Assembly: GCA_001784585.1 (NCBI GenBank) | Contig: MFRN01000013.1 | Coordinates: forward strand, 93,894 to 157,893 | Length of the DNA: 64,000 nt | Origin: Candidatus Melainabacteria bacterium RIFCSPLOWO2_02_FULL_35_15 | GTDB taxonomy: Bacteria; Cyanobacteriota; Vampirovibrionia; 2-02-FULL-35-15 | Reading direction: 5' to 3' | Part shown: piece by piece, positions 1 through 64,000 of the stretch | Layout of the letters: every line of letters begins with the position of its first letter | Position numbering within the stretch: position 1 is the stretch's first letter | The notes under the pieces: model-generated | Told to the model about the DNA's origin: nothing | Databases searched by the model: none | The model's input: only the letters and a program-made list of their open reading frames with translations | Made by a program: the position numbers and the translations under genes

Positions 1-71
1 CAAAGAATTTTGTTTACCAATGTCCTGTGCACAATATTATATAAGGTTTTGCAAGGATATAAAGCTAAAAA

Positions 72-122
72 TAAGCTTGAAACTATAAAAACAAAAGAGA
101 CTACTATTTTTGCAGTAGTCTC
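72..122 (-). terminator. Rho-independent terminator for the 149..370 gene
   Basis: The 9-bp inverted repeat gagactact/agtagtctc sits at 97-122. On the minus strand it is followed by the U-rich run ttttgtttttat, directly 3' of the stop at 149. Confidence 0.55.
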
Positions 123-148
123 AAGTTTCTTTCTAAGAGAATAATATT

Positions 149-370
149 TTATTCTTTCTTTGGGTCTACAACAACTATTGTTGGTACATCGGCTTGTGGT
201 TCACCAATACCTAAGGCTTGTTTCCTAGCATCCACACTAATACTTAATGGTGTAATTGCTAATTTTGGAATCACTGAAAGTTGTTCTATAATTGAAGGCT
301 TTTGGTCTTGCAAAAGTTTACTCAATAATAATGATCCTATTATAGTAGTAGGTATTCTTTGACTAGGCAT
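149..370 (-). CDS. Hypothetical small protein (73 aa)
   Basis: Complete ORF with a terminator downstream. I recognise no motif. Confidence 0.35.
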   Translation of the reverse strand: MPSQRIPTTIIGSLLLSKLLQDQKPSIIEQLSVIPKLAITPLSISVDARKQALGIGEPQADVPTIVVVDPKKE

Positions 371-877
371 TTTTATTCTCCTTAAATGTTTATTTTTTAT
401 TTTACCAAATGGTCTTGTCTATACTTTGATTATGCAAAACATCTAAGTAAAAAGCAACAAAATCTTAACCAAACCCAGATTAATTTTTTTTAAGGTTTTT
501 TTGTACAAAATTAGGTTAAATCCTTAACCTGCGTAAGTCCTATAAGTAATTCAGTATAATAAAAAGAACAAAGATACTTTTATAATTCTTTTATGTTTGT
601 CCGCGGTAGCCTGTAGGCTAGTTCTTTAACAATCAGTGCCAGATTCTTTGGGTTAATAATATATTTTGTCATTGTAATTTTTGGTTAATTTCTTAATCTA
701 AAGATTAAATCATTATAAATGTTTTTTTAGCTTAAGTGTCTAAAGGCTTTATTTAAGCAGTTTTTAGCATAATTAACAATCTTTTTATTTTTACCTTAAA
801 TAAGTTTAATGTATTTTTTTTTTGCATTTGCTATTATAAAAATATAGTCAGGAAAAAATTATTTAAGGAGAAAAATT

Positions 878-1360
878 ATGGAAATACCAATTTTAGGATT
901 AGGACAAAGAGGAGTTTACTTTTCCCAGGATGAATCTGGTGGAGTAAGTAATTCTATAGATTTACAAGTTCAAGAATTATCTAAAGCTCTTGAGAATGCC
1001 TCGATAAAAAGAGATATTGGTGGAATAAGAAGTGCTGCAAGGGAATTAGGAAATGTTGGAGATAAAGCCAGTGCATCAGTACCAACACTGATTAGTGCTC
1101 TGAAACACGAGTCTGAGATGATTACTCAAGGTGAAATCGTAGATGCACTCGTAAAAATTGGAGAGAAAGCAGCACCAGCACTTTCCGAAGCTTTACACTA
1201 TGGTTGTTATAGAGTTCAAAGACAAGCATTATGGGCACTGGAAAGATTAGAAGAGAAAGCTTTACCAGCAGTACCAGGACTAGTTAAAGTTCTGAGTGCT
1301 AGGGATAAAGAACCTCGAACTACAGCAAAAAATATCCTAGAAAAACTTGGTTACTTTTAG
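878..1360 (+). CDS. HEAT/PBS-lyase-like repeat protein (160 aa)
   Basis: Several repeated alpha-helical units resemble HEAT repeats (EALHYGCYRVQRQALWALERLEEKALPAVPGLVKVL, VPTLISALKHES...). An RBS, aaggag, lies upstream. Confidence 0.55.
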   Translation: MEIPILGLGQRGVYFSQDESGGVSNSIDLQVQELSKALENASIKRDIGGIRSAARELGNVGDKASASVPTLISALKHESEMITQGEIVDALVKIGEKAAPALSEALHYGCYRVQRQALWALERLEEKALPAVPGLVKVLSARDKEPRTTAKNILEKLGYF

Positions 1361-1437
1361 ATTGAGTTTTCTTGAATAAGCACAATCTGTTCCTGCAATT
1401 ATAGCGAGGAGCACTATAGGGTAACTTTTATGCTACC

Positions 1438-1516
1438 AAAGCCAGTTCTGGAATATAAATATGTCCTTTATGGTTTATAATTTTTGTTCGAACCTGGTCC
1501 CAGATTCCCCGTTTTT
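1438..1516. repeat. Direct repeat, copy A (about 75 bp), paired with copy B at 1694..1760
   Basis: It shares CTGGAATATAAAT(a/c)TGTCCTTTATGGTTTATAATTTTTGT plus flanking bases with 1694..1760, roughly 85% identical over about 65 bp. A perfect TATAAT lies inside it. Confidence 0.6.
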
Positions 1517-1658
1517 ATAAGAAAGTAGTATGTTCTACATCAAAGACAGAAGCTAGTTCTTTTGCAATATTTGGAGTAATGCGGACTCGCCCTTTTATTA
1601 AATCATTTATTTTTGAAGTAGATAAATCAGTCTCTTTTGCTAAATCTGCTTGAGTCAT
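1515..1658 (-). CDS. Xre-family helix-turn-helix protein (47 aa). It is below the ORF-track size cutoff.
   Basis: My own translation of the minus strand gives MTQADLAKETDLSTSKINDLIKGRVRITPNIAKELASVFDVEHTTFL. This is a classic HTH_3 pattern (QADLA...S.S.I..L..G). ATG is at 1658 and TAA at 1515. Confidence 0.5.
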   Translation of the reverse strand: MTQADLAKETDLSTSKINDLIKGRVRITPNIAKELASVFDVEHTTFL

Positions 1659-1693
1659 TGTAAATAATGCTATATAGTAATTTTTACGCAGTC

Positions 1694-1760
1694 AAAGCTA
1701 ACTCTGGAATATAAATCTGTCCTTTATGGTTTATAATTTTTTGTCCCGGATTTTCCGGTT
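1694..1760. repeat. Direct repeat, copy B
   Basis: See copy A. It ends in the ccgg-atttt-ccgg hairpin, which abuts the helicase stop codon at 1763. Confidence 0.6.
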
Positions 1761-1762
1761 TA

Positions 1763-2974
1763 TTACCCTACGAAAGTCAATGCCTTACCAGTTTTATTTG
1801 CTCTGCCTGTCCTGCCTATCCTGTGGATGTAGTCATCATATGTAGCAGGTGGATCATAATTTATAACATGCGTTATATCAGCTATATCTAATCCTCTGGC
1901 AGCAACATCAGTCGCCACAAGGGTTTGCAGTTGATTTGTTTTAAAGAGCTTTAAAACTTTTTCTCTGTTTGACTGGGATTTGTTTCCATGGATAGAGCCT
2001 GCTTTAAAACCTCTTTCACGCAATGTGTTTGATAAATGCTCAACACCTCTTTTTGTTCTGCCAAAAATCAAAACTTTTTTAAATTCTTCTTTTATGAGCA
2101 AATCATGCAGATTTTCAATTTTTTTGCTTTTATCTTTTATTCTTACAACATCCTGTTCGACATTATTCGGAGTGTCGCCTGATTTTACTGAGATTTTCAC
2201 CGGGTCAGTTAAAAGTCTTCCGATTAAATTTTCGGCTTCTTTTGAAACTGTTGCTGAGAAAAACAAAGACTGTCTTTTTGCCGGAAGTAAGGATATTAAA
2301 TGCTTTATCTCGCGAACAAATCCCATATCAAGCATTCTGTCTACTTCGTCCAGCACTACATTAGAAAATTTAGAGAGAGCCAGACACCTTCTGTTAATTA
2401 AATCTTTTAACCTGCCCGGAGTTCCAATTACAAAATTTGGATTTCCTTTTAATGTATATATTTGATTACCTAAACCTGAGCCACCGATACATATTGCTGA
2501 ATAAATATTCAGGGATTTTGAAAAAGCCTTTAGCTCATCTACTATCTGCAACGCAAGTTCCCTTGTAGGAGTTATGATCAATACCTTTTCGTTTTTATCT
2601 TTTAAAACCTTTTCAATTAAAGGTATTAAAAACGAAGCTGTTTTTCCTGTACCGGTATTTGCAATTCCAAGCAAATCCTTGCCTTCCAAAATCACAGGAA
2701 TAGCCTGATCCTGAATAGGAGTCGGTTTAATATAGCCTCGATTTAAAATATTTTGTTTCAACTGCGTATTTATATTCAGTTCAAAAAAATTATTTTTAGG
2801 GATATATTCTTTCTCTGGCGTTTTTTCCATAGCTTTTCTTACATACCTGGATATTTCTATATCACTATTACTACTAATACCTTTACCTTTTTTATTTCCA
2901 AAGAATTTCTTCCTTGAACTATTATTTTTTCTATTTTTAAAAGAATAGTTAAACTTAAATGCTTTTTCTTGCAT
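1763..2974 (-). CDS. DEAD-box ATP-dependent RNA helicase
   Basis: Q-motif, Walker A (ANTGTGKT), DEVD box (VLDEVDRMLDMGF), SAT, and helicase C motifs (ARGLD, HRIGRTGR). It has a Lys/Arg-rich N-terminal tail. Confidence 0.9.
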   Translation of the reverse strand: MQEKAFKFNYSFKNRKNNSSRKKFFGNKKGKGISSNSDIEISRYVRKAMEKTPEKEYIPKNNFFELNINTQLKQNILNRGYIKPTPIQDQAIPVILEGKDLLGIANTGTGKTASFLIPLIEKVLKDKNEKVLIITPTRELALQIVDELKAFSKSLNIYSAICIGGSGLGNQIYTLKGNPNFVIGTPGRLKDLINRRCLALSKFSNVVLDEVDRMLDMGFVREIKHLISLLPAKRQSLFFSATVSKEAENLIGRLLTDPVKISVKSGDTPNNVEQDVVRIKDKSKKIENLHDLLIKEEFKKVLIFGRTKRGVEHLSNTLRERGFKAGSIHGNKSQSNREKVLKLFKTNQLQTLVATDVAARGLDIADITHVINYDPPATYDDYIHRIGRTGRANKTGKALTFVG

Positions 2975-3249
2975 GCTTGTTTTCCTTAGTTTATATTTTT
3001 CTTAAAAATTATTGAAACAGAGACTCTTATATTAGTTAGTTAAGTTTATTGCTATTTAGGGAGAATCTATTAAAAATGATTTTTAGACTATGTTAGTATA
3101 ACATCTAAGTGAAATCACTTTTCTCAATTCCCCATAAAAAGGCTTATTGAGGCATATCAAAAGAAAAACTTAATATTATTTTTATATTTATTGATCTTCA
3201 TCTGCAAGTTATCTACAATATCCTCTAGTTACCAATTGGAGGAAAATCA

Positions 3250-3573
3250 ATGGATAAATTTAGCAAACTGGTAAGTTTAGTATATGGAGTAATGTTAGTC
3301 TTTGGTGGTGTAATAGGCTTTTTAAAGGTTCACAGTAAAATTTCACTGCTTACAGGAATTGTAAGCGGATTAATAGTTTTATTAAGCTGTAAAATTAAAT
3401 CCGCATCCGCATATTTATATGTTTCCGCAATAAGTCTGATTCTTGCCGGATTCTTTTCCTACAGGTTTGCATATTCTCACGCACTAATACCTACCGGGTT
3501 AATGCTTATCCTAAGCACCACTGCTTTTTGCATAGTTTCATTAAGCTGGTTTAAATCCAAAAAGAAAAAATGA
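3250..3573 (+). CDS. TMEM14/UPF0136-family small membrane protein
   Basis: 107 aa with four predicted TM helices. The GG..G(F)LK..S..SL..G..SG pattern is present. Confidence 0.5.
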   Translation: MDKFSKLVSLVYGVMLVFGGVIGFLKVHSKISLLTGIVSGLIVLLSCKIKSASAYLYVSAISLILAGFFSYRFAYSHALIPTGLMLILSTTAFCIVSLSWFKSKKKK

Positions 3574-3574
3574 C

Positions 3575-4315
3575 ATGATTGCAATACCTCATTACAGCTG
3601 GGATGTGGCGACTGTTTTGTTTTTTAATAAGTTCTGCGGAAAGTCACAATTCTGGGACACATTGGCACTTTTATTTTTATCGGTTGATGCGCTAAGAACA
3701 GCTATTTTAGTGGCATTGACAGCAGGCATCTGGCAATATGGAAAATCCAAATCAGATAAAAACGCTCAAAAAAGAGTGCTCTGTATTTTATTTAGCATTA
3801 TTCTTACTCTTGGAATAATTGAAATATTAAATGCACTCATTGACAGCCCAAGGCCTATAGTAACCATGGGACATTTAATTTACAACCCGATTACTACTTT
3901 AGATACACAAGCGTTATGGAAAGAAGGTTGGGTTAGAAATCCAAAACACGGATCATTCCCAAGCGACACAGTAGCACTGCTTACCACAATAGCTGCCGGA
4001 TTATTTGTATGGAACAGGTTCCTTGGAATCACAGCATTTTTATTTGTTCTTATAGCAGGAATTTTACCCAGATTATATTTCGGGCTTCATTATGTATCAG
4101 ACATGGCATTAGGTATGGCAATAGCTGTATGCTCAAGTATTATAATTGAAAAAATAAATTTGTTTAAATCTCTAAGTGAAAAAATATTAGAACTTGAAAG
4201 GCGGTTTCCTTATTTATTTGGAGTAATTAGTTTTTATACAGCTTATGTAATCGCTGAAAAGTTTGTTTTACTTAGAAAACTACCCCTTTGGATAAGAGCA
4301 ATGCTGGAGCATTAA
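3575..4315 (+). CDS. PAP2-family membrane phosphatase (phosphatidic-acid or undecaprenyl-PP phosphatase-like)
   Basis: PAP2 motifs: ..DSPRP, SFPSDT (a variant of PSGH), and GLHYVSD (a variant of SRxxxxxHxxxD). It is multi-TM. Confidence 0.6.
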   Translation: MIAIPHYSWDVATVLFFNKFCGKSQFWDTLALLFLSVDALRTAILVALTAGIWQYGKSKSDKNAQKRVLCILFSIILTLGIIEILNALIDSPRPIVTMGHLIYNPITTLDTQALWKEGWVRNPKHGSFPSDTVALLTTIAAGLFVWNRFLGITAFLFVLIAGILPRLYFGLHYVSDMALGMAIAVCSSIIIEKINLFKSLSEKILELERRFPYLFGVISFYTAYVIAEKFVLLRKLPLWIRAMLEH

Positions 4316-5898
4316 ATAATACCGACAAAATACTTTCTTCTCAGATCAAGGAGTTTAATTCCGGCGAAAAGTTCTTTGTATTTTTCAATATCTGACGAAT
4401 GCCCTATTACAAAAACATTGCTGTCATGTAAATTTTTAATTTTCTTAATTTGATATTTTTTATCACTAAAGTCAACCGGCAAGCCGCTGTAATAAACCAG
4501 AGAAGGGCGATACATACCAAAAGATATAATTTTAGCTGCATTGTTTTTTTTAGCAAGTCTGGCAAAATCTCTTAAGTCTGCATGTGTATGCTTATAATAA
4601 GGAACAAGGTAAGAATTAAGTCCAAAGATAAAGAAAACAATAAAACTTAAAGCAAAGCCAATAACCAATGAATAGGCTTTTTTCAGGCAAAAGACAGAAA
4701 CCAGTAATCCAAAAAACAGAAAAGCTGCACACAAAGATATTTTTAACAACACTATGGATTTAAGTGATTGTTCTGTGTTCCATTTCAACAATAAATTAAA
4801 AACACAAAAAAATACCGGAATTAAAAGCAGCAATAAAAATATAATTATATTTCTTATAGCACCAGGGCTTCTTTTAGATAAAACTGAAGCCCAGTACCCG
4901 GTAATAATTGAAAGCGGAGGAAATATTAACAAAATATATGTAGCAAGTTTTGTAGTGCTAAAGGAAAAAAACAAAAATACCGTTACTATCCAGACAAAAG
5001 AAAATAATAAAAGTTTATTAAACGATTTCTTTAAAACCCGTTTAAAGAGATGTATAACAGCATCAATAAAAAAAAGAGTCCATGGCATAAATCCACCCAG
5101 AACTACAGGTACATAAAACCAGAATGGTCCGGGATGCTCTCCTACCACAGAAGTAAATCTTTTTAAATTATGTTCAAAGAAAAACTCACGGGTAAATTCT
5201 CCATTTGTCACCAAGTGTACCTTCAGATACCAGGGAAGACTTATCAGCAAAGCAAAAAATAAAATTGTAAAGTAAACCCTTAAGTGCTTAATGTCAAGCT
5301 GTTTTTTAACGATTAGAAATCCGGTTAAAACAACTAACGGCAATAAAACGCCGACAGGACCTTTTGTTAATGCTGAAAACCCGCAAAAAACACCAGCCAG
5401 AATACACCAGAAAATTTTTATCTTAAAATCTTTTATATAGCAACTTAAAAAAGCAGAATACAAAGAGCCTGTAAAAAAGAAACATAAAGTCGTATCAGTA
5501 GCAGCTCTTCTCCCAAGCAAAACAAACTCAACAGATGTAATTAAAATTATTGCTGATAAAAATGAGACTCTCTTTCCGAAAACTTTTTTTGTGATATACC
5601 ATGTGAATAAAACACATAAAGTTGCACACAGTGCCGATGGTAATCTGCTTGTAAAATCACTTATTCCAAAGAGTTTATATGAAAGTGCAATTAACCAGTA
5701 AAATAAAACAGGCTTATCAAATCTGTTTTGAAAATTAAATTGTGGAATAATCCAGTTATTGCTTTTAAGCATCTCAAGAGCAGTACCGGCATAGCGCGGT
5801 TCATCTTTATCAAGCAAGCCATAATTACCAATTCCAAAGAAAAAAACAAAAAAGCATAAAAGCAACAAAAGCAAATTAAGTTTGCTCATCAGGCGCAA
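4312..5898 (-). CDS. GT39/GT83 (ArnT / PMT-like) membrane glycosyltransferase
   Basis: N-terminal DEPRYA motif (LLDKDEPRYAGTALEML) and about 12 TM helices. It is convergent with, and overlaps, the PAP2 gene. Confidence 0.75.
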   Translation of the reverse strand: MRLMSKLNLLLLLLCFFVFFFGIGNYGLLDKDEPRYAGTALEMLKSNNWIIPQFNFQNRFDKPVLFYWLIALSYKLFGISDFTSRLPSALCATLCVLFTWYITKKVFGKRVSFLSAIILITSVEFVLLGRRAATDTTLCFFFTGSLYSAFLSCYIKDFKIKIFWCILAGVFCGFSALTKGPVGVLLPLVVLTGFLIVKKQLDIKHLRVYFTILFFALLISLPWYLKVHLVTNGEFTREFFFEHNLKRFTSVVGEHPGPFWFYVPVVLGGFMPWTLFFIDAVIHLFKRVLKKSFNKLLLFSFVWIVTVFLFFSFSTTKLATYILLIFPPLSIITGYWASVLSKRSPGAIRNIIIFLLLLLIPVFFCVFNLLLKWNTEQSLKSIVLLKISLCAAFLFFGLLVSVFCLKKAYSLVIGFALSFIVFFIFGLNSYLVPYYKHTHADLRDFARLAKKNNAAKIISFGMYRPSLVYYSGLPVDFSDKKYQIKKIKNLHDSNVFVIGHSSDIEKYKELFAGIKLLDLRRKYFVGII

Positions 5899-8884
5899 AC
5901 CCTCTTCGCATGGTATTTTCTGTTATTACTCTGGGTTCTACAAATTGTAACAGATAATCCCTGCCACCAGCTTTAGAACCAATGCCTGACATTTTAAATC
6001 CGCCAAAAGGCTGCCTGCCTACCTTTGCACCTGTAGAACCACGATTTATATAAAGATTTCCTACTCTGAATTTTGCCTTGGCAAGTTTTATATTCCCAGG
6101 GCTTCTGGAAAAGATTCCACCTGTCAGAGCAAACTTAACACCATTTGCAATATTAATTGCATCTTCAAAATTTTCTGCTTTAATGACAGCTAATACAGGA
6201 GCAAATATTTCTTCCTGAGCTATCCTTGTGTCTGGTTTTACATCTTTAAAAATCGTTGGTGAAATAAAATAACCATTAGCAGATACGTTGCCATCGCCAC
6301 AAATCATTACACCTTCACTCTTACCAATTTCAATATATTTTTTTGTATTTTCAAAAGCATTTTTATCAATTACAGGTCCCAGATATGAGGCAGGATCTTC
6401 TGAAGCAGCAACCTTAATGCTTTTTGCAGCTTCAGTTAGTCGCTCAAGGAAATGTTCATAAACTTCTTTCAGAACAATAACTCTTGAAGCAGCTGAACAT
6501 TTTTGTCCGGCATAACCAAACGCACTGTATATAATACCTTTAACAGCCTCGTCCAGATCAGCATCAGCATCAACAATAATGGCATTTTTCCCGCCCATTT
6601 CACAAATAACTTTTTTTACAAAATCCTGCCTGTGAAAAACTTCTCCTGCAAGCTTATTAATAGAGAGTCCAACCTCCACAGAACCAGTAAAAGCAATAAC
6701 ATTTACATTTTTATGTTTAACAAGATAATTTCCTATAACTTTTCCATCTCCAGGCAGGTAACTGCATACACCAGGCGGCAATCCTGCTTCTTCTAAAATT
6801 CCTGCGTACTTAGAAGCAATTATACTTGCCTGTTTTGCAGGTTTTAAAATTACTGTATTTCCACAGGCAAGTGCTGCCGAACTCATACCGGTTAAAATTG
6901 CAAGCGGGAAGTTCCACGGAGATATCACAGCAGTAATACCCCTTGGCTGATAAAAAGAATAGTTTTCTTCACCTAAAGGAGAAATAAGTTTTTCAAAAGT
7001 AAACAGCCGTTTTACTTCTAATGAATAATAATTTAAAAAATCAATCGCTTCACTTACATCCCCATCTGCTTCTCTCCACGGCTTTCCTTCCTCCAGAGTC
7101 ATAACAGCAGAAAGTTCAAACCTTCTTTGTCTCATAATTTCTGCAGCTTTTTGAAGAATTCCAGTTCGATAATTAACATCAGTACCTGACCAGTTAACAA
7201 ATGCACATTTAGCAGCATTAACAGCATCTTCAGCATGGTTAATATCAGCCATTGAAAATTTTCCAATAACTTCAGAATAGTTAGACGGGTTTATAGAATT
7301 ACACCATTTATCAGTTTCTATTCTTTTTCCATCAATAATCAGGGGGTATTTTTTTTCAGACTCTTTTTTAAAATTTTCAATTGCAGATTTCATCAGATAT
7401 CGGTTTTTTAAAACTGTAAAATCTGTATCAGGCTCATTTAAAAATTTCTGCAGATTTGATGTGTGAGCTTTGCTTACGGGCAGCTTAATGTTTTTAGCTG
7501 CTTCAGGAGATTTCAAAAGTTCATCTTCGCTGATACCTTCAGCAAATCCCTGCCTTAGAAATGATTCATTTGCAGTATTTTCCAGAAGTCTGCGCACTAA
7601 ATATGCCATACCAGGGATAAGCTCACCATAAGGAGTATAAACCCTGACTCTCTCACCAAAATTAACAAAAGCTTCCTTAATGGGATCTGCCATTCCAAAC
7701 AAAAACTGATATTCAAGAGCACCTTTCGGTAGTTTTTTTTCTTCAGCATATGTTTTTGAGAATGCAAGTGAGCGAATATTATGACTGGCAATAGCCGGAA
7801 AAACTACAGGATAATTATCTATTAATATTTTTATCAGTTTTTCAAAATTAGCATCAGTTTCATTTTTATTCTGAAAAACCGGAGAAGGCCACCTTTTTTG
7901 TTTTGAAATAATAGTTTCATAATCCCAGTAAGCACCTTTTACCAGTCTTATAGTAATGGGTACTCCTCTCTTTTTAACCCACTCAATAAGATTCTTTAAA
8001 TCTGACTCAGAGTCCTTTAAATAGGCCTGAATAACTATCCCGGCATGTTCCCATGTTATAAATTCTTTCTCACACAAGATCGCCTTAAAAACAGCAAGGG
8101 TCAAATCTTTAAAATGATAATCCTCCATATCCAGGTAAACAAAGGCTCCGCAATCCTTTGCAAGTTTAAAGATAGGGTAAAGTCTTTCTTTTAACAGGGC
8201 TGCGGAATTCTCAAAATCAACAGGATCTGCCTGAGAGTATAAGGATGAAAGTTTTACTGAAACATTTACTTTTGGTAATGTTCCGTAGGGAGAAATATCA
8301 AGAAGTGAAATATTGCTCCATTTTAAAACTTCACCTGATAGCCCGGAAATAAGCTCCAGGTAAAGATTTTGATAGTAAGAGGCTTCTTTTTCGCTCAATA
8401 CAGCCTCTCCCAGAATATCAACTGTATAAGACATTTGATTCTTGCGTAAATCATTTACCCGTAAAAAAACTTCTTTTACATTTCCACCGGCAATAAAAGT
8501 TTTTGCCATCTGTGAAACACCAGCTTTTATAGCAAAAGATGCTGCCATCTTACCGAGAATATTACCTGTACCAAATGCCGTTAATGACTTTATAAGATCA
8601 GCATATTCGCCCTTTACAGAACCAAAGTACTCATTGATGTGTTTTAATAACTGTTCATTTGTATTTAAAGAAGGAAGTACATCCACAAAACGAAAAAGCT
8701 CAGTCTTTAGCATTTGATCTTTCATGCCAAGCTCCATAAGCTTTGTGCTCCAGAATGAACGATCAAAGAATAAAGATTGAGATGATTTAACCCTTTGAAA
8801 TATCAGCTTCCCTGTTTTTTTTACTTTACATTCAAATGCTTCCAGTGAAGTATCCATAATACTCTCAGTCAATAAGTTACTCAT
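5876..8884 (-). CDS. putA: Bifunctional proline dehydrogenase / delta-1-pyrroline-5-carboxylate dehydrogenase
   Basis: 1002 aa. It has an N-terminal PRODH domain and a C-terminal ALDH domain with EMGGKN and FGYAGQKCSA catalytic motifs. Confidence 0.9.
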   Translation of the reverse strand: MSNLLTESIMDTSLEAFECKVKKTGKLIFQRVKSSQSLFFDRSFWSTKLMELGMKDQMLKTELFRFVDVLPSLNTNEQLLKHINEYFGSVKGEYADLIKSLTAFGTGNILGKMAASFAIKAGVSQMAKTFIAGGNVKEVFLRVNDLRKNQMSYTVDILGEAVLSEKEASYYQNLYLELISGLSGEVLKWSNISLLDISPYGTLPKVNVSVKLSSLYSQADPVDFENSAALLKERLYPIFKLAKDCGAFVYLDMEDYHFKDLTLAVFKAILCEKEFITWEHAGIVIQAYLKDSESDLKNLIEWVKKRGVPITIRLVKGAYWDYETIISKQKRWPSPVFQNKNETDANFEKLIKILIDNYPVVFPAIASHNIRSLAFSKTYAEEKKLPKGALEYQFLFGMADPIKEAFVNFGERVRVYTPYGELIPGMAYLVRRLLENTANESFLRQGFAEGISEDELLKSPEAAKNIKLPVSKAHTSNLQKFLNEPDTDFTVLKNRYLMKSAIENFKKESEKKYPLIIDGKRIETDKWCNSINPSNYSEVIGKFSMADINHAEDAVNAAKCAFVNWSGTDVNYRTGILQKAAEIMRQRRFELSAVMTLEEGKPWREADGDVSEAIDFLNYYSLEVKRLFTFEKLISPLGEENYSFYQPRGITAVISPWNFPLAILTGMSSAALACGNTVILKPAKQASIIASKYAGILEEAGLPPGVCSYLPGDGKVIGNYLVKHKNVNVIAFTGSVEVGLSINKLAGEVFHRQDFVKKVICEMGGKNAIIVDADADLDEAVKGIIYSAFGYAGQKCSAASRVIVLKEVYEHFLERLTEAAKSIKVAASEDPASYLGPVIDKNAFENTKKYIEIGKSEGVMICGDGNVSANGYFISPTIFKDVKPDTRIAQEEIFAPVLAVIKAENFEDAINIANGVKFALTGGIFSRSPGNIKLAKAKFRVGNLYINRGSTGAKVGRQPFGGFKMSGIGSKAGGRDYLLQFVEPRVITENTMRRGFAPDEQT

Positions 8885-8929
8885 ACCTACAATGATACAA
8901 TATGTGGCGTATACAGACCCGGCACGTAT

Positions 8930-9892
8930 ATGGAATATCGTATTCTTGGTAAAACAAATTTAAAAGTATCTGCCATAGGATTTGGCGGATGGGCTATTGG
9001 CGGAAACATGTGGGGGCATCAAGATGATAATGATTCTGTAGCTGCCCTAAATAAAGCAATTGACCTTGGGGTTAATTTTATTGATACAGCTTTAGTTTAT
9101 GGAAATGGACATAGCGAAGAAATAATAGGAAAAGTTTTAAAAACAAGAAAAGAAAAAATTTACATAGCTACAAAAATACCGCCACTTAGCTGGCCGCCGC
9201 CATTAAACAGTCCCATAAAAGATGCTTTTCCAAAAAAAAAGATTACTGAATCAGTAGAAGCAAGTCTTAGAAACCTTGGTGTTGATTGTATTGATTTAAT
9301 ACAGCTTCATTCATGGCGTGAAAGCTGGACAAATGACACAGAATGGTATGAAACTCTTTGTAAATTTAAAGAGCAGGGGAAAATAAAATATATTGGAATA
9401 TCAGTTCATGACAATATGGAAGATGAAGCACTTGAATTGATTGAGACAGAAAGAGTAGATACAATCCAGGTTGTATATAATGTCTTTGCCCAAACACCTA
9501 AGAAAAATTTATTTCCAAAAGCACAAAAATATAATATAGGAATAATAGCCCGGGTTCCACTAGCATATGGTGCGTTAAGTGGGAAATTTACAAAAGAGAC
9601 AACTTTTGCAGAAAATGATTTTCGCAGGAATAAATACACAGGAAGCAATCTTAAGGCAATTTTAGAAAAAGCAGAACAGTTTAAAAGCATTGTTAATAGT
9701 GATAATAAAAAGACACTGGTAGCAAATGCCCTGCATTTTGTACTTTCCAATCCGGCAGTATCGCTAACCATTCCTGGAATAAGAAGTGCCAAACAAGCCA
9801 CAGAGAACTGTAATATTTTCAATGAAAAAGATTTAATTTCAGGCAAGGTTTTAAATGCACTAAACGAATTCTCTATTCAAAGAACTTACTAA
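8930..9892 (+). CDS. Aldo/keto reductase
   Basis: AKR fold motifs (GFGGWAIGG, IDTALVYGNG, IGISVH). 320 aa. Confidence 0.85.
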   Translation: MEYRILGKTNLKVSAIGFGGWAIGGNMWGHQDDNDSVAALNKAIDLGVNFIDTALVYGNGHSEEIIGKVLKTRKEKIYIATKIPPLSWPPPLNSPIKDAFPKKKITESVEASLRNLGVDCIDLIQLHSWRESWTNDTEWYETLCKFKEQGKIKYIGISVHDNMEDEALELIETERVDTIQVVYNVFAQTPKKNLFPKAQKYNIGIIARVPLAYGALSGKFTKETTFAENDFRRNKYTGSNLKAILEKAEQFKSIVNSDNKKTLVANALHFVLSNPAVSLTIPGIRSAKQATENCNIFNEKDLISGKVLNALNEFSIQRTY

Positions 9893-10127
9893 AATCATCC
9901 TTAGTAAGAAGTTTGGAATAATCATTTAAGAGATTATTTATCTGAGTTAATATCTGGATTTTTTGTTCTAAAGAATCATCTTTAATTTTATTTTTTGAAT
10001 TTATTTCGGATTTTGCAATTTTTTTTAATTTTTTATAGCTGAGTAAAATCTTATCCACAACAGACTGAGAATTAAATTTATTGTTTTGAAAATAAGTTGG
10101 TTTTACTTCGGATTTTAATGCAAACAT
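9873..10127 (-). CDS. Hypothetical small Lys-rich protein (84 aa)
   Basis: ORF only. It is probably the last gene of the minus-strand pyrimidine-catabolism transcription unit. Confidence 0.3.
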   Translation of the reverse strand: MFALKSEVKPTYFQNNKFNSQSVVDKILLSYKKLKKIAKSEINSKNKIKDDSLEQKIQILTQINNLLNDYSKLLTKDDFSKFFE

Positions 10128-10169
10128 AAGAACCTTTTAGACGAGGCAAAAAATCAACAGGTTCCAAGG

Positions 10170-11123
10170 CTAATTGTGGTTTATATTTAGTATCCCCTGA
10201 GTAAATCTAATACTGGCCATTCTGTCAAATGCTAAAGAAAGATGAGTCAGGTTATTAATATTTTCTGATATGTAATCAAGTCTTTTTAACATATCAACTA
10301 CTGCAGTACCTATCCATAAAAACCCCGATTGTGCAACAGGAGATTTTAAATCTATTGTATTTTTAGGATTATTTGCAGTGCCTGATTTTATGTTCGTATG
10401 AAACAGCAGAGCAGTTTCACCGGCAATACTTGCAGTATTTCTAATAATTGCTTCTAATTTTTTTAATCCTAACATTCCTAACACTGAGCCGGCTATTAGT
10501 GACGACGAAGAAAGGAAAACAGCATGAGCAAATTTTTTTATTTTGGATGGATTAGTATATATTTCTTTTATCATTTTAAAGCTTTCTTTAATGGTTGTTT
10601 CAAAACTACTTTGCCATCCTCTGTCTCTAAAATCTCCATTTACAACCTGTACATTTCCATCTTTATCAGGAACTGGATTTCCCTTGTCATCAACAATTTC
10701 ACGCTGATCAGTTATAATAGCAAAATTAATTAGTCCGCCACAAAGTCCTGTCGATACCCAAAGGTCATAGCCGCTACTGAACAGGGCTATTACAGGTGCC
10801 ATCAGGTAACCTATAAACGGAAAAACGTTTTTCTTCTGCCAGAGGTCAACTGCACCAATCACATGAATTGTGCTAAATGCAATTTTTACTAAAGCTTCAC
10901 TTAATGGTTCTAATTTTTCCTGCAGAGAATCTAAAAAATTAAAATTACCGTTTAAAAAAGTAAAAAGGCTGCATAGTGACGCACTCCCGTTAACAGCATA
11001 ATTAATATTTTTTTTTGTCTTGTAACTTGTTAAAATTTCATTTAATGAATTATTTATAAAGTCCTTGGTAGATAAAGAGTTATTACCAGAGCGAGGTACA
11101 TCTCCTTGAATAGCAACTGGCAT
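10170..11123 (-). CDS. Hypothetical membrane-associated protein (317 aa)
   Basis: It has 3-4 hydrophobic segments and no recognisable motif. It lies 68 nt downstream of preA on the same strand. Confidence 0.45.
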   Translation of the reverse strand: MPVAIQGDVPRSGNNSLSTKDFINNSLNEILTSYKTKKNINYAVNGSASLCSLFTFLNGNFNFLDSLQEKLEPLSEALVKIAFSTIHVIGAVDLWQKKNVFPFIGYLMAPVIALFSSGYDLWVSTGLCGGLINFAIITDQREIVDDKGNPVPDKDGNVQVVNGDFRDRGWQSSFETTIKESFKMIKEIYTNPSKIKKFAHAVFLSSSSLIAGSVLGMLGLKKLEAIIRNTASIAGETALLFHTNIKSGTANNPKNTIDLKSPVAQSGFLWIGTAVVDMLKRLDYISENINNLTHLSLAFDRMASIRFTQGILNINHN

Positions 11124-11145
11124 TAAAAATTATTCCTTATGAGGT

Positions 11146-11167
11146 ATTGTAATATTACGATTACAAT
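11146..11167. promoter_or_regulatory. Palindrome ATTGTAAT-N6-ATTACAAT between preA and the 317-aa gene
   Basis: A perfect 8-bp inverted repeat. It could be the operon terminator hairpin or an operator. Confidence 0.25.
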
Positions 11168-11191
11168 GAATTGTGTATTTTAAACTAAGTG

Positions 11192-12460
11192 CTAAGTAAG
11201 AGATTTGTAAGATTTCAATTGATTAGGATTTTTTGGATGATCTGCCCAGACAAGCTTTGGTTTACCAGCTCCAGCTGGAACCATCGTTATACAGTTTTCA
11301 ACAGGACAAACCAAACTACAGAGATTACATCCAACACAAGTGTCTTCTTTAATTTTTGGAACTCGTACTCCTGGTACTAAAGTAATTGACTGATGTGCAC
11401 CGTCTTCGCAGGCAGCATAACACAGCTGACATCCAATACATGTATCAGGACTTATATGTGCAATTATTTTGTAATTCAAATCTAACTCTTCCCATTTTCT
11501 TAGCTTCTTTGCAGCAATGCCTGTAAGATCACTGACTTTTTTCATTTTATGAGAATCCAGGTAGTCATTTAAACCTTCTTTTAAGTCACCTATAATTCTA
11601 AAACCATAATGCATAACAGCAGTACAGACCTGTACTGTACTTGCTCCCATTAAAAAGAATTCCACAGCATCCTGCCAACTTTCAATTCCGCCAATTCCTG
11701 AAACAGGAAGATGAAAGTCCGGATGGTTTCTTACTTCTGAGAGCATATTTAATGCAATTGGTTTTACTGCAGGACCACAGTATCCTCCATGTGTAGAAAG
11801 TCCACCGACACTGGGATTTGGCTCCATGGTATCAATGTTTATTCCGGTTACTGAGTTTATGGTATTTATTAAAGAAACAGCCTTTGCACCTCCGCGCTGT
11901 GCTGCCAGCGCTGGTTTTGTTATGTCTGTAACATTTGGGGTTAATTTTACAATTACTGGTTTTTTTGCAACTTCAGTTACCCAGGAAGTAATCCGTTCGC
12001 AAACATCCGGGTTTTGTCCTACAGCAGATCCCATCCCTCTTTCACACATACCATGCGGACAACCAAAATTAAGTTCAAAACCATCTATGCCTATATCTTC
12101 ACATCGTTTAACACAATCCTGCCACTCTTCTTTAGTTTCAAACATCATTGAAGCAATTAATGCATGTTTTGGAAATCTTTCCTTTACTTCTTTCATTTCT
12201 TTAAGATTAATTTCCAGAGGGCGATCAGTAATTAACTCAATATTATTTAAACCTATCATACGGCTATTTTTATAAGAAACAGCACTGTACCTGCTGGATA
12301 CATTTACAACAGGCTTACCCAGTGTTTTCCAGACTGCCCCACCCCAGCCGGCACAAAATGCATTCATAACCTGATAGCCAGTGTTTGTAGGCGGAGCAGA
12401 TGCCAGCCAAAAAGGATTTGGACATTCAATGCCTGCAAAGTTTGTTTTTAAGTCAGCCAT
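11192..12460 (-). CDS. preA: NAD-dependent dihydropyrimidine dehydrogenase subunit PreA (DHOD-like FMN domain plus 2x[4Fe-4S])
   Basis: A DHOD-like TIM barrel, then C-terminal CIGCQLCYAACEDG and CVGCNLCSLVCP ferredoxin motifs. Confidence 0.85.
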   Translation of the reverse strand: MADLKTNFAGIECPNPFWLASAPPTNTGYQVMNAFCAGWGGAVWKTLGKPVVNVSSRYSAVSYKNSRMIGLNNIELITDRPLEINLKEMKEVKERFPKHALIASMMFETKEEWQDCVKRCEDIGIDGFELNFGCPHGMCERGMGSAVGQNPDVCERITSWVTEVAKKPVIVKLTPNVTDITKPALAAQRGGAKAVSLINTINSVTGINIDTMEPNPSVGGLSTHGGYCGPAVKPIALNMLSEVRNHPDFHLPVSGIGGIESWQDAVEFFLMGASTVQVCTAVMHYGFRIIGDLKEGLNDYLDSHKMKKVSDLTGIAAKKLRKWEELDLNYKIIAHISPDTCIGCQLCYAACEDGAHQSITLVPGVRVPKIKEDTCVGCNLCSLVCPVENCITMVPAGAGKPKLVWADHPKNPNQLKSYKSLT

Positions 12461-13763
12461 TAAACTTTCCTTTCATCAGATATTCATGAATTCCACATGC
12501 AGCATCTCTGCCATCTGCTACGGCATTAACGACTTCTTTCCCGCCATTAATACAATCTCCACCAGCAAAGTATTTAGGATTTTTAGTTTGAAAAAAATTA
12601 TTTACCAGAATCTTTCCATTATTTAATTCTAAATCGGGTATAGAACTGTAAAAATTAATCATTTTTTCCTGTCCTGTAGCCAGAATAACCATATTACAGG
12701 GAATTACAAATTCTGAATCTTTAATCGGTATAATTTCGGATTTTTTACTGCCATTTTTTTTCTCAAGTTTGTTTTTTATACACTTTAAACCTTCAGTTGT
12801 TTCCTTCCCGAGGATCTCAAGAGGTGAAGCAAGATATATGAACTTAACGTTATTTTTTTTTGCAAGTTCAACTTCGAAAAAGTATGCATTTTGTTCTTTT
12901 TCAGATCGTCTGTAAATAACGGTTACATCAGCTCCGAGCTTGGAAGACTCTACGGCAGCATCTATTGCAGTATTTCCTCCGCCAAGTACGATTACTTTTT
13001 CCCCGACACTAATCTTTTGTTCTTTTTTCCTAAGTTCATAGATAAACTCACTGGCACCGCAAACACCTTTCAGGTTTTCTCCGGACACATTAAGTTTTTT
13101 TGATTTCCCAAGTCCTGTCCCTAAGAATATTGCATCATATTTTTTTTCAAGTTCATGTATCATAGCGTTATTTACAGGAGTGTTTGTTTTAATTTCAAAA
13201 CCAATTTCTGAAATATAGTTAACTTCCTGCAGGGAATCTTTATTTGTATATTTGTACGGTGCCACTCCATAAGTATTTAAGCCACCTGCTTTTTCGTTTG
13301 CTTCGTATACGACTACATCATGCCCTAAAACTGTAAGTCTGTGTGCACAGGCAAGTCCTGCCGGTCCCCCGCCAACTACAGCTATTTTCTTATTTGTCGG
13401 TAAGCCTTTTTTAAAGAAGCAGATATTATTTTCAATTGCCCAGTCAGTTGCACATGCCTGAAGCCTGCCAATATTAATGGGTCTTTCATTTAAATGATTG
13501 TAAACACAGGCACCCTCACATAAAACCTCTGTCGGACAAACATGTGCACAGGATTTTCCTAAAATATTTTGAGTAAATATTGTTTTGGCTGCACCTTTAA
13601 CATTATGTGTCATAATTTGTCTGATAAACATTGGAACATCAATTGATGTCGGACAAGCCCTTATGCAAGGAGCATCGTGACAGAATAAGCAACGTGATGC
13701 CTCAACAAGCGACTCAGTCTTTGTCATTCTTGGTTTTATACTGGAAAATTTATTTTCTGTCAT
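12453..13763 (-). CDS. preT: Dihydropyrimidine dehydrogenase subunit PreT (GltD-like FAD/NAD oxidoreductase)
   Basis: N-terminal Cys cluster, then two Rossmann GxGxxG motifs (VVGGGPAGLACA, VLGGGNTAIDAA). It overlaps preA by 8 nt. Confidence 0.85.
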   Translation of the reverse strand: MTENKFSSIKPRMTKTESLVEASRCLFCHDAPCIRACPTSIDVPMFIRQIMTHNVKGAAKTIFTQNILGKSCAHVCPTEVLCEGACVYNHLNERPINIGRLQACATDWAIENNICFFKKGLPTNKKIAVVGGGPAGLACAHRLTVLGHDVVVYEANEKAGGLNTYGVAPYKYTNKDSLQEVNYISEIGFEIKTNTPVNNAMIHELEKKYDAIFLGTGLGKSKKLNVSGENLKGVCGASEFIYELRKKEQKISVGEKVIVLGGGNTAIDAAVESSKLGADVTVIYRRSEKEQNAYFFEVELAKKNNVKFIYLASPLEILGKETTEGLKCIKNKLEKKNGSKKSEIIPIKDSEFVIPCNMVILATGQEKMINFYSSIPDLELNNGKILVNNFFQTKNPKYFAGGDCINGGKEVVNAVADGRDAACGIHEYLMKGKFNG

Positions 13764-13766
13764 GAT

Positions 13767-15092
13767 CTAGGATTTATTTACTGATAGTATTTTCAGAGAT
13801 TCATTAAATACATTAAGCATAAAATCAACTTGTTTTTTATTTATAGAAAGTGCCGGTGCAAGTCTTATTACATTTCCAGAAAGTCCGCCTTTACCAATGA
13901 GGAGTCCCCGATCCTTGCATAATTCCATAAGCTCTGCGCATTCTTTTATAGCATGTTCTTTTGTATTTCTGTCTTTTACAAGTTCAATTCCTATAAGCAA
14001 CCCGCGCCCTCTTACATCACCAATAATTTTGTACTCATTCATCAGTTCTTCAAGACCCTTACGTAAATATTCTCCCATTAGTTTTGTATTTTTTATCAGG
14101 TCTTCTGCTTCAATTATTTCCATAGTCTTTAAAGCCTGCATAGCCTGGTAAGGATCACCGCCAAATGTATTAAAGTACAGTTTGCCTGACAGAGTATTTG
14201 CAATGTCTTCTTTCATTAATACAGCTCCTATTGGAGCACCATTACCAAACCCTTTCGCCATAGTGATTATGTCGGCATCAATTTTTAGTGATTTAGTAAG
14301 AAGAAAATCTTCCCCGCATCTTCCGGCCCCGCTTTGCACCTCATCACTGATATATTTACCGCCATATTTATGTACAATTTTTGTAACTTCATGAAAATAT
14401 TCTTTTCGTGGGGTAATTACCCCGCCAATTCCCATTACTGGTTCTGCAATAAATGCAGCAATTTTTCCATGCGTAGAGGTTTGAATAGTAGTTTCTACAT
14501 TTTTTGCACATTCAAGATGACAGCTTTCAGGTTTTTGATTAAATGGACAGCGATAACAATATGGTTCAAGTGCAGATGTTACAGATGACACCGGCTGGGC
14601 TTTAAATCGCCAGGTATGATGACCACAGTTTGAAAGCGTACCTGATGTGCCACCATGATAGCCATGCCTGAGATTAACTACAATTGTTTCACCTGTTGTA
14701 TGGCGGGCTGCCATAAAAGCAAGTTCATTTGCTTCTGAACCTGAATTTGTAAATGAACATTTATTAATTCCATCCGGTGCTTCAGAGATAAGTTTTGTCA
14801 CCAGGTCAGCAGGATGCTGATTTAAATAAACTGTGGAAGTATGCTGAATCTCATCATTTCTAATCATCTTTATTAACGCTTCTTGTATCTCCGGATGATT
14901 GTGCCCGACTGAATTACAGACAATACCTCCAATTGCATCCAGATATTCAGTACCTTTTTCATCGTAGACATAGCTACCTTTTCCTTTTACAAGCTGTAGC
15001 GGATTTTTATAGTATAAAAAAGCAGTAGGAAGAAAATTTTTCTTCCTAATCTCAACTAATTCTTCTTTTTTTGTTTTTGTCTTAACTTCCAA
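13767..15092 (-). CDS. Class III aminotransferase (beta-alanine or omega-amino acid:pyruvate/2-oxoglutarate transaminase)
   Basis: PLP-fold AT-III motifs (FIAEPVMGIGGVI, DEVQSGAGRCG, the Lys in TMAKG). Its position in the pyrimidine-degradation operon suggests it acts on beta-alanine. Confidence 0.8.
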   Translation of the reverse strand: MEVKTKTKKEELVEIRKKNFLPTAFLYYKNPLQLVKGKGSYVYDEKGTEYLDAIGGIVCNSVGHNHPEIQEALIKMIRNDEIQHTSTVYLNQHPADLVTKLISEAPDGINKCSFTNSGSEANELAFMAARHTTGETIVVNLRHGYHGGTSGTLSNCGHHTWRFKAQPVSSVTSALEPYCYRCPFNQKPESCHLECAKNVETTIQTSTHGKIAAFIAEPVMGIGGVITPRKEYFHEVTKIVHKYGGKYISDEVQSGAGRCGEDFLLTKSLKIDADIITMAKGFGNGAPIGAVLMKEDIANTLSGKLYFNTFGGDPYQAMQALKTMEIIEAEDLIKNTKLMGEYLRKGLEELMNEYKIIGDVRGRGLLIGIELVKDRNTKEHAIKECAELMELCKDRGLLIGKGGLSGNVIRLAPALSINKKQVDFMLNVFNESLKILSVNKS

Positions 15093-15108
15093 TTGCCCTG
15101 TCTGCCCT

Positions 15109-15978
15109 TTACAGTGCTACCAGCTCTTTATATGTTTCCGGTCGTCTGTCTCTATAAAACTGCCAGAGATCCCGAGCTTCTTTGATTTCATCCATATTAA
15201 TATCACAAACTAAAAGCTCATCTTTGTTTCTTGAAGCTTGTACCAGAATTTGTCCTTTTGGATTAACAATATAAGATGAACCGTAAAACTCGCCAATATT
15301 CCATGGAGCTTCTGTTCCAACACGATTAATCGCACAGACAAAGTATCCGTTTGCTACAGCATGTGCCGGCTGTTCTACTTTCCAGATATATTCTGATAAG
15401 CCAGCTACAGTAGCAGAAGGATTAAAAACAATTTCAGCTCCGTTTAAACCCAGACATCTTGCACCATCGGGGAAATGCCTGTCATAACAAAGATAAACAC
15501 CAATACTTCCATATTTTGTTTTAAAAACCGGATAGCCAAGATTTCCAGGCCTGAAGAAAAACTTTTCCCAGAATCCTTTAACCTGCGGGATGTGATTTTT
15601 CCTGTATTTACCAAGATATTTACCATCTGCATCAATAACAGAAGCAGTATTGTAATAAACACCTGTCATTTCCATTTCATAAATCGGTACAATAATTACC
15701 ATATTATATTTTTTTGCAAAGTTGCACATAAGCTGTGTAGTATGACCATCAGGAATTGGCTCTGCAAGGTCATACCACTTTGTATCCTGTGACGGACAAA
15801 AATAAGGACCTGTAAACATTTCCTGGAAACAAAGCATCTGAACTTTTTTACCGGCTGCTTCTTCTATATAAGGAATGTGTGCATCAATCATTGCTTTTAC
15901 ATGTTCTTTACATGAAGACTCTGCAGGCAATTTATTTGCCATTTGTATTAATCCGATTTTTACTGTTTTTGATGTCAT
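15109..15978 (-). CDS. Beta-ureidopropionase (N-carbamoyl-beta-alanine amidohydrolase, CN-hydrolase family)
   Basis: Carbon-nitrogen hydrolase fold (E-K-C triad region CFQEMF, GVYLCYDRHFP). The operon context supports the call. Confidence 0.8.
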   Translation of the reverse strand: MTSKTVKIGLIQMANKLPAESSCKEHVKAMIDAHIPYIEEAAGKKVQMLCFQEMFTGPYFCPSQDTKWYDLAEPIPDGHTTQLMCNFAKKYNMVIIVPIYEMEMTGVYYNTASVIDADGKYLGKYRKNHIPQVKGFWEKFFFRPGNLGYPVFKTKYGSIGVYLCYDRHFPDGARCLGLNGAEIVFNPSATVAGLSEYIWKVEQPAHAVANGYFVCAINRVGTEAPWNIGEFYGSSYIVNPKGQILVQASRNKDELLVCDINMDEIKEARDLWQFYRDRRPETYKELVAL

Positions 15979-17420
15979 GAAATTGCTCCTGTTAATTCTT
16001 TCTCTTTTTTATACTCTTTATTATACTGACTGCGTTTAATATATTTCCCAAATCCTTTTTTGATTAAGGCTTGAGCGTTATCTATAGCAATTGTTCCTCT
16101 AAGTATAACTGTTTTACATTTGCCCTGAACCTGCCAGCCTTCAAATGCAGAATAATCACATTTGTGATGGTGTGTTTTTGCTGAGAGCGTATGTTTTATA
16201 TTCGGATCAAAGATTACAATATCAGCATCAGCTCCTGCAGCAATAGTTCCTTTTTTAGGAAACATACCAAAAATTTTTGCAGCTTGTGTAGAAGTTAGTT
16301 CAACAAACTTGTTTAATGAAATTTTTTCTTTCAGCACACCCTCGGAAAATAAAAGTTCCAGCCTGTGTTCAATTCCAGGAATTCCGTTTGGGATTTTTGA
16401 AAAGTCACTAATGCCCATACGTTTTTGATCCATACAAAAAGGACAATGATCGGTAGCTACTGTATGAACAAGATTTTGAGCAATACCGCTCCAGAGAGCA
16501 GCTCTGTCTTTTTCTTTTCTAAGGGGAGGACTCATTATCCATTTTGCCCCTTCAAAGCCGGGACTTTCATAAAGTGACTCATCCAGCAAAAGGTATTGAA
16601 TGCAGGTTTCAGCATTTACTTTTTGGTTTCGTTTTGTAGCTTCACGAACCCTGTTCAATGCTGCCTCACAGGTCATATGAACAATGTAAAGCGGATGACT
16701 GCCCTGATATGCCATATCTATAATTCTTCCTGTGGCTTCAGCTTCTGCAATCTCAGGGCGTGTAAGGTAATGATACACAGGTGATAAATTACCTTTTAAT
16801 TTTGCTTCACTGACAAGCTCATCAATCATATCCCCATTTTCACAGTGTGAAATAACCATACCACCATATTTACCGGCTTCTTTCATAAGCCCGATAATTT
16901 GTCTGTCATCTATCATCAGGGCACCTTTATAAGCCATAAATATTTTAAAAGAAGAGATTCCGTCTTTTTCACAGATCTCTTTAATTTCTTTTTGAGTGTT
17001 TTTGTTAAAATCAGTAACTCCCATATGAAAAGCATAATCACAGACAGCATTTCCATCTGCTTTTCTATGCCATTCATCAATAGCACTTTTCAGAGACTTC
17101 CCTTGAGTTTGAATAGCAAAATCAATGATAGTAGTGGTACCACCGTATAAACCTGCAATGGTACCAGTCTCAAAAGTATCACTGGCACAGGTCCCCATAA
17201 ACGGAAGTTCCATATGAGTGTGGGGATCTATGCCTCCGGGAAAAAGATAACAATTTTTTGCATCAATAATTTCATCAGCATTAAAATTTAAATTTTTTCC
17301 AATGGTATGGATTTGTTCACCTTCTGTATAAACATCTGCTTCATACTTGTCGACAGCTGTAACAAGCAGTCCATTTTTAATTAATAATGATTTCACCATA
17401 TGCCTGAGTCTTTGATCCAT
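15975..17420 (-). CDS. hydA: Dihydropyrimidinase / D-hydantoinase
   Basis: Cyclic amidohydrolase motifs (PGGIDPHTHM, a carboxylated Lys region, HCENG). 481 aa. The start may instead be the internal Met, MVKSLLIKNG. Confidence 0.85.
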   Translation of the reverse strand: MDQRLRHMVKSLLIKNGLLVTAVDKYEADVYTEGEQIHTIGKNLNFNADEIIDAKNCYLFPGGIDPHTHMELPFMGTCASDTFETGTIAGLYGGTTTIIDFAIQTQGKSLKSAIDEWHRKADGNAVCDYAFHMGVTDFNKNTQKEIKEICEKDGISSFKIFMAYKGALMIDDRQIIGLMKEAGKYGGMVISHCENGDMIDELVSEAKLKGNLSPVYHYLTRPEIAEAEATGRIIDMAYQGSHPLYIVHMTCEAALNRVREATKRNQKVNAETCIQYLLLDESLYESPGFEGAKWIMSPPLRKEKDRAALWSGIAQNLVHTVATDHCPFCMDQKRMGISDFSKIPNGIPGIEHRLELLFSEGVLKEKISLNKFVELTSTQAAKIFGMFPKKGTIAAGADADIVIFDPNIKHTLSAKTHHHKCDYSAFEGWQVQGKCKTVILRGTIAIDNAQALIKKGFGKYIKRSQYNKEYKKEKELTGAIS

Positions 17421-18922
17421 CTTTTAATGGTTACTTTAGTATCTGTATAAAAATCTATACATGCCTGTCCATGAGCTTTAGTATCACCAAAAAATGAAGC
17501 CTTTGTTCCGCCAAAAGAAAAAAATGCCATAGGTGCCGGAACACCAATATTTATGCCGATCATACTAGGGTCAACTTCATATGAAAACTGTCGTGCCGCT
17601 GCACCGCTTGATGTAAAAAGTGAAGCAGTGTTTGCATATTCAGAACTATTTAACCATTTAACAGACTCATCAAAGTCTTTGGTTTTTGCTAAGCAGATAA
17701 CCGGTCCGAAAACTTCTTCTTTAGCAATTCTCATATCCGGCTTAATTTTACCAAGTACAGTAGGCTTTAAGAAATAACCATTTAAATGATCGACATCTTT
17801 ACGACCATCAATTAAAATCTCTGCTCCTTCGTCGATGGCGGATTGTATAAGTGCTTTAACTCTTTTTTTTGCATCTTCGGAAATAAGCGGTCCGATACCA
17901 GAGCCTGGATCCAGCCCGTCGCCAATATTAATCTCTTTTGCTTTTTTTGTAAGTTTTTCTTTAAGTATGTCATAGGTCTCTCCTGCACAAAGAACTACTG
18001 AGCCTGCAAGGCATCTCTGTCCTGCACATCCGGTGCAGGACTCAAAAACAGTTTTTACAGTCAGTTCCATATTTGCATCAGGTAAAACTACCATAAAGTT
18101 TTTAGCACCGCCAAGAGCCTGTACTCTTTTGCCATGTGAGCTGGCAGTTTCATAAACGTATCTGGCTACAGGAGTCGACCCGACAAATGAAATGCCTTTT
18201 ATATCAGGATGAGTGCACAATGCATTCACAATTTCTTTGCTTCCGTTAACCAGATTTAAAACACCTTTTGGCATACCGGCTTCTTCAATAAGTTTAAAAA
18301 TCATAATTTGCGTAAGCGGCACTCTTTCACTGGGTTTTAAAACAAAAGTATTTCCAGCCGCTACAGCAAAAGGCCAAAACCAGAATGGTACCATTGAAGG
18401 AAAATTAAACGGTGTAACAGCAGCAAATACTCCAAGTGGTCTTTTTATGGCATGACAATCAATGCCTGAAGCAATATCTTCAAGCGACTTTCCCATAAGC
18501 AGTGTGGGCATGCCACAAGCCATTTCAATCATTTGAATTCCACGGCGAACATCTCCCCGGGATTCTGCTAAAATTTTTCCATTTTCCTGTGTACATATTC
18601 TGGAGAGATCTTCAAAGTTTTTTTCCAGCAAGGTTTTAAGTCTGAACAAAATTTGAACTTTGTCAATGACCGGAACTTCTCTCCATGTTTTAAAAGCTTC
18701 TTTGGCGGCTTTCACTCCGCCATCTGCATCCTGTGAGGTTCCTAAGGGACACTTACCTATTATTTTTTTATTTGCCGGATTAATAATATCTACTGTTTCA
18801 GTTCCGATTGACGGAATCCAGCTACCATTAATATAGTTTTTTACCGTAGAAATATTTTGATCTTTATCAGTATTTCTCTCCTTTATTAGAATTCCTGGTG
18901 ACTTTTCATCCTTAAGAGCCAT
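17393..18922 (-). CDS. mmsA: Methylmalonate/malonate-semialdehyde dehydrogenase (CoA-acylating)
   Basis: ALDH fold with VLKPSE and the catalytic Cys in the CTGCAGQRC region. It is the first gene of the operon. Confidence 0.85.
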   Translation of the reverse strand: MALKDEKSPGILIKERNTDKDQNISTVKNYINGSWIPSIGTETVDIINPANKKIIGKCPLGTSQDADGGVKAAKEAFKTWREVPVIDKVQILFRLKTLLEKNFEDLSRICTQENGKILAESRGDVRRGIQMIEMACGMPTLLMGKSLEDIASGIDCHAIKRPLGVFAAVTPFNFPSMVPFWFWPFAVAAGNTFVLKPSERVPLTQIMIFKLIEEAGMPKGVLNLVNGSKEIVNALCTHPDIKGISFVGSTPVARYVYETASSHGKRVQALGGAKNFMVVLPDANMELTVKTVFESCTGCAGQRCLAGSVVLCAGETYDILKEKLTKKAKEINIGDGLDPGSGIGPLISEDAKKRVKALIQSAIDEGAEILIDGRKDVDHLNGYFLKPTVLGKIKPDMRIAKEEVFGPVICLAKTKDFDESVKWLNSSEYANTASLFTSSGAAARQFSYEVDPSMIGINIGVPAPMAFFSFGGTKASFFGDTKAHGQACIDFYTDTKVTIKRWIKDSGIW

Positions 18923-18969
18923 ATTTCCTCCATTACGGTGTTTGAAATTTGTTTATTTTGTGTACTGTG

Positions 18970-19005
18970 CTGGAAATCTTACAATTTATAAATGCTTTAT
19001 GTCAA
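18970..19005 (-). promoter_or_regulatory. Candidate sigma70-like promoter for the pyrimidine-catabolism operon
   Basis: On the minus strand, TTGACA is followed by 18 nt and then TAAGAT, about 50-80 nt upstream of the mmsA ATG. This is a visual match only. Confidence 0.25.
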
Positions 19006-19074
19006 TTATATTAAAGGAACGTAGTTACTGCCTAGCTATGTTACTAAGTCTAACCTGACTAACTTACAAAGAAA

Positions 19075-19102
19075 GGTTTTGCCTGGTTTATCCAGCAAAA
19101 CC
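19075..19102 (-). ncRNA. Hairpin H1, member of the conserved RUAAA-loop hairpin family
   Basis: The minus-strand reading is GGTTTTGC-TGG-ATAAA-CCA-G-GCAAAACC followed by TTTCTTTGT. It is collinear with H2 (49954..49981), with compensatory changes in the inner stem. Confidence 0.35.
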
Positions 19103-19288
19103 TGAAAAATGATACAAAAGGCAGACTGCGAGCACTTTGCAAAGCCCGACCTGCGAGGTACGAAGCAAGGAGGGCAGTAGACAAAAACGAAATGTAGAGA
19201 TATCCTGGCTTCAATTTAACCTTACTTTAACTAAACATGCTTATTATGCCTTTTATAAATCCAAAAAATGATTTAGGGAGGAAATACC

Positions 19289-37445: not shown

Positions 37446-38041
37446 GTCGTGAAAGAACTTGTTTTTTTGTTTCATCAATTGTATCTGAATTGTCTATAAC
37501 AAAATTTGATTTTTTAGTTTTTTCCTTAATCGGCAGCTGGGAATTTATTCTGAGTTTTATCTCATCCGGTGTGAATCCTTTTTTTAGCAACCTCTCCAGT
37601 TGAATTTCACTTTTACAGGTTACACACCAGATTTCATTGTAAAAGCTTTCTAAGTGACATTCAAATAACAGTGGAACTAAAACTGCAATTATGCTTTTAT
37701 CTTTGTTTTGTAAAATAAAATAATCTAATACTTTATTTACCTCAGGATGAAGAATTGATTCAAGTTTTTTTCTTTTTAAATCATCATTAAAAATTATTTT
37801 AGCTAAAGCTTTTCTGTTTATGTATTCGCCAGGTTTATTGATTATGATGCCAGCGCCAAATTCATTCTGAATCGTTAAAGTAATATTATTTTTTGTCTCT
37901 AAGATATTTTTAACTATCTCATCAGTATCAATTACAGTAATTCCTGCTCCTTCTAATATTTTTCCTGCTAAGCTTTTTCCTGTGCCAAATCCTCCGGTTA
38001 TTCCGATTAAGTAAGGAGAGTCAGATGCTAAAATGTTTTTC
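37393..38041 (-). CDS. coaE: Dephospho-CoA kinase
   Basis: P-loop GITGGFGTGKS. The track ORF extends to 38115, but the start is probably MKNILAS. Confidence 0.8.
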
Positions 38042-38063
38042 ATGACTTTAATTAAAACATAAG

Positions 38064-38966
38064 ATGAATTTAAAAAATAAAAGATGTAAAAAAGGTTATA
38101 GCTTAATAGAAACAATGGCAGTTCTTGCAGTACTTGGTATTGTCATGGGACTTTTATATGCGTATTCAAATAACGGCTGGAGATTGTTTTATCAGAGTTA
38201 TTCAAGAGGTTTATCCCAGGTAAAGTCCAGACTTGCAGTTAAAGTATTATCGGATGACCTGATGGATGCAAATAAAAACAGAGTCTCTATAGGCAGAGGG
38301 ACATCGTTTGGAGTTCCTTTACCGGATGATGTAAAGGATAGCTCTCCTTTTATTTACTTTACAAAGCCTGCATTTTATGAGCCAACCGGCGATGTGATTG
38401 CTTATGATTATGTTTTATACTATTTTGCAAAGCCTAAGCAAAGTATTGATTTTGAAGAAGTAAGTGCAAAAAGAAAATATGACAGTAACAAATATTTGAC
38501 TTTAAAAACACTCAGGTTTAAAAACCAGAGTAAAATCTACACAGAAGACAAGGAAAAGAAATGGCCGTTTTTACCTCCTATTCTGGAAATCTATAAATCC
38601 ACTCTTCCTGAAGACAATGAATTGATTGAAACTTTAACGCAATCCTCTTCTGCATCACTTACAACTAGTGGAACCAGCTCTGATACTTTTTCACCTGGTG
38701 GCTCTGCAGAGCAAAATAATAATTTATTTTTAGATCATTTTGCACAGTTAAAAGCAGTCCGCAGAAATATATCAGTAAGCAATAACTTTACTGCTAAAGC
38801 ACTTACTGATCCATTTACAAATGAACAAGCAGGTTTTATTTTTGGACAAGATTATAAAAATGATTTAATTGTAAAAATTAAAGTATCTGTAGAAGAAACA
38901 CCTTTATTTTTTGGTTTAATGGCAGTAATGTCTGAATTTGAAGTTAAAGTTACCCCACGAAATTAG
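38064..38966 (+). CDS. Type IV pilin-like (prepilin / minor pilin) protein, 300 aa
   Basis: N-terminal class III signal KKG|YSLIETMAVLAVLGIVMGL, a prepilin peptidase site with Glu+5. Confidence 0.6.
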   Translation: MNLKNKRCKKGYSLIETMAVLAVLGIVMGLLYAYSNNGWRLFYQSYSRGLSQVKSRLAVKVLSDDLMDANKNRVSIGRGTSFGVPLPDDVKDSSPFIYFTKPAFYEPTGDVIAYDYVLYYFAKPKQSIDFEEVSAKRKYDSNKYLTLKTLRFKNQSKIYTEDKEKKWPFLPPILEIYKSTLPEDNELIETLTQSSSASLTTSGTSSDTFSPGGSAEQNNNLFLDHFAQLKAVRRNISVSNNFTAKALTDPFTNEQAGFIFGQDYKNDLIVKIKVSVEETPLFFGLMAVMSEFEVKVTPRN

Positions 38967-38989
38967 TAGTGGTATGGCATGCTGCGCCA

Positions 38990-39754
38990 CTACATTTGTC
39001 CGATCAGCCTGTGCACCTGAGGAATCACCCGGATTTTCGGATAAATATTCAGCAGCTCTTTTTGAATCTTTAATAACTCTAATTCATCCGGCGGGGTTAT
39101 ACTGTTTGTTTTAGTAACAGGCTGAAGAAAAATTTCCGGATTATTTTTTTTGTAAACAGATTTAATCAGGTTAATTGAATAAATAAGTTCATCCGGTAAA
39201 GTTTCATTGGTGATTACAATTTTTATCCAGATATTTTGAAGATTCTTTGCTTTGGCTGAGACTTCTAAAAATTCTTTATGTTTATCCCACAGAATCCCGG
39301 TATTGGCTGAAGATGGTAGTTTAAAATCCATTGAGATATAATCTAAAAAATTAATTATTTTGTTCAGTTCTTTTGGTCTGTGTCCACCTGATTCTAAATA
39401 AACGGGCAGAGAAATCTCTTTTTTTAAACGTGGAAGAAAAATATTTAAAAAATCAGAATATAAGAGAGGTTCTCCTCCGGTTAAAGAAATACTGTGATGT
39501 AATTCCGGTGATAGTAGCTTAATGTGTGATAAAAGATCATTAATGTTTATGGGGTTTTTAATTCTATGAAATGTTCTTGTGCCAGCTATTTTTTCAATGG
39601 TGCAAAACTCGTTTTTAATCAAGCTTTCAGGTGTGTCACACCAGATGCAGTGCAGATCACAAATACTAAATCTTGCAAATATTTGACGAATTCCCGTTAG
39701 CGGACCTTCGCCCTGAATTGCTGAATATATTTCGCTTAGATAAGCATTAGTCAT
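38990..39754 (-). CDS. queE: 7-carboxy-7-deazaguanine synthase (radical SAM)
   Basis: CDLHCIWCD cluster motif and the QueE length. Confidence 0.8.
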   Translation of the reverse strand: MTNAYLSEIYSAIQGEGPLTGIRQIFARFSICDLHCIWCDTPESLIKNEFCTIEKIAGTRTFHRIKNPININDLLSHIKLLSPELHHSISLTGGEPLLYSDFLNIFLPRLKKEISLPVYLESGGHRPKELNKIINFLDYISMDFKLPSSANTGILWDKHKEFLEVSAKAKNLQNIWIKIVITNETLPDELIYSINLIKSVYKKNNPEIFLQPVTKTNSITPPDELELLKIQKELLNIYPKIRVIPQVHRLIGQM

Positions 39755-39865
39755 GACTTACGCATCTTTCATACCAATTAAACTGGCGCGTCAGCCAGTT
39801 TTAAACATGCTATCTTTGCGTCATGTAAATAAACCATAGTTTATTAATTCTAACTTACGTCCTCT

Positions 39866-40930
39866 TTGTTTGCTAAAATACTTCTAATGAAACCAAGGAC
39901 TGGTATATTAGGCGCTACAGGTTATACAGGTGTAATACTTACCAGGCTTCTTTTAGATCATCCTGAAGTGGAAATTAGTTATTTGTCTTCTGAACAACAT
40001 GCCGGAAAATATTTTTATGAGGTTTATCCGAATTTTACCGGAAGATTTGACGGAAGGCTAAAGAGTGTTAATTTAAAAGATATTTCAGAAAGTTGTGATG
40101 TGGTGTTTTGTGCTACTCCGAACGGTTTTGCCTGTGACTTTGTGCCAAAACTTTTAAATAAAAATAATAATATAAAAATTATAGATTTAAGTGCGGATTT
40201 CAGACTGGAAAAAAATATAAGGTCAGGGAAAAAACAGGATTTAAAAATTGCATATGGACTTCCGGAAATCAGGAGGACTGAAATAAAATCTTCAAGAATA
40301 ATTGCTAATCCTGGCTGCTATCCGACATCTGTCATTCTTGCGCTGGCACCGGTTATTAAAAATAAAATAATCGATTTAAATTCTATTATTATTGATTCTA
40401 AATCAGGTGTCAGCGGGGCAGGTAAACAGCTAAAACCAGAATTACAGTTTTGTGAAATAAATGAATCATTTGCTCCGTATAATCTGGCCGGTAAACACAG
40501 GCATATTCCTGAAATTGAAAACGAATTACGCCGGCTTTCAGGTTTTGCTGAAAAATTTAATGTAATTTTTTCTCCTCACCTGATACCTGTAAACAGAGGG
40601 ATACTAAGTACAATTTATGTTAATTTATTAGGGAGCTGGAAAAAAAGTTTAAGCCAGGAAGAGATTTACAAGCTTTATAAAGATTATTATAAAAATGAAT
40701 ATTTTGTTAAGATTCTGCCGGAGGCTTTTTATGCTAATACAAGGAATGTAAAATATACAAATTTTTGTCATATAACCCCGATAAAAGATGAAAGAACCAA
40801 CAGGTTGATTTTAATTAGTGCTATAGACAATATGGTTAAAGGTGCTTCCGGTCAGGCTATCCAGAATATGAATATAATTTTATCTTTAAAGGAAAATATG
40901 GGACTTGATAGTGTAGGTGAAATACCCTAA
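39866..40930 (+). CDS. argC: N-acetyl-gamma-glutamyl-phosphate reductase
   Basis: GATGYTG NAD motif and the catalytic Cys in ANPGCYPT. Confidence 0.85.
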   Translation: MFAKILLMKPRTGILGATGYTGVILTRLLLDHPEVEISYLSSEQHAGKYFYEVYPNFTGRFDGRLKSVNLKDISESCDVVFCATPNGFACDFVPKLLNKNNNIKIIDLSADFRLEKNIRSGKKQDLKIAYGLPEIRRTEIKSSRIIANPGCYPTSVILALAPVIKNKIIDLNSIIIDSKSGVSGAGKQLKPELQFCEINESFAPYNLAGKHRHIPEIENELRRLSGFAEKFNVIFSPHLIPVNRGILSTIYVNLLGSWKKSLSQEEIYKLYKDYYKNEYFVKILPEAFYANTRNVKYTNFCHITPIKDERTNRLILISAIDNMVKGASGQAIQNMNIILSLKENMGLDSVGEIP

Positions 40931-40986
40931 GATGGCTATTAGCTGTTAGCCATTAGCTTTTAGCCGGAAATAGCTAAAATAAATAA

Positions 40987-42855
40987 ATGACCCTCCACAT
41001 TAAAAACTTTCAAGAACTTGTATCCCAGATAAAAGCCCAGATCCCGATTCATGAGCTTATTTCAGAATATGTTTCTATTAAAAAATCAGGACGCGGTTAT
41101 GTGGCTTTATGTCCTTTTCATGACGATCATCATCCTTCAATGCATATAAATCCTGACAAAGGTATATTTAAATGTTTCTCATGCGGGACAGGCGGAGATT
41201 TGATTTATTTTTATTCCCAGATAAATAAGAAGAAGTGGTCAGAAGCCATGACTGATATTGCTACAAAATATGGTTTTAAGATTGAATATAGCGATGAAAA
41301 TAAACCAGAAACCCAGATTAAAGATAAGCTATATGAACTTAATAAAGTTGCTTTGGATTTTTTCAGGAAAAATTTGTTTTCCAAAAGTGGCGATGAAGCA
41401 TTAAATTATTTGATAAATATAAGAGGGTTTTCCAAGGAAATAATTAATAAATATGAAATTGGTTTTGCATTAAACAGCTGGGATGCGTTGTTATTATACC
41501 TTTCAAGAGAAAAACAATATCCTCAGGAATTGATTATTGCTTCAGGATTATTTGTGCCAAGGGAAAACTCAAACGGTTACTACGACCGGTTCAGAAACAG
41601 AGTTATAGTTCCTATACTGAGTGAAAATAATCATGTGATTGGCTTTGGCGGCAGAACAGTAACAAATGAAGAACCAAAATATCTTAATTCACCTGAGACC
41701 CTGGTCTTTAATAAAGGAAGCATTTTATACGGTTTAAATTTTGCAAAAGATGAAATTAAAAAATCCGGTTATGTGATTTTAACCGAAGGATACTTTGATG
41801 TAATTTCAGCGCATCAGTATGGGCTGTTAAATACAGTTGCTACTCTGGGTACTGCACTTACACCTTATCAGGCAAGATTGCTTGGGAAATATACAGAGTC
41901 TAAAAAAGTCTGCCTTTGTATGGATTCTGATAATGCTGGTAAAAAAGCAGTTGAAAGTATTTTTAGACTCATAAACAGCGCTGATAATAACATCTTACTT
42001 GATGTAGGAGTGGTACCTGATTTGGGTGCAAAGGATCTGGACGAAGCTTTAAAATTAAATAATTTACCGGAGCTAAAAAACAAAATTGAACGTGTCCAGA
42101 GATTAATATATTTTGTATTGGACGGTGGAATAAAAAGATACATTTCGGCTCAGAGCGATTTCGAAAAAAAATCCATTCTGGATGAACTCTTACAAACTAT
42201 TATTGATCTAAGAGATCCGCTTGAACAAAATGATTGTATTAAGTATATTTCTCATAGTTTGAAAATTGAAGAGGGGCTGTTAAATCTCAAAGTAAAAGAT
42301 AAATCAAAAACTGCAAAGAAAAGATTTACAAGAAGTCAAAAACCAGACCCCGGCTTAAAAAATAATAATGAAGAACAATATACAATGCATTCAATAGAAA
42401 GATTTAAACATGCTGAAGTCGAGCTTCTTACTTTATATGTAAGCTCGTTTCCATATAGCAGCAAAGAAATTCAAACCGAGTTAAACAAAATTCAGTTTAT
42501 TGATGAAAAGCACCAGTTAGTTAAAGACTTTCTGGATAATATTTCACAGGAAGAAATTACCCCGGACAAAGTTATAAATGCATTAGTTCAGGAGTTCAAT
42601 GAATACAGGCATATAATGGCTACTGTTTCTGATCTTGCCTGGAGGATTGAATCTGATCTTGTTTTAAGTTATTCTAAAAACAAGGCAAAAATTTTATCTG
42701 AAGCAAAAGAGTGGATAAACTGGTGGATTAATAACAAACAAAAATTAAAATCTCTTACAGAAATGTTAAAGGATTGCAAGAATATTACAGAAGAGTCAAA
42801 TATCCTTTTAGAGATGATGAAAATAGTAAAAGATTCAAAAAAGGTTAATGGTTAA
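40987..42855 (+). CDS. dnaG: DNA primase
   Basis: CHC2 zinc finger (CPFHDDHHPS...CFSCG) and a TOPRIM domain. Confidence 0.85.
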   Translation: MTLHIKNFQELVSQIKAQIPIHELISEYVSIKKSGRGYVALCPFHDDHHPSMHINPDKGIFKCFSCGTGGDLIYFYSQINKKKWSEAMTDIATKYGFKIEYSDENKPETQIKDKLYELNKVALDFFRKNLFSKSGDEALNYLINIRGFSKEIINKYEIGFALNSWDALLLYLSREKQYPQELIIASGLFVPRENSNGYYDRFRNRVIVPILSENNHVIGFGGRTVTNEEPKYLNSPETLVFNKGSILYGLNFAKDEIKKSGYVILTEGYFDVISAHQYGLLNTVATLGTALTPYQARLLGKYTESKKVCLCMDSDNAGKKAVESIFRLINSADNNILLDVGVVPDLGAKDLDEALKLNNLPELKNKIERVQRLIYFVLDGGIKRYISAQSDFEKKSILDELLQTIIDLRDPLEQNDCIKYISHSLKIEEGLLNLKVKDKSKTAKKRFTRSQKPDPGLKNNNEEQYTMHSIERFKHAEVELLTLYVSSFPYSSKEIQTELNKIQFIDEKHQLVKDFLDNISQEEITPDKVINALVQEFNEYRHIMATVSDLAWRIESDLVLSYSKNKAKILSEAKEWINWWINNKQKLKSLTEMLKDCKNITEESNILLEMMKIVKDSKKVNG

Positions 42856-43810
42856 TATGAAACTTGCTGTTTTATTTCCAGGACAGGGTTCTCAAAAAGT
42901 TGGTATGGGACTTGATTTGCTTGATAAAGCTCCTCTTGCAAAAGAGTTATTTTATAAGGTTGATAGTATAACAGGAAGAAAAGTCAGTGAAATATTTTTA
43001 CAAGGACCGGAAAACGAATTAAACCAGACTAAAAATACTCAGGTGGCTATTGTTATTATTTCTGTTTTGCTGACACTTTTATTAAAAGATGAATTAAAAA
43101 AGAAAAATCTGAACTTTACACCGAATGCATGTTGCGGACATAGTCTTGGAGAATTTACTGCTCTCTGGTTTTGCGGATTATTATCTCTTGATGATTTAAT
43201 AAAAATTGTTTCTATTCGTGGAAACTTAATGCAAAATTCACCTGATGGTTCTATGGCTGCAGTTTTAAATCTTACAAAAGAACAAACTGAAGACTTGTTA
43301 AGTTCAGATGATTTAAAAAACAAAATTGTAATTGCAAACTATAACAGCCCGACACAGCTGGTAATTTCCGGTGAAAGAGCTGCTATTGAAGAGATAGTGC
43401 CTAAAGTCAAGTCTCTGGGCGGAAAAGCAATTGTTTTGCCTGTAAGCGGCGCATTTCATTCACCACTTATGAATTTACCGTCAAAAGAATTTACAAAAGA
43501 ACTTGATAAATTACAAACCAGTTCTAATATAAATATTCCAATTTTTCAAAATGTCGATGGTAAGCCAAGCACTGATATTAAGCAGATAAAAGAAAAAATT
43601 AAAAAGCAAATGACATCACCGGTTATGTGGACTCAGACAGTTAATAACCTTGCTGGTGCCGGAATAAACACTGTGATTGAAATCGGGCCTGGAAAAGTTT
43701 TAACCGGACTTGTAAAAAAGATTAATCCGGATATAATTTGTTATAGTATTTGTGATTATGCTTCAATGATTGATTTTGTCCTTTCTAATAACTCTTTAGT
43801 GGGCGCATGA
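42848..43810 (+). CDS. fabD: Malonyl-CoA:ACP transacylase
   Basis: FPGQGSQ and GHSLGE active-site motifs. Confidence 0.85.
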   Translation: MVNMKLAVLFPGQGSQKVGMGLDLLDKAPLAKELFYKVDSITGRKVSEIFLQGPENELNQTKNTQVAIVIISVLLTLLLKDELKKKNLNFTPNACCGHSLGEFTALWFCGLLSLDDLIKIVSIRGNLMQNSPDGSMAAVLNLTKEQTEDLLSSDDLKNKIVIANYNSPTQLVISGERAAIEEIVPKVKSLGGKAIVLPVSGAFHSPLMNLPSKEFTKELDKLQTSSNINIPIFQNVDGKPSTDIKQIKEKIKKQMTSPVMWTQTVNNLAGAGINTVIEIGPGKVLTGLVKKINPDIICYSICDYASMIDFVLSNNSLVGA

Positions 43811-44508
43811 TCCGGTAAAAACAGCCGGGCATTTTCCAGCATTGCCAGGGCATCATATGCAGAGCCCTTCTGTAAGTATAGTTTTCCAAGTACAAAATAT
43901 ATTTCACCGTCATACTGATTTCTTTGAATTGAATTATTTAGTAAGGACAGGGCATTCTCTAAATCACCAAAGTGAAAATATGCATAACCTGTAAGTTTTT
44001 CACTGTCCAGATTTATTTCGAGTAATTTATTTAAGTTTTTGATGATTAAATTAATATAAGGTTGATTTTTTGATCGAAGTAACAAATAAACAGTTAATTC
44101 CAGGAAGTGCCTTATCTCAAAAAATGACGGATACTTCCGGGTTATATCCTCTTCTGTAAACAGCTCTGCAAGAAACTCACACCAGAACTTTGCAGGTGAA
44201 TCCGGGGTATTAACCAGTACTTCTCTTGCTTGCTGAATTTCCTTTAGTAATATCAGTGAAAAGGCAATGCCGGCTAAATTATTTGCCTTAATATACAGGT
44301 TTCTTGCAAGTTCAAATTTTCCCAGGGTTAAACAGATATCAGCAATGTTTTGAAATTGATTGATTTTAAAATTTTGTAAATCCTTTAATAAATTTTCAAT
44401 AGCTTGTTCTGCCTCATTAAATCTGTCTTCATTAATAAATTTAAAGGCTTTGAAAATTTCTTTGTCTACAGAATCAAGATCATACATAATTGTAATAGGA
44501 TATGTCAC
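43756..44508 (-). CDS. TPR-repeat protein
   Basis: Repeated 34-residue TPR-like units. 250 aa. Confidence 0.55.
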   Translation of the reverse strand: MTYPITIMYDLDSVDKEIFKAFKFINEDRFNEAEQAIENLLKDLQNFKINQFQNIADICLTLGKFELARNLYIKANNLAGIAFSLILLKEIQQAREVLVNTPDSPAKFWCEFLAELFTEEDITRKYPSFFEIRHFLELTVYLLLRSKNQPYINLIIKNLNKLLEINLDSEKLTGYAYFHFGDLENALSLLNNSIQRNQYDGEIYFVLGKLYLQKGSAYDALAMLENARLFLPDHAPTKELLERTKSIIEA

Positions 44509-45233
44509 AGACTATAAAAAAAGCAATAACCAATAACGAGAAAGCTTTATACGTAAACCGAATGTTTGCTGAAATTGCTCACAAATATGATCTTTTGAAT
44601 AATTTAATGACATTGGGTTTACATAGTAAATGGAAAGAAGAAGCTATTGATTTAGTATTGAAAGAAATTGATTGCCCTAAACTGGCTCTGGACTTATGTT
44701 CCGGAACAGGTGATCTGGCAGTAAGTTTAAATAGTAAAATTCCACAAATCAAAATCACCTGTGTTGATAACTGTCCCGAGATGCTTGAGATCGCAAAAAA
44801 TAAAACAAAAAATTTGAAAATTAAAAATATTGACTTTTTAGAAGCAGACTGTGAAAATCTGCCGTTTTACTCCTGGTCATTTGACATTGTTACTGTAGGA
44901 TTTGGTCTTAGAAATCTTGTAAATAAAGAAAAATGCCTGAAGAATGTCTTTGACTTTTTAAAACCAGGAGGCGTGTTTGCCTGTGTTGATCTTGCTTACC
45001 CGGTAAACTCTTTATGGCAAAGGTTATATTTTTTCTATTTCTATAATTTTGTTCCTAAGTTAGGTGAACTCTTTGCAAAGAATAAAGAAGCATACACATA
45101 TCTTCCAGTGTCTCTTAAGACCTGGTACAGGCAGGAAGAATTAAAAAAATTAATTTTACAAACCGGATTTAAAAAATGTTATTTTAAAAATTTATTGGGT
45201 GGTGTAATAGCAATTCATGTAGCAGTGAAATGA
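44502..45233 (+). CDS. ubiE: Demethylmenaquinone / ubiquinone biosynthesis C-methyltransferase
   Basis: UbiE/MenG family pattern (YDLLNNLMTLGLHSKWK, LDLCSGTGD). Confidence 0.8.
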   Translation: MSQTIKKAITNNEKALYVNRMFAEIAHKYDLLNNLMTLGLHSKWKEEAIDLVLKEIDCPKLALDLCSGTGDLAVSLNSKIPQIKITCVDNCPEMLEIAKNKTKNLKIKNIDFLEADCENLPFYSWSFDIVTVGFGLRNLVNKEKCLKNVFDFLKPGGVFACVDLAYPVNSLWQRLYFFYFYNFVPKLGELFAKNKEAYTYLPVSLKTWYRQEELKKLILQTGFKKCYFKNLLGGVIAIHVAVK

Positions 45234-45238
45234 ATCAT

Positions 45239-46447
45239 TTAACGCCCGTAACATTTTCTCAAATAATTTTTATAATTGTCAGAAATATCATTAACATTAT
45301 CAGTTCCAAATTTTTCTAACAAAGCATCTGCCAAAACATATGCAAGCATTGACTCCAGTACTACACCTGCTGCCGGGACTACGCAGATATCAGATCTTTC
45401 AAAATGTGCCCGAGTATTTGATTTTGACTTTATGTCTACTGAGTCAAGTGGTTTTATAAGTGTAGGTATTGGTTTTGCAGCAACAGTACAAACAATTGGC
45501 TGACCGTTTGACATACCGCCTTCAATACCTCCTGAATTATTTGTTTTTCTTTTATAACGAAGCCTGTCACCTTTCCAGTTTTCATCTGTATAAATTTGAT
45601 CATGAACCTGGGAGCCGTAAAGCTCTGAAACCAGCTTGCCAAGACCGATCTCGATGGATTTGACAGTGTGTACAGAGGCCAGTGCTCCTGCAATTCTTCC
45701 ATTTAATCTTTTATCCCACTGTGAATATGAGCCAAGTCCTACAGGAACTCCTGTAGCTACTACCTGAATAAGCCCGCCCAAAGTATCTCCCTGAGTCCTT
45801 GCAGTATCAATAGCTTTTTTCATTTGTTCTGAAACATCCGGATCCGGACATCGGAGAGAAGATACTTCAGCTTTTGAAAATAAAGCTTCATAATCGTTTC
45901 CAAGAGTTTTAATATTTACATAAGCTGAACCAATTCTTAAAACGTAACTTAAAACCTTTATGTTAAATTGTTTAAGTAATTTTTTACAAATAGCACCGAC
46001 TACAACACGGCTTGTGGTCTCTCTGGCACTGGATCTTTCAAGCACATCTCTTACATCTTCATGTCCGTATTTTACAGCTCCGGGTAAATCAGCATGCCCG
46101 GGTCTTACGCAGGAAATATATTTTGATTCAATTTCTCTTTTTATTTCAGGATTGCTTAAATCCTGAGGTACCGGTGACATAGCAATATCCCAGTTTTTAA
46201 AGTCATTATTAAATAATTTTACTGAAACTGGTCCGCCAATGGTTTTACCCAGCCTGACTCCACCGGTAAATAAAGTTTGATCTTTTTCAATTTTCATCCT
46301 GCCGCCGCGGCCATAGTTGCCTTGCCTGCGGAATAAGTCAATATTTACATCTTCAGGCAGAAGCTCTAATCCTGCCGGAACACCGTCCAGGATTATGTTT
46401 AACTCAGGTCCATGTGATTCACCTGCTGTAAGAAATCTAATTGGCAT
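45239..46447 (-). CDS. aroC: Chorismate synthase
   Basis: AroC signature motifs (GESHG, RPGHAD, SARETT). Confidence 0.9.
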   Translation of the reverse strand: MPIRFLTAGESHGPELNIILDGVPAGLELLPEDVNIDLFRRQGNYGRGGRMKIEKDQTLFTGGVRLGKTIGGPVSVKLFNNDFKNWDIAMSPVPQDLSNPEIKREIESKYISCVRPGHADLPGAVKYGHEDVRDVLERSSARETTSRVVVGAICKKLLKQFNIKVLSYVLRIGSAYVNIKTLGNDYEALFSKAEVSSLRCPDPDVSEQMKKAIDTARTQGDTLGGLIQVVATGVPVGLGSYSQWDKRLNGRIAGALASVHTVKSIEIGLGKLVSELYGSQVHDQIYTDENWKGDRLRYKRKTNNSGGIEGGMSNGQPIVCTVAAKPIPTLIKPLDSVDIKSKSNTRAHFERSDICVVPAAGVVLESMLAYVLADALLEKFGTDNVNDISDNYKNYLRKCYGR

Positions 46448-46461
46448 GTGTGTTATACGTC

Positions 46462-46486
46462 AGAGACGCCCCGTCGGAGCGTCTCT
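46462..46486. other. GC-rich hairpin AGAGACGC-N9-GCGTCTCT between the 218-aa gene stop and the aroC start
   Basis: An 8-bp GC-rich inverted repeat. The T-run lies on the plus strand only. It may be an attenuator or RNA-stability element. Confidence 0.3.
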
Positions 46487-46487
46487 C

Positions 46488-47144
46488 CTATTTTGCAATC
46501 CATCTGAGAATATGCTTCCATCCGTTTAAAAATAAGATTCTTCTTTCAAGAGCCTCTTCAAAAAACAATCTGTCATGGACTGAAAGATTGGGGTTTCTTA
46601 AACGCAGTCTTAAGGAGGAAACCTTTTTTGAATCCATTGATATTTGTCTTTCTACATATCTGTAATTAAACCCTCTTCTTCTTGGAGCTTCTTCCCGGCA
46701 CCGTTCTTCCTGAATACCTGTAGTTAGGGATGTATCTTCGCTTACTTCTTCTTCAGAAGCCTCAGCTGTTCCATTTGTATCAGTTTCATTTTCAGACTCA
46801 TCTTTTAGATTTGTTTCTTCTTCAGGATCTTCAGGTGTTTTTTCTTGGTTTTTTTCTTCTTCTTTTTTTGTGGTAGCCGTTTCTTCGATTTCATCCAGTA
46901 TTGTTTTTGAGGGTTCCTGACTTTTTAATTCTTTAATTTCCTGAATGGTAAGTCCATTTGCTCTAAGTTTTGCTATTTCCTGAAGCGCCTGCAATGTTTC
47001 CTGTAAGATAGTAGCTTTAGTACCGCTACCACTGGATGGTAAATCAAAATCCTTTAAGTATTTTTTAACAGTAGATTCTGAAATGTCTAATTCATTTGCA
47101 GCTTCTTTTATGGTTATTTCTTTTGTTTCTGTTTGTTTAGGCAT
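46488..47144 (-). CDS. HTH (MerR-like) protein with an acidic linker and a basic C-terminal domain
   Basis: N-terminal [21 protein letters not shown] helix-turn-helix, a Glu/Asp/Thr-rich middle, and an Arg-rich C-terminus. Confidence 0.4.
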
Positions 47145-47167
47145 ATGTCTATTATAATAGTAAAGTT

Positions 47168-47527
47168 ATGAAAGACAATAAAGTAAATCTTGAGACCTTT
47201 CCTAATAAATACCCAAAAAGAGGCTATACAATAACCATTACTTGTCCTGAATTTACTTCTGTATGCCCTAAAACAGGGCAGCCTGACTTTGGGACAATAA
47301 TTATTGAATATATACCTGATAAGCTCTGCATTGAGTTAAAGTCACTAAAATATTATCTTTTAAAGTATAGAAATGAAGGTATTTTTTATGAGTATGTAGT
47401 AAATAAAATTCTTGATGATCTACTAAAGGTATTAAAACCAAAACAAATTACTGTCACTGGAAACTTTACAGCCCGGGGTGGAATTAGTACAAGTGTGGTT
47501 TCGAAGTATTTAAAAAAAAGAAATTAA
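47168..47527 (+). CDS. queF: NADPH-dependent 7-cyano-7-deazaguanine reductase (unimodular)
   Basis: QueF motif ELKSLKYYL and the catalytic Cys in [11 protein letters not shown]. Confidence 0.8.
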
Positions 47528-48876
47528 CTACAATTAAACTCTTTTATTAACTCATCAAATACAATAAACTCATCCGTAGGATGTGTAAAAATATTTCCAT
47601 ATGTTTTTTCTTTTGAATCTTCTTTTGTTATGCTGATAGAAATACCACCTTCACCTTGTGTTTCCTGCAACTTGCTACAGAGTCTTTCCAGTTCACTTAC
47701 TTTATATTTCAATCCTTTTTTTACAGGTGATGCTGAAGTTTCCTGAACATCTTCAAGATATTTTTTAAGCTGATCATTAACAGGTACATTAGGATCAAAT
47801 CGAAGACCCAGTCCTGAAATTAATGCAGCTTTTAAAACAGCAGCATTTCGTACTTTTCCAGCACTGATATTAGTCTGTCCTTCGGTACTTATCACATATT
47901 CTATTGCCTTTTGTAAAACTTTTAAATAATTATATGTCTTTTTAAATTCTGTTAGAGCTTTATTTGCTTCATTATTGTTTTCACCAAGTGTCCCTTTGAA
48001 ATAATTTTTAAGTTGAGTTAATGAAGTATCAGTATTAATTTTAGGAAAAACCTTTGTAATTGAATCATTGTCACTGACTAAAGTACCTTCTACATAATGT
48101 TTTGCTGCAGAGTATACTATTGCAAACTCATCCGGCACAAGACGATCTAAATCAAATTTCCCGGCTTCAATTTCATTCAGGTCTAAAAATTGCCCTGTAA
48201 TTGTTTGGGGGAGAGCATTTTTTTCAGAATCTGGGGTAGTTAAGCAAACATCTCTTGTTCCAATTATGTAACCTGTTAAAATAGCAAGTCTGTCTTTTAA
48301 ATCCGGGAAATAAATTTTAGCATCGATTCCATTTCCATTAATCAGTTCTATTTCTGGTCTACCCCTGTATTTAGTAACAATATTTTTAATTTCATCATTT
48401 GTCCAGCAAGTAAATAAATTTCTGGCTTGGGCTATAGTATCGCCGTCAGGGTTTCCATTTAAAATATTTAAAGAAAGCCCCAGTACCTTATCAGAATTTG
48501 CAGAAACTTTTGCTACTGAATTTCCTATATTTTTTACAAGAGTTTCATCTGTCAGAGCAAATGGAGCAGTTTTTACATCAGCTTGTTTTTCTTTTTTTAT
48601 CAGCTTCCATACTTTGTATAAGAAATAACCTGAAAATATAGCTCCACCACCGGCTAAAAATTTAAAGAACCAGTCTGGTACACTATCTTTCCCGGGAATT
48701 ACTTCAGCAAATGTTCCAAATGTGAAAGCTGCTGCTGCTCCTACTGCAGCTCCGCCCAGATTTGCTCCTAAGCCGGCAAATGATTTGGCATCATCATATA
48801 AACTGAATCCTGAAGAATTCTTCTGTGTGCTTGGTCTTGCCAGTATGGCGTTGTTCGGTATGGCTAAAGTCGTCAT
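47524..48876 (-). CDS. Hypothetical membrane-anchored protein (450 aa)
   Basis: Gly/Ala-rich hydrophobic N-terminal segments, otherwise no motif. It is probably co-transcribed with 48962..49660. Confidence 0.45.
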
Positions 48877-48961
48877 AAAATATCATAAATCAAAAAAATA
48901 TTAAATAAATTTGTTATTAAAAAAGTAGGATTTATTTTTTGTCAACCTCCTTTTATTTTAG

Positions 48962-49660
48962 TTAAGTAGCTGATTGGCGACCAAATATAAATGCAGCAAG
49001 TCCTATAATTGCAGCATAAACTATTCTCCCCAAAGTTTTATTCCAGTTCAATAAGTCCCACCAATCAAATCCTTTTTTTTCGTTAATAGCAACTTCTACA
49101 TTACTTTCTTTACTATCTGCCTTAACTTTAAATGGAGCTGTTTTAGTACCAACAGCAGAGCTGGTAAAAGTCAGAGTTTTTCCATCAGCAGAGAGTCCCC
49201 ACTTTACCCCATCATGTTCAATTTCTTTACCTTTGTCTGGAGCATTTTGTCCTGTTAGAGTACTACCTTCTGGCAAAGTAATGCTTCCTTGTTCACTAAC
49301 TTTTGCTTCTCCGGTTACCTTTGCTGCACCTCCTGCTGCTGCACCTCCTGCTGCTGCACCTCCTGCTGCTGCACCACCTGCTGCACCACCTCCTGCTGCT
49401 GCACCACCTGCTGCACCACCTCCTGTTGCACCTCCTGCTGCTGCACCACCTGCTACTTCATCCTTCTTAACAGCTTGCCGTGCTATATGTATCGCTTTAG
49501 CTGGATCAAATTCTTTTTTATCATTTTGTAATCCTGAATCCCCAATTACAGCATCTTCCTTAACACCCAAGACATCAGCTATATTCTTAGCAGTTGGGTT
49601 TGATATAGCTGACAATTTCGTTACTTGTGCTGCAGTTAGCTCTACTCCACCAATTTTCAT
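48962..49660 (-). CDS. Tail-anchored protein with a (GGAAA)n low-complexity repeat
   Basis: 232 aa with about 14 Gly-Gly-Ala-Ala-Ala repeats and a C-terminal TM helix (IVYAAIIGLAAFIFG). Confidence 0.5.
   Translation of the reverse strand: MKIGGVELTAAQVTKLSAISNPTAKNIADVLGVKEDAVIGDSGLQNDKKEFDPAKAIHIARQAVKKDEVAGGAAAGGATGGGAAGGAAAGGGAAGGAAAGGAAAGGAAAGGAAKVTGEAKVSEQGSITLPEGSTLTGQNAPDKGKEIEHDGVKWGLSADGKTLTFTSSAVGTKTAPFKVKADSKESNVEVAINEKKGFDWWDLLNWNKTLGRIVYAAIIGLAAFIFGRQSAT
49322..49456. repeat. Imperfect 12-18-bp tandem repeat encoding the (GGAAA)n array
   Basis: The unit gcacc(a/t)cctgctgct(gct) is repeated about 9 times, visibly, with varying length. Confidence 0.7.
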
Positions 49661-49953
49661 TATTTTTATCTCCTTAGTTTAAATACTATTTTTTAGTATT
49701 TATAACTTTTGGCTTTTTTTACAGTTCTTCAATACTTCCCTTAATTTTATATGATTCTTGAATTTAAGAACAAGCCAAAATGCTATATACATAAACTTTA
49801 CTAAATTTTAACTTTTCAAGTCAAGGCCAAATTCATTTTTAAAGATAAAACTATTCTTAAGTTTTTTTTCTTTTACCTGCCGCAACACAATTTTCTAATA
49901 AAATTGCGTTGCTTTGCAAAGATTTTTGGTATACCTTAATACAGCATTGGGCA

Positions 49954-49981
49954 GGTTTTGCCGAGTAAATCGGACAAAACC
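49954..49981 (+). ncRNA. Hairpin H2, family member
   Basis: GGTTTTGC-CGA-GTAAA-TCG-G-ACAAAACC followed by TTTCAGTT. It lies about 55 nt upstream of folK. The hairpin GCAAC(A)CAATTTT-ctaat-AAAATTGCGTTGC lies just upstream of it. Confidence 0.35.
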
Positions 49982-50033
49982 TTTCAGTTATAATAAATGA
50001 TTAACATGGTTAAGAAGAATTCTCTTAACCTGA

Positions 50034-50588
50034 ATGTTAAAAAATAAAACAAACAATAATTTAAAGGCATCTAATTTGTCATCACTTAAAACAGTTTATC
50101 TTGGCATTGGGACCAATAAAGGCACCAGAGAAACAAATATTTCAAGTGCTATTAACCTGCTTAGCAATATAAAAGGAATAAAACTTTTAAAAATTTCAAA
50201 GATGCTAAAAAATCCTCCCCAGGAAGGAATTAAAAGTGGTTATTTTTTAAACGGGGCCATAAAGCTTCTGACATCATTGACTCCGCTTGAGCTTTTAAAA
50301 GTGTGCAAGAAGATAGAGAAGAAGCAAGGACGCAAGGAAACAAGAATACAAAGAAGGAAAATATCAAGAGTTATAGATCTCGATATTTTATTTTATGGAA
50401 ATGAGATTATTAATACGAAAGAACTAACCATCCCGCATCCAATGATTGAAAAGAGATATTTTGTTTTAATTCCGCTTATGGAAATTGCAAAAAGATTTGT
50501 ACATCCTCTTTTGAAGAAAAGTATAAAGGAATTGTATATCGACTACTGTGCCCCTACCAGCATTAAAAACTGTGCAAGTGCTGTATGA
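50034..50588 (+). CDS. folK: 2-amino-4-hydroxy-6-hydroxymethyldihydropteridine pyrophosphokinase
   Basis: HPPK pattern (VYLGIGTNKG ... IDLDILFYG ... IPHP). The start is uncertain; an N-terminal extension is possible. Confidence 0.7.
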   Translation: MLKNKTNNNLKASNLSSLKTVYLGIGTNKGTRETNISSAINLLSNIKGIKLLKISKMLKNPPQEGIKSGYFLNGAIKLLTSLTPLELLKVCKKIEKKQGRKETRIQRRKISRVIDLDILFYGNEIINTKELTIPHPMIEKRYFVLIPLMEIAKRFVHPLLKKSIKELYIDYCAPTSIKNCASAV

Positions 50589-51616
50589 AGGCTTGAATAT
50601 TGACTTGGGTGCAGCTTTGGCTGTCTGTATTTTTTATGGATTTCAAGCCTTAGGGTTGGAATTGAAAAATCTTCAAAAAGTAAATGATTTATTGTCTTCA
50701 TTTCTTTTGAAATAACATCTTTTGAATCGTAGCCGATTTTTTTAAAATCTTTTACCTTAAGCATGCTGGTCAGCAGGTGTAAATATTCTGTTCTGTTTAT
50801 CAGTGAACTGTTATTCCAGCTATTTAAAATTAATTCATGCGGGCTGTTCCAGTTTTCTATGCCATGCAGGATTAAAACAAGTTTTAAATTTGTTTTTTTA
50901 ATCAGCTGACTTAAAAAACTTACATAAGGAGAGGTTAAATAATAAACAGGATCACTGGCTGCACAGTAAGAACTTACCAGGGAGTGGCATCCTGTTAATT
51001 TATGCAGTAATACTGCCAGTGAGCCGGTGTAAGATTCAGAAGAGTGCCAGTTTCCATCAGTAAAAAATGCAGTTGAATGCGGGGCCAATACTAAAGCCGG
51101 AATTTCACCACCGTAATATTCATAATCAAATTCACCTTCAGGTGGATACTGTTCAGATCTTCTTTTTAACTGTGCCTCAAACTGAGTGGACCAGGCAATT
51201 GTGTCAAAATTTGTAGGATGATTTACCAGATAAGAAAGAGCTTCTTTTAATTTATTAAAACGTGCTTCAGAGTGAAATAAAACCCATGGGCTAAATGGCT
51301 CATTTCCTACTACTACGACCTGTTTTCCCTGCCCGTGAGCATAAAACATTTCCATGGTTGCAGATTCAGTGACCTGTGTAAGATTTGCCAGCAGAGAATC
51401 TGCCCTGTCTATTAGTGACAGTGAGTGTTTTACTGCACTTGTAGATTCACCTACGCTTTTTACAAAACCAGTTAAATCCAAATCCAGTGGATTGGCTACA
51501 GTAATGCCTGATCGTATAAAGGTGCTTGCAGCATAAGCTTTCCAGTCAGTAGAAACTCCAAGCGAAGGATCACTGAGTGCAATTGGCGGCCCTGATAAAT
51601 ATATTGATGTTGGCAT
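50543..51616 (-). CDS. Fusion protein: N-terminal nucleoside 2-deoxyribosyltransferase-like domain plus a C-terminal amidohydrolase-like domain
   Basis: The N-terminus has SIYLSGP and FYAHGQGKQVVVVG, as in the NDT/YtoQ fold. The C-terminus has PALVLAPHSTAF and LILHGIEN, which look like N-formylglutamate amidohydrolase-like motifs. The second call is weak. Confidence 0.45.
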   Translation of the reverse strand: MPTSIYLSGPPIALSDPSLGVSTDWKAYAASTFIRSGITVANPLDLDLTGFVKSVGESTSAVKHSLSLIDRADSLLANLTQVTESATMEMFYAHGQGKQVVVVGNEPFSPWVLFHSEARFNKLKEALSYLVNHPTNFDTIAWSTQFEAQLKRRSEQYPPEGEFDYEYYGGEIPALVLAPHSTAFFTDGNWHSSESYTGSLAVLLHKLTGCHSLVSSYCAASDPVYYLTSPYVSFLSQLIKKTNLKLVLILHGIENWNSPHELILNSWNNSSLINRTEYLHLLTSMLKVKDFKKIGYDSKDVISKEMKTINHLLFEDFSIPTLRLEIHKKYRQPKLHPSQYSSLHTALAQFLMLVGAQ

Positions 51617-51624
51617 AAAGGATA

Positions 51625-51805
51625 GCCCTATTCCCTCCTCTGTTATTACTCAGGTGGCTCTTGCGGTGACGTTGCTCCTCAGAGCCACCTTTGCATAGAC
51701 CGCTCGGTTTACTGAATGAATCAGGCAAACCTCGCTTCCTTAGATGGCCCAGATTTAGGACATGATCATGATGCACTTGGAGTACCTGAGCAGTTATCCT
51801 CCTCT
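51625..51805 (+). ncRNA. Structured GC-rich element R2 (candidate ncRNA or leader), about 180 nt
   Basis: GC content is about 50% in a roughly 33% background. It has a 10-bp hairpin AGGTGGCTCT...AGAGCCACCT and the segments GCTCTTGCGGTGACGTTG and GGAGTACCTGAGCAGTTATCCTCC, which are collinear with R1. CTCAGGT can pair long-range with ACCTGAG. Confidence 0.35.
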
Positions 51806-51921
51806 ACTTAACCCATTTATTTTTATATATACCACTTTTTAATGAAAACTGGGAATGTATAGGTCAAGCCTATAAGGATTCAGTAAAAAGACTGAGGAAT
51901 AGTTAAGAACAGGATAAGAAT

Positions 51922-52122
51922 ATGCAACACGACTATCAGAAACGAACTTACGACAGCTGGCAGGAAGTGGATACTGAAACACTTTTGCAGGGACTTGTTT
52001 TAATAAAAGAAAAATTTTTACAAATCGATCCACAAACAGATGATTTTGCACTTACCGGGAATTTGCTTATAGATATTTATGAAATTGCTGAAGAGTTAGA
52101 GAAGAGATTGTTATTTGCATGA
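51922..52122 (+). CDS. Small acidic hypothetical protein (66 aa)
   Basis: The ORF has an RBS and sits immediately upstream of the acyl-CoA dehydrogenase. Confidence 0.3.
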   Translation: MQHDYQKRTYDSWQEVDTETLLQGLVLIKEKFLQIDPQTDDFALTGNLLIDIYEIAEELEKRLLFA

Positions 52123-52140
52123 AATATAATACTATCCATA

Positions 52141-53268
52141 ATGCAGGTTTTATTAGAAAATAAAAATATAGATTTCAAAAATCAAATTGAAGATTTTATT
52201 TCCAGAAATTTAAAAACCACTAAAGACATTAATCTGAAATTGTTATGGCAAAATCTTTTTAAAGAAGGGATTATTTCCAGAGAAAACAGTTTTTTTCAAA
52301 ATGTTTTACTAACAGAAGCCTTGTGTAAATTCAAACCGGGCATTGGTCTTTTTTTGCTTACTCAGTTTGCATGTATTGAAACCATAAGGGAATTTGCATC
52401 GGAAAATTTGATGGAAAAATATCTGAACAAACTAATCTCGGGTGAAATTATTTCCTGTTTTTCAATTACAGAGCCAAATGCAGGTTCTGATGTAAGCATG
52501 ATTGAAACTTTTGCAAAAAAAGAAGGAAACAAATGGATATTAAACGGACATAAAATCTGGGCGAGTAACGGTTCAATATCTGACATTATTATTACTTTTG
52601 CCCAGACAAAATCTGTAAAGGCGATTCATGAATTGCCTCAACGAGATAAATCAGGAATAACCTGTCTTATTATTCCATCAAAGTGCAAAGAAGTAGAAAT
52701 CTTAAAAGATACTCCAAAGCTGGGTGTAGAGATTACTCCATCAAATGAAATTCTTATAAAAAATTTAATGGTAGATGAACAGTTTCAAATAGGAAATATC
52801 GGGGACGGAATAAAAATTGCACTTGGCACCATTTCACTTGGAAGAATCTTCTGTGCAGCACAGGCTGTGGGTCTGTTAAGCGGAATCTTGGAAGAATCTG
52901 TTAAACACAGTACAAAAAGAAATCAGTTTGGGAAATCTATCTCGGATTATCAGGCTATAAAATGGTACATTGCAGATATGACAAAAGACCTTGACGGAGC
53001 AAGATTACTCCTTTATAAAGCAGCATGGGCAAAAGAAAATCATCCTGAAGAATTAAATAAACTTTCAAGTATGGCAAAATATTTCTGTACAAGTACAGCA
53101 CAAAAACACTCTTCAAATGCAGTTCAGATTTTTGGAGGTGCAGGATTAATTAAAGATTCCTATGTAGCATGTGCTTATAGAGATTCAAAGGTTCTAGAAA
53201 TTTATGAAGGAACAAATGAAATACAAAGACTGGTTATCGCCAGAGAAATCCTGCAGAATCACAGTTAA
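52141..53268 (+). CDS. Acyl-CoA dehydrogenase
   Basis: ACAD N-terminal, middle and C-terminal domain motifs (the catalytic-base region YEGTNEIQRLVIAR). Confidence 0.8.
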   Translation: MQVLLENKNIDFKNQIEDFISRNLKTTKDINLKLLWQNLFKEGIISRENSFFQNVLLTEALCKFKPGIGLFLLTQFACIETIREFASENLMEKYLNKLISGEIISCFSITEPNAGSDVSMIETFAKKEGNKWILNGHKIWASNGSISDIIITFAQTKSVKAIHELPQRDKSGITCLIIPSKCKEVEILKDTPKLGVEITPSNEILIKNLMVDEQFQIGNIGDGIKIALGTISLGRIFCAAQAVGLLSGILEESVKHSTKRNQFGKSISDYQAIKWYIADMTKDLDGARLLLYKAAWAKENHPEELNKLSSMAKYFCTSTAQKHSSNAVQIFGGAGLIKDSYVACAYRDSKVLEIYEGTNEIQRLVIAREILQNHS

Positions 53269-54133
53269 TCGCGATTCTACTTATGGTTTAAAGGATTTTT
53301 TACGACAAATAAATTTAAACAAAGATAAGCTGAAAAAAATTGAAGCTCTGTTAGTGGGTGCATTCCGGAGTAATAAGTTTGGCAGCGGGTTTGATTTTAA
53401 TGAAATCAGAGAGTATAAAATCGGAGACGACTTAAGACATATAAGCTGGAATGCCACCGCAAAAACAGGCATTCTTCAGACAAAAGAATATTTTACGGAG
53501 AAAGAAATTTATTCTTATTTTTTAATTGATATAAGTAATTCAATGTTTTGTGGAAACAAACCTGAACCGTTTATAAAATTATTTGCATTTCTCCTGAATA
53601 TGGCTGTTAATTTTAGTGAAAAAATTGGTGGTGTTTTCTTTTCGGATGAAATTAAATATGTTTTCCCTTTGTCTGGCACCGGCTCGCAGACAAATCTTCT
53701 GTTTAAAACATTTTTAAACGTGCTTGATGGTTTAAGCATGCAAAATAAAGAAAAATCATTCCGCAAGACTGTTACAAATTTTTCCAGCGCTTTGAATTTT
53801 GTCAAAAGATCATTTTTAAAAAAAGGATTGATATTTGTTATAAGTGATTTTATAAATATTTCAAACTGGGAAAAGCCGATTTTTGAAACCTCTCAAAAAC
53901 AAAATATATATTTGTTTCAAATTTATGATTCTCTGGATTTTAATCTGCCTCAGGAGGGCTATGTTGCTTTAATAGATCCTGAAACAAAACAACGTTGTAT
54001 TGTTAATACTGATAGCAAAATGATTTGGGAGAATTATCATAATGTAATGTCTGAAAAACAAAAAAGACTTAAAATGTTTTTTGAAAGTATCGGGGTGCAT
54101 CATCTGACAATTGAAAAAAATGATTTCATCTGA
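53204..54133 (+). CDS. DUF58 family protein (vWA-like)
   Basis: DUF58 signature G.GFDFNEIREYKIGDDLRHISW. The true start is probably a non-ATG codon at about 53330. Confidence 0.6.
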   Translation: MKEQMKYKDWLSPEKSCRITVNRDSTYGLKDFLRQINLNKDKLKKIEALLVGAFRSNKFGSGFDFNEIREYKIGDDLRHISWNATAKTGILQTKEYFTEKEIYSYFLIDISNSMFCGNKPEPFIKLFAFLLNMAVNFSEKIGGVFFSDEIKYVFPLSGTGSQTNLLFKTFLNVLDGLSMQNKEKSFRKTVTNFSSALNFVKRSFLKKGLIFVISDFINISNWEKPIFETSQKQNIYLFQIYDSLDFNLPQEGYVALIDPETKQRCIVNTDSKMIWENYHNVMSEKQKRLKMFFESIGVHHLTIEKNDFI

Positions 54134-55094
54134 CAATATAAAAAATTACGACATAATTATTATTGGCGGAGGGCCGGCAGGATTAGCCGGTGGTTTATAT
54201 GCTGCTCGTGGAAATATGAAAACAGTTATTCTGGAAAAACTAATTCCAGGAGGACAATTAAATAACACTCTGGATGTCGAGAACTATCCTGGCATGGATC
54301 ATGTAACCGGGCCACAGATAGCTCAGGCTATGGAAGGACAGACAAAACGCTTTGGCTGTGAGATTGTAAATAACTGTAATATTACAGAAGTAGAATTAAA
54401 TGAAGGCAGGCACATTATTAAATCCGATAAAGGAACTTACAGGGGAAAAGTGTTAATTGTTGCTACTGGCTCTGAATATAGAAAGCTCAATATACCAGGC
54501 GAAAAGGAGTATAGCGGAAAAGGAGTCAGTTACTGTGCAGTGTGTGATGGTGCTTTTTTTAAAGATAAAAAACTAGTCGTAGTAGGCGGAGGAGATTCTG
54601 CGGTGGAAGAAGGAATATTTCTTACAAAGTTTGCAGGCAGTGTAACCATAATCCACAGAAGAGATAAATTCCGGGCTGAAAAAGTTATTCAGGATAGAGC
54701 ATTTAAGAATCCGAAAATAAATGTTATTTGGAATACGACGGTTTCTGAAATTAAAGGAGACGGGAATTCTGTAGTAGCTATAAGGATTAAAAATATTGTT
54801 ACAAATGAAGAAAAGGATTTCCCGTGTGATGGAGTTTTTATTTATGTCGGACTTGATCCAAATACACAGTTATTTAAAGGCAAATTAAAAATGGATCAAA
54901 CAGGGAGAATAGAAACCAGTGAAAAAATGGAAACAAGTGTTGCCGGAGTTTATGCTGCCGGAGATGTAAGGGAAACTCCGCTTAAGCAGGCTGTAACTGC
55001 AGCTAGTGATGGTTCTTTAGCTGCTACAATGGCTATAGAATACATAGAAAGTTTGCATGATAGAATTACCTATAAAAGCGGAGTGTTTTCTTGA
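54111..55094 (+). CDS. trxB: Thioredoxin reductase
   Basis: Two GxGxxG motifs and the redox-active CAVC. Confidence 0.9.
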   Translation: MKKMISSDNIKNYDIIIIGGGPAGLAGGLYAARGNMKTVILEKLIPGGQLNNTLDVENYPGMDHVTGPQIAQAMEGQTKRFGCEIVNNCNITEVELNEGRHIIKSDKGTYRGKVLIVATGSEYRKLNIPGEKEYSGKGVSYCAVCDGAFFKDKKLVVVGGGDSAVEEGIFLTKFAGSVTIIHRRDKFRAEKVIQDRAFKNPKINVIWNTTVSEIKGDGNSVVAIRIKNIVTNEEKDFPCDGVFIYVGLDPNTQLFKGKLKMDQTGRIETSEKMETSVAGVYAAGDVRETPLKQAVTAASDGSLAATMAIEYIESLHDRITYKSGVFS

Positions 55095-55993
55095 AAACAC
55101 GGAGCGAAATAAAAATGAAACGACGTCCATATAACAGAAATCAACACAGAAGACCTCACCAAAGACCAAGTAGCAGGGGCAGGATTGATGTGTTTGTCCA
55201 GAAGAAAAATTTAGACATAAATTGCAATGTAGGACAAGGCTTTGGCATTTATCAAAATCAGCATGAAGAAAAATTATTTCCATATGTGACATCTATAAAT
55301 ATTGCCTGTGGAGCACATGCAGGTGATCCACTTACAATGGCGCGGGTTATAGATCTGGCAAGAAATCACAATATAAGCATTGGTGCATTAATTGGTTTTG
55401 ATGACAGGGTTGGAAACGGTGAAAGAGAAATGTACCTGGGTGTGGAAGAACTTAGGGCAATGGTTCTATATCAGCTTGGAGCATTACATGCACTGCTTCA
55501 CTCAAAAGGTCTTGAAATAAGGCATGTCAGAACACATGGATTTTTATACAAACAGCTTTACACTGATATTTTAATTGCTGAAACAGTAGCAAAAGCAGTA
55601 AGTGAGTTTAGCAGATGGATTACACTTGTTGGTTTAAGCGGATCTGTTTTAGCTACAGCATGTACAAACGCAAATATCAAAGCAGGTCACGAGGTACAGG
55701 TGGCCAGAAGGTACAGAAAAGACGGGACGATTTTGCCACATAGTCCCGGCATAAATGTAAAAAATCTACTTGAGGGCGCTGCAGACAGGGCCAGGGAATT
55801 AATTCAAACCGGAAGATTAACCTGTGAAGACAATAGCAAAATTCGTGTAAACATAGACACTATCCATGTTCCATCTGACAATGAACAGGGCATTGAACTA
55901 GCCAGGTTAATCAGGGCAATGATTCCGGAACCAAAACCTTTACATATGGATAAGTTTGACAAATATCTTGCCAGCGTATCGGTGTTAAATTGA
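55091..55993 (+). CDS. pxpA: LamB/YcsF family protein (5-oxoprolinase subunit A-like) with an Arg-rich N-terminal extension
   Basis: The LamB/YcsF core begins at LDINCNVGQGFG. It is preceded by KRRPYNRNQHRRPHQRPSSRGR. No pxpB or pxpC is nearby. Confidence 0.7.
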   Translation: MKTRSEIKMKRRPYNRNQHRRPHQRPSSRGRIDVFVQKKNLDINCNVGQGFGIYQNQHEEKLFPYVTSINIACGAHAGDPLTMARVIDLARNHNISIGALIGFDDRVGNGEREMYLGVEELRAMVLYQLGALHALLHSKGLEIRHVRTHGFLYKQLYTDILIAETVAKAVSEFSRWITLVGLSGSVLATACTNANIKAGHEVQVARRYRKDGTILPHSPGINVKNLLEGAADRARELIQTGRLTCEDNSKIRVNIDTIHVPSDNEQGIELARLIRAMIPEPKPLHMDKFDKYLASVSVLN

Positions 55994-55997
55994 CAAT

Positions 55998-57680
55998 TTG
56001 TCAATTGCCTGCTTTGTTCGCGAAGTGAAGCAAACGAGGAATGAAGTGACGAAATCATCTCACAAATGTCTTATCGGACAAATTATATCCGGATCTTTTT
56101 CCAGGGGACTTTTATTAAAACTGTCAAATGATTTTAATGTAGAAGACTTAAGAATCGGGAAGTTTGTAGTTATTGAAGGTGAAAAAACAAAATATTTTTC
56201 AATGGTTACGGATATTCTTCTTGAGACAAATAATCCAAAATTTTTAAATCATATTCCATCACCTGAAGACAGTTTTATAAAAGATGTTTTAAAAGGTTCA
56301 GCAGTATACAGCCTGATACAGTTAACTCCTTATTTAATGGTAGATTTAAAGGATAAAATTGCAGAGGATTCCGTAAGCAGAGTAAAAACAGTTCCGCCTC
56401 ATTTCTCAAGTGTCTATGAAGCTCAGGAAGATGATATAGAACAAATATTTGGCAAAGAAGAAAAATTAAATAAAAACTTTTACATTGGCTATCCGCCTGA
56501 AATGGAAATACCGCTATGTATAAATCTTGATAAGTTTGTACAGAGATCAAATGCAGTATTTGGAAAATCCGGTACAGGAAAATCTTTCTTAAGCAGAGTA
56601 CTTTTATCCGGGATCTTAAAAAAAGATGCAGCAAGTGTTTTAGTCTTTGACATGCACAATGAATACGGCTGGCAGGGGACTAGTGAAGACAATAAATCTA
56701 TAAAAGGATTGAGACAGCTGTTTGGTGATAAGATTGAAGTTTTTACACTTGATCCTGAAAATAAAAGTTATACATTTAAAGATGCTGTAGATCTTACAAT
56801 TAGTTATAACCAGGTAGAAATAGAAGATCTTGAGTTATTGCGTGGAGAGCTGGGTCTTTCAGAAGCAGCGCTTGATCATGCAAGGATGATTCAAAGAAGT
56901 TTTGAGAAGGACTGGTTTTCAAAAATTTGCAACATGACTCTTGGAGAAATAGAAGAGTTTTGTGCACAAAATGGTGCAAACATAGGATCAATACTGGCTT
57001 TACAAAGAAAGTTAAATACTTTGGTGGATTCGGTTAAATACTTAAAACCTGTAACCAGTTATGATGGCATAAAAAAAATACTTAACTTTTTAACCAGCGG
57101 AAAAAGTGTGGTTTTACAGTTTGGAAGACTAAATAATTTAAAGAGTTATATTCTGGCTTCAAATATAATAACCAGGCGTATACATGCTGAGTACGTTAAT
57201 TTAACCGAACAATATTTATTAGATACTACAAAATTTCAGGAACCTAAAAAGCTGGTAATTACGATAGAAGAAGCGCATAAGTTTTTATCACCTCAGGTTG
57301 CAAAGTTTTCAACCTTTGGAACTATTGCCCGGGAGCTTAGAAAATATAATGTAACTCTGTTAATTATTGATCAAAGACCGTCAGGAATTGACAGTGAAGT
57401 ACTTTCGCAGATTGGTACACGGGCCACACTTCTGCTAAATGATGAAAATGATATTAATGCAGTTTTTGTAGGTGAATCCGGCGGAAATAATTTAAAGACT
57501 ATTCTTTCCCAGCTAAATCCAAAACAAGAAGTTCTAATGTTCGGATATGCAATGCCAATGCCCATTGTGGTTAGATCGAGAAGATACGATTCGGAATTTT
57601 ACAAAGAGATGAATAAAGAAGAGAAGTTAACAAAAGAAGAGATCATAAGACGCGGGGAGCTGGCTGCGGCTGAATTATAA
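55998..57680 (+). CDS. HerA/DUF87-type (FtsK-HerA superfamily) ATPase
   Basis: Walker A AVFGKSGTGKSF, Walker B LLIIDQRPS, and a predicted N-terminal HAS-barrel-like domain. It starts 5 nt after the pxpA stop. Confidence 0.6.
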   Translation: MSIACFVREVKQTRNEVTKSSHKCLIGQIISGSFSRGLLLKLSNDFNVEDLRIGKFVVIEGEKTKYFSMVTDILLETNNPKFLNHIPSPEDSFIKDVLKGSAVYSLIQLTPYLMVDLKDKIAEDSVSRVKTVPPHFSSVYEAQEDDIEQIFGKEEKLNKNFYIGYPPEMEIPLCINLDKFVQRSNAVFGKSGTGKSFLSRVLLSGILKKDAASVLVFDMHNEYGWQGTSEDNKSIKGLRQLFGDKIEVFTLDPENKSYTFKDAVDLTISYNQVEIEDLELLRGELGLSEAALDHARMIQRSFEKDWFSKICNMTLGEIEEFCAQNGANIGSILALQRKLNTLVDSVKYLKPVTSYDGIKKILNFLTSGKSVVLQFGRLNNLKSYILASNIITRRIHAEYVNLTEQYLLDTTKFQEPKKLVITIEEAHKFLSPQVAKFSTFGTIARELRKYNVTLLIIDQRPSGIDSEVLSQIGTRATLLLNDENDINAVFVGESGGNNLKTILSQLNPKQEVLMFGYAMPMPIVVRSRRYDSEFYKEMNKEEKLTKEEIIRRGELAAAEL

Positions 57681-57687
57681 TGTTTAA

Positions 57688-58281
57688 TTAAAACAAAGCC
57701 GCCTCAATAAATAAATTTTTAATATCTTCAGTCTGAATAGCAGTAAGAATAAATCCGTTTTTGTTTGATGTTAATTCTGAATCAATATCACCGATAAAAA
57801 TTTTTTTACCTTCTTTCTTTGCCAGGTCTATACTGACTAATTGATCAATTAAATAATTTAAAAACCTGGTCTCAGCTTCGGCATTAACTACATTAGACAG
57901 TTCACCTGCAATATTTGCAATAGTCTGAAAAACATCTTTGTGCCTTGATTGTATAAAGTTTATTTCTATTAATTGTTTTATTTGCTCATACTCACTGCCT
58001 TCGTAAAGTAAATTTATCTGTGCCTGTGCAACTGCCAAAAGATATTTTTTGTAAACAGGGCTTTCATCAGAATTTTTAATATGGAAAATTTTTTTTGCAC
58101 TATTGTACAATGTGGGCAGAGTCATTAAAAAGACAGCAGCTTTTTTATCCCTATTCTCATAAGCTGCTTCCAGCACCTCTGCGAGAATAATATCAGGATA
58201 TTTTTTACTGAAAATCTCTGCAACCCTGATAATTTTGGGATTTGTTGCTCTAATTGATGACATTAGGAAACATACTATCAC
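57688..58281 (-). CDS. Hypothetical protein (197 aa)
   Basis: ORF only. It is convergent with the HerA-like gene. Confidence 0.35.
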   Translation of the reverse strand: MIVCFLMSSIRATNPKIIRVAEIFSKKYPDIILAEVLEAAYENRDKKAAVFLMTLPTLYNSAKKIFHIKNSDESPVYKKYLLAVAQAQINLLYEGSEYEQIKQLIEINFIQSRHKDVFQTIANIAGELSNVVNAEAETRFLNYLIDQLVSIDLAKKEGKKIFIGDIDSELTSNKNGFILTAIQTEDIKNLFIEAALF

Positions 58282-58309
58282 ACCTTTTTAGTGTCTTGGT
58301 TAAATTAGT

Positions 58310-60895
58310 TTAGTTAAACAAGCTCAATTGTCCGGACTCTATCTGTGATTTTATAGTCTCTTTTTTTAATGGTGCCTGGGATTTGTTATACATAATGTTC
58401 ATGATAGTTTGGGCTCTCAAAAGCAGTTCTTTAGGCAGCCCGGCCATTTTTGCAACTTCTATGCCGTAACTTTTGTCTGCTCCACCGGGAATTACTTTTC
58501 TTAAGAAGATTACATGTCCTTCTTCTTCTTTTACTGTAACCTGATAGTTACAAATAGATTCATATAAATCAGCAAGCCCGTTTAATTCATGAAAATGAGT
58601 AGCAAAAATTGTTCTTGACATTTTATTTTTTACCAGATATTCAGCTAATGCCCATGCTATAGCTACACCGTCATAAGTGCTGGTTCCACGCCCTACTTCA
58701 TCAAGCAGAATTAAACTTTTTTCAGTCATCCGGTTTAATATTGCACCTGTTTCAGTCATTTCTACCATAAACGTAGACTGTCCTTCAGAAATATCATCTG
58801 ATGCACCTACACGTGTAAAAATCTGATCCACTATTCCAATCTGTGCATAATCACACGGTACAAACGATCCGCTCTGTGCAAGTATTATATTTAATGCAAT
58901 CTGTCTCATGTAGGTACTTTTACCAGCCATGTTTGGACCGGTGAGAATAATTAATTGTTGTTTTGATTTGTTATATTCTAAATAGCAGTCATTAGAAATA
59001 AAATTATTAAATCCTGCTTTTTTTTCAATAACCGGATGCCTTGAGGCTTTCAAATCTATAATTCCGGAATTGTTTAAGACGGGTCTTTTGTAATTATTTA
59101 TAACTGCTGCCTGTGAAAATGAAAAAAGTGTATCTAAGCATGAAATGTTATAAGCAAGTTCTCTGATTATTGAACCAAAACTTTTTACTTTTTCCCTGAT
59201 CTGACAGAATATTTCATATTCTAGAGTTTTAGTTCTTTGTTCTGCATGAAGTGCTTTTTGTTCAAACTCTTTTAGTTCATTTGTAATAAACCGGGATGAG
59301 TTAACCATTGTCTGCCTGCAAATGTATTCCGGTGGTACAAGCGGCAAATTTCCTTTGCTGATTTCTATAAAATATCCAAATGTCCTGTTAAAGCCTACTT
59401 TAAGGTTTTTAATTCCTGTTCTTTCTCTTTCAATTGTTTCAAATGATTCTAAATAGCTGTCTCCATTTTCCATTATTTCTTTTAATTGTTTTATTTCATT
59501 ATTAAATGCAGGCTTGATTAAATTCCCCTCTGTTAATGTATTTGACGGATTGTCTAAAATTGCATTTTCAATTATTTGCACTACTTCTACAATTTCTCCG
59601 GGGTAGTTAATGATTTTTTGTAAAAAAGGTGATTTAAGATTTTTAAGCGCTGCAGAGAGTGAAGGAACTTCCATTAAAGATTCTTTGAGTGCTATAAGCT
59701 CTTTGGCATTTACGGCAGAAGCGCTTAGACGAGAGCTGATTCTTTCCAAATCGAATATTTTTTCAAGTGATTTTGTGATTTTACAAAATAAATATTTATT
59801 TTGAATTAACTCTTCTATACAATTCAGTCTTAAGTTAATGGAATCCAAATCTAACAGTGGCTGCTCAATCCAGGCTCTTAGTCTTCTTTTTCCCATTTGT
59901 GTCTTTGTAAAATCAATGGCCCAAAGCAATGAATTGCTGTAACATTTATCTTTTATGCTCTCTGTAAGCTCCAGGTTTTTCCTGGTCATTTTATCAAGAT
60001 TTAAAAATGAGTTAACCCTGTAAGGAATTATTTTTTCAAAGTTTGGTCTTTCCACCAGCTGTGTTTTATCTATATAAGCCAGTATTGCACCACTTGCAAT
60101 TTGTCCCAGAGCTAAATCAATTCCACCTAAGCTTTCTATGGACTGTATTTGTAATTCTTCCTTTATTCTTTTATTTGCAAAATCTTTATTAAAGTATTCA
60201 TTTTCCAAACCGGTACAAAACCAGTTTTCTTTAATTACTACATCCATATCCAGTGTTTTTTCCTTAACAATCTGATTTTCGTTTTTTTTATAAATCACCG
60301 GAATCAGCACTTCTGAAGGCATTGTCCGGTTTAATTCTGAAATAAGTTCATCAAAGTTTAATTCAGTAAAGAAAAATTCTCCGCTCGATACATCTGCATA
60401 TGCAAAACCATAAGAGTACCGTTTTTTGTCTTTATAAACAGACGCTATGAAATTATTTTTTGTTTGTGGAAGCCAGTCTGTTTCAAGGACTGTGCCTGGT
60501 GTAAGTAATTTTGTAACTTCCCGCTTTACAATGCCTTTGGCTAAAACAGGATCTTCCATCTGATCGCAGATAGCTACTTTAAAACCTTTATCTAAAAGTT
60601 TTGAAACATAATTAATTACTGCTTTTGCCGGTACACCGGCCATTGGTATTCTGCCGTTTGGATAATTTGTTTCTGCTCTGCCTGTAAGTGTAAGTTCCAG
60701 CTCTTTTGAAATAATTTTTGCATCTTCAAAAAAAGTTTCATAAAAATCACCTACTCTAAAAAAAAGCAGTACATCAAGATCGTATTTATACTTGATTTCA
60801 AGAAACTGCCTCATAAGAGGTGTAAATTGTTCCGGGTTTTGAGGCCACTGGATCTCTTGTTCTGTTTTTTCTTTTTCGGCTAAGCTAATATTCAT
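58310..60895 (-). CDS. mutS: DNA mismatch repair protein MutS
   Basis: 861 aa with the mismatch-binding N-domain and Walker A GPNMAGKST. Confidence 0.9.
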   Translation of the reverse strand: MNISLAEKEKTEQEIQWPQNPEQFTPLMRQFLEIKYKYDLDVLLFFRVGDFYETFFEDAKIISKELELTLTGRAETNYPNGRIPMAGVPAKAVINYVSKLLDKGFKVAICDQMEDPVLAKGIVKREVTKLLTPGTVLETDWLPQTKNNFIASVYKDKKRYSYGFAYADVSSGEFFFTELNFDELISELNRTMPSEVLIPVIYKKNENQIVKEKTLDMDVVIKENWFCTGLENEYFNKDFANKRIKEELQIQSIESLGGIDLALGQIASGAILAYIDKTQLVERPNFEKIIPYRVNSFLNLDKMTRKNLELTESIKDKCYSNSLLWAIDFTKTQMGKRRLRAWIEQPLLDLDSINLRLNCIEELIQNKYLFCKITKSLEKIFDLERISSRLSASAVNAKELIALKESLMEVPSLSAALKNLKSPFLQKIINYPGEIVEVVQIIENAILDNPSNTLTEGNLIKPAFNNEIKQLKEIMENGDSYLESFETIERERTGIKNLKVGFNRTFGYFIEISKGNLPLVPPEYICRQTMVNSSRFITNELKEFEQKALHAEQRTKTLEYEIFCQIREKVKSFGSIIRELAYNISCLDTLFSFSQAAVINNYKRPVLNNSGIIDLKASRHPVIEKKAGFNNFISNDCYLEYNKSKQQLIILTGPNMAGKSTYMRQIALNIILAQSGSFVPCDYAQIGIVDQIFTRVGASDDISEGQSTFMVEMTETGAILNRMTEKSLILLDEVGRGTSTYDGVAIAWALAEYLVKNKMSRTIFATHFHELNGLADLYESICNYQVTVKEEEGHVIFLRKVIPGGADKSYGIEVAKMAGLPKELLLRAQTIMNIMYNKSQAPLKKETIKSQIESGQLSLFN

Positions 60896-60959
60896 GATAA
60901 TGCTTTAATGATATCTTTCCTTTGAAAAATTATCCTGTCTATTATAATAAGAAAACATT

Positions 60960-62072
60960 ATGGGAGTTAAATCAATTTTAAATAAACAAGGAATATTAAA
61001 TAAGCTGGTATTAATACTTTATATTTCACTGTTTATTTCTGCTTTTGCTGCATGCGGATTAAAGTCACAAAATCATATACACAATATGCCACTACCTGAA
61101 GTAGAAATAATTAAGATTTCTCCTTTAACAAAAGCAAAAACAATTGAATCTACGGGAGAGTTAATAAGTCCCCAGACCACAGAAGTTAGTTCAGAAAATA
61201 TGGGAAAGATTGTTTACTTAAATATACCGGAAGGAAAGGAAGTTCCTGCTGGTCATGTTTTAGCAAGAGTTGACAACAGTACGACACTTGCTGATATAAA
61301 GGTAGCAAAAGCAAAATTACAAAATGCACAGGAAAATTTTAAAAGGATGCAGGCACTTAAAAGTGAAGGTGCAGTATCTCAGCAAGTCCTGGATAATGCT
61401 ATAGAACAGCTCCAGATTGCAGAAGGTGAGTCAGAGAGAGCAGAATCACTTGAAACAAAAACATCAATTGTTGCTCCATATACAGGCTTATTAAGCTTGC
61501 GAAAAGTCAGTCTTGGAGCATTTATAGATTCTGGCGATCCGGTAGTAAGAATAAGCCAGATAGATCCCCTTTATCTTATTTTTAGTTTTCCTGAACAATA
61601 TGCCCCGCAAATAAAAATCGATCAGGATATTAAATTTATGATTAGCAATTCAGGAAAAGAATATTTGGCGAGGCTTACAGTGATTGATCCGTATATTGAT
61701 CCTAATACCAGATCTGTGCAGCTAAAAGCTGTTGTTTCAAATTCAAACAGAGAATTTCTTCCCGGAAAGTTTGCAAATGTAAGATTAGAAACTGCAAACA
61801 TAAAAGATGCAATTCTAATTCCGCAGGAAGCTTTAATCCAGGAGGATTCTAAAAAACAGGTTGCAGTTGTTAAAGAAGACAACACTGTAATCTTTAAAGA
61901 AGTTACAGTCAGTGAATGGGATAAAGATTCGATTTTAATTTCAGATGGTCTTATGGAAGGTGATGTAATTGTTACTTCCGGGCATCAAAAAATTCATCCC
62001 GGGAGTAAAGTTATTCCTAAATCTTTCAGTTTAATTCATAATAAAATCCTGGACAAACAAATTCCCGAATAA
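60960..62072 (+). CDS. RND efflux periplasmic adaptor (membrane fusion protein)
   Basis: Lipoprotein-like signal with a Cys, and the coiled-coil, lipoyl and beta-barrel pattern of the HlyD/AcrA family. Confidence 0.8.
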   Translation: MGVKSILNKQGILNKLVLILYISLFISAFAACGLKSQNHIHNMPLPEVEIIKISPLTKAKTIESTGELISPQTTEVSSENMGKIVYLNIPEGKEVPAGHVLARVDNSTTLADIKVAKAKLQNAQENFKRMQALKSEGAVSQQVLDNAIEQLQIAEGESERAESLETKTSIVAPYTGLLSLRKVSLGAFIDSGDPVVRISQIDPLYLIFSFPEQYAPQIKIDQDIKFMISNSGKEYLARLTVIDPYIDPNTRSVQLKAVVSNSNREFLPGKFANVRLETANIKDAILIPQEALIQEDSKKQVAVVKEDNTVIFKEVTVSEWDKDSILISDGLMEGDVIVTSGHQKIHPGSKVIPKSFSLIHNKILDKQIPE

Positions 62073-62090
62073 GTTGAAAAATAAGCAATT

Positions 62091-64000
62091 ATGTTAATTT
62101 CAGATTTAGCTATAAAAAGACCAGTGCTATCTTTAGTATTTAATGTGTTAATAATTATAGTCGGGATTGTGGCATACCAGGCGCTTCCTGTTCGTGAATA
62201 TCCTGATGTTGAAACAGCTATTGTATCAATAACCACGACTTATACCGGCGCAAGCTCTGAAACAATTGAAAGTACAGTTACACAGCCTCTGGAAGAAGTT
62301 TTAAATGGCATTGATGGAATTAAATCTATTTCATCTGTTAGCTCGATTGGTGTAAGTACTATAAATATTGAGTTTGTACCGTCAAGGGATATAGATTTAG
62401 CAGCTGGTGATGTAAATAATGTAATCCAGAGTGCACTTGGAAAAATACCTCAGTCTGCCGATAAGCCAATAATTGCAAAAACTCAGGCAAATGCAGGAAC
62501 TCTTATGTGGATTACTCTTCAGGGGGATAAATATACCCCTGAAGAATTAAGTGATATTGCAGATCGTATTATAAAAACTCCTCTTCAGATATTACCTGGC
62601 GTAGGATCTGTATTAATCGGTGGCCAACGTAAATATGCCATGAGAATCTGGCTGGATCCTGAAAAAATGGCAGCCCGTAATGTAGATGCAGGTGATGTCA
62701 GAAATACAATTTTGAAAAGTAATCTTTTATTACCGGCTGGAAAAATCGAAGGTGAAACAAGAAAGTTTAATATTTATGCAAATGCACAGATTGCTGATCC
62801 AAAAGTTTTTTCTAATCTTGTTATTCGTAATCAGAATGGAAGTTTGGTAAGAATTAAAGATATAGGCGGTGTAGAACTTGGAGCAGCAAATTATGACACT
62901 CTTGTAAGATACAATGGCAGACCGGTAGTTGGTCTGGGTATTATTAAACAATCAAAAGCAAACGAATTGAAAGTTGCTCTTGCAGTAAAAGAAATATTAC
63001 CAAAGATAAAACAAGCTCTTCCAAAAGATATAACACTTGAAATAGCAGTTGATAATTCAAGGTTTATAAAAGAGTCCCTGAAAGAAGTTACAAAAACTAT
63101 ATTGATTGCAATTTTTCTTGTTGTACTTGTGACTTTTATATTTCTAAGATCTGTTTCACCAACAGTAATAATTGCATTAGCAATTCCTCCGTCTATCATC
63201 GGACACTTTGCAGGCTTAAAAGTTTTAGGTTATTCGGTTAATGTTATTACGCTCCTTGCACTGGTCATTGCAATCGGGCTTGTGGTGGATGATGCAATTG
63301 TTGTTTTAGAAAATATATTCAGACATGAAGAACATGGAGAAAATAAGCTTGATGCTGCAGTCTTTGGCAGCAGGGAAATGGTCTTCCCTGTCATTGCAAC
63401 CACTGTCTCCTTAGTGGCGATTTTTATCCCATTGTCTCTTTTTGCGGGTTATACAGGACGATTATTTAAAGAATTTGCTGTCAGTGTTGCAGTCAGCGTA
63501 GCAATATCTGGTTTTGTAGCATTGACATTAACTCCAGCACTTTGTTCAAAATATCTTACGTATACTGCAAAGCATGGAAGTATCTATTTACTGCTTGAAA
63601 ATTTTTTTAATGTGTTAAATAAAGCATATGAAAAAAGTTTGAAATGGACGCTTACTCATTCATTGGTAATTCTATTTTTTATATTAATCATTATATCTGG
63701 AATAGCAGGGTTGTTTATCATTATTCCAAAAACTTCTGTACCTGTTGAAGACAGAGGAGTATTTTTAACTGTAGTAAAGTCTCCTCAAGGCTCAACGCTT
63801 GCTTATACAAACCATACACAGCTTAAAGCAGAAAAAGAAATAGCAAAGATTCCGGAGGTTACAGGTTATTTCTCTGCAATAGGACTTGCTGTTGGCGGGC
63901 CACCAAATACAAATAATGGCATTATTTTTTCCAGATTAAAACACTGGCATGAAAGAAAAATAAAGCAACAAACAATAGTTCAAAATCTCTTCTCAAAACT
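62091..64000 (+). CDS. RND (HAE1/AcrB-like) efflux transporter, 5' partial at the window end
   Basis: My own translation gives MLISDLAIKRPVLSLVFNVLIIIVGIVAYQALPVREYPDVETAIVSITTTYTGASSETIE..., a typical AcrB N-terminus. The ORF is open to the end of the window. Confidence 0.85.
   Translation, partial: MLISDLAIKRPVLSLVFNVLIIIVGIVAYQALPVREYPDVETAIVSITTTYTGASSETIESTVTQPLEEVLNGIDGIKSISSVSSIGVSTINIEFVPSRDIDLAAGDVNNVIQSALGKIPQSADKPIIAKTQANAGTLMWITLQGDKYTPEELSDIADRIIKTPLQILPGVGSVLIGGQRKYAMRIWLDPEKMAARNVDAGDVRNTILKSNLLLPAGKIEGETRKFNIYANAQIADPKVFSNLVIRNQNGSLVRIKDIGGVELGAANYDTLVRYNGRPVVGLGIIKQSKANELKVALAVKEILPKIKQALPKDITLEIAVDNSRFIKESLKEVTKTILIAIFLVVLVTFIFLRSVSPTVIIALAIPPSIIGHFAGLKVLGYSVNVITLLALVIAIGLVVDDAIVVLENIFRHEEHGENKLDAAVFGSREMVFPVIATTVSLVAIFIPLSLFAGYTGRLFKEFAVSVAVSVAISGFVALTLTPALCSKYLTYTAKHGSIYLLLENFFNVLNKAYEKSLKWTLTHSLVILFFILIIISGIAGLFIIIPKTSVPVEDRGVFLTVVKSPQGSTLAYTNHTQLKAEKEIAKIPEVTGYFSAIGLAVGGPPNTNNGIIFSRLKHWHERKIKQQTIVQNLFSK

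Follow-up and report, generated by a model that had tools for sequence, protein, structure and literature searches.

The 64-kb stretch of Melainabacteria DNA analysed here (the window, by which we mean the whole of that stretch) raises the question of why long hairpins of one design recur between its genes, and on which strand and at what level they might act. Melainabacteria are uncultured, non-photosynthetic sisters of the cyanobacteria, and to our knowledge nothing is known of how their genes are punctuated or expressed. An initial annotation of the window had grouped three such hairpins (H1, H2 and H3) into one family with covarying stems, had read them on the strand that carries an RUAAA loop, and had offered three explanations: terminators of unannotated sRNAs, REP-like elements, or protein-binding RNA or DNA hairpins. 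We found that each of these hairpins is the constant hairpin, P2, of a larger module with a second hairpin, P1, and that the element has the behaviour of mobile DNA as well as that of a conserved leader in front of start codons.

All three hairpins read as described (Table 1), and they have a common geometry of a 7-8 bp outer stem, a 4 bp inner stem, a 5-nt loop and one bulged base. Each folds as a hairpin on either strand; the energies range from -13 to -19 kcal/mol and the z-scores from -3.8 to -4.7. On the RUAAA strand a single unpaired base follows the inner stem on its 3' side, and it is A in H2 and H3 and G in H1. For H2 the earlier parse, with CGA/TCG as inner stem and a bulged G, forces a C.A mismatch, and a 4-bp inner stem with a bulged A fits (GGTTTTG-CCGA-GTAAA-TCGG-A-CAAAACC). 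On the plus strand, its gene-sense strand, H1 reads GGTTTTG-C-CTGG-TTTAT-CCAG-CAAAACC; it can also be drawn with a 4-bp inner stem as AGGTTTTG-CTGG-ATAAA-CCAG-G-CAAAACCT, and its pairing grows by one A-T pair to 19074-19103.

A scan for perfect hairpins of exactly this geometry (7 + 4 bp, 5-nt loop, 1-nt 3' bulge) found four in the window, H1 to H3 and a further copy, H4 (CATTTGT-CTGC-CTTAG-GCAG-A-ACAAATG), whereas 60 dinucleotide shuffles of the window averaged 0.03 and never exceeded 1. H1-H3 are one family, as first proposed. The 14-mer common to H2 and H3, which had been put down as possible chance in 64 kb, has two matches where 0.12 are expected. The inner stem-loop variant of H4, CTGC-CTTAG-GCAG, also occurs at five loci found in the searches described below, which carry L numbers (L100, L103, L107, L114 and L188). 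A relaxed scan added H5, an imperfect copy that reads GGTTTG-C-CTGA-TTCAT-TCAG-TAAACC on the minus strand with one G-U pair and whose module has homologues in L106 and L120, bringing the window to five copies in 64 kb. All of the copies scored were intergenic. Their neighbours include an MMSDH-type aldehyde dehydrogenase gene, and a gene check confirmed the AdoMet decarboxylase (speH) and folK named earlier; 7 nt separate the stop codon of the AdoMet decarboxylase gene from H3.

Table 1. Hairpins, module parts and an associated start region in the window.
Feature	Positions	Strand	Remarks
H1, constant hairpin P2 of module 1	19075..19102	+	R1 covariance model, 37 bits on +
Module 1 linker	19103..19143	+	contains perfect palindrome CTTTGCAAAG at 19135-19144
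Module 1 P1' (GCCC...GGGC)	19144..19175	+	fold; homologous to L092, L161, L149, L213
Module 4 remainder: linker, P1', ATTAAAAA	24835..24893	-	P1' at 24843-24863
H4, further P2 copy (module 4)	24894..24921	-	R1, 64 bits; exact-geometry scan
Old SD AAGGAGG with GTG 8 nt later, upstream of module 4	24936..24953	-	
Module 3 remainder: purine-rich linker, P1', TATAAAAAAA	28650..28710	-	P1' at 28663-28683
H3, constant hairpin P2 of the class-C module 3	28711..28738	-	R1, 99 bits for whole module
Module 2 P1' and palindrome GCTTTGCAAAG	49882..49921	-	hairpin 49882-49912, palindrome 49911-49921
H2, constant hairpin P2 of module 2	49954..49981	- (gene-sense)	R1, 41 bits on -
Module 5 P1' AGGTGGCTCT...AGAGCCACCT	51652..51690	-	35 nt before ATG (51616) of gene 50543..51616
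H5, further imperfect P2 copy (module 5)	51704..51729	-	relaxed scan; R1, 16.6 bits

The full module is about 100-160 nt long. Read on the gene strand, it runs from a short conserved tail through P2', a purine-rich linker, P1' and an A-rich run, usually to a start codon. On this strand P2' has 7-8 + 4 bp, the loop is UUUAY and the one bulged base is a 5' U. P1 and P2 lie 13-45 nt apart in every copy, and the P1 hairpins fall into at least four or five unrelated classes. The palindrome CTTTGCAAAG is common to H1 and H2 and stands exactly 30 nt from P2 in both, with further similarity in the flanks. Module 2 has a P1' of 13 bp, with a G-U pair, on the minus strand, and this is a class-B P1 as in L015, L054, L062 and L087; orthology of H2 with L015 was considered and rejected, as the resemblance between the two modules does not extend to the genes beside them. 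The P1' hairpins of modules 3 and 4 are AGGTTCAG-CTTGT-CTGAACCT and GCCATCAA-TTTGT-TTGGTGGC on the minus strand, which on the RUAAA strand become AGGTTCAG-ACAAG-CTGAACCT and GCCACCAA-ACAAA-TTGATGGC. In module 4, ATTAAAAA immediately precedes the ATG (24834) of an ABC ATPase gene. Module 1 has an A-rich stretch after its P1' and then the start-stop ATG-TAG at 19191-19196. This start-stop is 16 nt past P1', where other modules have the start codon of a gene; the real gene beyond it starts 95 nt past ATG-TAG, at 19289, and has a strong SD of its own.

Class C has the P1 core CAG-ACAAG-CTG, with P2 always following at a fixed distance, and its gene-sense consensus is ...CTNGCAAWTWAA-[GGATTTG-T-CCGA-TTTAT-TCGG-CAAATCC]-GATCAAACGAAAGGAATTGACCGAAGGAA-[GCTTCAG-CTTGT-CTGAAGC]-TATAAAAAAA-ATG. 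Several variants of the module were also seen. In L187 (about 8330) and L208 (about 2810) P1 is flipped relative to P2, so that the loop CTTGT is on the RUAAA strand. P2 in L120 (650-700), L156, L161 and L166 keeps its outer stem around a loop insertion of 10-13 nt that is T/A-rich (...CCAATTTTTTTTATATTAATGGGG...). A further class combines a P1/linker ACCGCTCGTTTCGCGCGAACGCTCAACTCGCT...CGACG with the P2 outer stem CTTTTTG/CAAAAAG (L025 7314, L038 3541, L047 263, L065 7878, L094 2779 and L166 5095), and two of its copies abut tRNA genes. An outer helix around P2', present in folds of H3 and H4, was rejected, as visual inspection of the family alignment showed no conservation of it.

The proteins encoded in the window found matches only on metagenome contigs. 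For the element itself, we scanned one genome per GTDB species with the seed GGTTTTG-N4-RTAAA-N5-CAAAACC, which gave 92 loci. The inner stem was complementary in 31 of these, 30 of them from MAGs labelled Candidatus Melainabacteria or Candidatus Caenarcanales; copies of the strict pattern number about 30 across six or seven such MAGs. The inner stem has at least nine complementary forms across these MAGs, while the loop stays RTAAA and the bulge A. At the remaining loci the inner stem is not complementary, and the matches look like chance. Seed matches in Desulfobacterales (L007, L043, L049, L067, L085, L089 and L095) and in Sutterella (L014, L018, L070 and L093) have flanks that are conserved within each group and coding-like; they are unrelated to the family because inner-stem complementarity is lacking. 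Another seed match, GGTTTTGTTCGATAAATCGTACAAAACC in a Paenibacillaceae MAG (L096, about 5440-5560), recurs about every 50 nt and looks like part of a tandem or CRISPR-like array in an unrelated taxon.

When a descriptor was run over 289 kb of the loci from these MAGs together with the window, it returned 53 hairpins of this geometry, 44 with the loop RTRAA and 47 with a bulged A, whereas 463 kb of other taxa gave 17 scattered matches with no recurrent loop. At least 11 extra copies in those loci fall outside the seed pattern and have compensatory outer stems (for example GGATTTG/CAAATCC, GCTTTTTG/CAAAAAGC and GACTTTTG/CAAAAGTC). P2 was then sampled without bias by a scan of JGI metagenomes anchored on the class-C P1 alone. 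This gave at least 120 loci, and among the matches listed 59 of 110 unique ones have a P2 of canonical geometry 27-30 nt (mostly 28-29) downstream of P1, with further P1 loci carrying variant P2 forms. The family is clearly not confined to the three hairpins first seen. Extrapolating from five modules per 64 kb, there may be a few hundred copies per genome.

Searches against Rfam 15 gave no gathering-level match in the whole window, and permissive scans around H1-H4 gave only chance-level matches with E-values above 0.5. No published description was found in the literature on the taxon or the P1 sequence. The element is absent from Rfam and the searchable literature; it is undescribed and lineage-specific, belonging to Caenarcanales-like groundwater Melainabacteria. 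A phage origin was rejected, as viral contigs gave a single chance match to P1, inside a coding region, and none to P2.

We next considered whether it is the pairing of the stems that is selected. An alignment of 60 sequences was built from 58 metagenome modules (among the matches listed) with H3 and H4, and RNAalifold recovered both hairpins from it. Standard pairs occupied 98.7% of cells, compared with 87% in column shuffles, and sliding of the 3' partners left only 18-52% of cells paired. Changes on both sides of a pair were found in 128 cells against 28 in shuffles (0 of 500 shuffles reached 128), and 9 of the 11 P2 pairs showed compensatory changes. The earlier suggestion that the stems covary under selection for structure is thus well founded. 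Conservation at orthologous loci was also found: a module upstream of rplA is retained in four lineages that share only 70-78% identity in L1, with P2 stems of GGATTTG-CTGG/CCAG-CAAATCC, GGATTCA-CCAA/TTGG-TGAATCC, GGATTTG-CTGA/TCAG-CAAATCC and GGATTTA-..., so that both P2 stems show compensatory changes between lineages. Because this module covaries across such distances, the covariation is not just a product of copying within genomes. Two other syntenic sets showed similar compensatory differences. Pairing in the family is under selection, and the element has stayed in place at orthologous loci across long evolutionary distances.

In the TTTG/CAAA core and the P1 core CAGACAAGCTG the sequence itself is conserved as well as the pairing, and the elements stand upstream of genes, as would suit operators in duplex DNA, with a dimeric regulator or nucleoid protein bound to TTTTG-N14-CAAAA and/or the P1 palindrome CAG-N5-CTG. 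We regard such operators as highly improbable. Variation is free in the inner 4 bp and the outermost pairs yet never breaks their complementarity, and the single asymmetric bulge is kept in 52 of 59 copies among the matches listed, which is expected of an extruded hairpin and not of a duplex operator. Replacement of TTG/CAA by TCA/TGA or CTG/CAG in P2 keeps the pairing, and the downstream genes form no coherent regulon.

Orientation was assessed from the genes around the modules. Among the matches listed, a long ORF on the strand opposite RUAAA starts 7-34 nt from the P1 end in 38 of 59 class-C modules, mostly at 8-17 nt, and with ATG in 36 of the 38; no such fixed distance links ORF starts to the P2 side. 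Among tRNA genes, five have their first base 9-13 nt from the P1 end and read in the same sense, and five others end 8-16 nt from it on the other strand. All five modules in the window turn their P1 end towards a gene reading away from it, at distances to the start of 8 nt (H4), 35 nt (H5), 112 nt (H1), 150 nt (H3) and 215 nt (H2). Downstream genes are unrelated to one another (L14, L1, L10, SSB, DnaJ, Pth, aspartate kinase, FabF, UDP-glucose dehydrogenase and NarH). Module 4 has mlaE on one side and the ABC ATPase gene on the other; judging by typical gene order, several modules are likely to be operon-internal, and a module so placed would be transcribed in the sense of the downstream gene. 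Other contexts occur, such as between convergent genes (L092). Non-canonical pairs, counted on the gene-sense strand, comprised 15 G-U and 5 A-C (p about 0.04), an excess that gives weak support to that strand as the RNA strand; there were 8 transversion mismatches, and the mismatch spectrum also fits decay of DNA palindromes. With start codons, tRNA 5' ends and this weak G-U excess all favouring the other strand, the RUAAA strand is probably not the one on which the element should be read.

Intrinsic termination on the RUAAA strand, of unannotated sRNAs or of upstream genes, is a very doubtful explanation. H1-type and class A/B copies are followed there by TTTCTTTG, and five modules lie after tRNA 3' ends on that strand, as terminators would; the U-rich 3' flank reported for all three hairpins is real for H1, but H2 and H3 have no U tract, and class C continues into TATAATTG, again with no U tract. 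On the RUAAA strand neither a co-directional gene nor an obvious sRNA lies upstream of any of the five window copies, and the 38 of 59 modules (among the matches listed) that abut a divergent gene start offer no space for an sRNA promoter. The ordinary terminators of the window differ, for example that at 86-125, and an invariant loop and bulge are not usual in terminators. The stems are A/T-rich; read on the other strand, P2' continues into GAUC and purines.

Promoters and upstream reading frames were also sought in the module. No sigma-70-type promoter could be placed on the gene-sense strand, with no usable -10/-35 pair and no TAnnnT 16-18 nt past the conserved TTGYNA tail, and a generic promoter scan stayed at background level. 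TATAAA after P1' was rejected as a -10 element, being too near to the ATGs and tRNA 5' ends. An upstream ORF for a conserved peptide was rejected too, as by eye the upstream ATG frames differ in phase and length between copies.

Between relatives, copies of the element have been gained and lost. In MAG JACOTS01 the class-A copies show almost no differences over about 160 bp, stand at seven contig ends and have the inverted ends (T)TACTATTCAGGT / ACCTGAATAGTTAC, and the copy in L010 is flanked by a 10-bp direct duplication, AAATGCTATT; with near-identical copies, inverted ends and a target duplication, this subfamily is a bona fide MITE. Presence also differs between orthologous spacers. H4 is absent from the orthologous mlaE-ATPase spacer of L119, which is 17 nt long and has GGAG and ATG, and the window spacer has an insertion of about 105 nt after an old AAGGAGG-N8-GTG, with the ATG now after ATTAAAAA. 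Conversely, the L120 spacer has three modules and the orthologous window spacer (36784-36872) none. Modules also occur tail to tail (L110 3346-3510, L126, L155 and L186 9714-9832), with P2 hairpins in opposite orientation about 20 nt apart, reminiscent of REPIN or BIME doublets. An ATG, often within AAAATGA and in some copies preceded by an SD, is most frequent 24-35 nt upstream of P2' (L097-L216), with 34 occurrences in two 6-nt bins compared with about 5 per bin elsewhere; it may be what an insertion left of an earlier start codon.

Each of these features would be expected if the element were purely selfish mobile DNA of the REP/REPIN, PATE or MITE type. Its hairpins would then be conserved as folded single-stranded DNA for a transposase (a RAYT, an IS200-like Y1 enzyme, or the parent IS of the MITE subfamily), and its nearness to start codons would come from a preference for A/T-rich targets and the survival of insertions that rebuild a start region; the ATG peak and the old SD and start above H4 look like insertion beside a former start. 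The abutment of P1 on tRNA genes at both their 5' and 3' ends, and mismatches close to neutral decay (A-C 9, G-U 4 and other 8 on one strand), point the same way. We nevertheless think it unlikely to be the whole explanation. Class C has no inverted ends and no target-site duplication above control, whether by longest common substring or by an ungapped duplication test, and H1 has by eye only a possible 8-of-9 inverted end. Syntenic orthologues aside, no neighbouring gene or transposase recurs in about 0.7 Mb of module-bearing loci, and no IS200-like ORF was found in about 1.5 Mb, a result that is a lead only. The rplA module, kept with compensatory changes while L1 diverged to 70-78% identity, argues for selection at the level of the host and not for recent spread, and SD-like content 5' of P1' tracks the presence of a following ATG (see below). 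Set beside PATEs, the module has hairpins near both ends that are unlike each other, class C lacks a duplication, no TnpA was found in these loci, and ATG is enriched at the P2-side flank. The flanking sequences are GATC or YCA, with no GTAG motif. In Melainabacteria nzgw190 (L008 7500-7900), a tRNA-Ala gene is followed by a module and, 249 nt later, by a repeat of the 3' half of that tRNA with a second module, an arrangement that resembles the att-site duplication of an integrated element.

Evidence of a different kind came from the start regions. By eye, many genes of the window have an SD-like sequence upstream, and in 76% of the genes linked to modules the stretch from P1' to the ATG lacks an SD. 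The 13 nt just before P1' reach an anti-SD pairing energy of -4 kcal/mol or better in 63% of ATG-linked modules, compared with 33% of unlinked modules and 9% of random 13-mers. At the H4 site, where the old SD and GTG are left upstream of the insertion, the module must supply a working start region.

Our preferred reading, to which we give somewhat better than even credence, is that this is a dispersed non-coding element of REP/MITE type that is read on the strand opposite RUAAA as a leader, either 5' or intercistronic. Transcription of the downstream gene would take in the module, which would act at the RNA level as a portable leader, in which P2' and P1' would form stable hairpins bracketing an exposed, Shine-Dalgarno-like purine tract. 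Folding of P1' could bring a GGAAG tract to about 10 nt from the AUG of an SD-less, A-rich start site, and P2' may be an insulating, stabilising or protein-binding stem-loop. The loop, bulge and TTTG/CAAA core do not vary, which suggests that a dedicated partner binds them. At the sequence level, the marks of a cis-regulatory 5' leader (covariation, position with orientation, and conservation at orthologous sites) were found together. Some copies count against the leader reading: H1, H2 and H3, at 112, 215 and 150 nt from a start and not 8-17 nt, and the tRNA-linked copies, which cannot use a translation function. So do the modules found between convergent genes, after tRNA 3' ends and in tail-to-tail pairs, and the failure to place a sigma-70-type promoter in the module.

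More tentatively, and as a proposal that we would not ourselves expect to hold in full, the element may be a bacterial repeat of a new kind, a portable structured leader before start codons that spread in the manner of mobile DNA and has been kept ahead of hundreds of housekeeping genes and tRNAs. It would offer a hairpin-bridged SD with an A-rich start, and a bulged, UUUAY-looped handle for a lineage-specific protein that binds RNA or single-stranded DNA, serving genome-wide post-transcriptional control or RNA processing.

Comparison with known repeats places the element near several of them. REP-like was the nearest of the three options first offered, made before the larger two-hairpin module had been seen. 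Like REP/BIME (PU) sequences of enterobacteria and REPINs of Pseudomonas, it has a short imperfect palindrome with a conserved bulge, is extragenic and has many copies: P2 is 28 nt with one bulge, and there are 5 copies in the window, about 30 strict copies in MAGs and at least 120 metagenome loci. It is likewise often intercistronic, occurs singly or in inverted pairs and mosaics, and would lie in transcribed DNA and could form RNA stem-loops. It differs in having two different hairpins with a conserved linker and several unrelated P1 classes, in stems that vary in a compensatory manner within and between genomes, and in an end locked 8-17 nt upstream of start codons where REP-type elements follow stop codons; no GTAG-type motif or RAYT was seen in the loci searched.

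The Correia or NEMIS elements of Neisseria are MITEs with regulatory side effects that are co-transcribed with their neighbours. The modules resemble them as non-coding intergenic repeats of 100-160 bp near gene starts, with hairpins, differences in presence and absence, presumed co-transcription with neighbours and, in one subfamily, inverted ends and a target duplication. However, most modules (class C) have neither inverted ends nor duplication, no promoter can be placed in the module, and it forms two local stem-loops instead of one long hairpin from the element ends. BOX elements of Streptococcus pneumoniae combine constant and variable modules and can affect the expression of neighbours, with no fixed spacing to start codons; the element has the same modular build of constant and variable parts, intergenic position and stable secondary structure, but differs in sequence, host, module logic and its fixed start-codon spacing. 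In gene 38 of phage T4, a split ribosome-binding site is bridged by a hairpin, and such sites are single-gene cases. Similarly, an SD-like tract 5' of a stable hairpin would here be brought to a working distance from an AUG that lacks a local SD; unlike T4 gene 38, the arrangement would be a repeated cassette before many unrelated genes.

Its coupling to start codons, its presence in ribosomal-protein-gene spacers (probably operon-internal) and its turnover between relatives make this a testable element, and possibly an example of a mobile repeat that brings a translation-initiation leader with it or is tolerated in that role. A covariance model is ready for annotating these MAGs and explaining their assembly breaks, and the bulged hairpin could be used as bait for a protein that reads P2. 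The window also contains an unrelated G+C-rich hairpin, GAGACGCTCCGACGGGGCGTCTC, at 46455-46480, 14 nt before the ATG of the gene at 45239..46447 (minus strand); this is a different hairpin that takes the same place relative to a start codon.

Follow-up and report, generated by a model that had tools for sequence, protein, structure and literature searches.

The GC-rich segment of roughly 180 nt that an earlier note had singled out between a divergent gene pair is very probably a small, non-coding mobile DNA repeat, a MITE of 156 nt that occupies positions 51642-51797 of the window (the whole 64,000-nt stretch of DNA that was analyzed). MITEs are short non-coding, non-autonomous DNA transposons, with imperfect terminal inverted repeats that are recognized by a transposase acting in trans. 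We favor this reading because the segment has discrete ends, terminal inverted repeats and locus-specific target-site duplications, because it occurs as dispersed copies, including a deletion derivative, because related genomes retain empty sites, and because it lacks coding capacity. The earlier note had recognized a discrete, GC-rich, self-complementary and repeated unit, an observation that is confirmed, but its interpretation as an RNA motif is not. We are also confident that the family is new, in a little-studied phylum, and that the kind of element is ordinary and not a new class of RNA. What had been a candidate structured RNA motif is better described as a transposable element and, being a transposon, should stay off lists of candidate riboswitches or sRNAs.

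Boundaries and internal structure of the element

The genes on either side are as previously described. An NDT-like ORF of 357 aa starts at 51616 on the minus strand, its N-terminal part resembling Nuc_deoxyri_tr2 and Nuc_deoxyrib_tr only weakly, with Pfam scores below threshold. On the plus strand, a small ORF of 66 aa begins at 51922, which is 117 nt away from the element, and an acyl-CoA dehydrogenase gene comes after it. The reported GC enrichment also holds (50.3% for 51625-51805 versus 34.9% for the window), the element itself being 48.7% GC. Both of its ends are abutted by the same octamer, CCTCCTCT, at 51634-51641 on the left and 51798-51805 on the right. The two copies match perfectly (8/8), as expected of a target-site duplication, and the CCUCC tracts that had been read as anti-SD-like at both ends are indeed present, as parts of these duplicated octamers.

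The element begins with the terminal inverted repeat GTTATTACTCAGGT (51642-51655, plus strand) and ends with its counterpart on the minus strand (51784-51797; ACCTGAGCAGTTAT on the plus strand), the left end agreeing at 11/14 positions with the reverse complement of the right. In the copies at loci L015 and L011, described below, the right terminus is GTAACTGCTCAGGT, whose final base, C, differs from that of the window copy; the 11/14 match is that of GTTATTACTCAGGT with GTAACTGCTCAGGT over the first 14 nt. An unbiased scan of element termini gave a 10/13 match and recovered both full copies in L015/L054. The long-range pairing proposed earlier between CTCAGGT and ACCTGAG is real, ACCTGAG lying at 51784-51790 as stated and CTCAGGT at 51649-51655 instead of 51645, but it is the core of these imperfect terminal inverted repeats. 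Within the element, a perfect 10-bp hairpin spans 51652-51690, exactly as reported, with arms AGGTGGCTCT (51652-51661) and AGAGCCACCT (51681-51690) and a 19-nt loop, and a second hairpin, GGTTTACTGAATGAATCAGGCAAACC, spans 51706-51731. Both are present in all predicted folds. GC-rich perfect 10-bp hairpins occur twice in the window and in none of 30 window shuffles.

The element has no plausible coding capacity: its single open frame encodes 52 aa, and this peptide has no homologue among 5.8 billion proteins. The same protein search, which would also have caught copies miscalled as genes, gave no match.

Prokaryotic MITEs are defined as shorter than 500 bp, with inverted repeats of 4-30 bp and, in young copies, flanking direct repeats, and they are typically AT-rich (PMC10969869). 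The element agrees with this description in its size and non-coding nature, its inverted repeats, its locus-specific duplications, its occurrence at multiple sites and the contrast of filled and empty sites. It departs from the AT-rich composition, a typical but not a defining feature, and its short and imperfect terminal inverted repeat is a caveat to the assignment.

Empty sites in relatives and copies within one population

Relatives were found by scanning species-representative genomes with the NDT-like protein, which yielded five Melainabacteria loci (L001-L005) at 63-88% protein identity. The divergent gene pair is kept in all of them, and the GC-rich element is absent from the orthologous intergenic region in every case (5/5). 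When the element and one octamer (51642-51805) are removed, the window is collinear with the closest relative, L001, with no large gap, and aligns to it with a score of 110.5 instead of 62.5; a single copy of the duplication suffices to align with the L001 empty site. Together, the absence in relatives and the collinear empty site indicate that the segment is a lineage-specific insertion into AGAGGAGG, a site that presumably lies in the 5' UTR of the NDT-like gene.

Outside the element, a promoter-like block at 51813-51855 (minus strand), between the NDT-like gene and the small-ORF/acyl-CoA dehydrogenase operon, is strongly conserved in six Melainabacteria genomes and contains invariant alignment columns. 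Its sequence (CCCA…TnAAAAGTGGTATATATAAAATnAAATAGG) contains an extended -10-like motif, TGGTATATA, that reads toward the NDT-like gene. The block also holds a near-palindrome, CCAsTTTT…AAAAsTGG, and its equivalent in L001-L005 is found at about 2860-2960. The block may serve both sides as a promoter or operator; its promoter role is putative, because a simple sigma-70 scan missed it for want of a -35 match. The segment does physically belong to the 5' leader of the NDT-like gene and follows this conserved block, but the proposal that it is a dedicated leader is not supported.

We propose that a DDE-type transposase supplied in trans would mobilize the element, and that repair of a staggered cut in the target would duplicate 8 bp on each side. 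Insertion into AGAGGAGG, between the conserved promoter-like block and the NDT-like start codon, would have lengthened the presumed 5' UTR of the NDT-like gene, originally about 40 nt, to about 200 nt. The element would then be co-transcribed with this gene, and the insertion could affect its expression. The locus would offer a natural example in which 164 bp have been inserted between promoter and start codon, with an effect on expression that could be measured.

Further copies came from a metagenome scan with one 19-mer, TGGAGTACCTGAGCARTTA, which is common to the element and to a short fragment at 20092-20110 of the window. It returned 26 loci, 24 of which were unrelated genes or chance matches; the only true copies were L011 and L015, both on a single 141-kb contig, Ga0156182_119. 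L015:1577-1731 is 98% identical over 155 nt to window positions 51642-51796, with unrelated flanks, and the same identity over the same length, likewise with unrelated flanks, holds for L054:10499-10653. The copy in L015 is inserted in the last codons of guaA (…IEWE) and has its own perfect 8-bp duplication, TCCCATTC, so the duplications are specific to each locus (CCTCCTCT in the window, TCCCATTC at guaA). With the GTAA at its end, the inserted element completes the Glu codon and adds a stop codon, while the original GAG-TAG persists on the far side. A relative, L064, in which the flanking DNA is 92-96% identical, has no element at guaA. L064:3740-3770 keeps GCAGTTAC, which equals the last 8 nt of the element, beside a single TCCCATTC, and the guaA stop codon there is the one from the element's terminus; this arrangement suggests that the L064 site may be a scar of imprecise element loss and not a never-occupied site.

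The copy at L011:99-182 lies upstream of a sigma-70 gene and carries a 71-nt internal deletion (corresponding to window 51662-51732) that takes out the loop and 3' arm of the first hairpin together with the next hairpin; the duplication around it has decayed. Yet another right flank, the fourth, is seen in L061; it adjoins a SpoU methylase gene and begins with the octamer TTATATTC, and this distinct flank indicates a fourth copy. Only about four copies were thus seen, with metagenomes scanned by the one 19-mer, and all are in one Melainabacteria population: in the leader of the NDT-like gene, at the guaA/STAS junction, upstream of the sigma-70 gene and beside the SpoU methylase gene. Near-identical copies occur in both orientations relative to the neighboring genes. 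The unbiased terminus scan, which sought GT…AC units that have inverted ends and are flanked by 8-bp duplications, yielded no copies beyond the known ones, its other matches being at the null rate of 0-2 per 64 kb. An internal 22-mer of the element had no match in the viral contigs scanned, and neither this element nor the second one described below had a blastn match in the plasmid collection.

The element also accounts for the fragmentation of this population's assemblies at this locus. Of 14 contigs from independent assemblies that encode the identical NDT-like or small-ORF protein, nine terminate within 51657-51784, and the element is present in each of the four that run across the site. 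In L061:899-1502 the left flank of the guaA copy is connected to the right flank at the SpoU methylase locus, and in L063:1271-1322 to that at the sigma-70 locus; both are either assembly chimeras or products of recombination across the repeat. The samples that yielded the guaA/STAS contigs also yielded the window contig (ERZ4903125, ERZ27254836, ERZ28564302 and ERZ27254845), and because of these shared samples the copies most probably belong to one population genome.

A second repeat family and the search for a transposase

The segment had originally been presented as the second copy of a motif (R2, the first being R1). There is no second copy of its sequence in the window, but there are a 23-32 nt fragment at 20083-20114 and a repeat of about 165 nt at 19024-19188 with the same architecture. 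This repeat, the representative of a second MITE-like family, is probably the R1 of the earlier note. It is 165 nt long and GC-rich, and it lies between divergent genes, upstream of an aldehyde dehydrogenase gene. A copy in L015/L054 (L054:9757-9921), between different genes, is 94.6% identical to it over 166 nt. The flanks of the window copy, GGAACGTA (19016-19023) and GAAATGTA (19189-19196), agree at 6/8 positions; the L015/L054 copy is bounded by the 8-bp repeat TCTTTTGT/TCTTTTAT, and L064 has a single TCTTTTAT at this site and no element. The termini of the family, GTTACTGCCTAGC and GTTTTTGCCTACC, match at 10/13 positions in the L015/L054 copy. Two Logan contigs start inside 19024-19188.

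Like R2, this family has an 8-bp duplication, GTT…AAC termini and the common pattern GTwwyTrCyyAG. Elements of both families are 156-165 nt long and have a GC-rich core, with a similar central hairpin when one element is reversed: the second hairpin of R2 (51706-51731) resembles, in opposite orientation, a hairpin at 19076-19103. Their global similarity, however, is weak (z = 2.7 with one element reversed, 0.5 with both in the same orientation). This combination of shared architecture and weak similarity indicates that R1 and R2 are two related MITE families and not copies of one RNA motif. One transposase plausibly mobilizes both.

The aldehyde dehydrogenase gene heads a minus-strand operon (10170-18922) that resembles reductive pyrimidine catabolism and also includes genes for dihydropyrimidine dehydrogenase-like subunits, a class-III aminotransferase, a carbon-nitrogen hydrolase and a dihydropyrimidinase-like amidohydrolase. 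Another candidate for R1, a GC peak at 49234-49523 (66% GC), was rejected as an Ala/Gly-rich coding repeat. The window's top GC peak (66%), at 49320-49450, is not an RNA but a repetitive Ala/Gly-rich stretch (…AGGAAAGGATGGGAAGG…) in a 232-aa minus-strand ORF without a Pfam match.

The short fragment at 20083-20114 (plus strand) resembles the loop segment of R2 (GGTGACG) fused to the right end (TGGAGTACCTGAGCAATTAC). It has a BLAST E value of 0.012 within the window and a spliced alignment score of 45, compared with a null of 16 ± 2, but its assignment is weak because no flanking duplication is recognizable. An 85-nt segment at 20066-20150, immediately after the stop codon of a 257-aa ORF, encloses this 32-nt R2-like stretch and is bounded by the inverted repeat GTGTGTAAA/TTTACACAC. 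The segment may be a degenerate, deleted copy of R2 or a third small element.

Pfam identified no transposase domain in window ORFs of at least 120 aa, a dozen of which have no Pfam match of any kind, or in the ORFs of L011 and L015. A cognate autonomous element would be expected to share the ends GTWAYTRCTCAGG or GTTWYTGCCTAS, and no matching end pairs spaced 80-3000 bp apart were found across about 130 kb from this genome and related ones. One pair of end-like sequences (5919-5934/7181-7196), ordered and oriented as the ends of a 1.3-kb element would be, was rejected because it lies inside an intact PutA gene.

An IS3-family insertion sequence at L060:640-1843 encodes an OrfA with HTH_Tnp_1 and an OrfB with rve and has TG…CA ends. 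It is 47% GC, compared with 31% for its flank, and it abuts the STAS gene, 2 nt from what is, in other samples, the left boundary of the MITE; its flanks form no duplication, so the contig may be chimeric. We rejected it as the autonomous partner, as neither its ends nor its remainder have significant similarity to either element. Target duplications of the IS3 family are 3-5 bp, not 8 bp.

RNA-based readings and comparison with known systems

RNA of minus sense, which is the sense of the NDT-like mRNA, folds better than shuffled sequences (z = -3.5, 0/200 shuffles), whereas RNA of plus sense has no excess stability (z = -0.3). This strand asymmetry keeps a superimposed RNA role under consideration. 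The whole window gave no Rfam match at gathering score, and a local search of 51400-52000 to E ≤ 10 gave chance-level matches only (E > 6). Searches of 48800-50100 and 18900-20250 at E ≤ 5-10 likewise gave nothing meaningful. A consensus scan of 51550-51960 for sigma-70 promoters and terminators, which is a weak test, detected no sites.

A regulatory side-effect of the element, or an sRNA derived from it, is possible by analogy, since the processing of an mRNA can be changed by a MITE in its untranslated region, as is seen with Correia and ERIC elements (PMC10969869). We consider it improbable that things go further, with the two families marking an uncharacterized Vampirovibrionia transposase and the copy in the NDT-like leader having been co-opted as a post-transcriptional control or a source of sRNA. 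The case for such co-option is that this copy is fixed in every sampled population and that its mRNA-sense strand folds unusually well.

Several near-identical intergenic copies, with a GC-rich structured core that folds significantly on one strand, would also be expected of a multi-copy sRNA gene family, that is, a stand-alone transcript with its own promoter that has been duplicated around the genome, and MITE-derived sRNAs are known in Coxiella (PMC10969869). Gene duplication, however, makes neither locus-specific perfect 8-bp direct repeats nor inverted termini; one copy is inserted in the final codons of guaA, and a deleted copy persists without both hairpins. The consensus scan, weak as it is, detected no promoter-like or terminator-like site within or beside the element, and covariation is not assessable because the copies are 98% identical. 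We regard a family of this kind as very unlikely.

The remaining RNA-based proposal, a dedicated cis-regulatory leader (riboswitch or attenuator) of the NDT-like gene or of the small-ORF/acyl-CoA dehydrogenase operon, is highly implausible. It would fit the position of the element between the conserved promoter-like block and the start codon, the stability of the NDT-like mRNA-sense strand (z = -3.5) and the SD-like AGAGGAGG that flanks the element on that strand, but the last of these is accounted for as the duplicated target. A riboswitch would be expected to be conserved upstream of orthologous genes and to match a curated RNA family; instead, the orthologous leader lacks the element in five relatives, one of them at 88% protein identity, Rfam yields no match even at E ≤ 10, and no terminator-like site was found. 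Also against it are the near-identical copies at the guaA 3' end and ahead of a sigma factor gene, which face either way relative to the genes beside them, and the distribution of the element has by itself largely refuted this reading. The earlier suggestion of a stand-alone sRNA or a dedicated leader is left unsupported by a unit that is absent from five relatives, recurs in unrelated contexts and brings its own 8-bp repeats.

That the element is a REP/BIME mobilized by RAYT, or an IS200/IS605 Y1-mobilized, palindrome-associated element, is scarcely credible: although it is GC-rich, hairpin-containing and intergenic, and a separate REP-like palindrome exists in the genome, elements of the REP and IS200/IS605 types leave no target-site duplication on insertion and have no terminal inverted repeats, whereas two copies here have perfect 8-bp duplications and 11/14 inverted termini, and 156 nt is far longer than a REP unit. 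The palindrome in question (AGAGACGCCCCGTCGGrGCGTCTCT; 46462-46486 and L011:2458-2482) is GC-rich and perfect and lies just downstream of genes in two unrelated intergenic regions, forming a REP-like or terminator-like short repeat family.

With the element read as a MITE, it joins a lineage, the Melainabacteria/Vampirovibrionia, that is sister to Cyanobacteria and in which MITE families are now documented; our search of the full-text literature on MITEs in this lineage returned a single paper, in which the two terms are no more than mentioned. Taken as an analogy, the best functional counterpart of the 5' UTR insertion is provided by the Correia elements (CREE) of Neisseria, which are MITEs of about 100-160 bp that often lie between promoter and gene. 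The target duplication of Correia elements is a TA dinucleotide and their inverted repeats measure about 26 bp, whereas the present element duplicates 8 bp, has repeats of about 14 bp and shows no detected promoter-like site; the resemblance is functional only and does not extend to family membership. Correia elements are co-transcribed, their inverted repeats form mRNA hairpins that are cut by RNase III, and they can carry promoters or IHF sites (PMC10969869).

In architecture, the element is almost the same as QMITE2 of Coxiella burnetii, in which a core of 113-145 bp is combined with inverted repeats and with direct repeats of 7-9 bp, and the transcript is highly structured; some QMITE copies are described as giving rise to sRNAs (PMC10969869). 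The inverted repeats of QMITE2 are longer, at 23-29 bp (PMC10969869), and its host is unrelated. Nezha and other cyanobacterial MITEs of Anabaena/Nostoc are in the same size range, about 130-170 bp, and likewise have terminal inverted repeats, flanking direct repeats and a stable predicted structure (PMC3184786). For Nezha, unlike the element in the window, a parent-like insertion sequence, ISNpu3, has been identified. The mobility of Nezha was inferred from filled versus empty sites in related genomes (Zhou et al. 2008, via PMC3184786), which is the test that our own filled-versus-empty-site argument applies to the Melainabacteria element.

Follow-up and report, generated by a model that had tools for sequence, protein, structure and literature searches.

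PxpA, the canonical A subunit of 5-oxoprolinase (E. coli YbgL, UPF0271; PDB 1xw8, 1v6t, 2dfa and 2xu2), has the beta/alpha-barrel of the LamB/YcsF family, with invariant D, E, H and K residues, no N-terminal tail, and pxpB and pxpC nearby at 28/32 loci. HerA-clade ATPases, in turn, are described from the archaeal HerA-NurA machine for double-strand-break resection (4d2i), from anti-phage systems such as SIR2-HerA and DUF4297-HerA (8wiv, 8xau, 8j4u), from E. coli YjgR (DUF853), which stands alone and partner-less, and from Sll0284, Glr4405, Synpcc7942_0981 and Alr3799 (KEGG K06915). A review that places the cyanobacterial ATPases under the "YjgR family" counts Sll0284 among the FtsK/SpoIIIE-like proteins of the HerA clade (PMC7766704); elsewhere it is described as conserved yet "largely undescribed", in a family without an experimentally defined function (PMC8136920).

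The window analysed here, the whole stretch of 64 kb, derives from the chromosome of a gut-type melainabacterium, a non-photosynthetic member of the Cyanobacteriota, and carries a LamB/YcsF-fold gene followed by a HerA-clade ATPase gene in a housekeeping context (PutA, PheT, DnaG, MutS). The explanation that we favour, at a probability of about 70%, is that two independently conserved genes, a divergent LamB and a Sll0284-type ATPase, are packed into one run and do not form an effector-motor system.

Layout of the locus and the convergent orphan

The three ORFs for LamB, the ATPase and a convergent 197-aa protein lie where a first-pass annotation of the sequence had placed them, with revised starts (Table 1). 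Specifically, the mechanical LamB ORF opens at TTG 55091, and the likely start is ATG 55115, which has GGAG 10 nt upstream and is the start used by all LamB homologues in the alignment; the ATPase ORF opens at TTG 55998, and the likely start is GTG 56046, with GAGG 6 nt upstream and identical database entries that call a protein of 544 aa. The gap between the two genes, given as 5 nt in the first-pass annotation, widens to about 52 nt because the ATPase start moves to GTG 56046. The co-directional run comprises the ACAD, DUF58, TrxR, LamB and HerA genes, those up to LamB overlapping or being separated by 20 nt or less; no terminator-like site was found between genes from ACAD to HerA, the sole plus-strand match (54173-54191) falling inside the flavoprotein gene. 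The order upstream of LamB (ACAD, DUF58, TrxR) is identical in three relatives (L003, L087 and L088), in which MutS_I-V domains are annotated on the genes syntenic to mutS, and the MutS protein of the window matches L003/L004 by tblastn.

Table 1. Genes and sequence features of the LamB-HerA locus (positions within the window)
Feature	Position	Strand	Basis
Acyl-CoA dehydrogenase-like (ACAD) gene	52141-53268	+	Pfam match
DUF58 gene	53204-54133	+	Pfam match
Thioredoxin-reductase-like flavoprotein (TrxR) gene	54111-55094	+	Pfam match
LamB/YcsF-fold protein, 292 aa	55115-55993	+	start from homologue alignment and GGAG at -10; Pfam PF03746
Arg-rich N-terminal extension of LamB (MKRRPYNRNQHRRPHQRPSSRGRIDVFVQKKN), predicted disordered	55115-55210	+	composition, pLDDT
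LamB motif DINCNVGQG	55214-55240	+	aligned with canonical PxpA
LamB motif CGAHAGDP	55307-55330	+	aligned with canonical PxpA
LamB motif GALIGFDD	55382-55405	+	aligned with canonical PxpA
LamB motif VRTHGFLY	55526-55549	+	aligned with canonical PxpA
HerA-clade P-loop ATPase, 544 aa	56046-57680	+	DUF87, HAS-barrel, orthology
ATPase Walker A GKSGTGKS	56562-56585	+	motif
ATPase Walker B VITIEEAH (aa 404-411)	57255-57278	+	aligns with hhhhEEAH of solved HerA
ATPase DQRPS motif	57357-57386	+	aligns with conserved SQRP of solved HerA
Orphan protein, 191 aa	57688-58263	-	ORF; no family match
mutS	58310-60895	-	ORF; MutS domains on syntenic genes of relatives

The convergent gene likely starts at ATG 58263, which gives 191 aa (GTG 58281 would give 197 aa); 7 nt separate its stop from that of the ATPase gene. 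On its own strand it is preceded, at a distance of 28-46 nt, by mutS, which is probably the upstream gene of its transcription unit. The protein has no match in Pfam, NCBIfam or PADLOC, its family counts only 21 representatives in a profile search of 1.84 billion proteins, and its AF2 model is mostly helical with a pLDDT of 43.6. Moreover, its identity falls to 38% in a relative whose ATPase and LamB keep 81% and 68%, respectively, and the slot that it occupies beside mutS holds 0, 1 or 4 genes in relatives: L087 lacks it, and in L088 one of 4 small genes is a diverged copy of it. It is a fast-evolving, lineage-specific gene that probably closes the mutS unit; the proposal that it serves as the HerA effector is at odds with the variable slot, the tiny family and the lack of a PADLOC match.

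A divergent LamB/YcsF subfamily with a basic tail

The LamB of the window has a well-formed barrel: it matches Pfam LamB_YcsF (PF03746) over its full length at E=6e-63 and the PDB LamB/YcsF structures at E=7e-48 (1v6t), shares 30-34% identity and the CG-x-HAGDP motif with PxpA, and has an AF2 model whose core exceeds a pLDDT of 90 and superposes on the four LamB/YcsF structures with TM 0.87-0.91 (Foldseek). However, it scores under every NCBIfam PxpA cut-off (best 218.8 bits against 226; then 187.1/392, 172.4/337, 167/213 and 150.9/378), and it differs from PxpA by a 32-aa Arg-rich tail and a C-terminal extension. The tail holds 11 R/K against 1 D/E in its 32 residues, and its pLDDT of about 40 predicts disorder. 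Similar tails are kept in about 120 LamB homologues (median 34 aa, R+K 26%, D+E 2.7%), whereas canonical PxpA from about 70 loci has no tail and just 3-7 aa ahead of the first motif. The basic extension described in the first-pass annotation is thus real and charged as stated, but it is a conserved trait of the tailed subfamily and not a local oddity. A tail of this composition is of the polyanion-binding type and may bind nucleic acid.

The signature residues vary in three states. In the canonical state, judged on about 70 metagenomic sequences with readable motifs and the four solved proteins, N-x-D-x-G-E, GAH and VKPHG are present in all four solved LamB/YcsF proteins and in nearly all of the metagenomic ones. 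The cyanobacterial-type LamB, a group named solely from the deposited labels of its MAGs (Planktothrix sp., Drouetiella sp.), has N/E/H/R at these positions, an Arg-rich tail and no pxpBC. The clade of the window adds two replacements to the D to N and K to R that are common to the cyanobacterial type, namely E to Q and H to L, reaching [N/D]/Q/L/R (consensus N-x-[N/D]-x-G-Q, GAL, VR[TA]HG), again with an Arg-rich tail and without pxpBC; the window LamB itself reads N-x-N-x-G-Q, GAL and VRTHG, so that the invariant D, E, H and K have become N, Q, L and R. The replaced residues are likely to be catalytic.

The loss of linkage to pxpB and pxpC parallels the motif changes. With E. coli PxpB and PxpC as tblastn queries (E<=0.01), no match was found in the whole 64-kb window, nor beside any tailed LamB for which enough flanking sequence was available, whereas the same queries find pxpB and pxpC next to LamB at 28/32 canonical loci as a control. 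This agrees with the earlier remark that PxpA usually travels with pxpB and pxpC and that both are missing here; the description of this LamB as stand-alone and atypical is borne out. The protein is a member of an undescribed, divergent, stand-alone LamB/YcsF subfamily. It would not be a canonical 5-oxoprolinase A subunit: the gain of the tail, the loss of the pxpBC linkage and the replacement of invariant polar residues suggest a changed or lost catalytic role, and, as judged from sequence, 5-oxoprolinase function has probably been lost.

That the protein is nevertheless an ordinary PxpA, working with pxpB and pxpC encoded elsewhere in the genome as a dispersed 5-oxoprolinase, would fit the strong LamB_YcsF match, the subfamily model missed only slightly (218.8 against 226 bits) and an intact barrel under purifying selection, with 55-98% identity within the gut-type clade. 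We consider it very unlikely: all four canonical residues are replaced, all three NCBIfam equivalog models score far under their cut-offs, and tailed LamB genes with adequate flanks always lack pxpBC nearby. Of the traits that define PxpA, the protein has the barrel domain but not the signature residues, the curated scores or the linkage to pxpB and pxpC.

A phylum-wide Sll0284-type ATPase

The assignment of the ATPase to the HerA superfamily is upheld by a DUF87 match (E=6e-34), by a HAS-barrel match that falls slightly below the Pfam cut-off (E=3e-5; 24.5 against 25.2 bits) and is precomputed on its orthologues, and by the match of the family profile to solved HerA proteins (E=1e-22). Of the motifs named in the first-pass annotation, Walker A GKSGTGKS stands, while LLIIDQRP is not the Walker B, which is VITIEEAH further upstream; the DQRP (SQRP in solved HerA) presumably belongs to the sensor/Arg-finger region. 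The C-terminal tail RGELAxxEL is conserved. By analogy with solved HerA proteins, the ATPase may form a hexameric ring and act as an ATP-driven nucleic-acid translocase.

Its orthologues in Synechocystis and Gloeobacter are Sll0284 and Glr4405, the latter with 50% identity across 98% of the query length. The family has a mean column identity of 66% in an alignment of 14 sequences, and the best 80 genome matches are full-length in 80/80 cases, at 45-52% identity. At 45-53% identity it occurs in Gloeobacter, Nostoc, Synechococcus, Thermosynechococcus, Sericytochromatia and Obscuribacterales, and it is also present in the reduced diatom endosymbiont of Epithemia. Domain order, Walker A/B and QRP motifs and C-terminal tail are identical in kind to those of the Sll0284 type, with no structural difference; only the neighbourhood differs, LamB lying upstream in the clade of the window. 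Clustering of the neighbours at 84 orthologous ATPase loci recovered no family common across the phylum and no conserved nuclease partner. Neighbours recur only at clade level, namely a sigma factor (30 loci) and a GST-like gene (27 loci). The ATPase is this lineage's copy of a Cyanobacteriota-wide protein with a HAS-barrel collar and an FtsK/HerA P-loop core, probably serving chromosome or DNA transactions without a dedicated neighbouring nuclease.

Two other identities were rejected. The HAS-barrel, the HerA core and the EEAH-type Walker B are shared with archaeal HerA, and the family profile aligns with 4d2i (E=4e-22) along its C-terminal half, the ATPase part; however, Pfam detects neither NurA nor Mre11 nor Rad50 among the neighbours in the window, the 84 loci have no conserved neighbour, and the archaeal HerA equivalogs score far below their cut-offs (83 bits/800 for NF040937, 59.4/970 for NF040819). 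Like YjgR, the ATPase is a partner-less member of the HerA clade, but it lacks a DUF853 match (PF05872, E<=0.01), has a HAS-barrel and is nearer to HerA proper; the hhalign match to YjgR (87.6% probability, E=3.5e-6) is limited to the C-terminal ATPase half, where it spans 165 columns.

Adjacency of LamB and HerA and the competing readings

The adjacency of the two genes is seen in gut-type Melainabacteria only, where it is held down to 69% identity for HerA and 55% for LamB, with stop and start codons that overlap by 4 nt in L003/L004 and gaps of 3 to 52 nt at the other loci of the clade, a tight packing compatible with co-translation of partners. Outside the clade, LamB was found within 8 kb of the ATPase at 0/82 loci and HerA within 6 kb of LamB at 0/80 metagenomic LamB loci; the synteny proposed in the first-pass annotation as a check thus holds within the clade and fails beyond it. 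That tailed LamB serves the HerA-like motor of gut Melainabacteria as an adaptor, regulator or effector, with a partnership encoded in trans elsewhere in the phylum, is consistent with this clade-wide adjacency, with the E to Q and H to L replacements, which arise in the same clade and could mark HerA-linked neofunctionalisation, with a basic disordered tail that could bind DNA or enter the translocase pore, and with the retention of both families in one phylum. We regard it as rather unlikely. The whole HPPK-...-TrxR-LamB-HerA-...-MutS block is syntenic in the source clade (L003, L087, L088), so the adjacency is no more telling than any other and a block of 8-10 equally conserved genes yields no pair-specific signal; the absence of adjacency outside the clade speaks against LamB as effector partner; DUF58, and not HerA, is the only neighbour of tailed LamB common to the window clade and the cyanobacterial-type loci; and no known HerA system in PADLOC has a LamB-fold partner. 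A bolder version, in which the tailed LamB is a repurposed or dead barrel whose tail binds nucleic acid and which is the missing partner of the Sll0284-type motor, is decidedly unlikely; if true, the operon of gut Melainabacteria would expose a new HerA plus LamB-fold module for DNA transactions, encoded in trans in other Cyanobacteriota. On the favoured reading of two independently conserved genes, the juxtaposition would reflect clade-level synteny, probably with co-transcription, and functional coupling is probably absent; a trans-encoded partnership elsewhere in the phylum is possible, both families being conserved there.

The first-pass annotation had raised a defence-like system of HerA plus effector, with LamB or the 197-aa protein in the latter role, akin to SIR2-HerA and DUF4297-HerA. 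Bacterial defence HerA proteins are the best PDB matches of the ATPase (profile E=1e-22), and generic PADLOC HerA models match parts of it (best E=5e-33, residues 22-226). Nevertheless, this reading is disfavoured and in our estimate extremely improbable: neither candidate effector has a PADLOC match, no effector domain lies beside the ATPase, the match to NCBIfam HerA_antiphage reaches 86.5 bits where 800 are required, and the orphan is dispensable in relatives. Defence genes have a patchy, island-borne distribution, the opposite of the pattern of this ATPase, which is inherited vertically, spans the phylum down to a reduced endosymbiont and sits in a housekeeping context. Its conservation without partners across Cyanobacteriota (45-53% identity, LamB at 0/82 loci) is the first of the two observations that the first-pass annotation had named as contrary to its own proposal.

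The three reading frames and their gene order

The three open reading frames singled out by the first-pass annotation (300, 560 and 197 aa) are present. Judging from ribosome-binding sites and from alignment with homologues, LamB is initiated at an ATG and the ATPase at a GTG, so that the gap of 5 nt originally given between the two genes becomes about 52 nt. The third frame, an orphan gene, probably starts at an ATG that yields a protein of 191 aa. The window has a G+C content of about 34% and carries housekeeping genes, among them those coding for PutA, PheT, DnaG and MutS, and the closest homologues of both the ATPase and LamB belong to 'Candidatus Melainabacteria' MAGs and to gut or other metagenomes. 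On the plus strand, the genes for an ACAD-like protein, a DUF58 protein, a TrxR-like flavoprotein, LamB and the ATPase follow one another with overlaps or short gaps, and no terminator-like site was found between the genes of this run, the single plus-strand match falling within the flavoprotein gene.

Coordinates of the features in the window and in the retrieved loci (L-numbers)
Feature	Locus	Positions	Strand	Remark
LamB	window	55115-55993	+	start ATG 55115
HerA-clade ATPase	window	56046-57680	+	start GTG 56046
Orphan gene	window	57688-58263	-	probable start ATG 58263
DUF58 gene	window	53204-54133	+	
ACAD-like/DUF58 overlap	window	53204-53268		
357-aa protein	window	50543-51616	-	
533-aa frame	window	31990-33591	+	
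450-aa frame	window	47524-48876	-	
ATPase-mutS slot	window	57681-58309		
ATPase-mutS slot	L087	7620		gut-type relative
ATPase-mutS slot	L088	7598-9977		gut-type relative
M78-like gene	L085	7048-7599	-	cyanobacterial-type LamB locus
M78-like gene	L086	6971-7522	-	cyanobacterial-type LamB locus
ATPase	L012-L084	~8001-9700		photosynthetic cyanobacteria

The ACAD-like and DUF58 frames, as mechanically called, overlap by 65 nt (45-47 nt in relatives), which reflects either a true overlap or a DUF58 start located further downstream. The 357-aa protein, which every relative encodes at this position, weakly resembles nucleoside 2-deoxyribosyltransferases in its N-terminal part (E=9e-6, below cut-off) and has a C-terminal portion of about 250 aa without assignment. 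Two further long frames, of 533 and 450 aa, matched nothing in Pfam at E<=1e-5.

The HerA-clade ATPase family

The assignment of the 560-aa product to the HerA-type ATPases holds: its central domain matches DUF87/HerA in Pfam (E=6e-34), its family profile aligns with solved HerA proteins at E ~1e-22, and its HAS-barrel, which scores 24.5 bits, slightly below the Pfam cut-off of 25.2, has a precomputed match on orthologues. The Walker B motif is VITIEEAH and not LLIIDQRP as formerly assigned; the latter aligns, further downstream, with the SQRP motif of solved HerA, and this SQRP/DQRP motif presumably represents the sensor/Arg-finger region. In hhalign (87.6%, E=3.5e-6), E. coli YjgR aligns only with the ATPase half at the C-terminus; strict YjgR membership is rejected by both hhalign and Pfam, and the protein scores far under the NCBIfam cut-offs for archaeal HerA and for anti-phage HerA. 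Taken together, the match with the solved proteins, the partial match with YjgR and the sub-cut-off NCBIfam scores make it a separate HerA-clade family.

In GTDB, searched with one genome for each species, at least 587 relatives of the ATPase were found, with none above 69% identity among the matches listed; the best 80 of these, which were examined, are all full-length and 45-52% identical, and derive from Gloeobacter, Pseudanabaena, Nostoc, Synechococcus, Thermosynechococcus, Crocosphaera, an Epithemia endosymbiont, Sericytochromatia and Obscuribacterales. Gloeobacter Glr4405 shares about 50% identity with the protein of the window across 98% of the length, and the Synechocystis member is Sll0284. 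The Sll0284-type ATPase is the sole FtsK-like candidate listed in model strains. An Anabaena 'FtsK', possibly of this family, has reportedly been found as an interactor of ZipN. A Grad-seq study describes Sll0284 as a highly conserved DUF87/HAS-barrel protein with 'largely undescribed' bacterial relatives (PMC8136920). Of the uncharacterised proteins of the Cyanobacteriota, the Sll0284-type HerA-like ATPase is one of the most conserved, and its retention in non-photosynthetic gut Melainabacteria shows that it has a role unrelated to photosynthesis. Two cyanobacterial-type ATPases (46-47% identity) occur in L071 and L075, two MAGs titled Rhizobium sp. and Sphingobacterium thalpophilum, and are probably due to binning contamination or mislabelling rather than to horizontal transfer.

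The tailed LamB subfamily

The product of the 300-aa frame is a LamB/YcsF protein of full length, with a Pfam match at E=6e-63. It matches four solved LamB/YcsF structures with E-values down to 7e-48, and its AlphaFold model has a confident barrel core that superposes on them with TM 0.87-0.91, preceded by an N-terminal tail predicted to be disordered; the protein scores under every NCBIfam PxpA cut-off. Comparison with the solved structures, 120 close homologues and 80 metagenomic loci, with pxpB and pxpC detected nearby by tblastn with E. coli PxpB and PxpC, resolved a clean three-state pattern. Canonical PxpA (5-oxoprolinase subunit A) carries the motifs N-x-D-x-G-E, GAH and VKPHG, with 3-7 residues ahead of the first, and is accompanied by pxpB/pxpC in 28 of the 32 loci with adequate flanks and never by HerA. 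Cyanobacterial-type LamB, 40-46% identical to the protein of the window, has N-x-N-x-G-E, GAH and VRPHG, a tail of 33-39 aa beginning MRR, and neither pxpB/pxpC nor HerA nearby; in two NCBI records, members of this group carry the labels of MAGs of Planktothrix sp. and Drouetiella sp., taken here as given. The window clade (about 86 sequences) has N-x-[N/D]-x-G-Q, GAL and VR[TA]HG, a tail of the same kind (median 34 aa, R+K 26%, D+E 2.7%), no pxpB/pxpC nearby and HerA directly downstream. The view of LamB as atypical and unaccompanied by pxpB and pxpC is therefore confirmed.

The published model has PxpB/C phosphorylating 5-oxoproline, its opening and dephosphorylation being the task of PxpA (PMC13274462). 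Given this division of labour, a stand-alone LamB devoid of the invariant acidic and histidine residues is, judging from its sequence, unlikely to be a 5-oxoprolinase subunit, and the name '5-oxoprolinase subunit PxpA' given to tailed LamB proteins by automatic annotation is probably a misnomer. Literature searches, including YcsF together with cyanobacteria, retrieved no paper describing these proteins, which form a coherent, undescribed LamB/YcsF subfamily whose members are no longer linked to pxpBC, have acquired a basic, disordered tail and differ at residues that are otherwise invariant in the family.

Neighbours of the ATPase and of LamB

The first-pass annotation had raised the possibility that LamB or the orphan product fills the role of the nuclease or effector that partners HerA-type ATPases in archaea and in several anti-phage systems. 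The orphan has no match in Pfam, NCBIfam or PADLOC, its AF2 model (pLDDT 43.6) is too poor for a fold search, and it is only 38% identical in a relative whose ATPase and LamB are 81% and 68% identical. A word-based search found 7 homologues, and an exhaustive profile search 21 representatives among 1.84 billion proteins. Its gene follows mutS on the same strand at a distance of 28-46 nt, ends 7 nt from the ATPase stop and would belong to the mutS unit. Between the ATPase and mutS, no gene is found in L087, a single one in the window and in L003, and four small ones in L088 (the three L-numbered loci being from gut-type relatives), one of the four being a distant homologue of the orphan; this slot is a hotspot of fast-evolving small orphan genes, some of them mutually distant paralogues. 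The variable slot, the few representatives and the fast divergence mark the product as a lineage-specific orphan and not as a conserved HerA partner. The orphan shows no relationship to the unannotated genes found after HerA in Obscuribacterales (L002), nor to those found after LamB in L085 and L086, which code for an M78-like putative metallopeptidase.

As for LamB, none of the 82 ATPase loci from outside the source clade has it within 8 kb, and none of 80 metagenomic LamB loci contains the ATPase. Clustering of all genes within 4 kb of the ATPase found no family common to the whole phylum, only clade-level neighbours, namely a sigma factor (30 loci) and a GST-like gene (27 loci). Within the gut-type clade, the LamB-HerA adjacency is kept down to 69% identity of the ATPase and 55% of LamB, in a synteny that rests on four contigs; there, the block HPPK / deoxyribosyltransferase-like / 64-aa / ACAD / DUF58 / TrxR / LamB / HerA / ... 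/ MutS / RND is conserved in its entirety, so that the pairing carries no specific signal. A functional LamB-HerA partnership in this clade, which would amount to a new type of HerA system with a novel effector, is in keeping with the tight packing of the genes and with the additional LamB substitutions that coincide with the adjacency, but it appears improbable, since the adjacency is conserved no more specifically than the rest of the block. On the evidence, the pairing arises by chance from the gene order of the clade. The preferred reading, to which we assign a probability of about 70%, is that of two independently conserved genes in a clade-specific juxtaposition, probably co-transcribed, with the orphan in the mutS unit. 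The HerA-plus-effector proposal thus lacks support, the defence-like character is rejected on the PADLOC and NCBIfam results and on the distribution of the ATPase, and what is found is in substance a conserved, partner-less housekeeping ATPase family, the outcome that had been set against the proposal from the start. In many photosynthetic cyanobacteria (L012-L084), the Sll0284-type ATPase is flanked on the same strand by the GST-like gene, about 175 nt upstream, and by the sigma-70-family gene, about 630 nt downstream.

DUF58 is the only neighbour family common to the cyanobacterial-type and the melainabacterial LamB loci. It occurs 1-5 kb from tailed LamB in 12 of 13 loci (the cyanobacterial-type L085, L086, L090-L093, L096 and L112, together with the window, L003, L087 and L088), the 13th being too short to judge, and near canonical PxpA in none of about 70. 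In the cyanobacterial-type loci it is accompanied by a MoxR-type AAA+ gene, which a search of the window did not find. This linkage is deeper than that with HerA and, as it involves two independent lineages only and a multi-copy family, is suggestive, not conclusive. A gene of 183-224 aa with weak Peptidase_M78/DUF6782 similarity lies just downstream of LamB in all nine cyanobacterial-type loci (L085, L086 and equivalents in L090-L093, L095, L096 and L112), convergent and 63-151 nt away in eight of them, the L095 copy being partial and about 1.1 kb off. Where the flanks suffice, a TPR protein (8 loci) is encoded upstream, and a GAF-LuxR regulator is found in 7 loci, which suggests that these genes and the M78-like gene form a conserved local module around cyanobacterial-type LamB.
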